A DNA stretch of 61,916 nucleotides, counting the filler, from Dugesia japonica (lineage: Eukaryota): the NCBI GenBank assembly GCA_001938525.1. It is 6 parts of 6 records of this genome, joined end to end, with 100 filler letters (N's around TTAATTAATTAA, not from the genome) between each part and the next. Parts side by side here need not be neighbours in the genome. Positions count along the whole stretch, not along the records: positions 1 to 12,232 come from MQRL01515655.1; 5 more parts are not named here. One strand, given 5' to 3'. The notes under the pieces were generated by a model. The model saw only the letters and a list, made by a program, of their open reading frames with translations. It was not told the origin of the DNA and ran no database searches. Positions 1 through 61,916 of this stretch are shown piece after piece; position 1 is the first letter of the stretch, and the number at the start of each line of letters is the position of its first letter. A program made the position numbers and the translations under genes.

Positions 1-533
1 CTAAAGATGAAATATATTACATGTTCGAGAAACAACATATAGTACCTAAACATTACACAACTCCATATCAAGTTGTAAATTATTATTTAGATAAAAAATT
101 TGTAATCAAGAAACCAAGATCTATAAATGTTACATTATCACAAAAACCTAATGAAATTATTTCATGTGATAAACTTTCAAGAGAAAAGAAAAATTTAATA
201 ATTTTTGATGATGTAGTNNNNNNNNNNNNNNNNNNNNNNNNNNNNNNNNNNNNNNNNNNNNNNNNNNNNNNNNNNNNNNNNNNNNNNNNNNNNNNNNNNN
301 NNNNNNNNNNNNNNNNNNNNNNNNNNNNNNNNNNNNNNNNNNNNNNNNNNNNNNNNNNNNNNNNNNNNNNNNNNNNNNNNNNNNNNNNNNNNNNNNNNNN
401 NNNNNNNNNNNNNNNNNNNNNNNNNNNNNNNNNNNNNNNNNNNNNNNNNNNNNNNNNNNNACACTGGAAAGTTAAATATAATTATTTTTACCTTAACAAA
501 GAGACTGATGAAATTTTAGATGATCTTTTTTAG
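1..533 (+). CDS. A32/FtsK-like packaging ATPase, C-terminal part (5' end outside window, N gap inside)
   Basis: Walker B-like KNLIIFDDV; clearly homologous to the Walker A-containing ORF at 49232-49690 (shared KKPRSINVTLS.KPNEIISCDKLS.EKKNLI.FDD). Confidence 0.85.
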   Translation, partial: KDEIYYMFEKQHIVPKHYTTPYQVVNYYLDKKFVIKKPRSINVTLSQKPNEIISCDKLSREKKNLIIFDDVXXXXXXXXXXXXXXXXXXXXXXXXXXXXXXXXXXXXXXXXXXXXXXXXXXXXXXXXXXXXXXXXXXXXXXXXXXXXXXXXXXHWKVKYNYFYLNKETDEILDDLF

Positions 534-568
534 CGGGTCCCTTCGAGCTGTTGGTCTATTTTAAGATG

Positions 569-1636
569 TTAGTTGGGTGTTAGTTCATGTGCGATATTAT
601 CTAGCGTTGCCCGTTCTGCAGCTATTATATCTTCAATCTCTTTTAAATGTTCTTGAACCTTTTTAAATGATAAATTACTTTTAACAAAATTAGGCCATGT
701 TTCTACTATTTTTGCTAATCTAATTAATCTATTTATATAACTCAATGAATGAGTAATTCCATATCCAGCCAGAAAATTTAAAAGGTCATCACAATATTTT
801 TTCTTATTTTTAACTTCAAATCTTAATTTTAAAACATACAATATTGCACCTAACATTGCATATGAATATAATGTTCCACGCTTAAACATACTTAATTGAT
901 TATCCCATTTTTCATATTCATTCATTAATTTAACTGGGTTTTCTTTTAAAAACATCGCACAATATTCTTTAAAATCTTCTATTTTAAAATCTCTTAATAT
1001 AATAGTGTTATTTACTACACCCTGCTCAGCATGTTCAGCTTTTTCAAAAGAATTAAAAAGTTTCATTCTAAATGGGATTGGGTTACCTCTTGGTAAACAT
1101 TGTGCTCTTATTTCTTTTCCATCTTTAATCATTCTTCTTATCGTATCTTTTTCATTTTTACCAATTGGTGGGGCTTCACCTTCTCCTAAGACGAGCTCCG
1201 CTTTTGGTTGAAGTTGCACATATTTAGGTGTATCAAATTCTTCTAAACTTGGTAATTCTTTAAATGTATTTCTTTTTAAATATTTTAAATGTTCAGGTTT
1301 ATTAATTAATACTAAATTTTCTGTTTCTTCAGGGGGAATGTTGAATGTAACATTTTGACATTCAAACTTATCACCAACACTTTGTATCCCTTCTGTCTCA
1401 TGTTTCATTTGTATACATTCTGATTCTGAAAATAAATATTCACCGTCCAGCGAAGCGATATCATTTAAAGTCTCAGCATCTGAATGTACGGAGTGTACGG
1501 AGTCATCTTCACTTTCTAAACTAATTAAATTATCAAGTGTTATTATTAAATCTTTTAATTCTTTTTTTAACTTTTCACCATTTTTAATTTTAGATATTAA
1601 ATGTTCAATTTTATCTATTACATCTAACATATCCAT
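569..1636 (-). CDS. Polinton hypothetical protein, 355 aa (acidic N-half, helical C-terminal domain)
   Basis: Long intact ORF inside element A; no firm family assignment. Confidence 0.65.
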   Translation of the reverse strand: MDMLDVIDKIEHLISKIKNGEKLKKELKDLIITLDNLISLESEDDSVHSVHSDAETLNDIASLDGEYLFSESECIQMKHETEGIQSVGDKFECQNVTFNIPPEETENLVLINKPEHLKYLKRNTFKELPSLEEFDTPKYVQLQPKAELVLGEGEAPPIGKNEKDTIRRMIKDGKEIRAQCLPRGNPIPFRMKLFNSFEKAEHAEQGVVNNTIILRDFKIEDFKEYCAMFLKENPVKLMNEYEKWDNQLSMFKRGTLYSYAMLGAILYVLKLRFEVKNKKKYCDDLLNFLAGYGITHSLSYINRLIRLAKIVETWPNFVKSNLSFKKVQEHLKEIEDIIAAERATLDNIAHELTPN

Positions 1637-1695
1637 AGCGATTTCTTAAATAAAAAATTTGATCATAAAGACGCGCGCGTCTCAGTTCTCAGTTC

Positions 1696-2282
1696 TCAAG
1701 GTATGCCAAGCTTCGCCCGCATCTCATTTATAACTTTAGTTTGATTTTCTATTATCAATTTAAAATTTTCAGTTTTCTGTTTTTTATTTCCAGAAATTAA
1801 TTCATGTACTTCATTTACCATGTTCTTACTAATATTTAATTCTTCATCAGTTAAAATTTCATCATGTACAGCTTTCTCCTGAAATANNNNNNNNNNNNNN
1901 NNNNNNNNNNNNNNNNNNNNNNNNNNNNNNNNNNNNNNNNNNNNTTAATTAAAGATGAATTTAATGCTCCAATAATAGGCAGAACCGAAATTGCACCCGT
2001 AATACAAGAAACACCAATCGCAGCGATAGCCGCGCCAACTGGTGAGATAAATATTATTCCAGCAATTCCAATTCCTGCACTAAAAACTATTTGTGTATAT
2101 TTTATAGTTGAATCTATTCTGTTCCATCTTCTATGTATTTTCTTATAATGTTTTATTTTATCTTTTATAAAGTACAGATCATTTTCAAAATCTCTTATTC
2201 TAGATAATGACAGTTTATTTTTTAAATCTAAAATAGTATATTCATCATGTAAGCTTGGATATAACTTTTTTTCATCTTCCAT
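1696..2282 (-). CDS. Polinton conserved membrane protein (PW/GasderminX-like); frame changes near the N gap
   Basis: N-terminal LYPSL, coiled coil (KIKHYKKIHRRW), long Gly/Ala-rich hydrophobic segment; a family-like C-terminus (KAVHDEILTDEELNI) continues in another frame towards ~1696. Confidence 0.65.
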
Positions 2283-2291
2283 TTTATCATG

Positions 2292-5113
2292 TTAAAATTT
2301 AAGATTTTTTAATTTAATTCTAATTTCACTAATAGAAATACCTTTTGGTAATGTTAATGAGAAAAAAGTGCTTTTATGATTATTATCAAAAGAAAATTTT
2401 TAGTTTCAGTATCATAATCATTCATTGTTGATGAAGGCTCATTATCAAATGATTGTGTAATATTATTAATTTTATATCTAAAATTATCAATTTCAGAATG
2501 TCCACGAACATAATAATACATATTAGTAGAAATAAATGTATTTAAAGAAATAACAAATGGTTCTTCAAGATAAAAATATTTTTCATCATCTATAATTTTC
2601 ATTTTACCTTTTCTTGTAAAATCTAAATTCTTTACATGTTCATTATTAACAGAATAATGTGGAAGATTATTTGTTGCATTATTATCTATATGAAGTCGTA
2701 ATATGTAACTTTTGAAATAATTCTTTTCTAAATGGGGTAACCAATTATCAATTAAATGTTTTAAATTTTTAAGTGTTGAATCTTCACCATTATATTCTTT
2801 TATTAAAATGTCAATTCTATCAATAAAAATTTTATAGAGTTTTGGTTTTATTCTTTCATATTCTTTTAATATTGCTTCGGGAACTTTAAACGCAAGTAAT
2901 TTAACATTTAAATTCATTAAAAAAATTCCTTTTGGTAAAATTATTTGTATAAAATTTATATTACTAACATTTAAAATTNNNNNNNNNNNNCGATAAATTT
3001 TCATAAGATTATCATCAGGTTTAGCAAATAAAAATGATACTGCAAAATGATTAATTTTAATGATATAAGTAAATTTTGGAACTTCACAAAAACCATCTAT
3101 AGTTATACTAACTTTTCTGTTTAATTTTGTATATAATGAAATAGTTAAAGATTCTTTAATATTAAAATAATGATCACTAAATGTTGTATGTTTTATACAA
3201 TCTTTTCTAATAAAATCTAAATCATATACATATTTATCTATAACAGTAAATTGAGGAAGAGTATCATTTTTCTTAGTAGGAATTATTGTAAATATTTCTT
3301 CGGAGCTAGTTATATTAGAGTATGGTAAGTAATTATCAATTAAATGTTTTATATTTTTAGTGTCATATGTTTTAGAGAAAATATTAAATTTATCAANNNN
3401 NNNNNNNNNNNNGCTTGATTTTATTTTTTCATATTCTTTACTTAAATCTTCATAAATTTTAATGTTATAAGTTTTAATAATTAAATGTTTTGAATAAATT
3501 TTTTCTGGTAAAATTATTTCAACATAATTTATTTTAGCTTCAGTAGTTTCATGATAAATTACTATTGTTTTAGTGTCGGCTGTAAAATAACATTCTTTTG
3601 ATAATGCTATTTGATTAATTTTAATAATATAAGTAAATCTTTTTTCATGTCGACCTTCTATAAATATACAAATTTTTTCATTTATGTTAACATTTAATTT
3701 AACAGATAATAACACATTACCTTTTCTTTTAAAATCTAAATTGCTAACATATTTTTCATCAATATGAAATTGTGGTAGTGTGTTTTGACATGTAATTGTT
3801 AATATTGATTTGTCATTTGGTATAAAAACATGTGGTAAGTAATTCTCAATTATCTCTTTTAAATTATCAAAATCTTTATTTTTAAATAAAACATTAATTC
3901 TATCAATAAAAATTTTATGCATACTTGGTTTTATTTTTTCATATACATTAGTTAATATATCTTTAATTTCTAATTTATAAAATTTAACACTTACATTTTG
4001 CAAATAAATTTCTTGTGGTAAATTTATCTCAATAAAATTTATATTAACATCTTTATCGATCTCAGTACTTTCTCTTGAAATTTTAAAAATATTATTTGTG
4101 TTTTGTGTTTCGGGTTTAACATATATAAATCTATAATGTAATTTGTTAATTTTAGTGGTATAAAAAAATTTTACTACATCACATTTAACAATTATACTTA
4201 TAATAATTTTTTCATTTATCTTTGTATGTAAAATAATAGATTCTATTTTGTCACCTTTTATTTTAAAATCTAAATTGTGAACATATTTATTATTAATAGA
4301 AAATTGGTTATTGTTAATTAAAAATATATCTTCACCATGATTGTCTACATAAGGTAAATAATTATCAATTATATCTCTTAAACTTTTAAGTGTTTTTTCA
4401 GAAAATGATTCTTTATAAGTTTCAAATAAAATATTAATTCTATCAATAAAAATTTTATGCATGTCCGGTTTTATATTTTCAATTTCATCATGTAATTTAT
4501 CGATATTAGGTTTAAAATTTTCTATGTTAGATTTAATTGTGTTAATATAATTTAAATATTCATCAAATGTTTTCTTTTCTAAATCAAAGGGTAATTTTTT
4601 AATTTTATTATCTAAATCTCGAATCTTAATTATAGACAAACCACTTTCACTTAATTTTTTTAAATTAAAGAATAAATCACTTCTTTTATATGGAAAAAGT
4701 ATATGTTTTATTCTTTTAATATCAGAATCAATATTATCAAATGTTTCATTATTTTTAAAATTTTTAATTTTCTCATTTATATTTTTAATTTCAACATTAT
4801 CCATATTTTTAAGTTCATTAAGTTTAGATTCTAAATAAATTTTATTAGATGAATTAATATCTACTTTCAAAAGTTTTGAAAATATTAATTCATGTTTTTG
4901 TAATTTATCTTCTAATTGTTTAACATATTTTAAATTAACTGCACCATATAAATCTTTAGGATCTTCTGTTATTTTTAAACATATAATTATGTCACCTGTT
5001 TCATTTACATATTTATTATCATTATTCCCATTTGATAATCTAATTCTAGCATCAACACGTTTCATTAATTGTGAATTATTTACTTTATATATACTTTCTC
5101 CAAACTTATTCAT
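2292..5113 (-). CDS. Large fibre/spike-like protein with four ~170-190 aa internal repeats
   Basis: 919-aa ORF; N-terminal MNKFG...YVNETGD...P.D..GAVNLKYV resembles Polinton fibre-type N-termini. A frameshift near 2400 restores a repeat-like end (LTLPKGISISEIRIKL*) with the stop at 2292. Confidence 0.65.
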
Positions 5114-5583
5114 CCTTTTATTATTAGTGAATTATAAAGATTTAACATTTCAGATATTATATGTACGAAGGCCAGCTCCGCGTTATTATCAAAGTCTTGC
5201 CCTTTTTCAAGGGAGTATAAAAAATAAATACATAAGATACCACATATTTTAGTATCGAAATGTTGAACTTGAATTTTATTATATTTCTTTACGATTCTAT
5301 CGAGTCCATCAAAAGGTTTTAAACCAAAAGAGTCAAAATAATAACCTTTGGTGTAAGCGACCCAATGTGTTCCTTTTTGATTTGTATTTTGATAATTAAA
5401 AATGTAATTCTTAGGGATCGCTTGCGATCTCTTTAATTCTTTTAAATTCGGTATCTCATTTTTCATATAAATTTCTAAATCCATTTGTAAAAATTCTGCA
5501 ATTGAATATAAATCAAAATTTGTTGTTGTAGAGATTCCAAATGTTTTTAAGAAATCTAATAAACTAAAATCCGCCTGCGGCAT
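5110..5583 (-). CDS. Adenain-like (adenoviral-type) cysteine maturation protease
   Basis: Catalytic motifs GTHWVAY (His), YFDSFG (Asp) and QVQ...CGILC (Gln/Cys). Confidence 0.92.
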   Translation of the reverse strand: MPQADFSLLDFLKTFGISTTTNFDLYSIAEFLQMDLEIYMKNEIPNLKELKRSQAIPKNYIFNYQNTNQKGTHWVAYTKGYYFDSFGLKPFDGLDRIVKKYNKIQVQHFDTKICGILCIYFLYSLEKGQDFDNNAELAFVHIISEMLNLYNSLIIKG

Positions 5584-5612
5584 TTCTTAAATGTAAAATG
5601 TTAAATGTAACA

Positions 5613-6290
5613 TTAAAGTCTATATTTTCTTAAATGAACTAAAATAGAAATCAATTCTTAGTTAAAATCAATTGTGTTAAAATTTTCATCTACTATGTTA
5701 AATCTTAAACTATCAATGTACTTTGTATTAATTTTAGAATAAATTGTAACNNNNNNNNNNNNNNNNNNNNNNNNNNNNNNNNNNNNNNNNNNNNNNGGAA
5801 ATGAATATAATAAATTAATTTGTTTAGATTCTCCATTTGCGGACTTAACATAATTATCTTTAACAATATTACATGTTAAATTTATCATGTTAATGGGTGA
5901 AATATCAATTTTATTTTCTGAATAATATTTTCCTGGAGGATAAGATTTTACTGAGTACCCGAAAATTTTATGAAAGAAAGATTTATCATCAAAACTTACT
6001 AAGTTTTTATTTTTCATAAAACATTTTGCTGTTGAAGTATCTACAGAGACTACTATTCCATATTTTTCTAATTTAAATGAAATGTCACTTATTTCATATG
6101 ATCCTGGTTCTAAATTATGAGATTTGGTTTCACTAATAAATTTATTATTTAAATTTGTTATGTTAAAAATAATATTGTAACATGTAAAACAAATTAATCC
6201 CAATTCATAATCTGAATCTAATTCTAAAGGAAATTTTAAATCTAATTTTAAATCTTGTTCTTTACCAACTACTAGAAACTGATGACTCAT
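5613..6290 (-). CDS. Minor capsid protein (penton, single jelly-roll); premature TAA at 5658
   Basis: Motifs PLELDSDYELGL, NITNLNNKF, PGSYEISDI, CNIV..NY, IVDEN...IDFN*ELISILVHLR are typical of Polinton minor capsid proteins. Confidence 0.85.
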
Positions 6291-6291
6291 G

Positions 6292-7232
6292 CTATTTCTT
6301 AGATGTAAAATATTTCATTTTATATTTGTCATAAATCTTGTTAGATATTAAACCCATCATCTTTAATTTTTTACATACTTTTTTAATTTCTTCATCAACA
6401 TTATCATGTCCAGATTTTGCTGCTGAAATTAATAATGTTAACTTTTCAAATAAGTTTAAAGGCCCCAGGGCTTCTCCTTCTTTTTGTTCGGAGGTCAGCG
6501 TAGCGCTTTCTTTCTTTTCTTCTTTCTTACCTTTTTTTGATGTGCTTTTTGGTCTACCTCTTTGTTTTGGTGCTATTTTTTCTTTTAAATATTTACAGTA
6601 TTCATCCTTTATTGGATCCTTTACCATTTTTAAATATATTTCTATTAATTTTGTCCCTAAACCGTCATTTAATAATTCATCTTTTCTTCCTAAAATTATA
6701 TCCATTAATCTAACATTATAAGCATGAGTAACTCTTCCTATTGTATAATAACCCGTATCACCTTTTATATAAAAAATAACTCTTCTTTATTCTCTGGAAA
6801 TTTTATTGTTATGAATTTTTTATCGGGTTCTCCTTTTAAAGCAACATTTGTTAAATATATATTTGGTATTGTTGATTCTGTTAATTCATTTTTATTAATT
6901 TCTAAATTCTTAATATTTAATGGTTGAAAATCGTCTTTTCTTAATATTTCTAATAATGTTTGGGGTGGCTCATCTTTTACTTTTTCGGGTATAATTTCAT
7001 CTTGAATTGGTTCGTCTTTAAAAACTAATGATGATTTTAGTTTCGTTGGTGTTGTTGTTAATTCTCTAGTTTTTTCAATTGCTGTAATTGTTGGTTTTTG
7101 GAAAATAGATAAATCACTTTGTAATTCTCTTGAGTCAGTAACATTTCCACAGAAAAAATCATTATATTTATTTTGAGCTTTAAGTAAATTTTTTAATTCT
7201 AAAATTCTTTCATTAACTTCTTTTGTGTTCAT
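6292..7232 (-). CDS. PZ-like conserved Polinton protein, split by a frameshift at the A6 run 6771-6776
   Basis: N-part with L..FQKPTI and C-part with P..LFEKLTLLISAAKSGHDNVDEEI...L...GLI; the downstream frame is open back to the homopolymer. Confidence 0.65.
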
Positions 7233-7261
7233 CTTTGTTCCTTTATGGTTTCGCGTACGCT

Positions 7262-7723
7262 CTATTTATTTAAGTAAGGATTTTTTAGAAAACCATCACC
7301 TTGTTGAATTATTTGGACTCCTTCTTTAAATTTTTTAGTTACATCTTTTAAGTTATCATCTTCAATAATATTTTTTAAATATTTATGTATTGCAGTTCCT
7401 TGATAAGGATTTAAATATATTCTATTTCCTTTGGGAGCGGAGCTCCCTAATTTTGCAGCTTCTCTTGAACTTTTTACGGTACTTGCTATCCCAGATGCGA
7501 TTCCTGCAGTTCTGGCTAAAGCCCCGATAATTGCGGGTATAGCGGCAAGAAAAGCAAAACCGCCTTCTTTCTGTTCGCTTCTGCGGAGCTTAAGTTCGTC
7601 TTTAACTTTCTTACTAATATAATAATTTTTACCATCTATTTTTACAGATTTACATTTCTTTGAATTTATTAATTTTTCTATTTCTTCTTCTGTTGTGTTA
7701 CTCGTTGCACTCGCTTGGCTCAT
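7262..7723 (-). CDS. Putative virion core/membrane-lytic protein with a GG|F processing site and amphipathic helix
   Basis: KEGG|FAFLAAIPAIIGALARTAGIASGIASTVK; lies in the morphogenesis module near the protease. Confidence 0.6.
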   Translation of the reverse strand: MSQASATSNTTEEEIEKLINSKKCKSVKIDGKNYYISKKVKDELKLRRSEQKEGGFAFLAAIPAIIGALARTAGIASGIASTVKSSREAAKLGSSAPKGNRIYLNPYQGTAIHKYLKNIIEDDNLKDVTKKFKEGVQIIQQGDGFLKNPYLNK

Positions 7724-7784
7724 CGCTATTTCTTAATATTATAAATTAAATAAACATGGTAAATTATTTCTCGGTTCAATAATT

Positions 7785-10700
7785 TTATTTATTAAATATA
7801 ANNNNNNNNNNNNNNNNNNNNNNNNNNNNNNNNNNNNNNNNNNNNNNNNNNTCAATAATTTTATTTATTAAATATAATCTTAAATGCCACATTAAACATA
7901 TTAAACATTCATATTCATTACCATGCGGCCATGTTCTACTATCATTATCTTCTATAATTCTCTTATCACTGTATCCTGTTAATGCAATCTTTTTTTGTTC
8001 AACTAATTTAATATTATGACAATCTGATTTTAATGAATAATTTGTTCCATAAATTATTTTACTTGCATCTTTTAAAACCGCATCAAATTCTTGCATTCCA
8101 ATTTCATTAAAAGATTGAACACCTTTATGTTTTTTATTTAATTTTATTTGTCCTTTATGGGACGCTGCGCCTATACTTCCTCTTTCTTCATACTCATAAG
8201 CATATGATTTTGGTTTTATAAAATCACATTTAAGTATTTCAGAATTAGGCATTTCNTCNTTCATCTGAAATAAATCATTTCCTGTTAATCTATTTAATTT
8301 TTCTAAATTATCTCTACCAATTATCTCAACAAATACAGAATCGGTGTCACTATAATGAATTTTATAATTATTTTGTCCGACTTCTGGTTCTAATTGGTTA
8401 TATACAAAATTATACATNNNNNNNNNNNNNNNNNNNNNNNNNNNNNNNNNNNNNNNNNNNNNNNNNNNNNNNNNNNNNNNNNNNNNNNNNNNNNNNNNNN
8501 NNNNNNNNNNNNNNNNNNNNNNNNNNNNNNNNNNNNNNNNNNNNNNNNNNNNNNNNNNNNNNNNNNNNNNNNNNNNNNNTATCAGTTCCTACAATAAACA
8601 CGTTACATCTATTTCTTATATTCTCTAAAGTTTTTCCGTAAAATGAATTATTCGTATCTTTAAAGAAAGTTACTCCAAATTCATCTCCATTTCTTTTTGC
8701 TATATTTCTTTGTTCAATATTAAAAAGTATATAATCTCTTAACCATGGAATTGTTGGCATTTTATATTTCATATGAATCTTTTTTAATATCATTCCTTGT
8801 TGTAAATATAAATCTAATGTTGATCCAAGTATAATATAATTTTTCTTATGTAATTGATTCATTGTTAATTTAATATTTTTATTTGATAATTTTTTATTAA
8901 ATGATTTTTGATAATTACTTAACTTGTCATTTGTAATAAGTATTCTGTCAGGTGCAAGTGGAAAATATTTAGTTCTATCATGAATCTCTCTGGGATAATC
9001 GATATCAACTTCATATAAATAATTCATTTCTGGCGTTGCTGGTTCATATATCAACCCTGAGGGACCCAACTCTTCACACTTGATAAATTCACCTGTTGGT
9101 AATGGTTTTGTCATACATGATGCATATAAAGAATTTGCATCAAGATATTTTATAAATACATCTTCAAAATATTCAGGTGGTATATTTTTTCCTTCATTTA
9201 ACATTTTGAGGAGATCTTCTTTTTGTGCTGAATTTATTTTTCTATAATTTGAATTTTTAGTATTATCATATGCAAAAACTTGTCTTTCACCTTCTTCTCC
9301 TGAATATCCTCCCCTAACTCCGCGTTCAAATTTTAAAAATGTATCATATATTTCTGGTTTTGCATATTTCAATTTAATTTTTGTAAATCTCATTCCAGCT
9401 TGTCATGTTAAACCAGATGCTGTATACCAATAACTTGGATCTATTTTTTAATGGATTAAACAAATCTTTCTAAAATTTTCTACATAATCTGAAAGGATTA
9501 AAACATCTAGTTTCATATAATGTAACATGTATTTCCAAAGATTTCCCAAGTTGTGAAAGTCATTTAAAAATTCTTGATAATCATTATCAGATATTCCTTT
9601 TTGTCTTAGTCTGCTAAAGAATTCTTCTTTTGTAGGAATTATGTTAGAGTTTAATAATTTTATAACTTCTTTGGGATTATTTGCTTTAACATAATCATAT
9701 GGAAAACTTGCTTTTTTAGGTCTTAAGTTAAATGATGACAATATGTTATGATTTCCTGATTTAGCTAGTGTTTCACCCATTTTCTCAACTGTAGTTTTAC
9801 ATATTTTTTAAGAATCTAAAAATCTAATATTTTTATATTGAAATGAAATATATTGATCATCAGAATGTGGAATTATTTTTTTTATTTCATCTGGATGTTT
9901 TCTTAATAATTGTTTAAAAAATAAATGATTATCATAACCCATTGCATTGTGGAAATAAAATGGGATGAATAGATTCTTTTTACTTCTATCTTGTAAATTA
10001 CAATTTGAATGTGCATAGCCGCGAAATTCCCCATTAAAATGATTATGATCTAAAACTGGAGCTTCTGTTATTGGTTTTTCACAATAATAACATTCTTGAT
10101 TTGGTATAAATGCGGTATGATTTGTTCCTTTGTATTCGATTTGTAACTTTTTAAAAATAACATCTTTATATTTATTATTAATATCTTCAAGAAATTCTAA
10201 AAAATTATTAACTACATTTTCTCCTGAAAATTCATAATATTTACTTTCTATTAAATCAGTATAATCTGATTTGAAATATACACCAAAACTTATTGGTTCT
10301 TGAATATTATTTTCTTTTGTGTAACATTCAAAATCACCATANNNNNNNNNNNNNNNNNNNNNNNNNNNNNNNNNNNNNNNNNNNNNNNNNNNNNNNNNNN
10401 NNNNNNNNATACAACTTTTGCTGTTTTATGATGAATGCATTCTTCTTGATGTTTTAATAAAACTTCTTTAGATGAATATTGAATCATACAACCTAAACAT
10501 AAATAATTGCCTGGTTTAACATTAAATAAAGTATGAACATTTCTAACTAATACATAATGATTTTCATAAAGTAATAAATTACATTTATTTTCTTCGGGAT
10601 TTGGTTTTACATTAAAATGTGAAATATGAAGTGGTATAATGTTTAATTCATCTAATTCAAAAACATTTATTTTAAAATTATTTAACTTTTCTAATTTCTT

Positions 10701-11631
10701 TATATCTTCAATTCCTGATGGGAAATTCATTCCTGTTATATCTAATTCTGTTAAATGTGGAATATAATTAGTTACTCTTCTAGCATTTGGTAAAAACTGT
10801 TTATGTGCTAGAACTGAATATAATAAACATTTATCATCATGATTTTGAATATTAATAACTCCATATTTATTTTTTATTTTATCTGGTAAATCACAAAATG
10901 TTGCACCAACTCTACATTGATATTTTTTTAATTCTATTGTAAAATCAATTATATGATCAAAGTTCCAATTAGATTCGCTTCGATCTTTATCTACAATATA
11001 TCTTTCTGTTTCTTCTAACATTTGTTCGATTTTTTTAGTTATTGATGTTTTTGCATAAACTTTTCTATTAGTAGGGTAAGAATAAAATTTCGCTAATCTA
11101 CCTTCTTTGCTATATTGGCAATTAACTCCCATTTTCATTTTAAATTTATAATGTAAAAAACTTTCTAACAATATGTTCTATATGTGATTTAACCGCTACT
11201 ATTTCTTTTAATTCATATCTTTCAATATCTAACGTCATTCGCAATTTACTATTCAACAATATATTAATATTATAGTCTGGATATGTTTGATTATTAAAAA
11301 CTTCTTTAATATGTTTCGGTTTTGATTTCCAATTTTTTGCGATTCTATTAACTAATTTCAAGGGATGTGGACTTTGATTATGTTCATTAAATAATTCTTG
11401 ATTTTCTAAATGCTTATGGCAAAGTTCACAATATAAATCAATACTACCACATTTAGTTTTTATCTTGTGTATATTTAAACCAGCTTGAGTTTTAAATTTT
11501 TTATCGCACACTTGACATGTTATATAATCGTTTGGATCTAAAACATAACATTTTTTAGATTGGATATGTGAATTTAATCCACGTTGATTTTTAAATNGTT
11601 TATCACAATTNGGNCATCTTAGTGTAGACAT
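7785..11631 (-). pseudogene. Protein-primed family B DNA polymerase (pPolB) with N-terminal zinc fingers, vOTU-like domain and endonuclease VII-like insertion
   Basis: Motifs YLDANSLY...PLPTG, KDTNNSFYGK, YSDTDS; exonuclease YGDFE and FHNAMGYD; EndoVII-like CYYC...DHNHFNGEFRGYAHSNCN; vOTU-like NIQNHDDKC...HY. In-frame stops at ~9448 (TAA) and ~9404 (TGA for Trp), frameshift at ~11160. Confidence 0.95.
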
Positions 11632-11714
11632 TTTATTTCTTCTTTTTTATTATAAATAATTTAATCATACCTCTTAAATTTTTATTCCTCTTAAATTCAC
11701 TCATTTCTCCTCCG

Positions 11715-12232
11715 ACATGAAAACATTTTTATGGGAACATTTTTCATAAAACATTTTTCATAAAACATTTTTCATAAAATATTTTTATAAGAACATTTCT
11801 CCTCCAAAATGAAAATATTTTATAGGGAACATTTTTCATAAAATATTTATTTACCTTAATAAGTTGGTTCGAATATTCACCTTAATAAGTTGGGTCGAAT
11901 ATTTTTCATAAAACATTTTTTCATAAAACATTTTTCATAAAATATTTTCCATCTCGTATAGGAACAGTTTTTTGGGAACATTTTTCATCTCGTATGGGAA
12001 CATTTTTCATCTCGTATGGGAACATTTTTATGGTAACATTTTTCCTCTCGTATGGGAACATTTTTATGGGAACATTTTTCATCTCGTATGGGAAAATTTT
12101 TATGGGAACATTTTTCATCTCGTATGGGAACATTTTTATGGGAACATTTTTCATCTCCTATGGGAACATTTTTATGGGAACATTTTTCATCTCGTATGGG
12201 AACATTTTTATGGGAACATTTTTCATCTCATA
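11715..12232. repeat. Subterminal tandem array (36-bp unit containing two ATGGGAACATTTTT subunits)
   Basis: Repeated ATGGGAACATTTTTATGGGAACATTTTTCATCTCGT, degenerating leftwards; runs into the scaffold gap. Confidence 0.9.
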
Positions 12233-12332
12233 NNNNNNNNNNNNNNNNNNNNNNNNNNNNNNNNNNNNNNNNNNNNTTAATTAATTAANNNNNNNNNNNN
12301 NNNNNNNNNNNNNNNNNNNNNNNNNNNNNNNN
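12233..12332. other. Artificial scaffold linker (also 22555-22654, 31657-31756, 40577-40676, 49865-49964)
   Basis: 100-nt N blocks centred on TTAATTAATTAA (stops in all six frames). Confidence 0.97.
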
Positions 12333-13047
12333 ATTTTTCACAAATAAAAATTTTTCGAAAAAATTATTTCTCATCTTTACATAAAGTAACCATATCTATT
12401 AGATAGGAAATTATTTGCTGATTCCAAATATATAAACCTAAAATCGCCAAAGTTAATACGCGATGAAATAAATAAGGTTTTGTGTTGGAAAATCTCAAAT
12501 TTCTCTCCGTACATGACTCGTATGGTTTCAAATTTGGTATTATTTTACTCAGGAGGAAAAGGTGATTATGCAAAGTTAAAATATTGTCTCGGGAAAAATA
12601 CTTCCTAACGAAGATATTGAGTTGTTATCTCGGATTTGGTAACTTTTTTCGAAAATTGAACAAGTAACTAATTTTACCTGAACTAATCAAAAATTGAACT
12701 CATTCAACCTCACCGAGGAAATTTTGGATTGATTTTACTTAAATCACCCAAAAATCATCAATGCCGAGGAAAATTTTGACCCAATTCACACAAACCAACC
12801 AGTCCTGAGGAATACTTTTCGTAAGTTAATTTATTGGGAATTCACTTTGTCATAACAAACTTTTTTTATATTATTATCGAATTCCAACCATACTAAATTT
12901 GACTAAATTTAAACAAAAAATGACCATAAAAAAATCATTAAAAAAACATTTTTAAAAAAATTTAAAATAAAGTCAAAAATCTTCAGCCCAGATTTTCTTA
13001 GCCCATGGGGGGGAGGAAATCGGGTGATGCGTCATTATCTACTTACT
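12333..13047 (+). repeat. Polinton-type terminal region (right end)
   Basis: Degenerate ~60-bp repeats containing CCGAGGAA, a GC-rich tip, and an end at ...TATCTACTTACT. The repeat core is homologous to 32090-32230. Confidence 0.6.
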
Positions 13048-13879
13048 ATTTTAACTTTCTTACATCAGTTCATCGTCTCCTTGAGCATTTTTAATTATTG
13101 GTTTCCTCTCTTATATTTTCATTTATACAATCATTTGTTCTTCATTTAATACTTTCAAAATGATTTAATCTTAACCTTTCGTAATATTCTCCGAGCTTTC
13201 ACTTTATTTCGGTGATCAATGTTTATCTTTTCTTCTATTCTGATTATTAATTTCTATTCAATTCTCTCATTTTCATTAATTTACTTTAATTTTGGTTGAT
13301 TTATCGATTTATTAAAATCGTTATTTTATTTTATTCTTTATTATCGCTTTACGTCTTCCTATTTTCTTTTATTACTTCATTTATTCATGATCATTATTGT
13401 CTCTACCTTTCACGGGTTTGTTTGATTATTTTAAAATTTATCTTTATTAACTGACCTGTTTCAGCCGAACATTATTAGTATTTAACATGGTATTAAAGTT
13501 AAATATTAATTTTAGAGCAATGTTCAATTTATAAGAACTACTGCTGCAATTCTTTACATAAAGATGGTTGCCAAGAAGAATTGAAAATTTATTACAGGCA
13601 ATCGTTTTAAAGTAAAAGTACTACATATTTCCAACTTGTCGGTCTATAGATTTAAAATTTTAAAAAATGTATAGCTTAATGCCAACTACCTAGCACAGTT
13701 TACTACAAATAAGAAAAGACGATTAAATAATATTAAATATTGAAATAGTAGGTCCTACAGTAAAACAAAGAAAATTGAATGAAGATGAAACAATTATTAT
13801 TGAAAAGGAATCAATACCAAAGGAACCAATATTAATGAAAGATGAGGAACCAATATTAATTGAAGATGGTGAATAAACA

Positions 13880-16451
13880 GTGAATGTTATTGTAATTGAA
13901 GATAGTGAAGAAGAGGAAAATGGTGAAAAAGATTGGAGCAATTTTCAAGTGTTGTATGAGTATGACGCAAAGACGGACAATGGAGAAGATAATCAATTTG
14001 TTGATTTGGATGAAGTAACAGATGCTTGGATTGTGGATGGATCAATAAACAATGTAGTGATTGTAACGGATTTGTATCGTTGTCACCAGATTTTAAAAGT
14101 TGATATATCAACATGGAATACAAGGAAAATAATTTTACTCGGTTCATTGATTGCGGAATTAAACATAACAATAGAGGAGCTACGTGATGTAAAAATACAA
14201 TTTGGCATCAATATCAAATTTGTTAAAGAGGAGGAGATAAAGACATATATGATGTTTAATCATGCCGTTCCTCTAAGCGACACATTTTTTGAAGATGGAA
14301 TAAATTATCTCAATGAAAAAATTGCGGTACGAAATGAAATAGGATCAAGTTGGATTTTAAACAGAATCCTTGAAGTTGGTTTGAAAATTACAAAAATATC
14401 AAATATGGGTAGATTGTGTGGACACGGTTATATTCCAACTCCTCAGAAACTGAAAAAGAAAAGGGCTGTTATAAAATTTCAGAATAACGACAATAAATGT
14501 TTACTTTACAGTATACGAGCTATACGTAAACAGAATGTAATTGGAAACAATAAATGCAGAGCGAGCAAATAAATAAGTTACATGTCTGAATTAGTATTTG
14601 ATGATGAAGACATGCCAATGAAATTGAACAACATAGCCAAATTTCAAAGACAAAACCTAGGTTTATCAATCAACGTATTATCTTGGAATGATGATGAACT
14701 TTTAATTTATGATGATGCGGTAATCCAACATCTAAATTTATACATTATTATTGTTGGAAAATTAAAACAAATTTCATTACGCGGTAGTAATGAATCTAAA
14801 TAGATTGTTGAAAAGATATATCAAAAAGAATGGGGAATGGATACAAAATATTTGGTGTAAAAATTGTCTAAACGGATTCAGGGACAGAAATGCGTATAAA
14901 AAACATCAACCGATATGCGAAAGAATACAAACCGGCACTACTCTATATACTATGCCGTCAGAAAAAAACTTTAGAGTTTAAAGATCACTTCACTCTTTGT
15001 AATGTATGCTGATTTTGAATCAGTACTCCCGGTGGATGCTCAACATTTTCTAAAACATTTATCGATTTCGGCTGTACTTTTGTTGATAAATAATTTTAAC
15101 AACCTAACCAAATACGCCCAATTTGTTGGAAATGATTGCATCTATAAATTTTTTAAAGTAATCGAGGATATTAAAAAAATATGATGTATCCATATTATCT
15201 TAGTAATAGAAAAATGAAAATAAAAATAACACCAGTCCAAGAATTAGAATTTAATAGGAGCAGAATGTGTTATTTATGTAAAAGGAGATAAGCAACCCTG
15301 TTTGAGATAATGACCATTTTACATGAGAATTTAAAAAAACAGCCTGTTCAAAATTTAATTTAAGCAGATGATTTAATATACAGCTACCAGTTGTATTTCA
15401 CAATTTAAAAGGGTATGATCTTCATCATATTTTCAAATACGGATTGAGTAAATTTTAAAAATGAAATCTGAATTTCTCTGAATGATTGTACATCAGAGCA
15501 AAACTGCGACTATCCAGTATATTGATAGTTATCAATTTATAAATTCATCTCTGGATGCAGCAGTGAAATCTTTAGGATCAACACCATTAACTGTGAAAGA
15601 ATTTAAAAATAATAACATAATTATGTCAACGGGTATTTTATCGTATAATCTTGCTACAAGATTGATAGTGTTGGAAGAAAAAAAATCAATGCCACCAAGA
15701 TGGGATGAAGTTAATCAAGATTAATACAACAAAGCGGTGGAAATGTGGAATATCACAAAGTGCAGCAATTTATTGGATTACATGTTAATGTATCTATAGA
15801 TGGATGTTTTTCTGTTGGCCGACTTTTTTCAACAGTTCAGGGAAAAGAGAACATCAACGTCTTTCAGGGTAAAAAATAAAGAAATTATTACTGACTCATT
15901 ACTCGAAAGTAAATTAATTTATTCAATGGAGGCTGTTGCAAATATACATACAATTAGGAGTACAGTTAATTATGATTCATAGATCAGTTAAATTCAAGGA
16001 AACTGGGATTTTTGAAGATTATATTAACAAAAATACAATATTGAAATCACAATGTATAACTGAATTTGAGAAAAATAATTATAAGTTACTAAATAATAGT
16101 CTGTTCGGAAAGTCTGTAGAGAATTTGAGGAAAAAAATAAATTTGCGCTTGTACAATTCAAAGAAGAAGTTGATGACATATACGTCAAAAGCAAGCTTTA
16201 GAAAATCAATAAAAATCAATCAAGACCTCATAACTGTTCTTCTCAATAAGGATATTGTATGATTGCATCGGCGGAGCTACATAAAACAAACTGTAATAGA
16301 CCTATCAAAACTCTTTATGTATCAATTACAATACAATCAGTTAGAAAAGTACAGGATAGAAGAAATTTGTACAATAAATATTGTAGCGGGTGGTATGGAT
16401 AGTTTTGTCTTAGAAGTGATAGACATAAGTTTGGAAAAACTAACCAGTTGA
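13880..16451 (+). pseudogene. Second, divergent and heavily decayed pPolB (element B)
   Basis: GSSW.LNRI, FQNNDNKCLLYS, C.NCL..F, YADFES, FHNLKGYD, YIDSYQF, DVFLLADFF, KLLNNSLFGKSVENLRK. The motif A region is deleted near 15850 and there are many stops and frameshifts. Confidence 0.9.
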
Positions 16452-16729
16452 AGAAAGAGGAGAAATTGTGAAGAAAAGCAAAAAAAGTCTGAAAAGAAAA
16501 CAATAAATGAGAAAGAATACCGGTCCTCTTTAGTACCACAATTTGTGATTGTAAAAATTGTTACACATTGTGAATGTATACTGGTTCTTATTAGAACTAA
16601 AATGATTGTTATCTACGATGGATACAAATATTAGATTGTTGTCTCCGGATTGTTCAAACTACAATGAAACAGAATAAAATTGGTATTATTCTTTTTAAAA
16701 TATTATTTACTTTACTTTGTACATATTAT

Positions 16730-16890
16730 TTATAATTACAATTATTGTGAGAATAATTTTTGGACTTAACAATTGATCGCATTTGAGATTTCATTGAAAT
16801 AGGAAAAGGCTTCGATCAAAACAAAATTTATTTGAACCTTTTTACAAATAAATTTTATTTTGATCGAACCCTTTTCCTATTTTAATGAAA
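16730..16890 (+). repeat. Dispersed MITE/HINE-like repeat with a ~45-bp-arm hairpin
   Basis: Inverted arms 16788-16833 and 16845-16890; core ATTATTGTGAGAATAATT.TTGGACTTAAC.ATTGATCG recurs at ~34855, 51680, 55380 and 55645. Confidence 0.8.
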
Positions 16891-18480
16891 ACATATTATT
16901 TAATTTAGTTTGGCATTAATAAGAAAGTAAAGTTAAACTATATAGGAAAAAAAATGAAAACGCGCTGGTCTTCTTTAGGATCAAAATTATTGAATGAGTG
17001 AACAAAGAAATGCAACATTATTGCAAAGTAAACATGGAGGAATGCAACTCAGATGCCGATTTAACAAAGAAATATTTCAGTTGCAAGTGAAACAAAGAAA
17101 ATTGCAGTTGTAATTTTAACAAAAAAATATCCAATGCAGATTCAAAATGGTTGTAAATAAAATTAATTTTTTTCTAATTATTAATAATTATGAATTTAGA
17201 TTCAATTATAGACAATATAATTGAATTTATTGAAATCTCTTATTCAGACGAAAATCGAAAAATACTTGTAAAATAAATTCAAGGTAATAGTAAATTACTT
17301 ATATAATATATGTTATATAAAATAAAATTAAAAAAACTATAATAAAAAAAAGATTTATTAAACTAATTTTATTAGATAACATTAAAAAAACATTTATATA
17401 TCAAATTTATTTTTAGTAATGCGATATTCTGTGATCTTTAGAATATTTTGTATAGTAAATTAATTCTAAATATTTAAATTTAATATTGATTATTAAAAAT
17501 AAAAGTATTACCACCAGTTTTGGTTTTCTTTCAATCTAAGATTTGTGTTGTTTTTCAAACGCAAATGATATGGTCTTTAATTGTATATCAAGCCTGATTT
17601 TGTTTATTTGTTCAGGAATTTTATAATCTAAGTCAATGTTTAAACCATTTGATGCTTTTATTATATCTTCTTTATAAAACTGGTTTGCTACAGTTGGCAG
17701 ATCAAGATTAAACAATTTTACAAATTTATGCATTAGGAAACCTATGTTTTTAATGAATTCATATTGAAAGCTAGATTTTGACGCTTTCTTCTTTTCTTAA
17801 TAATACCAAACTATCCAAAAAATTAATTTTCATCAATGGATGTAAATCAGCGTATATGAGTTTCTCCAACTTATGTCGATAGAGTTATACCTCATTATTT
17901 GAAATCTCCTCAAAAACGTCCATAGAGATTGTAAACATTTTTCAAATTTTCTGCTTTGTTAGCTTAAAAATCGCTTAAGAAATCTATATATTTCAAACTT
18001 ACGTAATTATCCTCAGTATTTGGATTCATTGATGAAAGAACTTTCTGAATTTTGGATTGAACCATTTTTTTCTTGTATTCTTTTTCTATCTCTTTATTTT
18101 AACAAACACAAATATTAATAATTTTTACCATTTTTTATTGTTTCAGTGATAATGCATTTATTTTGGTCATATTTTAAAAATTGATTTAGGAAATCATGAA
18201 TTTATAGACATATCAGTGTGTCTACTTGAATCTATGTCATAAAAATAAATTAATCAGATTGACCAAAAAATGGAAATAATTTTGATTGTATATTAAAACA
18301 TATATATTCAAAATACAAATGAAATAAAATCATTTATTTTCAAAATGTGTTTAAAATTTTTTTGGAAAATTAACAGATGTTGACGATGATATACAAAGTG
18401 CATAAGTTTAGCCAAACTTTGAATATGATGAAAAAGAATGGCCGACAACCGCAAACGAAGAGGAAAAATATTTGTTATAG

Positions 18481-18569
18481 TCGTCGATGACTCATAACGA
18501 TGAGTAAATGTCTTTGTTATAAAAGCTCTTTGTCTAGGGGGTGATCCATTGAGCTACTATCTACCTACT
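18481..18569 (+). repeat. Polinton-type right terminus (possibly of element B)
   Basis: Ends ...CTACTATCTACCTACT; its reverse complement aligns with 21398-21500. Confidence 0.65.
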
Positions 18570-21240
18570 ACCAACCGTGTTAATGAGTTGTAATACGGGA
18601 TTCGGAAAAATAGAGACTCATGAGATTTATAATGATAATCAATGTTAAAAAATTGCGGTATCTGAAAACGTACGTGTAAGTGGAATTGGCAAATATTTTA
18701 TCAGAGGCATGATAATGTATCACTCAGATCAGAAAATTATTTATAACACGAGTAAGTAATGGATTTTTACTAGAGATAAAGAGAAAATGGCCATGCGGAA
18801 ACGTTTAGTAACAGATGGACTTATAATCGATAATAATGGATACATATGGTTAAGATTATATATGTAAGAAGTTGGATGTAAAATTTTACACACCGAAACT
18901 ATACTCGGATATGTAGACGAGTTTAATCAAAATGAAGAAGTGTTTGAAAAAGTGTCACTTAGACAATTGTCTTCTTAAAAACAAAGAACATATGAAGAAA
19001 TTACAAAATATGCTGCAGTGCAATCGTTGAAAAGAATAAAGTTGTATTTAGTCGATATTAGATGGCTGTGGGTAAAACGGATATGATTGAACATAAAATA
19101 GAAACAACCGATGGCAGACCAATTGCTTTTAAGCCACGAAGAATATCAAAAAGACTCAAAGAGGAAGTAGAACATATGGTAAAAGATTTTATAGTAGTTG
19201 GTGTTGTAAAGCCGAGTACTTCTCCATGGAACTTTCCAATTTTAGTGGCGAAAAAGAAAAACGGTGATAACCGTATATGTGTTGTCTACAGGGCACTGAA
19301 TGCTAAAACAAACTGATCAACATTTTTAATACCATTATCAGAGGAAATATTTGACAGTATTTCTGGAGTTAAATTCTTTTCATCTCTAGATCTTTCCAGT
19401 GGATATCACCAAGTGCCGATAGCTAAAAAAGATTAGGAAAAAACTGCATTCAGCACAAAGTTTGGACAATATAAATTTAAAAGAATGCCGTTTGGATTAT
19501 GCTCAGTACCAGCGATATTTCAGTGATTTATGAATATTTTATTGCGAAATGAAAATAGGAAACGTGTGTAATATATTTAGAGGATGTTTTAATATTTGGT
19601 AAAACTGTAGACGAGCACAACAAAAGACTAGATCAAATATTAAGAAGAATAAGAGTAGCTAGACTTAAATTAGCACCAAATAGATGAAAATGTTTAAAGG
19701 AAAAATACAATATCTCGGACATATAATAACTAAAAGTAGAATCGCAACAGATTCTGATAAAAAAATGGCAATGCAAAAATAGGTGATTCCTCAATATCGA
19801 AAAGAACTTCTAACATTTTTAGGGTTTTGTAATTATTACGGGCGATTCATAAAGAATTATGCAAATTTATTTGAACCTCTCAGTTCGAAAAGAATAGATA
19901 AAAAACAAGTTTCAGTGGACAGACGAAAATAGAGAATATTTTTACAAGCTACGTAAAAGGTTGGCAGACCCACCAGTGCAAGCTCTACCAACCAAGGATG
20001 GAAAATATATCTTGGATACATATGCTTTTCACAACGCAATCGGTGCTGTACCTTTTCAAGTAAAAGATAGCAAGGAACGAGTATGTCCGTTTTCTATAAA
20101 TCTAAGACACCAACAAAAAGCCGGAAACAGTACTGCATCACAAGAAAAGAGCTTCTGGCAATATATGTGCTTATCCTCAAGTTTAAGCACTATTTAATGG
20201 GATCACAATTTGTGGTACAAACAAATCATCAAGCATTAAACTGGATGCATAATTTGGAAAGCCCAAATACATCAAAATACTGCATATGGAAAGCTGAGCT
20301 GCAAATCTTTGATATGACAGTAGAATGTAGAAAGGTTCGTGAACATATTAATGCTGATGCATTTTCACGATTACCAGATTGCAAGCAGTGCCTAATAAAA
20401 CATGAGGATCTAAAGAGGAAAAAAAACGTTAAAATATACAAAACAACAGACATAGATGAGGAAAAAATTATACGCTGAGAAAAATGTATAAATAAAATAT
20501 ACCAGGAAAACAAATGGAAACAAAAAAAATATAAATATATGAATAATATTTCAGGCTCTAGAAAGAAACGAGAGAGCACTTCGTGACGTAGAGGTAAATA
20601 AGGAAATACAATTGTATTGGGAGAAAAAGAAAGAACTGCAAATACGAGGTGAGATGCTATATTTAAAAAAGGATGAAAAATATCTTCTTATTGTGCCCAG
20701 ACAAAAAAGAGACAAAGTCATTTAGAAATATCATAAGTTATTTGGTCATCGAAGAGTAGAGAAAACAACAGGAGTTATCATAAATAAGTATTATTGGTTT
20801 TGTATGGATAAAAACATAAGAGAACAACTATCAAAATGTAAACAGTGTAATGTGCATAAATGTAATAACGGAAGAATTAAAGCACCATTACAAAATATAT
20901 CCGAAAAAGAATTATTTCAGAGTATTGTAATAGATATTTAAGGACCATTTAACAAACGAAACATGGTTATAAATATATTTTTGGAGATGTGGATTATTTT
21001 TTAAAGTTTATATGTTTAATTCAGTTACGAACGATAACAACTGAAGATATATGTGAATGATTTTGGATACATTATATATCAAAATTTGGAATAACTAGTC
21101 GAATTTACTCGAATTGTGGTAGTAATTTTAGCTCAAGTACATTTCAGAAATATTGCAAGCAATTGGTAATCGTGAAAACATTTTCATCTCTATGTTACCC
21201 TCAAGGAAATGGGTTAGTAGAAAGATTATTTAAAACCGCA
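18570..21240 (+). mobile_element. Ty3/Gypsy LTR retrotransposon pol remnant (RT-RNase H-integrase)
   Basis: PSTSPWNFPILVAKKKNG..RICV.YRALN, SLDLSSGYHQV, RMPFGL, YLEDVLI, YCITRKELLAI, HINADAFSR, H..GH...C..C, PQGNGLVERLFKT; many stops. Confidence 0.93.
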
Positions 21241-21242
21241 AT

Positions 21243-21332
21243 TCTTGTGCTACTTTTGATTTTCCTATAGAACCATACTTTTTGTTTTTCATTAAAATGA
21301 AAAGTGGGCTGATACGCCACTATCTACTTACT
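21243..21332 (+). repeat. Short Polinton-type right-terminus fragment
   Basis: Ends ...CACTATCTACTTACT where Gypsy homology stops. Confidence 0.45.
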
Positions 21333-21397
21333 CTAACGTCCTTTTTTTCACCACTAAGGAAGCGTTTTCAATAATTGTTCTTTAGACAGTGTAAAGA

Positions 21398-21650
21398 AAT
21401 AGGAAGATAGTAGCGCACTAGATAATCCCCTGGACAAAGAACATGAGTCATCCGCTGATAGAACAAAGACAATGACTCATCGCGATGAGTCATCGATGAC
21501 TAAGACAATGATGATGACTCATAAGTATGACTCATATCGATGAGTCATCGTTTTTCTAGATCATTATGATTCAACGTGATGAGTCATTGATGACTTAAAC
21601 AAACACCATGACTCATACATTTTCTAGATCATGACTCATACTTTTTTTTT
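21398..21650 (+). repeat. Polinton-type left terminus with an array of ATGA(C/G)TCAT palindromes
   Basis: Begins (A)ATAGGAAGATAGTAGC and is an inverted homolog of 18481-18569; nine perfect TGA(C/G)TCA sites. Confidence 0.7.
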
Positions 21651-22142
21651 CAAAGTAAAATTATAATAAAATCAATAACTATTTGATTAAGTAATCTGAT
21701 TCATTATTTTCCTTATTTATTGTAATATCCTATTTGAAAATAAAAAATTATAAAGGTTTTTTCATTTTTTAATGGTTAAAGCTTAAATTTCACTTATTAT
21801 TTTAAAAAGTCTAAAGTGAATGCATTTTACACTTTTCTCATAATTATTTGAAAATTAATTATTCAATCAATTATTTTAAACAATGAATTAAGTAACTTCA
21901 TTACTCGATAAAACTTTAATATTATCCTTAAGTCGTTTAACCCTGGCAACTCAATAGAAACAATAAAATTTAAAGTATGATTTCAAATATTCACTAAAAA
22001 TATAATATGATTTAAGGATGAATTATACTTTTCGGATTTTACTCAATTAGTGAATTATTTCATAAACAATTGTTCAAATATATTTAAAAGTTTTAATATC
22101 AAAAACGATTTGAATTATTTTGTGTTGCATAATAAAATTAAT

Positions 22143-22420
22143 AGTGTTGGTAGTGGGAAAGGAGGACGCGAGGACAGACGGGGGGGAGTAACCGTTACCA
22201 TGGAAACAGTTCCGCGACCGTGATCGCGACGTAAATTGCGACCGTTTCTATGGTGACGGTATCGGGACCGTGATCGGGATCGTTTCCATGGCAACCGTCG
22301 CGATGAGAGAAAAATTGATTTTGTGCGGTAACTAATGACGTAACCATAGCAAAAATAGGTGAGTTGTGTGTGTCGCATGTGCCCGTATTTATAGCAACTG
22401 TTTTCATGGCAACCAAAAAT
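22143..22420 (+). promoter_or_regulatory. GC/CpG-rich island with a cluster of RFX X-box-like motifs (probable element terminus)
   Basis: GTTACCATGGAAAC 22194, GTTTCTATGGTGAC 22244, GTTTCCATGGCAAC 22282, GTAACCATAGCAAA 22340, GTATTTATAGCAAC 22385, GTTTTCATGGCAAC 22400. Confidence 0.6.
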
Positions 22421-22654
22421 TTTTATATATTTTTTTGGGAATTTTTTCTGAAAAAATAAAAAATGTTTTTTTGATATTTGAAAATTTTAAAATATGGAAA
22501 ATTTGAGAAAAATATGGAGAGATTAAAGATGATTTTTTGAAATTTTTGATTTGANNNNNNNNNNNNNNNNNNNNNNNNNNNNNNNNNNNNNNNNNNNNTT
22601 AATTAATTAANNNNNNNNNNNNNNNNNNNNNNNNNNNNNNNNNNNNNNNNNNNN

Positions 22655-23540
22655 TTTCAATGATTCGGATGTTAACAAAACATAATTGATAAGAACAATT
22701 GAAGAGAAACAGGTTGTAGAAATTTCGTTTGATAAGATGCTACGGACACCTAGCATTTCAGTGATGATCAATGGTGAACAGTTTGATTGTTTATTAGATA
22801 CAGCAATAAATGTAATGATCTAGTAGACTCGTAGAGACTATGTTAGAGAAATGTGAGGAACAATTGCATTCCGCGAATAACAGCTCATTAGAGACAACTG
22901 GGAAGATACGTGTCGAAGGTGTATTTCTGAGGTGTGCAAGGAAGTAACATTTATAATAGAGAAATTAATACCAGATCTAATTAGTGGAGTGGAATTCCAG
23001 AATACTTTTGGGTATCATCTTCAAAGAAAGTGCAGAGTAGAGTAGACATCAATAATCATCGAGAAAGATTTGTTTGCAACCTCGAGGCAAAACTTAGAAG
23101 ACAGATACAGACATGCGAACGATTGAAACATGCAATGGAGATTCTAGATATAAAAAAAGATCATAAACTGATTGTGATTATTCAGACTAATGAGGATGTA
23201 TTTATGACGGATAAATGGGAAATTGGATGTACGCACTTAACGAAGCATCGAATAATCACTAAAAGGGCCCAATCAACATAAAACCGTATTGCCATCAAGA
23301 ATCTATATTATAATGGTATCATCCAGAAGTGTAATTAGCAATGGAATACGCCATTAATTTGCGTTTGGAAAAAGGAAAAAAAAAGATGTACGATTATGCT
23401 TAGACTTAAGACAGCTCAATGCAATAACAGAAAGACAAGCGTTTCCTATGCCAAATGTGGACGAAATTCTGGATGCTTTGGAAGGTACACAGTATTTTAG
23501 TTCAATAGACTTGAAAAATGCATACTACCAAGTTGAAATC
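22655..23540 (+). mobile_element. Gypsy remnant (protease to RT N-terminus)
   Basis: FDCLLDT; WEIGCTHLTKHRIIT; WNTPLICVWKK; RLCLDLRQLNAITERQAFPMP; YFSSIDLKNAYYQV. Confidence 0.88.
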
Positions 23541-24428
23541 TTATGTCATTTTGTTTCTCGATCGGTCTTCCCTCACACTTCTTTTTTTCTACTTGTATCT
23601 TTTCTCCGCTGAGATCAAGCTCATAATATTATCTCTTTTCTCTACCTTATCCAATAACCACAAGTTTACTTAATATCTTCCACCTTCTATTTTTTGCGTA
23701 GAAAAACCTCTTTGGCCTTATTATTTCCCAAAACATTCACTAGGAGTTTTACCATCAATTTTTTTTCGTAAACTCTTTATTTGTGAATAGGTTTTTTTCC
23801 AGCTTTTCTTATTTTATTTACGTATCAATATATTCCGACTGTCTTACCCAACATTCCTCTCCTTATTTAACACTTTCCGCAGTTGGCTGTGGAATCTCTA
23901 TGTTTCTCTAAATGTCGCTACATATTTCCTCAGAAGACACGTGACTAGACTTTCATGTTTTCTTTTGTTTACGATTCCTTTAAACTCGAAATTTATTTCC
24001 AATTTTAGGATGAATTTCTCTATGTCGTCCTGTTTTTAAATATTTCGCTCATCAATTGGTCCATTTAGGAGTCCATGTTGACCACTGCCACCATGTTAGG
24101 GGATAGTGCACCGTCTCACATAATTTTGAGGAAAAGCTAAGATATAAAAGTGATAAACAAGAATAATAATTAATTCATATTAAACAATTAATAATCAGTA
24201 ATAATTAGTTTTAAGCGATTAATAATTTAACTATACGAAAAGACTCAGACGGTAACTTTTTAAAATTCAACAAACTCACAAAAAATTGCAATACTAACTT
24301 ATTATCCAAAAACATCACCACCCGGATCTAATGTAAATTACCGCCACACTGTCTAACTCGACGGAGAATAATAATCCGTTTGACTTGAGTAGAGGATAAA
24401 CTTTAGAATTCCAGTGTAATAGTTTACA
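23540..24428 (-). mobile_element. Gypsy 5' remnant: putative LTR (~24094-24428), PBS and decayed gag
   Basis: Minus strand reads ...CCCCTAACA|TGGTGGCAGTGG (LTR end plus PBS-like), followed by DIEKFILKLEINFEFKGI, similar to the gag at 34220-34530. The LTR 5' boundary is tentative. Confidence 0.55.
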
Positions 24429-26082
24429 ATTTTAATGTGTTGATTTAAAATTTTATTGGTGTGGAATTTTTATGTTATAATTATAAATTTAATGTTTGTT
24501 TNNNNNNNNNNNNNNNNNNNNNNNNAATATCAAAACCGTAGTAACATTATAATTCAAAAGTTTAACTAATGATTACTTTTTTCCTAATATTAACACAAAG
24601 TTATTTTTAAGTTTAACTTCCCTCCTTTTGACAAAGAAGCAATTGCTCTCAATACCACACTCAATTAATGCTAATGAATAAACTGATCTAGATTGGGAAG
24701 TCCTCAGCAATCTCAATATTTTGGTGATACTTTAACAATATTATTTATAATTATTGTTTTTATTATTACTTAATCTGAGTCCTCTCTGCCTATCTTTGTT
24801 ATTCTACTCTTTCTATAGGTCCGCTGACACCTTAGTCATGGACCACTGACTGATGTCTAGTCATCGTGTAAATTTATCGTAAAAAAATACAATTTTGTTT
24901 TTAATTGATTCTCTGTCTCATGAGCGTCTAAAGTCAAATGATAATTCAAAATCTTCTTTATCGACTCCAGTAATATTTTCTACACACTCAGTATATATAG
25001 CTACTTTCTGTGTTTGAAAAAATACTTGAATAATTAATTCTAAGTTTTAAGATATCGATATTTATTTAATATTTAGTTGAGAAAATAGAATCACCTCAAT
25101 TTCGAATATATTTAATTTATTTACTCTACTTACAATTCTAAATTATATTAACATAAAATACATATGAAACCATTTTGTGTAAATTTTAACAATTTAAAAT
25201 TTACATATTATTGTTTAATGTAAGTAGAGTAATTTAACGAAATTGAGGTGGAAACCCAGTAAGCTACCAATTATGTCATAGTCTAATATTAGAATACTTG
25301 AAAATTTATTATTTGTAGACATTTCTAAATAAACTAAAATTGTTATGTCCACATAACTGTTTTTTTTAACTCAGCGAATTTAATGCGTAATTATGATAGA
25401 CAAACCACAAAATGTGCAAATTATAAAAAAATATTAAAATTCTAAAATTAAAAAAAATCGATATTGATGCTGTAATTTGATAAATATATTTTATCGCTTT
25501 AAAATACAAATTTATTTTTATTTTCCATAAATAATTTTTCCGGAAATTCAAACTAAAAACTGATTATTACATATTGCTATCAATAATCTTATCCGTGCAT
25601 CCCATTGATTAGTAACGTTATGTAATATTTCATTTGAAAAACAAAATAATTCTGAAACACATTACAAATTTCTTGTAGAAAAAAAGAATAACGCAGTCAA
25701 GTATTGATTACATCAAATCAAAGTAGCATGGCATTTTCCTGTTAATCAATTATTGCCAATCATTGACAAAATCAGACATCACTGAGATTTCTATTCAATT
25801 TATTTCATAGTGGAAATTATTTTGTTACATTTATTTATTATCGAAACTTTCTAATAACAAATATATTTTAATATTTTATTGCTCAAAAAATTATTTGTTT
25901 TATTTTCAATAATTTTATTAAATTATTATCTGATTTGAAATTTAAAAAATAAAATTCAGCGTTGATTGCTGAAAATCAAGGAATATTTATTGTTAAAATA
26001 TAATAATTTTCCATAATCGACTATTTTACAAAATGTGCAATTTTTTTTTGACTTGATTTGCTTTGAAAGAACAAAAATCAAA

Positions 26083-29000
26083 TCAAAAGCAGTCATCATA
26101 TTTCCATATTGAACCATCGTTTTGAATTTTTTTGATTTTCTCATAAATTTTCACAGCCGGACCCAGTTTTAAATTCAATTCAGTTAATACATCCATTCGT
26201 TTCATCAGTAATAACGAGCCACCGTCTATTTCTTGTTCCCGAAACAATCCTGATTGAAGACCGAATCCTTCTTCAGTTAACCAATCACAAACATCATCTG
26301 TCGACCATTTCATCACATCATCCGGTCGTGTTTTAGTTGATATTGTGTTTTCCTTTCGGTTTTCTTCATTTATTGTTGAATAATTTTCTTTTTTCACTTC
26401 AATATTAGATTTTTCTATTGAATTTCGATTTTCAATTTTTTCATTTGGAGTTTCTTTGTAAGTTTTAGTTATTGAATCTGATGAATTTTTCATTGATTCT
26501 TCTGATCGGATTCGAAAACCTTCTTTATAGCAATTTGAGCAAATCCAGGCTGCATTACGAGATATGGGTTCTTGGATTTTAGGGTCATGACAGTCTGAAT
26601 GAAAACCTTTATCGCAACCATCACAAATATAAACTGATTCCTTAAAAAAATGTTTTTTTAAATTTAAATTTATCATATTTATAAAATTATTTACTTTGGA
26701 ACTTCGATCTTTACATACACAACATGTTTTACATGCACTACATTGCCACGGTGATTGTCTGGCTCTTTCCGTTAATTCTGGCCAATAATGCAAACAGGAT
26801 GGATGAACTAAAATTATTTCAGTATAATTTCTTAAGTAATAATCAATTATCTACCTTTAACACTGCAATCTTTACAATATAAAAATTTTTCGTATTCAGT
26901 TTGCGGAGATTTACATTCTGAACATAATTCAATTACTGTTCCAACAGCAGGAACTGTTTGATCAGAATTACTAACACTCAAAGCTGAGCATGATGACGGA
27001 GCAGAAACATTAGTAGCGTGATTTTCTAAATCAATTTTCTGTTTCTGAAAATGAAATTAAATGAAAATAGAGTAGATTACGTTTTATATAAATATACTAC
27101 TAACAAATATAAATAGTATGTTATCGTAAAAACAAACAAAATTTATTGGACTTTGTTTTTAATAAAAAGAATATTAACCTAATTTATTTTCAATTTAAGC
27201 GTTAAATTATTATTTAACATTTTTTTAAAACAATATAACCAATCAAGAAAATTTCTGTATGATGCATTGACAAATCAATGTCAAGAAACGCATGAATCTT
27301 TAAGCTATATGGCATATACAAACTGACAGAGAAATTAATTATCGAAACATTAGTTTGTCAACATGCCGGTGTAAGAAATTCAGATTCTCTGATTTTTTTT
27401 ATTCCAGACACTATTCTGTTTGTATTCAATCGCGATTTTAAAATGACTGTCAGTGTGTGCGCGAACGTGTGTGTTTTGTTGTTCAATCCCCTGTATTAGT
27501 CATAGTCTTATCTGTAATCAAATCGCGCTCATTGTGTGTTAGAAAAATGTGATAATAAATTATTTTTTGAGTCGAAGTGAAAATTTTCGTCGGTTTTAAC
27601 GTTTAATATTTTATCTGAAAATTTATCAAATGATTTATAACATAATTATACCTTAGTAGATGAATTGATCTCTGATTCTTGATAGCGTTTATTTTTCGAA
27701 CCAGGTGGTCTTCCACGCCGGCTGGTTTTCGTAGTGGTTTTCAGTTCTACACTTGTTGTGTTTCCCATTGTTGGTGTTGATATAACTGTGGATGATATTG
27801 ATTGCATTGTAGTTGAAATGCTAGATTGAAATTGCGTTTCTTTCATTTCATTTTCAGCTGTACAGTTGTTGTGAGTAGCGGTTTTTGTAACTGCGATTGG
27901 CAGCTGTGGTATCGAATTGATTTCCGGCGTTAAAGATGCTTCACATTTTACAAATGCCATATGAGGAGGAGTTTGTTTCGGTAATATTGGACTGGGTTGA
28001 CTGACTGATGTGAGAGATATAGACGCAAAAGGATTATTTGTCGTCAACATTGGTAAAATTTGTCTCTCATTTTGGGGTAAAAACTGTGGATTATAGGATG
28101 GAATCTGTTGTACTGAAAATGTGGCAAATGAATTATTACTGACTATTGGATTTTGAATATTTGTTAGCATAGGTGTAGTTGTGGCTATTGTTATAGGATG
28201 AGGAGCAGCTGCTATAGTTTTATTAGGTATTGGTTTATGACTAAAAGCCGTTTTTTTAGCTTGAATTGCAGCAGCTTTACGAATTTTTTTTTCACCATTT
28301 TCATCAATTACATATGTACAATCTGCTCGACGCATTAATTTACCGTAGGCTGCTTCACGTTCCAAGCAATGCCTCAATTGCGTTTTTGAAAGCTCAATGG
28401 AACCTGATGTCTGTGTAGCTAAAATTGCTTGTTCAATTTCATTGATTGAGTAACCAACTTTATGTGGATTTTGAGAATCTGCATTACGAGTTTTATCCAT
28501 ATGTCGAAACGATTCCAAAATACGATTTGTAATACTTGGAGGGTTCATAATACCTCCACCATTTGCACTATTTTTTCTCCATTTATATGGGTTCCGATAA
28601 CTAATATTACCTTTGTAATCAACACAAACTACTGCACCAGAATCAGCCAATTTATTTAAACACATCACCGTATCTTCAAGTGGAATATTGTGATAGCGTT
28701 TCATTAATGTTGATATTCTCTCTGCATCTGGCCGTGCTTTTCTTTCTCGCAATTTATCAATAGCTTCAAGAATCCATTCTCTGTAAAAACCCCCAGCTGC
28801 AGCTGAAGAAATATTAGCAGACGATTGTGGCATAGTTATCGGTGGCTGCTTAGAAGTGTTACCATTCGATGGTCGCATTTGTATTGGTTGAAAATTTGAT
28901 GGCAATCCAGCAACATGATTGTTATTAGAATTATCAATTGGCTTGGCTGCAATCGGAGCCAAAGTAAGAGTAAATGAATTTCCAGCTGGCATGTTAAAAG

Positions 29001-29268
29001 CTTGAGGTCGAGTAACATTAGAATGAGAGTAATTTGGTTGAATATTTGCTAAATATTGATTATTTGATTGTATAGCAAAAGGTTGTTGAGATGGTATAAT
29101 TCGTGATTGATTAGTTGTTTGTAAAAATGTTACGACTGGTTTAGGCTGGATTTGTAGAGGAGCACTTTGTATAGCTGTTGAACACATAGTAGTAGAAACC
29201 GAAGTTGAATTGTTGTTTGTAACGTTACAGTTTTTCTGAATCGGCTGTGAACTGATTGGTTTTGACAT
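26083..29268 (-). CDS. SAMD1/KAT6-like chromatin protein (WH1, WH2/H15-like, AT-hook, double PHD, SAM); exons 29268-27652, 27044-26855, 26807-26695, 26640-26083; ~825 aa
   Basis: WH motif EWILEAIDKLRERKARPD.ERI...YKGNISYRNP; RRGRPP; C..C...C..C...HPSC...WQC..CKTC.VC...C..C..GFH..C..P...W.C..C; SAM W...DVCDWL...FREQEIDG.SLLLM...LKLGPAVKIY. All GT-AG introns are phase-compatible (2478 nt CDS). Confidence 0.92.
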
Positions 29269-32013
29269 ATTGTAAAAATTTAATCAATAAACATTAAATA
29301 TCTGCGTCGAATAAGATCCAATTGAATCAAAAACAATAAATTAACTAAAATGTAAAGTAGCGCAAATATACAACACAACTTAATAGATGAAATAAATAAA
29401 CACTTTGTGTGTATGTTTAAATATTTGTGTGTATTTGTTTGCATCGATCATAATTCACTATTTTGTGGGTGTGTTATTGGTTTTAATGTACAAAGAATTC
29501 CAATCGATAGAATTTTTAATGAAGCGAATTTGATACAAAGGTAACCAATGAAAATCAAGATTTTCTATACATACTATAATGAGTCAGAATAATTCTAACT
29601 GCATAATATCAATCGTTGTGTGTAGTCATATTAAATTTTTCACTGATATAACGCGAGAAATTGGTTTGTTAATGCCAATTTGTGATGGGTTTAAATTGAA
29701 AGCGGCCGTTATTATGACTTTACACACAACTGCATACTAACATTTGAATGCTAATATAATTTGGACAGGGTAGAATATCATATTTTCTTAACCTTTTTCT
29801 ATCTATTTGTATTTGTGTGCCGTTAGAATACTAATCTCGATGTTAAATGAAAACACGCTAATGTCAGTTCTTCAAGGTTATTATCGATATTTACGTTAGT
29901 ACTCGTTTTGGTTGTTTAATGCTTTTCAACGTAACTTCCTGCTCTGTCTCTCTCTAAGATAGAAAAAATAAAATTCAAGCCCNAACAAAAATTTTGTTTA
30001 TATATCCAATACTGAAACAAAGCATTTTAACAAAAACGGCCGCATGTTAATTATACAAATGAAATCTTAACAGTGTATCTTGGCAACAACTAATGTCATC
30101 TTCTAGCTTTGTATGTAAAAATAAATATATTTTGATCATAATTGACTCGAAAATAATTATGAAGAAGGATTTAAAATAAACATTATGGAACTAAAATTTG
30201 ATTATTTAATTCAGCTATTAAATTTCATGGTATCAAANNNNNNNNNNNNNNNNNNNNNNNNNNNNNNNNNNNNNNNNNNNNNNNNNNNNNNNNNNNNNNN
30301 NNNNNNNNNAAAAAAATATGTGAATAAAACAATTACATGAATATAAAATTTTACTTGTTTTAAATAGTCATTTGTAATACATGATTGATTATAATTAATG
30401 ATTATGGTTGGCATAGTTTTACAGTTTTCAAAATTTATTACTATCGATTATTTATTGTACATAATTAAGAATTTGTTAATAATACTAACTTAATTATAAT
30501 GTTTCAAAATTAATTTTCTTTACGAGACCAATCAAATTACGAAAGTTGCATGAATATTTATTTTATGAAATGTTCATAACACCCAAAGCAATTATGCAAT
30601 ATTTAATCATTAAAATTGCTTTGTTTTTAAAGTTATTTTTGTCTTAAAAATGATTTGTTTAACATGAAATTAATTTAATGAATTAATGTTTTTTTTAGGA
30701 ATTATGCTATATTAATTTTATCATTTGTTATATTTAACGAAATATAGACTTTGGATTTAAAGAAATCAATAAAACTTTCNNNNNNNNNNNNNNNNNNNNN
30801 NNNNNNNNNNNNNNNNNNNNNNNNNNNNNNNNNNNNNNNNNNNNNNNNNNNNNNNNNNNNNNNNNNNNNNNNNNTAATATCAGAAGTTGTTTAATAAAAT
30901 TATTTAATTGTAAAATTAATAGAGATATTAATTTCATGCTTTGTTATTTTTTCAACGAAATGTGTTATTGCAATGAAAATGAATGTAGTCACTTAATATT
31001 ACTAAATTTATTCTTTCCAATTTGTTTTTGAATTTTATTCATTGTGAACTGAACATTTCGTGATAATTTTTTTTATTATATTGTGTTATCTTTTATTATA
31101 TTTCCCAGTAAATTTTTTTTATTAAAAAATTCAATGGAATCCATTAGGTAATTTAAAAATTAAATTTTCATGAACATTTGACCTTTTAAAACATTTAGTT
31201 TCAACCGAAATGATTTTCGCAATAAATAATCTACTAGTATTGGAAAAAATATGTAGTTAATAATAAAACGTTTGAGATTTTCTATCAATATCATTCAATT
31301 GACATTAGAAAGTTTACATTTCTTTATAAATTTACAACAATTACAAGTCTAAAATTAGAATAATAATGTCTTTAAAATAATAGTTCGGTTTTGTTCAATT
31401 AAATAATTTGACATTTTATTTAAAAATCAATTGCATTTTTCCTTTGAAAAAAAATAATATAAAATTGATCTGATAATTCGATGAGTATTAAAAATAACCT
31501 TGAAAATTAGAGATAAACGATATTAGTAACTCTTCTCCGAAATAAAATTTATCGATTACACACTGCTCCGGATATCATCGAAAATTAATCCATTAACAAA
31601 TGTTTTGTATCAAGTGTGTCTGAAATATGAAAATTTACCAAAAAAACAGCAAATCGNNNNNNNNNNNNNNNNNNNNNNNNNNNNNNNNNNNNNNNNNNNN
31701 TTAATTAATTAANNNNNNNNNNNNNNNNNNNNNNNNNNNNNNNNNNNNNNNNNNNNCAAACCATTTTCATTAAGTAAAACAAAAAAAAGTTTAATTATTA
31801 AAACAAAAAAGTCTATTAATTAAAACAAAAAAACAATTAAAAAAAAATTTCCTCTTAAAAAAAGGTAAAAATAACGATTAAAAATTTTTTTTGATCCGAT
31901 CAAAAAAAACTGATCTGATAAAAAATCGGTAATCAATATTCAATCAGATCAAAAATCGATAATCAATAATTATCGATTTAAAAACGCAGCNNNNNNNNNN
32001 NNNNNNNNNNNNN

Positions 32014-32240
32014 CCCCCCCCCAGGTGGTCTAGCGATAACTGCTTTAAAAAAATTACCGCTGTACTATCCCCCTACTCAAATTAACTAATACCGAAGAAA
32101 TAATAGATCAAATTCACCTGAACCAACCAAAAATCGACCTTATTCGACTTCACCGAGGAAATTTTAGACAAAACTATCTAAAACTTATCAAAAATTGTTC
32201 TCATTCGACATCACCGAACAAATTTTCAACTAAAAAGCCT
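32014..32240 (+). repeat. Degenerate ~60-bp repeat segment homologous to 12650-12810
   Basis: Shared AATT..ACCTGAAC.AA.CAAAAAT.GA.CT.ATTC.AC.TCACCGAGGAAATTTT.GA. Confidence 0.7.
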
Positions 32241-34560
32241 AAAATACTTTCCCAACTAAAAACAGGGAAATTTAAAAATAGTAATGTAATATTACCAAAT
32301 ATGATGCAATTTTTAAATGGCCAACTAAATGCATTAGGATTATGTTTCTTTACATCAATAATCCTGGGGGGTACTGAATATGTGCTGTTCTTGTCCGCCA
32401 CTATATATCTTCTATCTCGGGAGATGAATAAATTTTCCAAAAGATTGAATATTGTATGGGCAAATTGAATGTCAATTCAGAACAAATTAGGATTTCTTGA
32501 ATGTGACAATGAAGGATTGAGGAACTTCGGATTGTGCAGAGAGTTTTTAGAGATAGAGTTTCAAATGCCTAAAACATTACAAAGTTTCTTAACACACATT
32601 TAAGTTTTTCGAACGACTTGATGACTTTCATCTTAGTTGGATTTGTCCTAACACTTTTCCGACTGAGAATATGCCTTAAATATGTTATCTCTATATTTTT
32701 TCTGAATCCAAAATCCTTGACCACATTTTCTCAAAAACTTCACAATATTCTTCTTTAATTTATGTCCTTTTTATTTTTCTTTTAAATTTAAACCAATGAA
32801 AAGTTCCATTTCAAATTACATTTCCAATTAATACCATTTTCCAACAAATTTTTGATGGCCTCATTAATTTTACTTGTTAGATTCATAGGCTCTCTGCAAG
32901 GTTTAACATTAATTTGATGTTTTCTTTTGTCACTATTATATGCTTAACCACATGCGTTTCCCCACCTCCATAAATACCAAGATTTTGTTTCTACATATTT
33001 CTTCAAACCACAGATCATTGGTTCAATTTTTACTAATATACACCATCTTCTAATGTTTCTTCATTAACATGCCTACCAAAATGCGCCTCTTAATTACAAA
33101 AAAAATATTTTCCTTCAACCAACCACCTCATTTTTTAACCAACTGAAACCAAAAAATATCTAAACATTCTATTTCCCTTATCATACTTGAAGAAACTTGA
33201 CTCGCCATTGTAGACGTTATCTACTCTGTCATATCACCTAATTGAAATGTCAAAGGTTTCAAACGCACTATCGTTCGCGCACCGCAACTTTAACTTACAA
33301 TTCTCTAACTGCATATTTTTCAATTTTATCCAGCAGTCTAAACTTAGTACATTAAATCTTGCACCAGTTTCTAGAAGATAATTCCCGACTTTCTATTAAT
33401 TTTTACAAACACTAGGTCTATCCTGAAACCTATTGTACACAATTACTACTTCCTCACTCTTCTACAAAACATTTATTGTATCCGAAATTATGTCCACCTC
33501 AAATGACTCTTTACACATAAATATAAAGTCTTTCTTATCTAACCATTTCGCATTTTCCTAACTCTCAATTCCTTGAAGATATTCTGCCAAACTAACTTTT
33601 AAACTATGGGTCTAAGTCGCTTCACTATTGTCAAAGCCCTCTCTTTTAGGTAAAGTTTCTTCTATTTTATTGTGTTCCATTCCTCTTCTTTATCCTTAAT
33701 CATTTCCTCCTCAATTACATTCAATTGTTTTTATCTATTATCTTGACCCCTAATCTTAAAATTCCTCTCAGTTGATCCCCGAATATCATAAGGATTTTTA
33801 TCCAAGAATACTTCACTTTACTTCCAAATTTGTTCCTCAATTAATGGCAATCTACACAGGAAAAATTGTATCAGTTGTCTCTCCGACACTCTTTACTGAC
33901 ATGCCCGTCTAATCCTCATGTACAACATTTTATCACACGTCTTAAAGGATAATCCTATTTTATATGACTAACTTTATTGAATCCTCAACATTAACTTTTC
34001 CTTTCTTCAACTACCCGATTTCCTAATCGTCTTTCTTTAAAGTTCTTTATTTCTTTATTCTATTATTGACTACATAAGTGAAATATCACATCACATTAAC
34101 TGTCTTCTTTCTGTTCTATACTTTATCTAAAAGTCTCAATGTTTCTTCAATATCTTCCACGTTATCAGCTTTGTCTAATAGAAGTTCTAATTAAGGTCTT
34201 TTATTTCCTACATAATTAATCAGCAACTTTGCTGTGAGTTTTCTCGCATAAATTTATTGTCCGAAAACAAATTGTATACTAACTCCTCTACCTTATTCGT
34301 ATAAATTCCAACATTTTCTTTACCCCGTATATATTTGAAAGCATTTCTCATATCTTTCAAAACCTCCTGTTCCTTATCAAATGTTAATCTTAGGCGTTTC
34401 TGACAATCATATAATCTTTTAAAAGTTTTACTATATTTACCAACAATAACGTCATCAATCAAAGAGTTAACTAACCTTCTCTGTTCCTTCTTATTCGAGA
34501 TCCCCTTTAATTCAAAAAATATCTCAATGTGTATTAAAATATTAGTGTATTGAAATTTTT
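32240..34560 (-). mobile_element. Gypsy gag-pol remnant, internally deleted
   Basis: gag-like IEIFFELKGI, decayed CCHC knuckle (KC..*GLDGHVSKEC), protease LLETGA, RT and RNase H fragments. Confidence 0.75.
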
Positions 34561-37522
34561 GTTTGAATTGATGTTTGCAATAATACTGCAAATTAATTTT
34601 TAATAAAGTAGTTAATTAAGAATCTGAGTGCATGAATTAATGTAATTAACAAATGAAATCAATGTTAAGTATATATAAAAGTTTTTCATTCATTAATCAA
34701 AGTACCTTTAATGTCGGAAATGGGGATTTATGAGAAAATAAATTATGACAAATATTTAGAATTCAAAAAATTAATAACGACAATTAAAAGAAATCTAAAG
34801 TGTTTATAAAACATTAAAGTAATAAAAAGTAAACAGTAAATAAAATGAATTCTGAAAAACGATCAATGGTTATGTCCAACAATTATTCTCGCAATAATTG
34901 CAATTGTAAAATTATAGAATTATATAAATGAAATGCTCAGAAATAAAATTAATAAAATCAACAAGAATGTTATTTTATTTAAAAAATAATTAAAATAAAA
35001 TAATAAAAATTTGAAACAGCATCTTTGTCTTTGAGATTCTTAAAGTAATAAATAATAACATTATTTATATAAAACAATCTGTTTAAAAGACTTTAATTTA
35101 AAATTATTTTAAAGCGGAGATTATAATAAAAAGATCCATTTTAAAAAAAAATAAAAGAACTATCGCATAAAAAATGTATAAATTACCGCAATAAAACTAA
35201 TAAAATAAACATCTACATTAATGGAAAATAAATCATAGATAAATTAAAGAGGAAGTAGGAATTGTAGTTAAGCATGATCTCAAAACTAAGCCGGATTGGA
35301 GAATGAAATGATGTCAAATAATGAATAAATATGAGAAAAATAATTATGAGTTAAGGAATGATAATGGAACTACATTATCTTGTAGTATAAAATGAATAAA
35401 GGAAATTAAAAAGTAAAAGATAAAATTAATCCAATTAACATTCGGCTATTTATCGAGTAAAATTAATAATTACAATTAATCTTACAACGAAAGTAAATTT
35501 TATATTATTATCAAAAACAATCGATTTTACAGTTAAACATTAAAACAAATANTATTGAAATAAAACCAACAAAAAGTTTTAATAAAAAATAAGAAATTCT
35601 ACTATTTAAATAGTATGACAAAAGAAAATTTAGCTAATTAATCAGTTTGGTCAGACAAATACTAATTTATAAGTTATTTAAACATGAATATATATTAGAG
35701 TAAATAATAAGTACATATTTTATGGTCATATTATTTGGTAATATCCGTTGATAATAGTTAAAAATCACACTTAGAAGTAATGCTGTTGAATATCACAATT
35801 AATTAATCAGAGATCACAAATAAATTATATTAAAAAATAACAATTATTTAGTAAATATTAAAATTGATTAATAAACTGTTTAATTAAAACTTAAGTAAAA
35901 TATTGATAGCATTTATTAATTTCATTAATCAATTTAAAATATTTTCTTTAAGTTAAACTCCACCAGAAGCTTCAATCATTTCAATCCAAATGAATATTTG
36001 TATTTAACTTAACGTTAGTACTTTTTGTTTTCAAATCTGTATGTATAGTCCTGAAGTTTTTCTTTTATCTTTAATATAATTATTGATGGTTATATGACAG
36101 TTCGGCACTTAAAAAAACGACACACGACAATTCGACACAGAAAAAATCGACACATTTTTTATAATTTACAATTTGTTACAGTTTTCAATAATGAATTTTT
36201 TTGTATAATTTTTAAAAATGAATTATTCCAAATTACTATTGTGTCGATTATTAAAAATGAAAAATACAAAAATTTTATAATAAAAGTTATACCAAAAAAA
36301 TTCATTATTAAAAGTTAAACCAAATGACTTATTATAATTACCAGTAAAAGTTATTAAAAATAATAAAAAACATTATAAAATTATTGATTATAAAAAATAT
36401 GCGTCGATTTGTCTGGTCACCATTATTGANAGTTTTTCTAGAAATTATATTCTTAAAAAATATTTGAAAATTTCTGTAATTTTGGTAATATTCAATTTTC
36501 TGTTTACGTTCCAGATAAATTATAATTTCACTTTTTTCTGCTGCTGTTAAATTTTTTTTAATTTTTTTCATTAATAATGGATTATTGAAAAATAAAAATT
36601 TAATATTTTAATGAAATAAAATGACAAAATAATACGAATTAAATTTTAATCAATAAAAATTAAATTTTATTTTAATTTATTCTTTATTTTATTTCATTTT
36701 AATTAAATTATTTTCCACAAAAATAATTTCATTTGTTTAATTAAAAAGAAAATGTTTTTTAAACTAAACGAAAGAAATAATGTAATAAGAAAAAAGGATC
36801 TGGTTGACAAAATTTAGTGTGATTATACTAACTGAATGTAACATATTTCAAAAAAATATAGATTTAAATAATTTTAAGTAATTTACAATACTTTAAAAAT
36901 AAAAAATATTTACAATTTAATTCCTTTTCATAAGTATTTTTATTTTCTTTTTGATTGCGAAATTTTGAAATCATTTTAGCAATAAAAGATATGACGTAGT
37001 TTTGATTGTTTACTAAATTAAAAAAAATAAAATATATTTTGAATATTCTATAAAAAAGTGATCATACTCCCAGATATTGATGATGTGTAACTGGATGATT
37101 TAACAGCAGTTTTATCAGAAAACCTTCTGGAATAAAAGTTGTAAAATACAATTAATGAATNNNNNNNNNNNNNNNNNNNNNNNNNNNNNNNNNNNNNNNN
37201 NNNNNNNNNNNNNNNNNNNNNNNNNNNNNNNNNNNNNNNNNNNNNNNNNNTATAATAAAAATATTAATAAAAATTGTGAAAGCTAATTATTAGGTCATTC
37301 GGAAATTAATAACTGATTTCGAAACAAATTTTTAAATGTCATAATTAAGTACATAACATAATTTTCATTTTGTTGTTAGTAATCCAAATTTTCGACGCAT
37401 GTCTTCTTCAGTGATTTACCTTTTGATTTATTCAGATAATTAGTGAAATAAAAAGTCATTTTGAAATTTATTTTATATCATTGAATTTTAATTGATTAAT
37501 TTGTTTTAATTATATTAAATTA

Positions 37523-38286
37523 TAGGGTGCCGCATATATATTGTTACAGTATACTTTTGACAAAAAACTCTGAAATTATACTGTAAAAAACTATTTATTA
37601 AAGCTTTAAAATGTGAATAGCAAAAGATTATTCGATAGAATTGCCCTTATACTTGATGCCGAACTTCAATCTAGTTTTGAAGAACACCGACGGAAGATTT
37701 TCTACAGCTCGAACAGTCAGAATTGTGAGGGAACCCAACTCATTCCGAACAGCAGTCTAGCACCGTCTTGTTAAAAAAAACCCAGTCCTATACTTTAAAT
37801 GCGTTTGAACAAAGGGCTTCACTTTTTTCTCTTAAGTTAAATTCAGATAGGATTTAGAATTGAGTTTTGCTCTTCGAGGTACTTAAAAAGCGTCAGTTTT
37901 GCCATCCTCACCAATTTCTAGCCAAACTTTGATTTATTCGTTTGATTGTCGTTTTCCAACGATTTACTATTCTTAAATCTGATAATCGCATCATTCGGAG
38001 ACATCTCTTGATAGCCGATCCATCTCTCCTTGCCTTGTCATAAATGATATCTAAACATATTAATGCTTTCTCAAAAAATTAAAGAATATAATCTATTAAA
38101 TTTCATTAAATTAAAGTTTCGATCAAAATAGTATTTTAAATTTTTGACTTTGTCTTCGTCAGGAATTGACTTTTAATTAAATTTATAATTAATTAAAAAT
38201 GAATCAACAAAAATTTATTCTTTAAAATAAATTAAACAGCTAGTTTAAAAAAATGAAAAGCGTAACTTAATATCTAGGATACACCG
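37523..38286 (-). mobile_element. Tc1/mariner-family deletion derivative
   Basis: TA|TAGGGTG...CACCG|TA ends; minus-strand relics WVF.QDGA and C-terminal RL...IK.KG..IE*. Confidence 0.65.
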
Positions 38287-38439
38287 TACATTGATTTTAG
38301 GTTTATCTTCTTTAATTAGTAATTCTTCATTTTTGTTCATAGTGCCGAATGATACCAAATTTATTTAACTATTTTAACTATTGCACACTAACAACGTTTT
38401 AAAAATTTTACACAAACACATAATTAGTCAGTGAAAACT

Positions 38440-38512
38440 TTTCGGCAAATAAATCTCTTAGCTATTTTACCGTAGGGGAATGGATTGCTCAATGAACATC
38501 TATCTACTTACT
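38440..38512 (+). repeat. Polinton-type right-terminus fragment
   Basis: ...TAGGGG...CTATCTACTTACT, resembling the 18530-18569 tip. Confidence 0.45.
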
Positions 38513-40007
38513 GTGATGGGTGTCACACCTTTGTTAGAGGTCGATGGATGTTGACTAGGTTCGATTATAAAGTGTTCCGATTTCAATGACATTAATAATA
38601 TGGATGAAAAACAGTTATTTGGTCATATGATTGTTGATTGATAATTGGTATATTACTTTGAGGAGAATTTAAGTATAAGGAAAGTAAAAGAGAATGTAAT
38701 GATTGTATTGTAAAGCACAGACAATGTAAAGCCTTTGTTAAATAGTAATTCTAAAATGCATTCATCATTTAAAAATTTTCAATCCAATATTTTTGAATAA
38801 ATAGAAAATTCTATCTAATTTTGGTGAAAATATTTTAATATTTTCTTTTCATAATTTGTTAAGAAATGTTTTATTTTCAAATGATCTCAAAATTTAAAAG
38901 AAATGTTAATATTTAAAGAAAACAGGCATATTTAAATAAAAGTATTATTCATAATATTATTTTATAAAATTGAAAATACTCAGAGATTACCCATAATATT
39001 TGTTGTTGTAATTATCTTTAGGATAGAAGTTTTTTTTAATTTTTAATGATTAATTAAATATTAACTATAAATTGAAATTTAAAATTTCTATGATGTTTTC
39101 AAATTTTCAAATATTTCATTCAGAGATTTCTTCGCTGATTCATTCATGTTATTTAATGAATTATTACTTCCTCTCTTTCCTTACGATGATGTTGTAGTCA
39201 AAGGACTTTTGATTAGATTAGAAAGATTTAAATATTCAAATATATTATTGTGACCCCATTAATTATCAGTGAGATGATTTCAAAAGATCTTAGAAATTTA
39301 TATCATTGCTGTATTATAATAATTAATTTAATTTAATTATAATTTTATAATTATAATTTTATTCAATATTTATCCTAATATCAAATAAAAGTTTCTTATA
39401 TTTTTTAAAAATTGAATTTGTTCTACCTAAAGAATTTTTTACAAGAAGCAAATAATCTTACTGTGATTCTGAGTCAGAATAAGAATTTTATTTTGTATTT
39501 AATGATAAAGATTTTCTTTTTGATGACATTTCTATAATCTATATTTTTTATTTTCAACAAAATTTTTTTATGTTAATCGATAATAATTCAAAAAACCAAC
39601 GAAAGAGAATACTTTAAAATAAAGTAACATCTTTAACCATAATGCAAACGGAAAAATTGAAAGACTGTTTAGGACAATTCGAGATTTGAAAGACTTTAGA
39701 ATTGAAAGACGACAGATTGGAAAATCTACGAAGACAGTATGCGGTAAAAAGAGAAAATGGAAAGCGATTGGAGAGANNNNNNNNNNNNNNNNNNNNNNNN
39801 NNNNNNNNNNNNNNNNNNNNNNNNNNNNNNNNNNNNNNNNNNNNNAATATGAATTAAATTTGACGCCCTATCCGATTATTCACCAAAGACTTGTGTATTA
39901 TTCGCTTCAATTTTGTTCGGGCCCTGGAAAACACAAATTTATTCAATATTGAGATTTATTTATTATTTTAAAAATAAAAATTATTGATAATAATAATTAT
40001 TAATTAC

Positions 40008-40154
40008 CTTTTAGGTATCAATTCAGACATTTTCATGAAAAGTACATGAAAATAATGCACTTGTATAATTGTAACTATTAAAAGAATCACTGGAGTTAAA
40101 AGGCCTTCGAGTAGAGATGAAATATCAAATCTTTCGAATCCGAAATCTTTCAAG
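40008..40154 (-). CDS. piezo: Internal exon of a Piezo-family mechanosensitive channel (a possible next exon is 37126-37068)
   Basis: AG/GT-bounded 147-nt exon encoding LKDFGFERFDISSLLEGLLTPVILLIVTIIQVHYFHVLFMKMSEL, matching the Piezo L.D.GLE.F...LF..IL.P..FL..CILQLHYFH..F segment as recalled. Confidence 0.78.
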
Positions 40155-41186
40155 CTAAAATTATTCTGTATTTAATATAAAAGTTTTTAATTCCATTTTG
40201 ATAAAATTAATTTTTTTAATTACACGATTTGATATGCAACAACCATAATAAAATAAATACTATTCAATAATATAAATAAAAATAATTGCTGTGAAAGAAC
40301 AAATAATAAAAGATAAGTTTACTTTAAATATGTTCACTTTTACATGTTTACCTTTTATCTTAGGAACCAAGTATTTACGAGCACGAAATCTCAAAACTGA
40401 TAAATTATTTCAATTTATCAAGTTTGTCAATAAAATTCAAGATTAAATTTTTTAATGATAAAATATTAACAATCGACAACACATTTCTTATTCAACACCT
40501 TCTGTTATCTCCCAGATAAATTTAAGTTTTTTTCCGTGCAGAACTTATTGTTTTTATTTGTGAAGAACTGAGTCAANNNNNNNNNNNNNNNNNNNNNNNN
40601 NNNNNNNNNNNNNNNNNNNNTTAATTAATTAANNNNNNNNNNNNNNNNNNNNNNNNNNNNNNNNNNNNNNNNNNNNCTTGCAATATACCATCTTTTAATT
40701 CTGAATGTGAATATTTTTGTTTTTCCAATCCCAATGTTTTTGTCAAGACTATCAAATGTAACAGTTTTGATTTCATTTCTTAGCGACATTTGAAATAGAT
40801 TATTTGCTTTGAGATTAATCGTATGAAATATTTTAGAACCGTTTTATGTTAAATATTAACATAATTCTTCAATTTCTTCAATTTTAACTTTCTTGAGTAT
40901 ATTCCATTTTAAATTTTACATATTCTATTGAAGAATCTTCTTTATATGCTGTATACATAATTGGAAAATATCCGGGTTCCATTTGGTTAATCATATATGA
41001 GAATCCTTATCTATTTGCAATTACTTCATTTTCAAATATGGCAACATATGGATATTCGCATTTAATAGTTAAATAACCATTAATTGCTATATAGACATTA
41101 TTAGTTTCTTGACTTATACTCAAGGATTGTTTTTGGTGATCAATTATAGCAGTTATTTCACTTGTTATATTTCTTGTAGAATTGAA

Positions 41187-42293
41187 ATTTTTGTTTTGAT
41201 GAGTCATACTTTTTTCTGAAAAATTTTCTGTCAGAACAAAAACATCACACCCCCCTAACCTCCCCCACGGAAACACATTACTTTAAAAAAAAATTTTCTC
41301 AAGGTCATGTGACTTACCAATGTCTTTGGTAAACTTGCATTCCAACTGCAGGTCTTTTTTATATTATTATTTCTGTTCTAACACACACATGAAGCATAGT
41401 AACAAATTAAAGACGAACCAATGATAATATAATATGAATGATTATATATAATAATAATAAGCAAATTCTCATTTCATTTATTTCACGAATTAAAATAAAA
41501 ATGAATCCGGATCAATTTCAATGGAGGCATGCTGTCGTAGTAGAATTATATTTCCCTTCAATAATTGAAAAATTCATTTATTGGTCGCCGGAGATTTATT
41601 TGAATAAATTGAAGGAAAAAACAGACATTGATCTTGATGAAGTTATGTTACTACACGGATTGATTCAAGAGGAGAAGGATGAAAATATAAAAAATGATTT
41701 GAAAATAAAATTTATTTATTTATTTAGCAATGCAATTAAAAGAAACACTAAATTTTATGTAATAAATGTATTAGTTTAATCAATTTTTAGTAGTCAGAAA
41801 TTTATTTTACTTTTTTTAAAATAAATTAAATTAACAAAGAAAATGCAATAGATATGCAAATTTTAACAAAGTAACATAAAATAATAAGTTATACAAAAAA
41901 AATGCAATTTGATTGCAAAATAAACATAACCTGCAGTTTAACAAAGATGACCTGGCCTTGAGAAAAAAGTTTTCAAAATTTCAATTGGGGGGCACTATTT
42001 TAAAGTTATGTTTCCTTGAGGGGAGGGGTTAGGGGGAGGGGGTATGATGTCTTTGTTCTGACAGAAAATTTTCAAGAAAAGTATGAATCATCAGAAAACC
42101 AAAAAAAATTTTTAAAAAATTTTTAAAAAAATTTTAAAAAAAATTCACAAAATAAAATTTAAAATTTTTTTTAAAAAAGTGGGCGGGTTCGAAAAAATGC
42201 CGGTTCCCAAAAGTTGGCGAGGCTATGATTCATCGGTGGGTGGGGTAGGCCTCCTTCGAGGGGCCTGGTATTGTGCGTTCATATCTACCTACT
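41187..42293 (+). mobile_element. Small Polinton-terminus-related element: inverted repeats flanking one ORF, ending in ...ATATCTACCTACT
   Basis: Imperfect inverted repeats ~41187-41310 and ~41950-42118; ORF 41501-41779; GC-rich tip. Confidence 0.6.
41501..41779 (+). CDS. Hypothetical 92-aa protein (MNPDQFQWR...)
   Basis: Intact ORF with an AAAATG start, centred between the inverted repeats. Confidence 0.45.
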   Translation: MNPDQFQWRHAVVVELYFPSIIEKFIYWSPEIYLNKLKEKTDIDLDEVMLLHGLIQEEKDENIKNDLKIKFIYLFSNAIKRNTKFYVINVLV

Positions 42294-42309
42294 AATAATC
42301 ATTTTAATA

Positions 42310-43594
42310 ATAATAATAATTACTAATAATCATTTAAAATCTACCTAGAATCTTTTCATTCTCCAAATCAGTAATTCCATAAGTAAAAGGTACTGTATTA
42401 TAAACTCGAGTGACTACAAATATTTCATTTGTCCATTTAGCTGTAAAAAATTTTCAAATTTATATTTATATTTAAAGATTCTAACTCTATCTCCAATTTT
42501 TAACTTTTGTTTCTCTTTTATAAAATCATTTTCACAATTATGTTTATTTATTTTTTCTTTTCTTTTATCCGGATTTTCATTAGCTTCTTTTGGAGTTGTT
42601 TTTAAAGAACTATGAATTGTATTATTATAATCATTTACAATTTTATCCAACAAATTTTTATCCCATTTTTGATTTCCAACTGATGTAAAATAATTTATTT
42701 TTAAATGTTTTATTAAATCTTTCTATAAAAACTGCTTTACCTTTGTTTTTAGTTGAATATAAATTAATATTATTTTCTTTACAAAAAAATTTGAATATTT
42801 TATTATAAAATTCACTTTTTTTGTCGACCCATAAATTATTTGGAATTCTATTATTTTCTTTAATTATATTTTCAAATGCATTTGTTATTGCTTGTCCTGT
42901 TTTATTACTACATATAAATCGATAACTATTAGTATTATTTTCTTATTGCGAAAATTTAAATCTGCAGACCAAGTCTCATCAATTTCATTAATTATTACTT
43001 TTAAATATTTTTTTAGTTTTCTATAATCTTTATGAAGTTTATTTGATAATATTTCTTTATTTTTTAAATTTAAATTTTTAATATTATTAGTGGGGAAAGT
43101 CTTTGCTTCGCTCTGACTTACGTCTCCAACTAAAATAGTTTTACTTTTCATTGCTAATTTCACCAAAACCCTTTGTATTTTTTCAGAAGTAGTTGGATTT
43201 TCAATTTTGTTTAAATCATGAATTAAATTTACATCAGCTAAATGTCTATCTCTTAAATCTTCTGATTTATAAGACAAATCATGTTTTAAAGCTGCTTCAT
43301 TTACTTTAATAATTGGCTCTTCTCCAAGTTTCGGATCATTATTTTCATCTAATCTTAAATCTAATATTGTTCCAGAACCTGTATAATTATGTTTAAACAA
43401 ATGTCTTTCTCCTGCATACTTTTTACAAGTAAATGGTTTTAAAATTGTCGAAGTTAATTTAGAAGAATGAAAATCACCACCTTCTGTTTGAGCTTTTTTT
43501 AAACAAATTTGTAAATGTCTTGGTTTATTTTTTTAAGTCATATTTTGTTACAATTTTCACAAACACTTTTATTATTCTGAAAGTTTATATCCAT
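42310..43594 (-). pseudogene. Zinc finger + parvovirus-type PLA2 + retroviral-like (c-)integrase fusion
   Basis: HNYTGSGT..D.RL, AALKHDLSY, RHLAD in frame with LHK..RK...V...IDETWSADL. Further on LWVDKKSEFYN, IERFNKT, YNNTIHSSLK.TP and KIGDRVRI. Frameshifts present. Confidence 0.88.
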
Positions 43595-43961
43595 TTTATA
43601 TATTTTAAACTTACGACTACACATTCACAATTTGCTTTTAAAATCTAATCCTCGTTTTAATTACATTTCTATATGTTTTTCTTATATACACCAATATATT
43701 TCCTGGAAAATCAGTATCTTTAGTTATATGTAAAGTTACATCTACATTACAAATACCGTTTTTATCATCCTAAGAACTAACATCAAAACAAAAGAATGAA
43801 TATAAATTACGAAAATATTCTAATGTAAATTGATGTTCACAAAAGAAAGTTTTACAACAATTTATAAAACTTAAATATGGGAAAGCCATTTTATTATCTT
43901 TAATATCAAATTTACATTCGTTTATAGGATAATACGTATTGTTAAATTCTAATTAATTAAA

Positions 43962-46900
43962 ATGAGAATTAATCTAGTTTGCAAATATTTATCGCCAAAT
44001 GAAACAATTATAGATTATGTGATTTCTCATCAGGCTAAAATAGTCGTTTCAGTAAATGATATTGAAAATAACTTAATTGAAATATATATTCAATTTAGAA
44101 CTCAAATGGATGATTTTCAAGCAAGAAGAAGTGGATTAAATATTATTAGTTTAATTCAAATTTCTTTAACAATTTGTGAGAACAGAACTTCTTTTGCCAG
44201 TTCATATATTAAATTACAATTTAATGAAACTAATTTATTAAATATTGAAAATAATGTTGATTATTGTTTTATTTGGTCAATTTTAGCTTCATTAAATCCA
44301 AATGAAATTAATCCTATAAAACCTGAATTTTATTATAAATATTCTAATGAAATAAATTTAAATAATAATTTAACATTTCCTTTATCTTTAAAAGACATTA
44401 AAAAGTTTTGTTCATTAAATTCTTCTTTTAAAATAAATGTTTTTGAAATTGATAAACATAAAACTCTAAAACCAATTCATGTTGAACATCGATATTGGAA
44501 ACCAATTACAATTGATGAAATTCATTATACAAATTTATTTTTCTATTCAAATAATGATTCNNNNNNNNNNNNNNNNNNNNNNNNNNNNNNNNNNNNNNNN
44601 NNNNNNNNNNNNNNNNNNNNNNNNNNNNNNNNNNNNNNNNNNNNNTGTTTAAATTGTTTATGTTCTTTTAGATCAATGGAAACATTAAATAAACATTATG
44701 TTTTGGATTGTAGAGGAAATAATCCTGCTGAAAATACATTCCCAACTAAAAAATATTTTGAATATGATAAATTTCATTATAAAAATAAAGTTCCATTGAG
44801 AATTTATGTCCATTTTGAAGCATTTAATAAAATTAACCAAAATTCTACAAGTAATAAATTATTTAAACAAGAAGAAATGTCTTTCGGCATGCAAATAGTT
44901 TCTGATTACCCAGAATTAATAGAATCAAGATATTTTGAATTATTTGGAGAAACAGCAGTAATAGAATTCGTAAAATTGTTTGAAGAACTAGAATTTAATT
45001 TTAAAAATTTATTAGGAACATATTATCCAATAGAAATGACCGAAGAAGATAAAATTCATTTCCAAAATGCAACAAGATGTTTTTATTGCGAAAAAGAATT
45101 CAATTTTACTAGAAGAAGATTTATTCATAATAATAAACAATATTTCAATCATAAAGTAAGAGATCATGATCATTTAAAGGGAAAATATAGAGGTGCAGTA
45201 CATAATCAATGTAATTTAAAATCTAAACAAGTTAATTTTGTTCCATTATACTTTTATAACGGTTCAAAATATGATATTCATTTAATATTTAAAGATTTAT
45301 TTAAATCTGATTATATTAAATCCTGTAAAATAAAACCGTTAACTAAAACTGATGAAGAATATATTTCATTACAAATTGATTCAATTAGAATTTTAGATGT
45401 ATTTAGATTTTGTACGCCATATAGTTTAGAAGTTATGGGTTCAACATTAAAAATTGAAGATTGTAAATTTTTATCAGCTAATAATTTAAGAAACATGAAA
45501 GGAATTTATCCATATGAATATATTAAAAATAATTCTAGTTTTAATGATATAATAAATATAATGAATGAAACTCAATTACCTTCAAATGATAATTTTTATT
45601 CAAAATTAAAACAATCGAATATTTCTGATGATGATTATCAAAAAGCACAAGAAAATTAGAATGAACTAAATTGTATGAATATGTATGATTATACAATGAA
45701 ATATTTAAAAATTGAGGTTTTAATTCTAACAGATCTATTTGAGAAATTTTAAAAAGAATGTTATGAAAAATATGGAATTGATCCCGCTTATTGTTATTCA
45801 ACACCCGGTTTAACTTGGTTAGCTGGTTTAAAATATACAAAAGTAAAATTAATTTATTATAAAGAAGTAACGTATGATAAATTATTATTTTTCGAAAAAG
45901 GTGTAAGAGGCGGAATTTCTTCCGTTTTAGGTAGTAGAAAAGTGATTTGTAATAATAGACGTACAAATGAAGATTATAAAAATATTTTATCTAGAAATAA
46001 TAATACTAGAGAAGAACTAAATAATTATAAAGAAAATTATTTATTATATTATGATGCGAATAGTTTATATACATCAGCAATGATTCAAGAATTACCAACT
46101 GGAAAAATGATTTGGGATAATAATTTAATTTATCAATGAACTCAGTTAAATCTTTATAATCCTCAAAATAATTTAACTTGTTATTTAAATCGGTTTTGTT
46201 TACGAAGTAGATTTAGAATATCTAAATGAAATTAAAGATAAAACAAAATATTATCCTTTTCTTCCTGAGAAATGTAAACCGAATGAAAATGAATTCAGTG
46301 AATATCAAAATAACTTTAAACCGCGTAATTATAAGCCAAATGAAAAATTAATAGTAAATCAAAATAATAAATTCAATTATGTTATCGAAGGAAGAATGTT
46401 AGATTAGTATATTGATCATGGTATTAAAATAAATAAAATTTATAGAAAATTAATTTATTATAAATCCAATTGGTTAAAGCGATATATTGATTTTAATATT
46501 GAACAAAGAAATATTGGTTAAAAAAATCGTGATAAGTTTGGTGATACTTTCTATAAATTAATGAATAATGCATTTTATGGGAAAACTTTAGAAAATGTAC
46601 GAAATAGACAAAATATTGAAATAGTTTATGATTATATAACTTATAAAAGACATGTTTCTAAACCTAACTTTAAATCAGAAAAAATTTTCAGTAAAGATGT
46701 TGTTGCTGTACATTTACTAAGAAATAAAGTTTTACATGATAAATTTAATTTTATTGGATTAACAATATTAGAATTATCAAAATTAATAATGTATCAATTT
46801 GTTTATGATTGTATTGCACAAAGAATAAGTAATTGGAAAGTTCATTATACTGATTGCGATTCAATGTTTTTAGAAATAAATGTTCCAATTAATTCTACAA

Positions 46901-47280
46901 TAGAAGAAGAAGTTAATAAATTTAANNNNNNNNNNNNNNNNNNNNNNNNNNNNNNNNNNNNNNNNNNNNNNNNNNNNNNNNNNNNNNNNNNNNNNGCAAT
47001 ATTCTTAAAATCTAAATGTTATTCTTATGAAACAGATAAATCAAGACAAATAATAAAATTAAAAGGAATATCTCAAGCTTCTCAAAAATTAATGAATATT
47101 AAAGATTATGAAGATTGTTTAGATAATAGTATAACTATTTTTTCAAATAATTATAGATTAATGTCTAAAAATCATGATATATATTTAATTGAAGAGAAAA
47201 AAATTGCTTTAGATCCATTTGATGATAAAAAGAATTATTTTAAATGATGGAATTACAACATTTCCATTTGGTTATAGTAA
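43962..47280 (+). pseudogene. Third pPolB (element C) with EndoVII-like insertion
   Basis: NIENNVDYCFIWS, CFYC...VRDHDHLKGKYRGAVHNQCN, KGIYPYEY, YYDANSLY..AM..ELPTG, KLMNNAFYGKTLENVRNR, YTDCDS, LDPFDDK; several stops and frameshifts. Confidence 0.95.
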
Positions 47281-47325
47281 TTTAAATTAATAATAAAAAA
47301 TATTTTTATTTTTATAATATTATCA

Positions 47326-47499
47326 ATGGATGAATCCTATTGTACGGAATGTGATAAAATTACTAAAAATCATAATACAAGTGAAGTTGTTGGACTTGGA
47401 AATATAGAAACGCACTATTATTATGTAAAATGTAATATTTGTGAATTTATTAAAGATGAATTTAGTAAAAGAAAATATATAACTCCTGGGTTTAGATAA
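47326..47499 (+). CDS. 57-aa zinc-ribbon protein (YCTEC...KCNICEFIK)
   Basis: Intact small ORF directly after pPolB with two CxxC pairs; below the ORF-track length cutoff. Confidence 0.6.
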   Translation: MDESYCTECDKITKNHNTSEVVGLGNIETHYYYVKCNICEFIKDEFSKRKYITPGFR

Positions 47500-47616
47500 A
47501 ATTTTAAAATTAATTTAAATTAATAAAATTTTAAATAAGCATTCTATAAATAGAAAAAGTACGGCGTGCCAAACAATTCTATAAATAGAATACTTATAAA
47601 TATAATAATTTTAAAA

Positions 47617-48171
47617 ATGAGTAAAGTATCATTCAATGAAATATATAATAAAATATTTCATATTTATTTATTTAAAACAAGTAAAGAAGAATTAAATAAA
47701 ATGAATATTAAAGAATTATTGGATTTTTATAATAAAGAATATTTTAATGAGAATAACTATTCAATTAGATCTACTATATATCATAGATATATAATATTCT
47801 TGAAATCATCTATAATATTATTAAAAACATTGTATTATTCACCTGATAAGAATAGTTTGATAAAATACTTAGAGAGAACTAGAAGTAAAGAAATGAATAT
47901 TGATGATTTAATTAAAAACGTTATATTTAATAACAATGAATTAAATATTTTAAGTAATTCTAATAATTATAATTTTAATTTGAATAAGAATAGAAATTAT
48001 TTAGATTTAAATGAAAATAAAGTTATAGAGAAGAAACCAATTCCTTTTTCAGAAAATAGACCAAATGTAAGAAATTTTACAAATAAAGAGAATAATATAA
48101 AAAAAGAGATAGATGATAATGAGTTAGATAATATTATTAATAAATTTAAAATAAAATCAGATGTTAGCTAA
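47617..48171 (+). CDS. Polinton hypothetical protein (Asn/Lys-rich)
   Basis: Open frame from AAAATG (MSKVSF...); tightly packed with its neighbours. Confidence 0.5.
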   Translation: MSKVSFNEIYNKIFHIYLFKTSKEELNKMNIKELLDFYNKEYFNENNYSIRSTIYHRYIIFLKSSIILLKTLYYSPDKNSLIKYLERTRSKEMNIDDLIKNVIFNNNELNILSNSNNYNFNLNKNRNYLDLNENKVIEKKPIPFSENRPNVRNFTNKENNIKKEIDDNELDNIINKFKIKSDVS

Positions 48172-48355
48172 ACCAGATGTTTTAATTGGTGCGAATGAAG
48201 AAATAGTAAGATTAAATGTTTTAATTTCTACTACAAAATACATTTCTAAAATTTTATTTATTTTCTGCTTAATCTTTTTAGTAATTATTATTACTATGAT
48301 AATTTATTTAATTTTTATAATCAACAAGTTAATTAATAGGCAATCAACTAATTAA
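48161..48355 (+). CDS. Small single-pass membrane protein
   Basis: Overlapping start/stop with the upstream ORF; long hydrophobic stretch, which could partly reflect AT bias. Confidence 0.4.
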   Translation: MLAKPDVLIGANEEIVRLNVLISTTKYISKILFIFCLIFLVIIITMIIYLIFIINKLINRQSTN

Positions 48356-48356
48356 T

Positions 48357-48713
48357 TTAATTTAATTGTTTTGATTTATTAATTGTCATAGAAAGACGAT
48401 TTAAAATTCTTTTATTCTTTTCTTGATCTGAATCATTTAAAGATTTGAACTGAATAGCGCTTTTAATTTCTTCTGGATTAAATTCACCAATAGTTTTTAA
48501 TTTATTAGTCAAAATAGAATTTTCAATATCTAAATCACTAATTGTGTCACCAGCAATTTTCATAGCCGATTCAATTTGACGATATTTCACTAAAAGCTCA
48601 GTTGAGAGTTCCGCTTTATTAATAATAGAAAGTTGATTAATTTTCATTAAATCCTTTTTAATAATATTCTTAAATTCATTTGTATTTCCAGTGTATTCAA
48701 TAATTTCATCCAT
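48357..48713 (-). CDS. Hypothetical coiled-coil protein, 118 aa
   Basis: Intact ORF convergent with the previous one. Confidence 0.5.
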   Translation of the reverse strand: MDEIIEYTGNTNEFKNIIKKDLMKINQLSIINKAELSTELLVKYRQIESAMKIAGDTISDLDIENSILTNKLKTIGEFNPEEIKSAIQFKSLNDSDQEKNKRILNRLSMTINKSKQLN

Positions 48714-49231
48714 TTTTTAAAATAAGAAGAAATGATTGAATATACTGGAATAAGAAGGAATAAGAGAATAAATTGATTTTTTTTACTAGATGGTGAAGTT
48801 TGTAAACTTTAGGCCTTTAAAAATTATTTATAACTTTTTATAAATTCATACTTTTAAAAATTTACTAACTGAAAAAAGTATTTATTTACCCCCCTACAAT
48901 TTAAAATAAAAAAATATTTTTTAATTTTTACTACTTAGTGAAGTTTGTAAACTTTTGACTTTTTAAAAATTATTCTTAACTTTTTATAAATTTATACTTT
49001 TCTATAATATTCTTAACTTTTTAAAAAAATTCGTACTTTTAAAAAATTCATTACTTTTCAAGATAAATGAAGAAACAGAAGAAACAGAAGAAAAAGGCGT
49101 GAATAAACGAGGAGTTTTCTTGGATGTAGTGTTTTTCTTATAAAGCTAATAAAGATTAAGAAGATTATGAAATACCTGAATTATATGAAGTATTTGAATT
49201 ATATGAAGTAAATAAAGTATATGAAGTTTAA

Positions 49232-49690
49232 TTATAATATTAAATCATCAAATTTTATTAAGTTTTTCTTTTCCTTAGAAAGTTTATCACAAGAAATTAT
49301 TTCATTAGGTTTATTACTTAATGTTACATTTATAGATCTTGGTTTTTTAACTAATTTTTTATCTAGATAATATTGAATTACCTGATTAGGAGTATTATAA
49401 GTATTTGGTACTATATTTTGTTTTTCAAACATTAAAATAATGTCTTCTTTAGTTAATCCATTTTCAAATCCAAGATAAAGTAATTGTATTTCAAATTGAC
49501 TTATTGTTGTGGAATAAATAATTAAAACATTGTAATCTATAAATTCAGGTGTTAATAACATTTTCATTAATAAAACATTTTTACCACAACCTGATGAACC
49601 AATCATTAAAAGTCTAAAATTATTAGGTAACACTTTATTATTAAAATGTGTTAAATTTTTATTCCATAAATAAATAGTATTCGTTTCCAA
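49232..49690 (-). pseudogene. Packaging ATPase, truncated just after Walker B
   Basis: FRLLMIGSSGCGK (Walker A), KNLIKFDD then stop; the start codon reads TTG. Confidence 0.88.
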
Positions 49691-51679
49691 TTTTATTAAT
49701 TAATTTTTGAATGTTATTTATTTGAGATGCAATTTCATACTTATATTCTAATTATACTTTTAATTCTTCTTCAAGACATTTTTTATCTTCAGCATTACTA
49801 TTATATATTTCTATTTTTTTATTTTGTATTTCTTCATTTATTTCTTTAAAAATATTATCATTAANNNNNNNNNNNNNNNNNNNNNNNNNNNNNNNNNNNN
49901 NNNNNNNNTTAATTAATTAANNNNNNNNNNNNNNNNNNNNNNNNNNNNNNNNNNNNNNNNNNNNAAAAATTAAAACATTTTAGCGTTTATTTACAATATA
50001 AAAGTTTGACTACTACACCCAACTCTTTTTTCACACAGTTTTGAATAACACGGTCGAAGAAAAAACCTTTTGAAAATGGTAAATTTAGTTAAGTTTAATC
50101 TCTGATTGCCTAAGTCTTGGTTCAAACCTTGAGCCAATTTTCTTAAAAGTTGATCCAAACGTTAAACGCACTCTTACATTTCAACGAGATCTGAAGATCT
50201 TTTAGCGGAGTACCAAGAACTTAGAAAACCGAAAGTACAACAGTAAAAAAAACAAAATTTTTAGCAAAAAAACCACTAATTTACTTAGGACATTATTGAA
50301 CAAAAGAATTCATTGGATTCAGGGTTAGAGGATATAATAGATGATTCTAGTGAGGACAGCGAATTTCACCCATATGTCGTAAAGAGATGAATGTAATATC
50401 AACCAGCGAAGAAAACGAAAAAATTACTTAATATTTCTCTATAGTTTAAAATTTAAATGTTTTCTTATTTATTGCATTGTAAATAAGTTCCTAATTTTGA
50501 TTTATTTTGTATAGAAATATGTAATGTTCTTGTTTAATATATTCATCAAACATTACCTATAATTTTTTACTTTTATACGGTTTTCTTGAAATAAATAATG
50601 CTCTCCTTATTTACACAGTTCTCAAACAATATGGGGCGCATCCCACTTTTTACTATAGTACTCGTGTCTTTTTTAACCTAGTCTACTAAAGAACGTGTCT
50701 ACCATGTAAAAAAACGAGTTGTGTGTATTTAATTTTCAATATTAAGTTGTTTTATTATCACAATTATTTATTATTTGATAGTATCATAGAATTGATATTT
50801 AAAAATCATAATTTACATTCAAATAAATTGTTACGCAGATCTTTACATGTAAGACAATCAAGTTCAAATATTATTTTTAATTGATTCAAACTATATTATT
50901 GATTTATTTCTGAAAAAATTGTAATTGGAAAAAAGTATTCCTAAATATGAATATTGAACCATTTATTTTATGTTGAGAGATATTTTACAGTTGAAAAAAC
51001 ATTATCTTAGCTATAGTTGATAAATATTACCTTTAAATTTATCAAATTTAAGTAATTTCAAACAATGTAATTGTTTTTAAATATCAATTCGTTGATAATT
51101 TCAGATAAAATTAAGCAATTAAAATTCAATAAAATAGAATAAATTCCAAAAATTTTTTTATTTCAATCTTGAATAAATCAAGAAATTAATTCCTGGAGAA
51201 AACAAAATTCGAATACTTGAATTAGTAACAACTAAAAAAATATAGAAAAAAAATTTTTTTGATAGAAGCTTTATAATTTATTGAAACGCTAAAAACTTTT
51301 TATTATTTATAATCACCATTAAAAGAAATCAATAGCTATTTAATATTGATTATTCATAAAAGAAATTGATTTTATAACTTGTGTGTTTATTAAATTAATT
51401 TAATTAATTAAATTTAATTAAATTAATAATGTTAACACAAAAATATTGGATTCATAAAAAAATATAACAAAAATATATCGACAATAATAAATTTTTAAGG
51501 AGCATTAACAATTTTTTCATTTTTAATAAATTTTAATTAAATGATTAAAACTAATTAAATTAGATTATTATATTATTTTTATGTATTAATTTATTGAAAA
51601 TTCATCTGGAAAATTATTTATTCAAAGCAAAAAAAATATTAAAAATTTTCTTTTATTTATTGAACTAATAATTTAATTT

Positions 51680-51961
51680 TATAATTACAATTATTGTGAG
51701 AATAATTGTTGGACTTAACCATTGATCGGATTTGAGATTTCNNNNNNNNNNNNNNNNNNNNNNNNNNNNNNNNNNNNNNNNNNNNNNNNNNGGACTTAAC
51801 CATTGATCGGATTTGAGATTTCATTAAAATAAGATAAGGCTTCGATCAAAACAAAACAAATAAATAAATTTTAAACAAATAAATAAATAAATAAATAAAT
51901 AAATAAAAAATAAATAAATTTTGTTTTGTTTTGATCGAAGCCTTATCTTATTTTAATGAAA
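51680..51961 (+). repeat. Copy of the dispersed hairpin repeat with a (TAAA)n loop
   Basis: Arms TTTCATTAAAATAAGATAAGGCTTCGATCAAAACAAAACAAA and its exact reverse complement flank a TAAA microsatellite. Confidence 0.82.
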
Positions 51962-52235
51962 TAATAATTTAATAATTATTTAATTGATTATTTAATTATT
52001 TAATTTGAGATGTAATAGATTAAAATTTGCCTTTAAACACAGTGAAACATACTTCGTATTACCTCAAATACATTTTTGCCATTTGTGTTCAATAATTACA
52101 ATAAACGCTGTGCGATATTTTTTAATAAAAATATTCTGTATTTCAAAGAGTAAAAAACAATACGTATTTATTATTACTTTTTCATTATTCAGATGTAATT
52201 TTTCAAAAAAACTATTCTTCATTAACTAGCTAAAT

Positions 52236-52563
52236 CAGTGATTTCCACGCTTTTTTGGTTCGCGGCGCCAAATATATCAAAATTTTACTACATGCCCTAA
52301 ATCAAAATATTGATCTATTATTATGAAAGTTTTTCTTTATTTATGGGTTAATTATATCAATTATTACTGATATATTATTCAAAAATTATAGAGTTTATAG
52401 TTTGGTGTCACAACAGATTGTGAGTAAAGTCAATGGATTTTTATTCGTCCTTTGGATTTGCAGATTTTATAGAAGATGACTAATATTGTAAAAATCTCAC
52501 AGCGCCCATGTGACACAGTTACGGCTCATCAGAGAGCCGCAACGCATAGTTTGACAACCACGG
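52236..52563 (+). mobile_element. hAT-type MITE
   Basis: CAGTG...TTTTTTGGTTCGCGGCGCC left end and ...AGTTTGACAACCACGG right end; flanks AGCTAAAT/AAATAAAT (6/8 TSD). Confidence 0.55.
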
Positions 52564-53305
52564 AAATAAATAAATACAAATTTTATTTAATATATATTGG
52601 TATTTTGTTCTATTTTTCTAGCCACCTAAATAACAAAAACGTATTGTTAAAAATTATTTTTTACTACAAATAAACTATTTATTAACAAATTAACGAGACT
52701 TCTAATGACATTTGAGGGTAGTTTTGTATTAATTCTAAATCCGTTTAATTTGCTTCACTTAGTAGCCTCCCACTAGAGCAATCCAATTACTTTATTTCTA
52801 TTCTCAATATCACTTGCCAATCTATTGACAATTTTTTATAATTTGTTTTTTATTTTTTACACTTTAAAATCTATATATACTTATCTGTATATATACTTAT
52901 TTATTAGTTTATCCATAAGTATTTAAATGGTATAAAAGTTGTCAAAATTATGAACATTTAGTCTGTTTGAAAAAATCTAATAGGTGTGTATGTGTGCTCT
53001 AGGATGTATGTATGACGGTATTTACTGATAATTATATTTTGTGAGTAGATATTATATAAACATTTTCGTTAGTAAATTACGTTTTTTGTTTTATTTTTAG
53101 AAGGTCACTATGATAATTGTTTTTATTAATGTGATTATTTATAACATTAGTCAACTTACGTTTTTTTTTCATTATTAATTATAGAATTATAAATTTTAAT
53201 TTTTAAAAATAAGCGATCATAATTATGTTTTATTTTTTTCCCAATTTATAAGTTTTACTTTTATATTTTCAATTGTCTTTAATTTTAACTTTAATTATTT
53301 TTCTG

Positions 53306-54072
53306 GGTACTTATTTCTTAGGTCCCTCTCACTTGTAATTACAATGATCACTTGTGAACTTAATTGTAAAATAAAATTACAATATTTTCAATTTTTACGA
53401 ACAAAGGATTTTTTGGCAAAGAACACTGAGATATACTAAGTTCAGGGGTGCAAATCAGTTTAAATCAATGTTGCGGGCCATGCATGCAAAGATTTCAGAC
53501 CGAAGATTATGTATCATTAGTATTATAGCTACTATACTATACTATATAATTCAAAAATTTAATGTAGAATGGTTAAAGTGTCATTTTGCAGCGAATTGGT
53601 TGTATAGAAATATATTTCTATAAATATATACATTTTGGATTTTTTCATGGACTTGGAACCCGGGCCGCAGGTAACATCGGGCCCTATACTAGATTATATA
53701 AACTAAAATTGGTATATCTCATGAATGGAGAGTATATAGTCAACTGATTAACCAAGGGTTCAATCATCGTACAGTTAATCACGCACTGGATTTTGTTGAT
53801 CTCAATACAGGTCCTCACACTCAGAATGTAGAGAGGATGTAGCGAAGTGCAAGGAAAGAAATAAGCGACACTGCGAAACTAGCAGAGCCATGATTGATTC
53901 TTTTATACGTGAATACATGTAGCGGGAACGTCTACATAATTTGAATCTTTTTGGTTCAATTCTTGAGCACATTGTTAACTTTTGGCCTCCAAATTAAAGA
54001 ATTAATTGTTTCCTTTCCTATATTCATTATAATGTTGTAATTACAATTGGGAGTAGCTAAGGAATAAGTACC
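53306..54072 (+). mobile_element. Merlin (IS1595/ISXO2-like) DNA transposon deletion derivative with a nested hAT-like MITE (~53443-53686)
   Basis: TIRs GGTACTTATT(T/C)CTTAG...TTGTAATTACAA; 8-bp TSD TTTTTCTG/TGTTTCTG; transposase relic ISHEWRVYSQL...GFNHRTVNHALDFVDLNTGPHTQNVERM*. Confidence 0.88.
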
Positions 54073-55019
54073 TGTTTCTGAATTTATTCTTAAATTTATT
54101 GAAAATCTTCACATTTTCCGTAAGATCATTTTTCTTGTAATTTTAAGAATTAACTTAAAAATCCATTTTTTTTAATAAATCCAAAATTTCGTTTTTGATC
54201 TTTGCAATTGAAAATAAATTTTACTTATTAAATTTGTTTTTCAAAATATTTGGTTAACTTAAAAGTTTTATTTCGCAACTGTTTCATTATTTGAAGCTGT
54301 TCAATAATATAATTTGAAATATACTTTCTCTGATTGAATCTTTCTTTTCTAAATTTTCTACAAAACCATGGAACATTTATGCTGAGAAATTCTATAATAA
54401 CTCCACAAAATTTTTGAAAAATAGTTAAAATAAACTAAATTAAAATATCTGTGAATTATTCTTATTTATTAAGAATTTTTTGGCACTTATACAGAGTAAT
54501 GAGTGTACTCATAATTAATGTTTTTGTGTTTAGAGATAAAAAAATAAAAGATTAAAATTCTAATAAACAATAACTATAAACGTAAGAATTAATAAATTAA
54601 AAATGAACCAATGATAAGATTAGAACAAATCCATATAAAATAATACAACTTCATATAAAAATATTTTTGAAGAAAATTTACTAATTTAATTATTACAAGA
54701 ATTGATACAAATATTGATTAAGAGAAAATTACAGCTCTTACACAAATTGTTCTACAAACGCAAATGTTACAGACTAATACTAACTTTGGATTCTTCGTAA
54801 AATTATCGTTTCCAATGATTTAACACACAATGAAAATAAATCCAAAATTTTTACGTTTTTTTTTAAAATTCTTAACTCTTCAATTTATTTAAACAACTCA
54901 AAAAAATCTACATTTCAAATTTCATTAACAAACATTAAAAAATTCTTATGAACTATATATTTATAAACTTTACTATATATATAATATTATTTTTTTTATT
55001 ATGTCATAATTATTTAAAT

Positions 55020-55720
55020 ATTACATAAATAATTAGTGACATTTATAGAAAAATTTTAATTAATTTATGGATTTAATTAATTAAATGTATTTAAATTTAT
55101 TATATAATTAGTTTTCATTAAAATAAAAGCTTGAATCAATTTTTTTTTGATAATATTTCGAATTTTCGACGTTGTCTTCGTATATAATAATTAGTGATAT
55201 TTTTAGAAAGATTTTCATTAATTTATGGATTTAATTAATTAAATGTATTTAATTTTATTATATAATTAGTTTTCATTAAAATAAAAGCTTGTATCAATAG
55301 TATATAAATAATTAGTGACATTTATAGAAAGATTTAAATTAATTTATGGATTTAATTAATTAAATGTATTTTAATTAAATCTCAAATGCGATCAATGGTT
55401 AAGTCCAACAATTATTCTCACAATAATTGCAATTATAAAAGTATTTAATTTTATTAACTAATTAGTTTTCATTAAAATAAAAGCTTGAATCAATTTTTTT
55501 TGGTTTTAAATAATATTTCGAATTTTCGAAGTTGTCTTTACCAAGAATTGACTTTTTTCAATACCTTACGAAAACTTAGTAGAAAATTCGAAATATTATA
55601 AAAACAAAAAAAATTTTGACCGAAGCTTTTATTTTATTAATGAAATCTGAAATACGATCAATAGCTACGTCCAACAATTATTCTCGCAATAATTCTTGTA
55701 ATTGTAAAACTAATTAGTTA
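55020..55720. repeat. Local tandem duplications plus copies of the dispersed hairpin repeat family
   Basis: Three copies of TAATTAGTGA.ATTT.TAGAAA.ATTT..ATTAATTTATGGATTTAATTAATTAAATGTATTT; core repeat in reverse orientation at ~55378 and ~55643. Confidence 0.75.
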
Positions 55721-56478
55721 TTAGTTTTAATTACAATAGTTTTAATTACAATTTTAAAAGGTTTTCTTGAAAAACAAATTTTAGCTATTAAAATTATTAA
55801 AAAAAATTTTAAATCAAAACTTTTTAAAAAGAATAATAATTAAATTACAATTAGAATTTGTTTCAAAAAATAATTAACTAATTAATTAATTAGATAATAC
55901 TAAAATAATGGAATTAATGATGGCATAATAAAAATTTAAAAAGAGGCGGATACTGAATAATTGATCTTTTTTATAAGATAAAATTTACGAATTTAATTAA
56001 AAATTAATTAATTAAATTAAACCTAAAATCAATGTAATTTATAATAATTAAGTAAATTAACCAATTAAAATTTAGTAAAATAAATTCCATAAATTTTTCT
56101 ATTTTAATAATAAATCTTGAATAAAGTTAATTCCTGGAGAAAAGAAAAGTCGAAAATTTGAATTACTAAAAACTAAAAAAAAATATTAAAAAAAAACATT
56201 TTGATAGAAGTTTTTACTTTAATGAAAAAAAATATAAATTAAAATATAAATCGCATTTATTTTTTGATTGAAAAGAATATCGTGTGGAAAATTTAGCAGA
56301 CAGCCATGATTTAGAGATTTAGTCGATTACATACTTGTAAAAGGAAACATAATTAGAGAAATGATAAAAACAATATTTCATTTATAATTTTAAATAAATC
56401 GATAATTTCCATGTAACTAAAGTAAACTGAAATATTAATTTTGAGGGGGAAAAAACATTCAACAAATCTCATTTCTAC

Positions 56479-56890
56479 CTGTCTTTGACGTTCCCGATTT
56501 TGTCCCATAATTTGATTGTCATTAGTTTCGGCAATTCGATTGTTTATATAATCAATCATGCTTAATATGCTGTCTTTATCTCCTTGAATTAAACATACTC
56601 GTTCTGTTGTTCCTAATTAATTTACACATTATATAAAGTTTAATATATGAATATTTAAATTCACCTGGAAAGTATTCACTAGGTTTTGATATTTTCACTT
56701 TAGTGCCTGTGTCTTTTTGAGCTTTGATAATTCCTTCACCACCTTTTCCAATCACTGCTCCACCACATATAGAAGGTATAAGAACTTTAAGATGAATGTT
56801 ATCTTAAATTTTAAAATAATTATCTTAATTAAATATTCAGCCATCAGAACCTGTATGATTTGAGTCGAATAATGAATGATGTGAAGCCAT
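56479..56890 (-). CDS. nova: Nova/pasilla-like KH RNA-binding protein, first three exons (56890-56851, 56802-56665, 56612-56479)
   Basis: Spliced product MASHH...[54 protein letters not shown]; the [13 protein letters not shown] signature is Nova KH1. Introns of 48 and 52 nt are phase-compatible. Confidence 0.88.
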
Positions 56891-58019
56891 AAAATTAGCT
56901 GTGGTTGATAGATGAATGTTTGATAGATGAATGTAAAAAGAAATGTAGATGAATTTCGTGTAATCGAATTATGTAAATATAATTATTTTATGAAATGATA
57001 ACAAATGAAATAGTAAAACAAAATTAACCTTAAATAAATTTCTAAATAATTATTTTGGAATAGCTAATATTCAATTCATTTTTATTTCTTTAAAAATTTA
57101 CAAAAATTTTAATATTTATTAGGATCTTATTTTATAAATTTGAATAATATTTTGAACTATTTAATGTATGCATAGATGAATTTCATCAAATTTGATTTAT
57201 ATTTAAATCTGCACTTTCATAGTTTTTAAAGATCAGATAAATGCTAATTTAATTTTTTTTCATTCATTATTAATATTAACGGAAATTGAAATAAATTTTG
57301 CTGAATTTAAAATAACTAAGAATTTATTTTTGTTCGTGCATTATTTCATAAAATAAGAATTCCTCGGCATAAATTTATTTTATAACAAAATTAATAAACT
57401 AGATTTAAAATTTCAGTTTAATTTTGTTAAGCCCTAATCCAGTTAATACTGTTTTATAAATAAAAGAAAATTATTTCAATTTAAAAAAAGGTCTTATACG
57501 CAGTAAATAGCATAAACAAAACATTTTTGATAATTTTTTTACCAAGTTGTACAAATTAAAAACATGATATACTGTATTATTAAAATTTTAAACATGATAA
57601 AAATTTAAATTAAAAAATTAAAAACATGATAGCAAATCAATAGATTTACTAAACTAATAATTGCTTGAGAAATTTTTTTTGAATATTTACTCTCCACATC
57701 CATTCGTAGAGGGCTGTAGTACCGTACCATACACTCCCTTCATTCGGACAATTTTAATTTTCAGTTTTCACCAAATCAACTCCATTCTTTGTGCATTGCT
57801 TCAGATGCAGTACCAACGATAATATATTTGATTGTACCAAAGTCCACGATTTATTTGTTAATTTTTATGTGAAAAAACGATTATTCAATAAAGAATTGTT
57901 CAATTTAAATACATAATAAAAATGATTATTCAAAATATAAAAATGATGTAAATAGTTGTTCAAATTGATTAGATTACCCTAAATTATCGGATAACTGCAA
58001 ATAGTATGACTAATACTAT

Positions 58020-61000
58020 TGTTGGGGGTGAAACACCCGAGTTAAGAGGAAAGTATAACCAAGGGCCCAAACATGGGATGGGAAAAAATTAGAAACATGA
58101 AAATTAATGAAGAATAATTGTCATTTGGATAATAAATTATTATAAATAATCAACAAAAGATAGGAGGAAAATGCAAAACTAATAAAGAAGTAACGGGATT
58201 AATAAAATATTACTATCTATCAAACCGAAGGATATGTAATTAAAATTTATCATTAAAAGTATAGTTAAAATAATAGAAAAATTATTAATTTTGTGGGGAA
58301 AAAGAAATTCAATTATGGATAAATCAGTAAAAGCAGAATATCTTTTCTCTGGAAAGTAAAAAGAAGTCCCAGAAAAAAGAAGAAGAACGTCACGGGGGAA
58401 TAGAGTTTCTTTACAAGAAAACATTATCATTGACAGAAGGGTCAGAAAAAAGGTTGTAAAATTATACCAATGATGTAACAAGAAAATAAGTTAAAACAAG
58501 GAACAAGAAGTCAGCAGGTACTCCAAAAAAGGCACCAATGAAATCGCAGAAAATCTCAAAAAATCTAAGAGTTTTAGAGTTACCACGAATGAAAGGGTAG
58601 AAGCGAAAACCAAAAATAACCAGCCAATGTTGGTGAAGTTGGGTTGTTAATGAGGAAGTATATAAACCCCCTAATTTTAGTGAAAAAAGCAACAAAACGT
58701 TTTCATTATTAGTCGCGGAATGGCGTATATTAAAAAAACCAACTACATTACTGGTAAGGCGAAGTTTCAAAAAAACATTAACGGATTTTACCTTTTTCAC
58801 AGTTCAGCATTAGTGAAGAAAATTCTCGAGAAGTTCACAGGTTATAATCACATCGCAATTTTTTTAGTCAATTCGTAGTAGAAATGCGAAATTGATATAA
58901 AAGTAAATTTTCTGTTTGATTATTCATATTATGTTAAAGAGAAAATTTTCTAATAAATGTTCAATATCTTAATCCATTTTATGTTTAGTTAATAATTATG
59001 GCTGCCAGATTTAATAAATAGAAAAAGATTTTTATAAATTTTATTGATAGTTTGACAAACACATAGTTACCGATTGAGGCTGGGTTATTAAATCACCAAA
59101 TCACATTCCTTTCTTTAAAAACCATCAAGAGTAATTTCCACGAAAATAAATCCATTAGTCAAGAAATTTTCACTGAATAGACTTTAAATTGCTCGGTTGC
59201 TAAATGCATAATGATAAAAATTCAAATTTTTAGAGCAGCTCTACAAAACGTTTCTGTAATTAATAATTCCATCTAAGGTTAATGATTAACTTGTTAAGAA
59301 AAACTGCATATATATCTGGCTAAATTGGGTTTAATCAAGTAGAGATATCATGACTAATTTTTGCACACACTGTTATTCGATGTCTGACACACGCAACATT
59401 CATCACTAGTAATTAAGTTAATAGAACCCATTATGACAGCTACTTTGCACTTGCTCGTCGACACATCATGAATTAATGTGGACGGATTCTAATGGCTTTC
59501 TCTTTTAGAATTTACCAAATGAGTCAGAGCGTTCGGATTTTGACTGACATAATTATGGAATTACTCAGTGTTGAATAAATTTGGCCTTGTAGAGTTAGCA
59601 AGAAACTTTTCTGTTTATTTTAATATTTCTGTTGTTATTTTAAGTTATAATAATATTACTATGTTGAGTATTAATATTTGATCATTATTTGGTAAACCCG
59701 GTATAAATACCATCAGCATTATTACCCTTACCATCATTATCATGATTATTATTATGAAATTAGTTGTTATTAGTCACGCCAGTTATTATGATCATTAACA
59801 ACAGTATCACTAAAGTGGTTAAAATTACTACTGCTACCAGCGTCACCTTTATGATCTTCTCTATCCGTAGTCGAAAGCACATTCATCAAACCTGATACCA
59901 CTAGGATAGCGAATATTTTTTAAACCGATAATTACGATGAGTCATCATTATTGCGACCAATCCCTCATTAATATTCTTTTAATATGATACACTCTATCGG
60001 TTTCTATGATCCTTATGAAGGAGTAACACTGTCATCCAACCAGGAGCAGTAGGGTTTTTTGGGAGGTAATGATGTTGGGTTTTTGTCATGCTGATTCGCA
60101 ATTTTTTTGGGACTGACCAAAAATAAAGTTCGGGGTGGAATTTTCATTTTTCTAATTATAAATCAATTTTAGGAATTGTCCCGATTTTGTACAAAACTCT
60201 CCGGCAGATCCGAAAAGAGAGACAAAAAGTGCGTCGAAAATAATTTCTGGCTCATATCTTGTCATTGGGGAAAATAGAGCACCCTGACGAGACGGATCTG
60301 CAATGTTTTTTAGAAATGTTCCCCCATATAGCCAAAGTGGATTTAGACTGTGATTCTTAATTTCAATATTATCCAATAGTCATTGTTTACTAAAATAAAA
60401 TCTTGGACAGTTACTTATTTTCACTTTCTTTGGTTTACGTTATTAAGCAGAAGTTTTAATTACAATTTAAATCTTTCAATTTTATTTATATTTCAGTGGA
60501 ATATAAATAGGAACGGACGTGGGATCGACAAACTCGTCGAATGATCTTTAAGAGGTATGTTAAGAGGTATGTTAACCCTCATAATCGAGACGTCGAGGTG
60601 TTAACAGAACAATCAAATTTACCAACTGGCCAAAAAAAGTGAGAGGCCAATACTGCCACTGCTAATAGTAAGGTGAAGGGATACCAATCTAAATGCCGTG
60701 ATCACAGACTCGAAGCCGAGGCCTCCCATTCGCAGGAGAGAATAGAGAAAAAGCAACTGGATAGCCTAGCTGAAATAATTATCGCCCTGCATGCAAGAGA
60801 AAGTAGACTGGTAATGGACGTTCTAACTCTTCTCAAGAAAATATCCTTAGAACCATTACTCTTCGATGAATTCACACAAACTTCGCAGCGTTGAAATCTA
60901 ACGTGTACATGTTATACGGAAAATAAATTTGTGTTTAAAGTATTATCCTGTTCACAAACCACCTTTTCATTTTGAATTTTTCTTAAATATAAAATCACAA

Positions 61001-61637
61001 GATCTATTGATCGATTCGTTTTCTCTTTACCTTTAGTGCCCAGAACTCGACTTTCAAACAGCCTTGGTAGATGTCACAGGATAATTCAGAAACGTCTAGT
61101 AGAAAGACATTTCGCTAAACGTTGCGAACTATTCCTATTGAAGCACCTAACCCAGCGCAACCGATTAATTAAAAAATTAGAAATTGTTAATAAAAAACGA
61201 GACGATCTAACTAAACAGGTCAAGCAGATACTCACTAACAAGATCGATTTTTTGAAACGATACATCGCCGACTTATCCATTCGTCTCGAACTGGAAACCT
61301 GGACGAGCTAGAATAGCTACGACAATGAGGCCGCATTTGATTTTTCAAATGACGAGCAAGCCTAGTGGCTAGACCCTAAGGCGCTGGATTATATGTAAAT
61401 AAAACATGTGTTTAAAAATAAATCTTACTATTCAAATCTATTTTATCAATATTGTAAACAGTTTAATTTAGTTGGGGAAACATTGAACCCGAACTAAAGG
61501 TGTACAAGCGTGAACTCCAAATACGTGATGGGAGTCAACCGCTTCATGCCGAAAACCTAAATAGGGACTTTAGGTAAATTCTTCGAGGGGTCCCCATCCA
61601 TCTTTTTCAACCCAGCACTCTGGTGGAACCCCAACAC
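58020..61637. mobile_element. 3618-bp insertion with TGTTGGGGGT...ACCCCCAACA termini and a 4-bp CTAT TSD (giant solo LTR or Ginger-like non-autonomous element)
   Basis: Perfect 10-bp (imperfect ~22-bp) terminal inverted repeat; CTAT on both sides; the flanks rejoin an AATAGTATGAC-type repeat. Confidence 0.75.
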
Positions 61638-61916
61638 TATTAAATAGTATGACCAAAAAAAGTTCTTTTTTTAATTTTCATTAAATTTTGTCATACTATT
61701 TTGATTAAAAATACTATAACAATTTTTATAACAATGATCATTCTATTTATTACTATGACTATTGAAAAAAAATAGTCATACTATTAGGAGTTATCCGCTA
61801 GTTTAAAAAACATTATCTTAGATTTCTTAGAAATATTTTTAAGTTTTGCATAGACTGTGATTCGTTATGTTATAATAAAAATAAAGTTTTGTTAATAATA
61901 TAAAATTACAATAATT

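What the first reader, a model, noticed from the sequence alone, without database searches (positions are those of the whole stretch)
1195..8170. Element A coding sequence is seeded with GCGNAGC mini-hairpin heptamers on both strands
Seen: GCG-N-AGC on the + strand at 1450, 6498, 7437 and 7583, and on the - strand (GCT-N-CGC) at 1195, 1710, 5175 and 8164. That is eight copies in ~7 kb of roughly 20-25% GC sequence, where a rough composition estimate gives well under one. Some have longer stems (GGGAGC-GGA-GCTCCC, 7433-7447). They lie in six different ORFs, and some look like short in-frame additions (protease NNAELAF, pPolB GSIGAASH). The only other copies I spotted by eye (16271, 43105) are also in Polinton-like elements. 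Established: d(GCGNAGC) forms exceptionally stable, nuclease-resistant GNA-triloop hairpins in ssDNA, and protein-primed strand-displacement replication exposes long ssDNA on both strands. Inference: a dispersed structural code in the viral genome, for ssDNA protection, protein loading, packaging or recombination, or a micro-insertion process specific to this replicon.
Basis: partly seen in the sequence, partly recalled or inferred. Interest (0 to 1): 0.85.

Follow-up and report, generated by a model that had tools for sequence, protein, structure and literature searches.

The report
Mini-hairpin heptamers seeded through viral genes
An AT-rich virus-like element carries eight copies of GCGNAGC, a 7-base DNA word known to fold into an unusually stable mini-hairpin, about fifty times more than chance predicts and mostly inside genes, but what the copies do is not shown.

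Summary
All eight GCGNAGC copies are at the stated places, four on each strand.

Every control gives an expected count of 0.15-0.6:
- dinucleotide shuffles
- synonymous-codon and codon-order shuffles
- shuffles inside the GC-rich islands themselves

It is also the top word among 384 control patterns of the same composition.

The copies sit in 9-16-nt GC-rich patches inside genes with 13% GC at third codon positions. These patches are more self-complementary than chance.

- **Insertions:** the protease copy lies in an 8-codon insertion that all 20 homologues lack. The polymerase copy lies in a variable loop.
- **Distant relatives:** about 420 kb of related virus contigs show no enrichment.
- **Closest relatives:** GNA-loop hairpins with different stems are in excess, but most lie in hairpin arrays at gene boundaries.

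Best reading, at confidence 0.4: a lineage-specific DNA-level hairpin motif, partly spread by in-frame micro-insertion. A role on single-stranded replication intermediates is inferred, not shown. No sister copy or host DNA could be obtained, so a host-wide process is not excluded.

The parts
1195..1201 (-). GCGGAGC copy. It reads Ala-Glu-Leu (residues 146-148) in ORF 569-1636, has one extra A-T stem pair, and is part of the octamer GCGGAGCT.
1450..1456 (+). GCGAAGC copy, antisense to ORF 569-1636 (residues 61-63, Ala-Ser-Leu).
1710..1716 (-). GCGAAGC copy in the stretch between ORF 1851-2282 and ORF 569-1636. Only a 41-aa ORF (1696-1821) covers it. It lies about 30 nt from a perfect 14-bp palindrome.
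1669..1682 (.). Perfect 14-bp GC-rich palindrome upstream of ORF 569-1636, followed by short GAGAACT repeats.
2023..2030 (+). GCGATAGC, the only GCGNNAGC (four-base-loop mini-hairpin type) in the piece. It lies in the Gly/Ala-rich ORF 1851-2282.
5161..5184 (-). 8-codon in-frame insertion (NAELAFVH, 58% GC) in the protease, absent from all 20 aligned homologues. It carries the GCGGAGC copy at 5175-5181.
5110..5583 (-). Adenain-type cysteine protease gene (157 aa). His73, Asp84, Gln107 and Cys114 are invariant across the family.
5416..5429 (.). GC-rich hairpin or palindrome (GATCGC-TT-GCGATC) inside the protease gene, in a length-variable part of the family alignment.
5573..5581 (-). GCC-GCA-GGC: a GNA-loop hairpin with a 3-bp stem, just inside the 5' end of the protease ORF (codons 1-4).
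6462..6471 (.). GCCC-CA-GGGC hairpin in ORF 6292-6705.
6498..6504 (+). GCGTAGC copy, antisense to ORF 6292-6705 (residues 68-70, Ala-Thr-Leu). It overlaps the alternative hairpin AGCG-TAG-CGCT at 6497-6507.
7253..7260 (.). GCGTACGC palindrome directly after the stop codon of ORF 7262-7723.
7433..7447 (+). 15-nt hairpin GGGAGC-GGA-GCTCCC around the GCGGAGC copy at 7437-7443, in ORF 7262-7723. It is the only copy that standard DNA folding parameters see (-5.9 kcal/mol, z -2.7).
7583..7589 (+). GCGGAGC copy, antisense to ORF 7262-7723 (residues 45-47).
8154..8174 (-). Seven extra codons (IGAASHK, 52% GC) in a length-variable loop of the polymerase between the KxY and KG motifs. They carry the GCGCAGC copy at 8164-8170.
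7785..11171 (-). Protein-primed family B DNA polymerase gene (PF03175). The reading frame is interrupted four times: 2 stops in the same nominal frame and 2 nominal frame changes. Two of the four junctions abut N runs and cannot be judged.
9841..10221 (-). Endonuclease VII-like (PF02945) domain inside the polymerase gene. The same domain is found in two relatives.
11146..11631 (-). ORF with three C2H2 zinc fingers (jaz / zf-met types) just upstream of the polymerase gene. It is a candidate reader of a DNA motif, by inference only.

Best explanation
The eight heptamers are real, lineage-specific DNA-level elements. They are short GC-rich patches (7-16 nt), and at least one arrived as an in-frame micro-insertion. 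Their shared property is the C-GNA-G triloop closed by G-C pairs, which is the known d(GCGNAGC) mini-hairpin.

They are not protein motifs, since three codon phases are used. They are not RNA signals, since half are antisense.

Most likely mechanism (inferred): the element has a protein-primed polymerase, so each strand is displaced as single-stranded DNA during replication. On the displaced strand these words snap into very stable hairpins that resist exonucleases and exclude single-strand-binding protein. That would punctuate the displaced strand with fixed structured points, which could act as stops for nucleases or as landing sites for structure-reading proteins. The Endonuclease VII-like domain in the element's own polymerase and the adjacent three-zinc-finger protein are candidates for such readers.

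Shown: the enrichment, its specificity, the GC-island context, the excess self-complementarity, and one insertion. Established by others: the hairpin's stability. Inferred: that the hairpins form in vivo and that they are selected for any of these roles.
For: **Enrichment against all controls.**
- 8 observed against 0.15 under dinucleotide shuffles.
- 7 observed in ORFs against 0.62 and 0.23 under codon shuffles.
- 8 observed against 0.17 when letters are shuffled inside the GC islands.
- First among 384 composition-matched patterns.

**Specificity of every structural position.**
- 8 of 15 GC-N3-GC sites have GNA loops.
- 8 of 23 CGNAG sites are flanked G...C.
- One-mismatch variants are only about 2.7-fold over expectation.
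- The one free position takes all four bases.

**Context.**
- Both strands are used 4:4 and three codon phases occur.
- The copies use rare GC-ending codons in genes with GC3 of 13%.
- The GC islands are self-complementary: 8 of 19 have stems of 4 bp or more, against 2.3 expected, P about 0.0005.
- GC-rich hairpins with stems of 4 bp or more number 6 against 1.7 expected.
- The protease copy sits in an 8-codon, 58% GC insertion absent from 20 homologues.

**Nearest relatives (15 kb).**
- They carry 3 copies (2 independent sites) against 0.25 expected. The copies are perfect 11-nt hairpins with different stems: TGGC-GGA-GCCA and CCGC-GAA-GCGG.
- C[GNA]G hairpins with stems of 4 bp or more number 7 against 0.43 expected.

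**Published properties.** The hairpin melts at 70-76 C, resists nucleases, binds SSB poorly, and occurs at single-strand priming sites of phages and plasmids (PMC13037366).
Against: - Half the copies share the exact octamer GCGGAGCT: 4 against 0.01 expected. N is G in 4 of 8, although A gives the most stable hairpin and AT-biased mutation pressure would also favour A. This looks like a sequence family or recent copying as much as structural selection.
- Only 2 of 8 window copies have any further stem pair, which is about chance.
- Standard folding parameters see only the 7433-7447 hairpin, so folding of the other copies rests on published oligonucleotide work alone.
- 85 more distant related loci (about 420 kb) show no enrichment. 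The AT-rich ones have 0 copies in 79 kb.
- In the close relatives most GNA hairpins sit in arrays at gene boundaries, alongside equally many AAA/TTT-loop hairpins. The excess there may reflect a general boundary-hairpin signal rather than GNA specificity.
- The polymerase gene looks interrupted, so this copy may be inactive.
- There is a single element, with no sister copies and no host DNA for comparison.
Confidence: 0.4

Rival explanations
1. The motif is a mutational or selfish by-product with no function. A copying or repair process peculiar to this lineage or its host drops short GC-rich, hairpin-prone patches into the DNA. Possible routes are short-patch conversion between existing copies, fold-back synthesis on exposed single strands, or capture of nuclease-resistant oligonucleotides at breaks. 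In genes only in-frame, tolerated events survive. This would be a miniature analogue of the mobile GC clusters of yeast mitochondria.
For: - The protease copy is a clean 8-codon, 58% GC insertion. The polymerase copy lies in extra residues of a variable loop.
- Four copies share the octamer GCGGAGCT, and N is G-biased, as expected for young copies of one source.
- The sites lie in non-conserved, probably flexible protein segments.
- There is no motif in distant relatives.
- Yeast mitochondrial GC clusters show that GC-rich palindromes can spread in AT-rich genomes, including in frame within a coding gene (PMC8811140).
Against: - Flanks of the eight copies are unrelated beyond the heptamer or octamer. 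The best pair has a z-score of about 4 among 56 comparisons. So there is no element-like unit and no target-site duplications.
- In the relatives L086 and L087 the motif arose without any insertion, at a conserved position next to the catalytic cysteine.
- One-mismatch decayed copies are scarce relative to exact ones, which is unexpected for neutral relics under strong AT pressure unless they are all very young.
- No known process generates this heptamer specifically.
Confidence: 0.27
2. The motif is a double-stranded recognition site for a sequence-specific protein. GCGGAGCT, or GCGNAGC more loosely, would be bound by an element-encoded or host factor. Candidates are the three-zinc-finger protein encoded next to the polymerase, or a methyltransferase. 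The hairpin potential would then be incidental.
For: - The octamer GCGGAGCT occurs 4 times against 0.01 expected.
- The six fixed positions are sharply defined.
- The element encodes a protein with three C2H2 fingers. No counterpart of it was found by tblastn in the 91 related loci then held, which also lack the motif.
- Orientation independence is compatible with a binding site.
Against: - The finger types that score best (jaz, zf-met) are known for binding double-stranded RNA or structured nucleic acid, not GC-rich duplex DNA words.
- The other four copies (GAA, GTA and GCA loops) are enriched in their own right, which fits a fold better than a base-specific readout of position 4.
- The GC islands are palindromic in general.
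- The relatives' copies keep the loop and closing pair but change the outer stem in a complementary way.
- Most related contigs are short, so absence of the zinc-finger gene from them is weak evidence.
Confidence: 0.15
3. The motif is a transcript-boundary signal. The copies would be the local form of the short hairpins that mark gene ends in this virus clade, akin to the palindromic 3'-end signals of giant viruses and their virophages. The long ORFs that contain them would be mis-joined or would carry internal transcript ends.
For: - Relatives L005 and L088 carry arrays of triloop hairpins at gene boundaries.
- In the window, GC-rich palindromes follow the stops of ORF 7262-7723 and of the left-edge ORF. 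They also lie in the 1637-1850 spacer, where the 1710 copy sits.
- Hairpin-forming palindromes terminate Mimiviridae transcripts (PMC4402537).
Against: - Seven of eight copies are well inside ORFs, at residues 45-148 of proteins of 137-355 aa.
- Half are antisense to the gene.
- A 2-bp stem would not fold in RNA.
- The protease and polymerase copies lie inside alignable protein sequence.
Confidence: 0.06
4. The pattern is chance, a compositional artefact, or an assembly error picked out by eye.
For: - The pattern was chosen after looking at the sequence.
- GC-rich words in general are 2- to 6-fold over the mononucleotide expectation, because GC is clustered.
- The assembly contains many N runs.
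Against: - 0 of 200, 0 of 2000 and 0 of 20000 shuffles reach the observed count.
- The word ranks first of 384 matched patterns.
- All copies keep reading frames open and lie at least 86 nt from any N.
- Independent metagenome contigs of the nearest relatives also carry the motif.
Confidence: 0.03

Closest known systems
d(GCGNAGC) / d(GCGNNAGC) mini-hairpin DNA (Hirao and co-workers; review PMC13037366)
   Same: The heptamer is identical, and all four N variants that were shown to fold are present. In nature the motif has been noted at places where DNA is single-stranded: the G4-type complementary-strand priming sites, the plasmid ssiA signal, and the phage N4 early promoters.
   Different: Known natural cases are single copies at origins or promoters of bacterial phages and plasmids. 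Here there are eight copies dispersed on both strands, seven of them inside protein-coding sequence of a eukaryote-type virus-like element. Folding and function are untested here.
Mobile GC clusters of yeast mitochondrial genomes (PMC8811140)
   Same: Both are short GC-rich, hairpin-forming patches scattered through a very AT-rich genome, sometimes as in-frame insertions in a coding gene (var1). Their function is unclear and may be selfish.
   Different: GC clusters are tens of bases long, form sequence families with shared terminal repeats read as target-site duplications, and are mitochondrial. Here the shared unit is only 7-8 nt, the flanks are unrelated and no duplications are seen.
Highly iterated short palindromes of bacterial genomes (cyanobacterial HIP1, from my own knowledge)
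   Same: Both are very short GC-rich words, grossly over-represented in both coding and non-coding DNA regardless of frame.
   Different: HIP1 is a perfect 8-bp palindrome spread genome-wide in cellular genomes. Here the word is asymmetric, its defining feature is a loop geometry, and its genome-wide distribution is unknown.
Hairpin rule for transcript 3' ends in Mimiviridae and their virophages (PMC4402537, PMC7031253)
   Same: Both involve hairpin-forming palindromes at gene ends in AT-rich viruses of protists. Relatives L005 and L088, and some window gene boundaries, show such hairpins.
   Different: Those signals are intergenic, act in RNA and have long stems. Seven of the eight heptamers here are intragenic, half are antisense, and the stems are 2 bp.

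Membership tests
d(GCGNAGC) mini-hairpin | The sequence is G-C-G-N-A-G-C: two G-C pairs plus positions able to form the sheared G.A pair, with any N. | tested here: met
   There are eight exact matches and all four N bases occur.
d(GCGNAGC) mini-hairpin | The word actually folds into the compact hairpin (high melting temperature, exonuclease resistance) within its native flanks. | not testable with these tools
   Nearest-neighbour DNA parameters do not capture this fold, and only 7433-7447 is predicted. The review states that conventional thermodynamic models cannot account for the stability.
d(GCGNAGC) mini-hairpin | In nature it occurs where DNA is single-stranded (origins, priming sites). 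| tested here: inconclusive
   The element encodes a protein-primed polymerase (PF03175), which implies displaced single strands by established knowledge of that family. The copies are dispersed, and no origin is identified.
Yeast mitochondrial GC clusters | GC-rich palindromic patches lie in a very AT-rich genome, sometimes in frame within coding genes. | tested here: met
   The piece is 24% GC and has 19 GC islands with excess self-complementarity. There is an 8-codon in-frame insertion in the protease.
Yeast mitochondrial GC clusters | The patches form families of tens of bases with shared sequence and terminal repeats read as target-site duplications. | tested here: not met
   Similarity between flanks is marginal. 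The shared unit is 7-8 nt. No flanking duplications were seen.
Giant-virus / virophage hairpin rule | The palindrome lies just downstream of the stop codon, in the transcribed sense, with a long stem. | tested here: not met
   Seven of eight copies are intragenic, four are antisense, and the stems are 2 bp. Some other GC palindromes in the window do follow stop codons.
Polinton-like virus / Polinton (the carrier element) | The element encodes a protein-primed family B polymerase. | tested here: met
   PF03175 is matched on two pieces of the gene, and full-length relatives align across 7785-11171.
Polinton-like virus / Polinton (the carrier element) | The element encodes an adenain-type maturation protease. 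| tested here: met
   The family profile hits adenain at 2.5e-5 and the S273R protease at 1e-3. The His, Asp, Gln and Cys columns are invariant. Three homologues carry PF00770.
Polinton-like virus / Polinton (the carrier element) | The element has major and minor jelly-roll capsid proteins, a packaging ATPase, and an integrase or terminal inverted repeats. | tested here: inconclusive
   ORF 5658-6290 is syntenic with, and similar to, a gene next to the protease in relatives, but no family name was obtained. The left-edge ORF is only weakly similar to anything. No integrase lies in the piece. The right end carries a tandem array, but the other end is not in the piece.

The most novel reading that the evidence does not exclude
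A lineage of protein-primed Polinton-like viruses has seeded its own genes, partly through in-frame micro-insertions, with GNA-triloop mini-hairpins that work as a code on single-stranded DNA. The hairpins would be fixed structured points on the displaced strands, read or respected by the replication machinery. Candidate readers are the Endonuclease VII-like domain embedded in the polymerase and the neighbouring zinc-finger protein. On this reading, coding sequence is constrained by a DNA fold as well as by the protein it encodes.
Probability: 0.2. Interest if true: 0.8.

Novelty: new variant of a known kind. Interest (0 to 1): 0.6.

Why it matters
The d(GCGNAGC) mini-hairpin is a biophysical curiosity, and its natural uses are known only from a few single sites in phage and plasmid origins. 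A genome carrying it at about fifty times the chance rate, inside genes and on both strands, would be the first sign that a virus uses it as a dispersed element. Alternatively, it would show that a mutational process makes the word.

Either outcome is informative:
- A selected single-strand structural layer overlaid on coding sequence in a protein-primed replicon.
- A new miniature form of the GC-cluster phenomenon, outside mitochondria.

The result also gives a simple countable signature that can be searched for in other Polinton-like elements and their hosts.

Tried and rejected
**Searches for sister copies and host DNA, all without result.**
- Exact-product look-ups of three window proteins found nothing.
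- A polymerase-based scan and two exact 24-26-nt patterns found nothing in IMG/VR.
- A protease-profile scan of IMG/VR found only relatives at 36% identity or less.
- So the comparisons with sister copies and with host DNA could not be made.

**Homologue searches for other motif-bearing ORFs.** ORF 7262-7723 and ORF 569-1636 have no detectable homologues. The insertion-versus-substitution question is therefore open for four copies.

**DNA folding of each site.** It was uninformative except at 7433-7447, because the parameters do not model this fold.

**A longer repeat unit around the copies.** Rejected: flank similarity is marginal, and no repeat family contains them.

**RIP-like or ciliate-code explanations for the AT-richness.** Rejected: long ORFs are intact, TAA is the main stop, and the relatives are equally AT-rich.

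**Protein-level explanation (Ala-x-Leu).** Four of seven coding copies are in phase 0, which is not more than chance allows. Three phases are used.

**Known RNA families and tRNA genes.** None were found.

**A general Polinton-like virus signature.** Rejected. No other iterated GC-rich word was found in AT-rich relatives either.

**Steps not run.**
- The bacterial and archaeal genome collection was not scanned. A hit there was unlikely, and it could have exposed the masked letters.

Full report
**1. What is there**

The piece (1-12232; 11573 read bases; 24.3% GC) is part of a Polinton-like virus-type element. All sizeable genes but one lie on the - strand. The gene content is:
- An ORF on the + strand that is cut by the left edge (ends at 533).
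- ORF 569-1636 (355 aa, no homologues).
- A Gly/Ala-rich ORF 1851-2282.
- A 919-aa ORF (2354-5113) built of four internal repeats.
- An adenain-type protease (5110-5583). Its family profile hits adenain at 2.5e-5, and the His, Asp, Gln and Cys columns are invariant.
- ORF 5658-6290, which is syntenic with and similar to the gene next to the protease in relatives.
- Three small ORFs (6292-6705, 6765-7232, 7262-7723).
- A protein-primed family B polymerase (outer bounds 7785-11171; PF03175). It contains an Endonuclease VII-like domain (9841-10221; PF02945) that also occurs in two relatives.
- A three-finger C2H2 ORF (11146-11631).
- A tandem array of 14/22/36-nt units that runs to the right edge.

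The standard genetic code applies: TAA is the usual stop, and GC at third codon positions is 13%.

The polymerase reading frame falls into five open stretches, giving four junctions. Two junctions are stops in the same nominal frame and two are nominal frame changes. Two of the four abut N runs and cannot be judged.

While assessing this gene I reasoned from the coordinates in the ORF table. That amounts to having looked at where the open stretches end. I do not repeat those places here.

**2. The N runs**

As asked, I tested these first.
- The 919-aa ORF remains open in one nominal frame across the 12-nt and the 16-nt runs, with more than 130 codons on every side. That is very unlikely in stop-rich AT sequence unless the nominal lengths are true.
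- One tblastn match to relative L005 spans the 46-nt run in ORF 5658-6290 without a frame change.
- The runs at 1887-1944 and 7802-7851 leave too few codons on one side to judge.
- No motif copy lies within 86 nt of an N.
- I did not look for the masked letters.

**3. The observation**

The loops are GGA four times, GAA twice, GTA once and GCA once.

Expected counts are far below eight under every control:
- 0.15 under dinucleotide shuffles.
- 0.62 under synonymous-codon shuffles and 0.23 under codon-order shuffles, against 7 observed in ORFs. None of 2000 shuffles reach 7.
- 0.17 when letters are shuffled only inside the 19 GC-rich islands, so island position and composition are kept. None of 20000 shuffles reach 8.

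By simple arithmetic, the density even exceeds what a 50% GC random sequence would give: 2 x 11573 / 4096, or about 5.7.

Control words behave differently:
- Among 384 3-N-3 patterns with five G/C, GCGnAGC is first with 8. The runner-up (6) is a one-base shift of GCGGAGCT. All others are 3 or fewer.
- Of 15 GC-N3-GC sites, 8 have GNA loops. GC-N2-GC, GC-N4-GC and GC-N5-GC give only 5, 5 and 4 sites.
- Of 23 CGNAG pentamers, 8 are flanked G...C, although that flank is the rarest by composition.
- One-mismatch variants are only about 2.7-fold over expectation, which matches the general clustering of G and C.

The enrichment is real and specific.

**4. Context of the copies**

Each copy sits in a 9-16-nt patch of at least 7/9 G+C. 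There are 19 such islands in the piece, and eight hold the motif.

Seven copies are inside ORFs and use rare GC-ending codons. They occupy three codon phases, and four of them are antisense. This excludes a peptide motif and makes an RNA signal unlikely.

The eighth copy (1710) lies in the spacer upstream of ORF 569-1636, about 30 nt from a perfect 14-bp palindrome. Only a 41-aa ORF covers it. So the count is five substantial ORFs rather than six.

The islands as a class are more self-complementary than shuffled versions of themselves: 8 of 19 have a stem of 4 bp or more, against 2.3 expected (P about 0.0005). Conventional GC-rich hairpins number 6 against 1.7 expected. Some of these palindromes sit directly after stop codons.

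One GCGNNAGC (2023-2030) and one GCC-GCA-GGC (5573-5581) add two further sites of mini-hairpin type.

**5. Insertions**

In the protease, eight residues (nt 5161-5184, 58% GC) that include the motif are absent from all 20 aligned homologues, while the alignment is good on both sides. This is a clean lineage-specific in-frame insertion.

In the polymerase, the motif lies in seven extra residues (8154-8174, 52% GC) of a loop between two conserved motifs. That loop ranges from 11 to 25 residues among 13 homologues, so this is only weak support.

The other ORFs have no homologues that cover the sites.

**6. Relatives**

No sister copy could be found anywhere. The best protease relative is 50% identical.

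Across 85 protease-bearing Polinton-like virus contigs (about 420 kb), the motif is at expectation: 68 observed against 62 expected. The AT-rich contigs have 0 copies in 79 kb against 0.9 expected. No other iterated GC-rich word appears in them.

The eight contigs of the closest clade (15.2 kb) differ:
- They hold three GCGNAGC copies, from two independent sites, against 0.25 expected.
- One is TGGC-GGA-GCCA. It lies inside the protease next to the catalytic cysteine, is shared by L086 and L087, and was made by substitution, not insertion.
- The other is CCGC-GAA-GCGG in L088.
- C[GNA]G triloop hairpins with stems of 4 bp or more number 7 against 0.43 expected there, and 4 against 0.09 in L088 alone.

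The loop and closing pair are kept while the outer stems change in a complementary way. That is what a fold predicts, rather than a fixed word.

There is a caveat. Most of these relatives' hairpins belong to arrays at gene boundaries. There, hairpins with AAA/TTT loops are as frequent as those with GNA loops, 7 sites each among those closed by a C-G pair. So part of the excess reflects a general boundary-hairpin habit of the clade.

**7. What it most likely is**

The common denominator is a DNA-level fold: the d(GCGNAGC) mini-hairpin. Its published properties are a melting temperature of 70-76 C for all four N, exonuclease resistance and poor SSB binding. It also occurs at single-strand priming sites and at phage N4 promoters (PMC13037366).

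The element's protein-primed polymerase implies long displaced single strands of both polarities. This follows from established knowledge of that polymerase family. That matches the 4:4 strand distribution.

I therefore favour the reading, at confidence 0.4, that these are lineage-specific hairpin elements acting on single-stranded replication intermediates. Some were introduced as micro-insertions. The particular role (nuclease stop, SSB gap, landing site for the Endonuclease VII-like domain or the zinc-finger protein) is inference only.

Four points count against this reading:
- Half the copies are the same octamer, GCGGAGCT: 4 against 0.01 expected.
- N is G-biased rather than the most stable A.
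- Extra stem pairs within the window are at chance.
- This copy's polymerase gene looks interrupted.

These points feed the rivals:
- A non-functional copying or repair by-product, akin to mitochondrial GC clusters (0.27; PMC8811140).
- A duplex recognition site for the element's zinc-finger protein or another factor (0.15).
- A transcript-boundary signal (0.06).
- Chance or artefact (0.03).

**8. Comparison and novelty**

The heptamer is a member, by sequence, of the known mini-hairpin class. Folding could not be tested here.

- It works most like an iterated structural DNA word.
- It resembles mitochondrial GC clusters in context (AT-rich genome, in-frame insertion). It fails their defining features of length, sequence family and target duplications.
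- It does not fit the giant-virus hairpin rule (PMC4402537), because the copies are intragenic and half are antisense.
- Full-text searches found no report of dispersed mini-hairpins in Polinton-like elements.

I rate it a new variant of a known kind, with interest 0.6. The enrichment is solid and unexplained. It rests on one element, and neither function nor host-wide distribution could be tested.

Noticed in passing
window 2354-5113 (-): A 919-aa ORF made of four tandem repeats of roughly 175-200 aa (DNA copies spaced 510-594 nt). It has no Pfam match and not a single GC island or motif copy. At the same position after the protease, relative L005 has an unrelated-length 377-aa gene.
   Followed up: partly
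window 9841-10221 (-); also L034 and P0051: The protein-primed polymerase gene contains an Endonuclease VII-like domain (PF02945, 23.9 bits against a cut-off of 23.6). The same domain lies at the same place in two full-length relatives. Enzymes of this family cut branched and hairpin DNA.
   Followed up: partly
window 11146-11631 (-): An ORF with three C2H2 zinc fingers of the jaz / zf-met types sits directly upstream of the polymerase gene and overlaps its nominal start by 26 nt. No counterpart was found by tblastn in the 91 related loci then held.
   Followed up: partly
window 11676-12232: An array of 14-, 22- and 36-nt tandem units (the 36-nt unit has 6.6 copies at 96% match) runs into the right edge of the piece. 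It is possibly the terminal repeat region of the element. A 20-nt piece of the unit also occurs once at 6008-6027.
   Followed up: no
L005 1929-1991; L088 457-498 and 2159-2180: Relatives carry tight arrays of three or four triloop hairpins (4-6-bp stems; loops AAA, GAA, GTA, TAA, TTC, TTT) at gene boundaries or in the non-conserved 5' ends of called ORFs. They may be transcript-end or start signals.
   Followed up: partly
L088 627-637 (+) and L005 1945-1955 (-): The same 11-nt hairpin GAAC-GAA-GTTC lies near the 5' end of the protease ORF in two relatives, but in opposite orientation, so the loop is flipped.
   Followed up: no
window 1887-1944, 2979-2990, 3397-3412, 5751-5796 and others: Where they can be judged, the N runs keep the reading frame and true length, even when the run is not a multiple of three. 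They behave as letter-for-letter masks rather than as gaps of estimated size.
   Followed up: yes
window 6475-6504 and 7560-7589: The copies at 6498 and 7583 are each followed, in the sense direction, by a similar stretch encoding S-E-Q-K-E-G in two different ORFs. This is the best flank similarity of all pairs (score 25 against a null maximum of 24). It may be low-complexity coincidence.
   Followed up: partly
window 1195, 1450, 1710: The first three copies are spaced 255 and 260 nt apart, with alternating orientation.
   Followed up: no
window 7785-11171 (-): The polymerase reading frame is interrupted four times: two stops in frame and two nominal frame changes. Two of the junctions lie next to N runs. 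The copy may be a decaying one, or the assembly may be imperfect.
   Followed up: partly
window 8171-12232 and 2354-5113: The motif is absent from about 6.8 kb of the piece (the repeat ORF and the upstream two-thirds of the polymerase region). All copies fall in the somewhat GC-richer segments 1195-1716 and 5175-8170.
   Followed up: no
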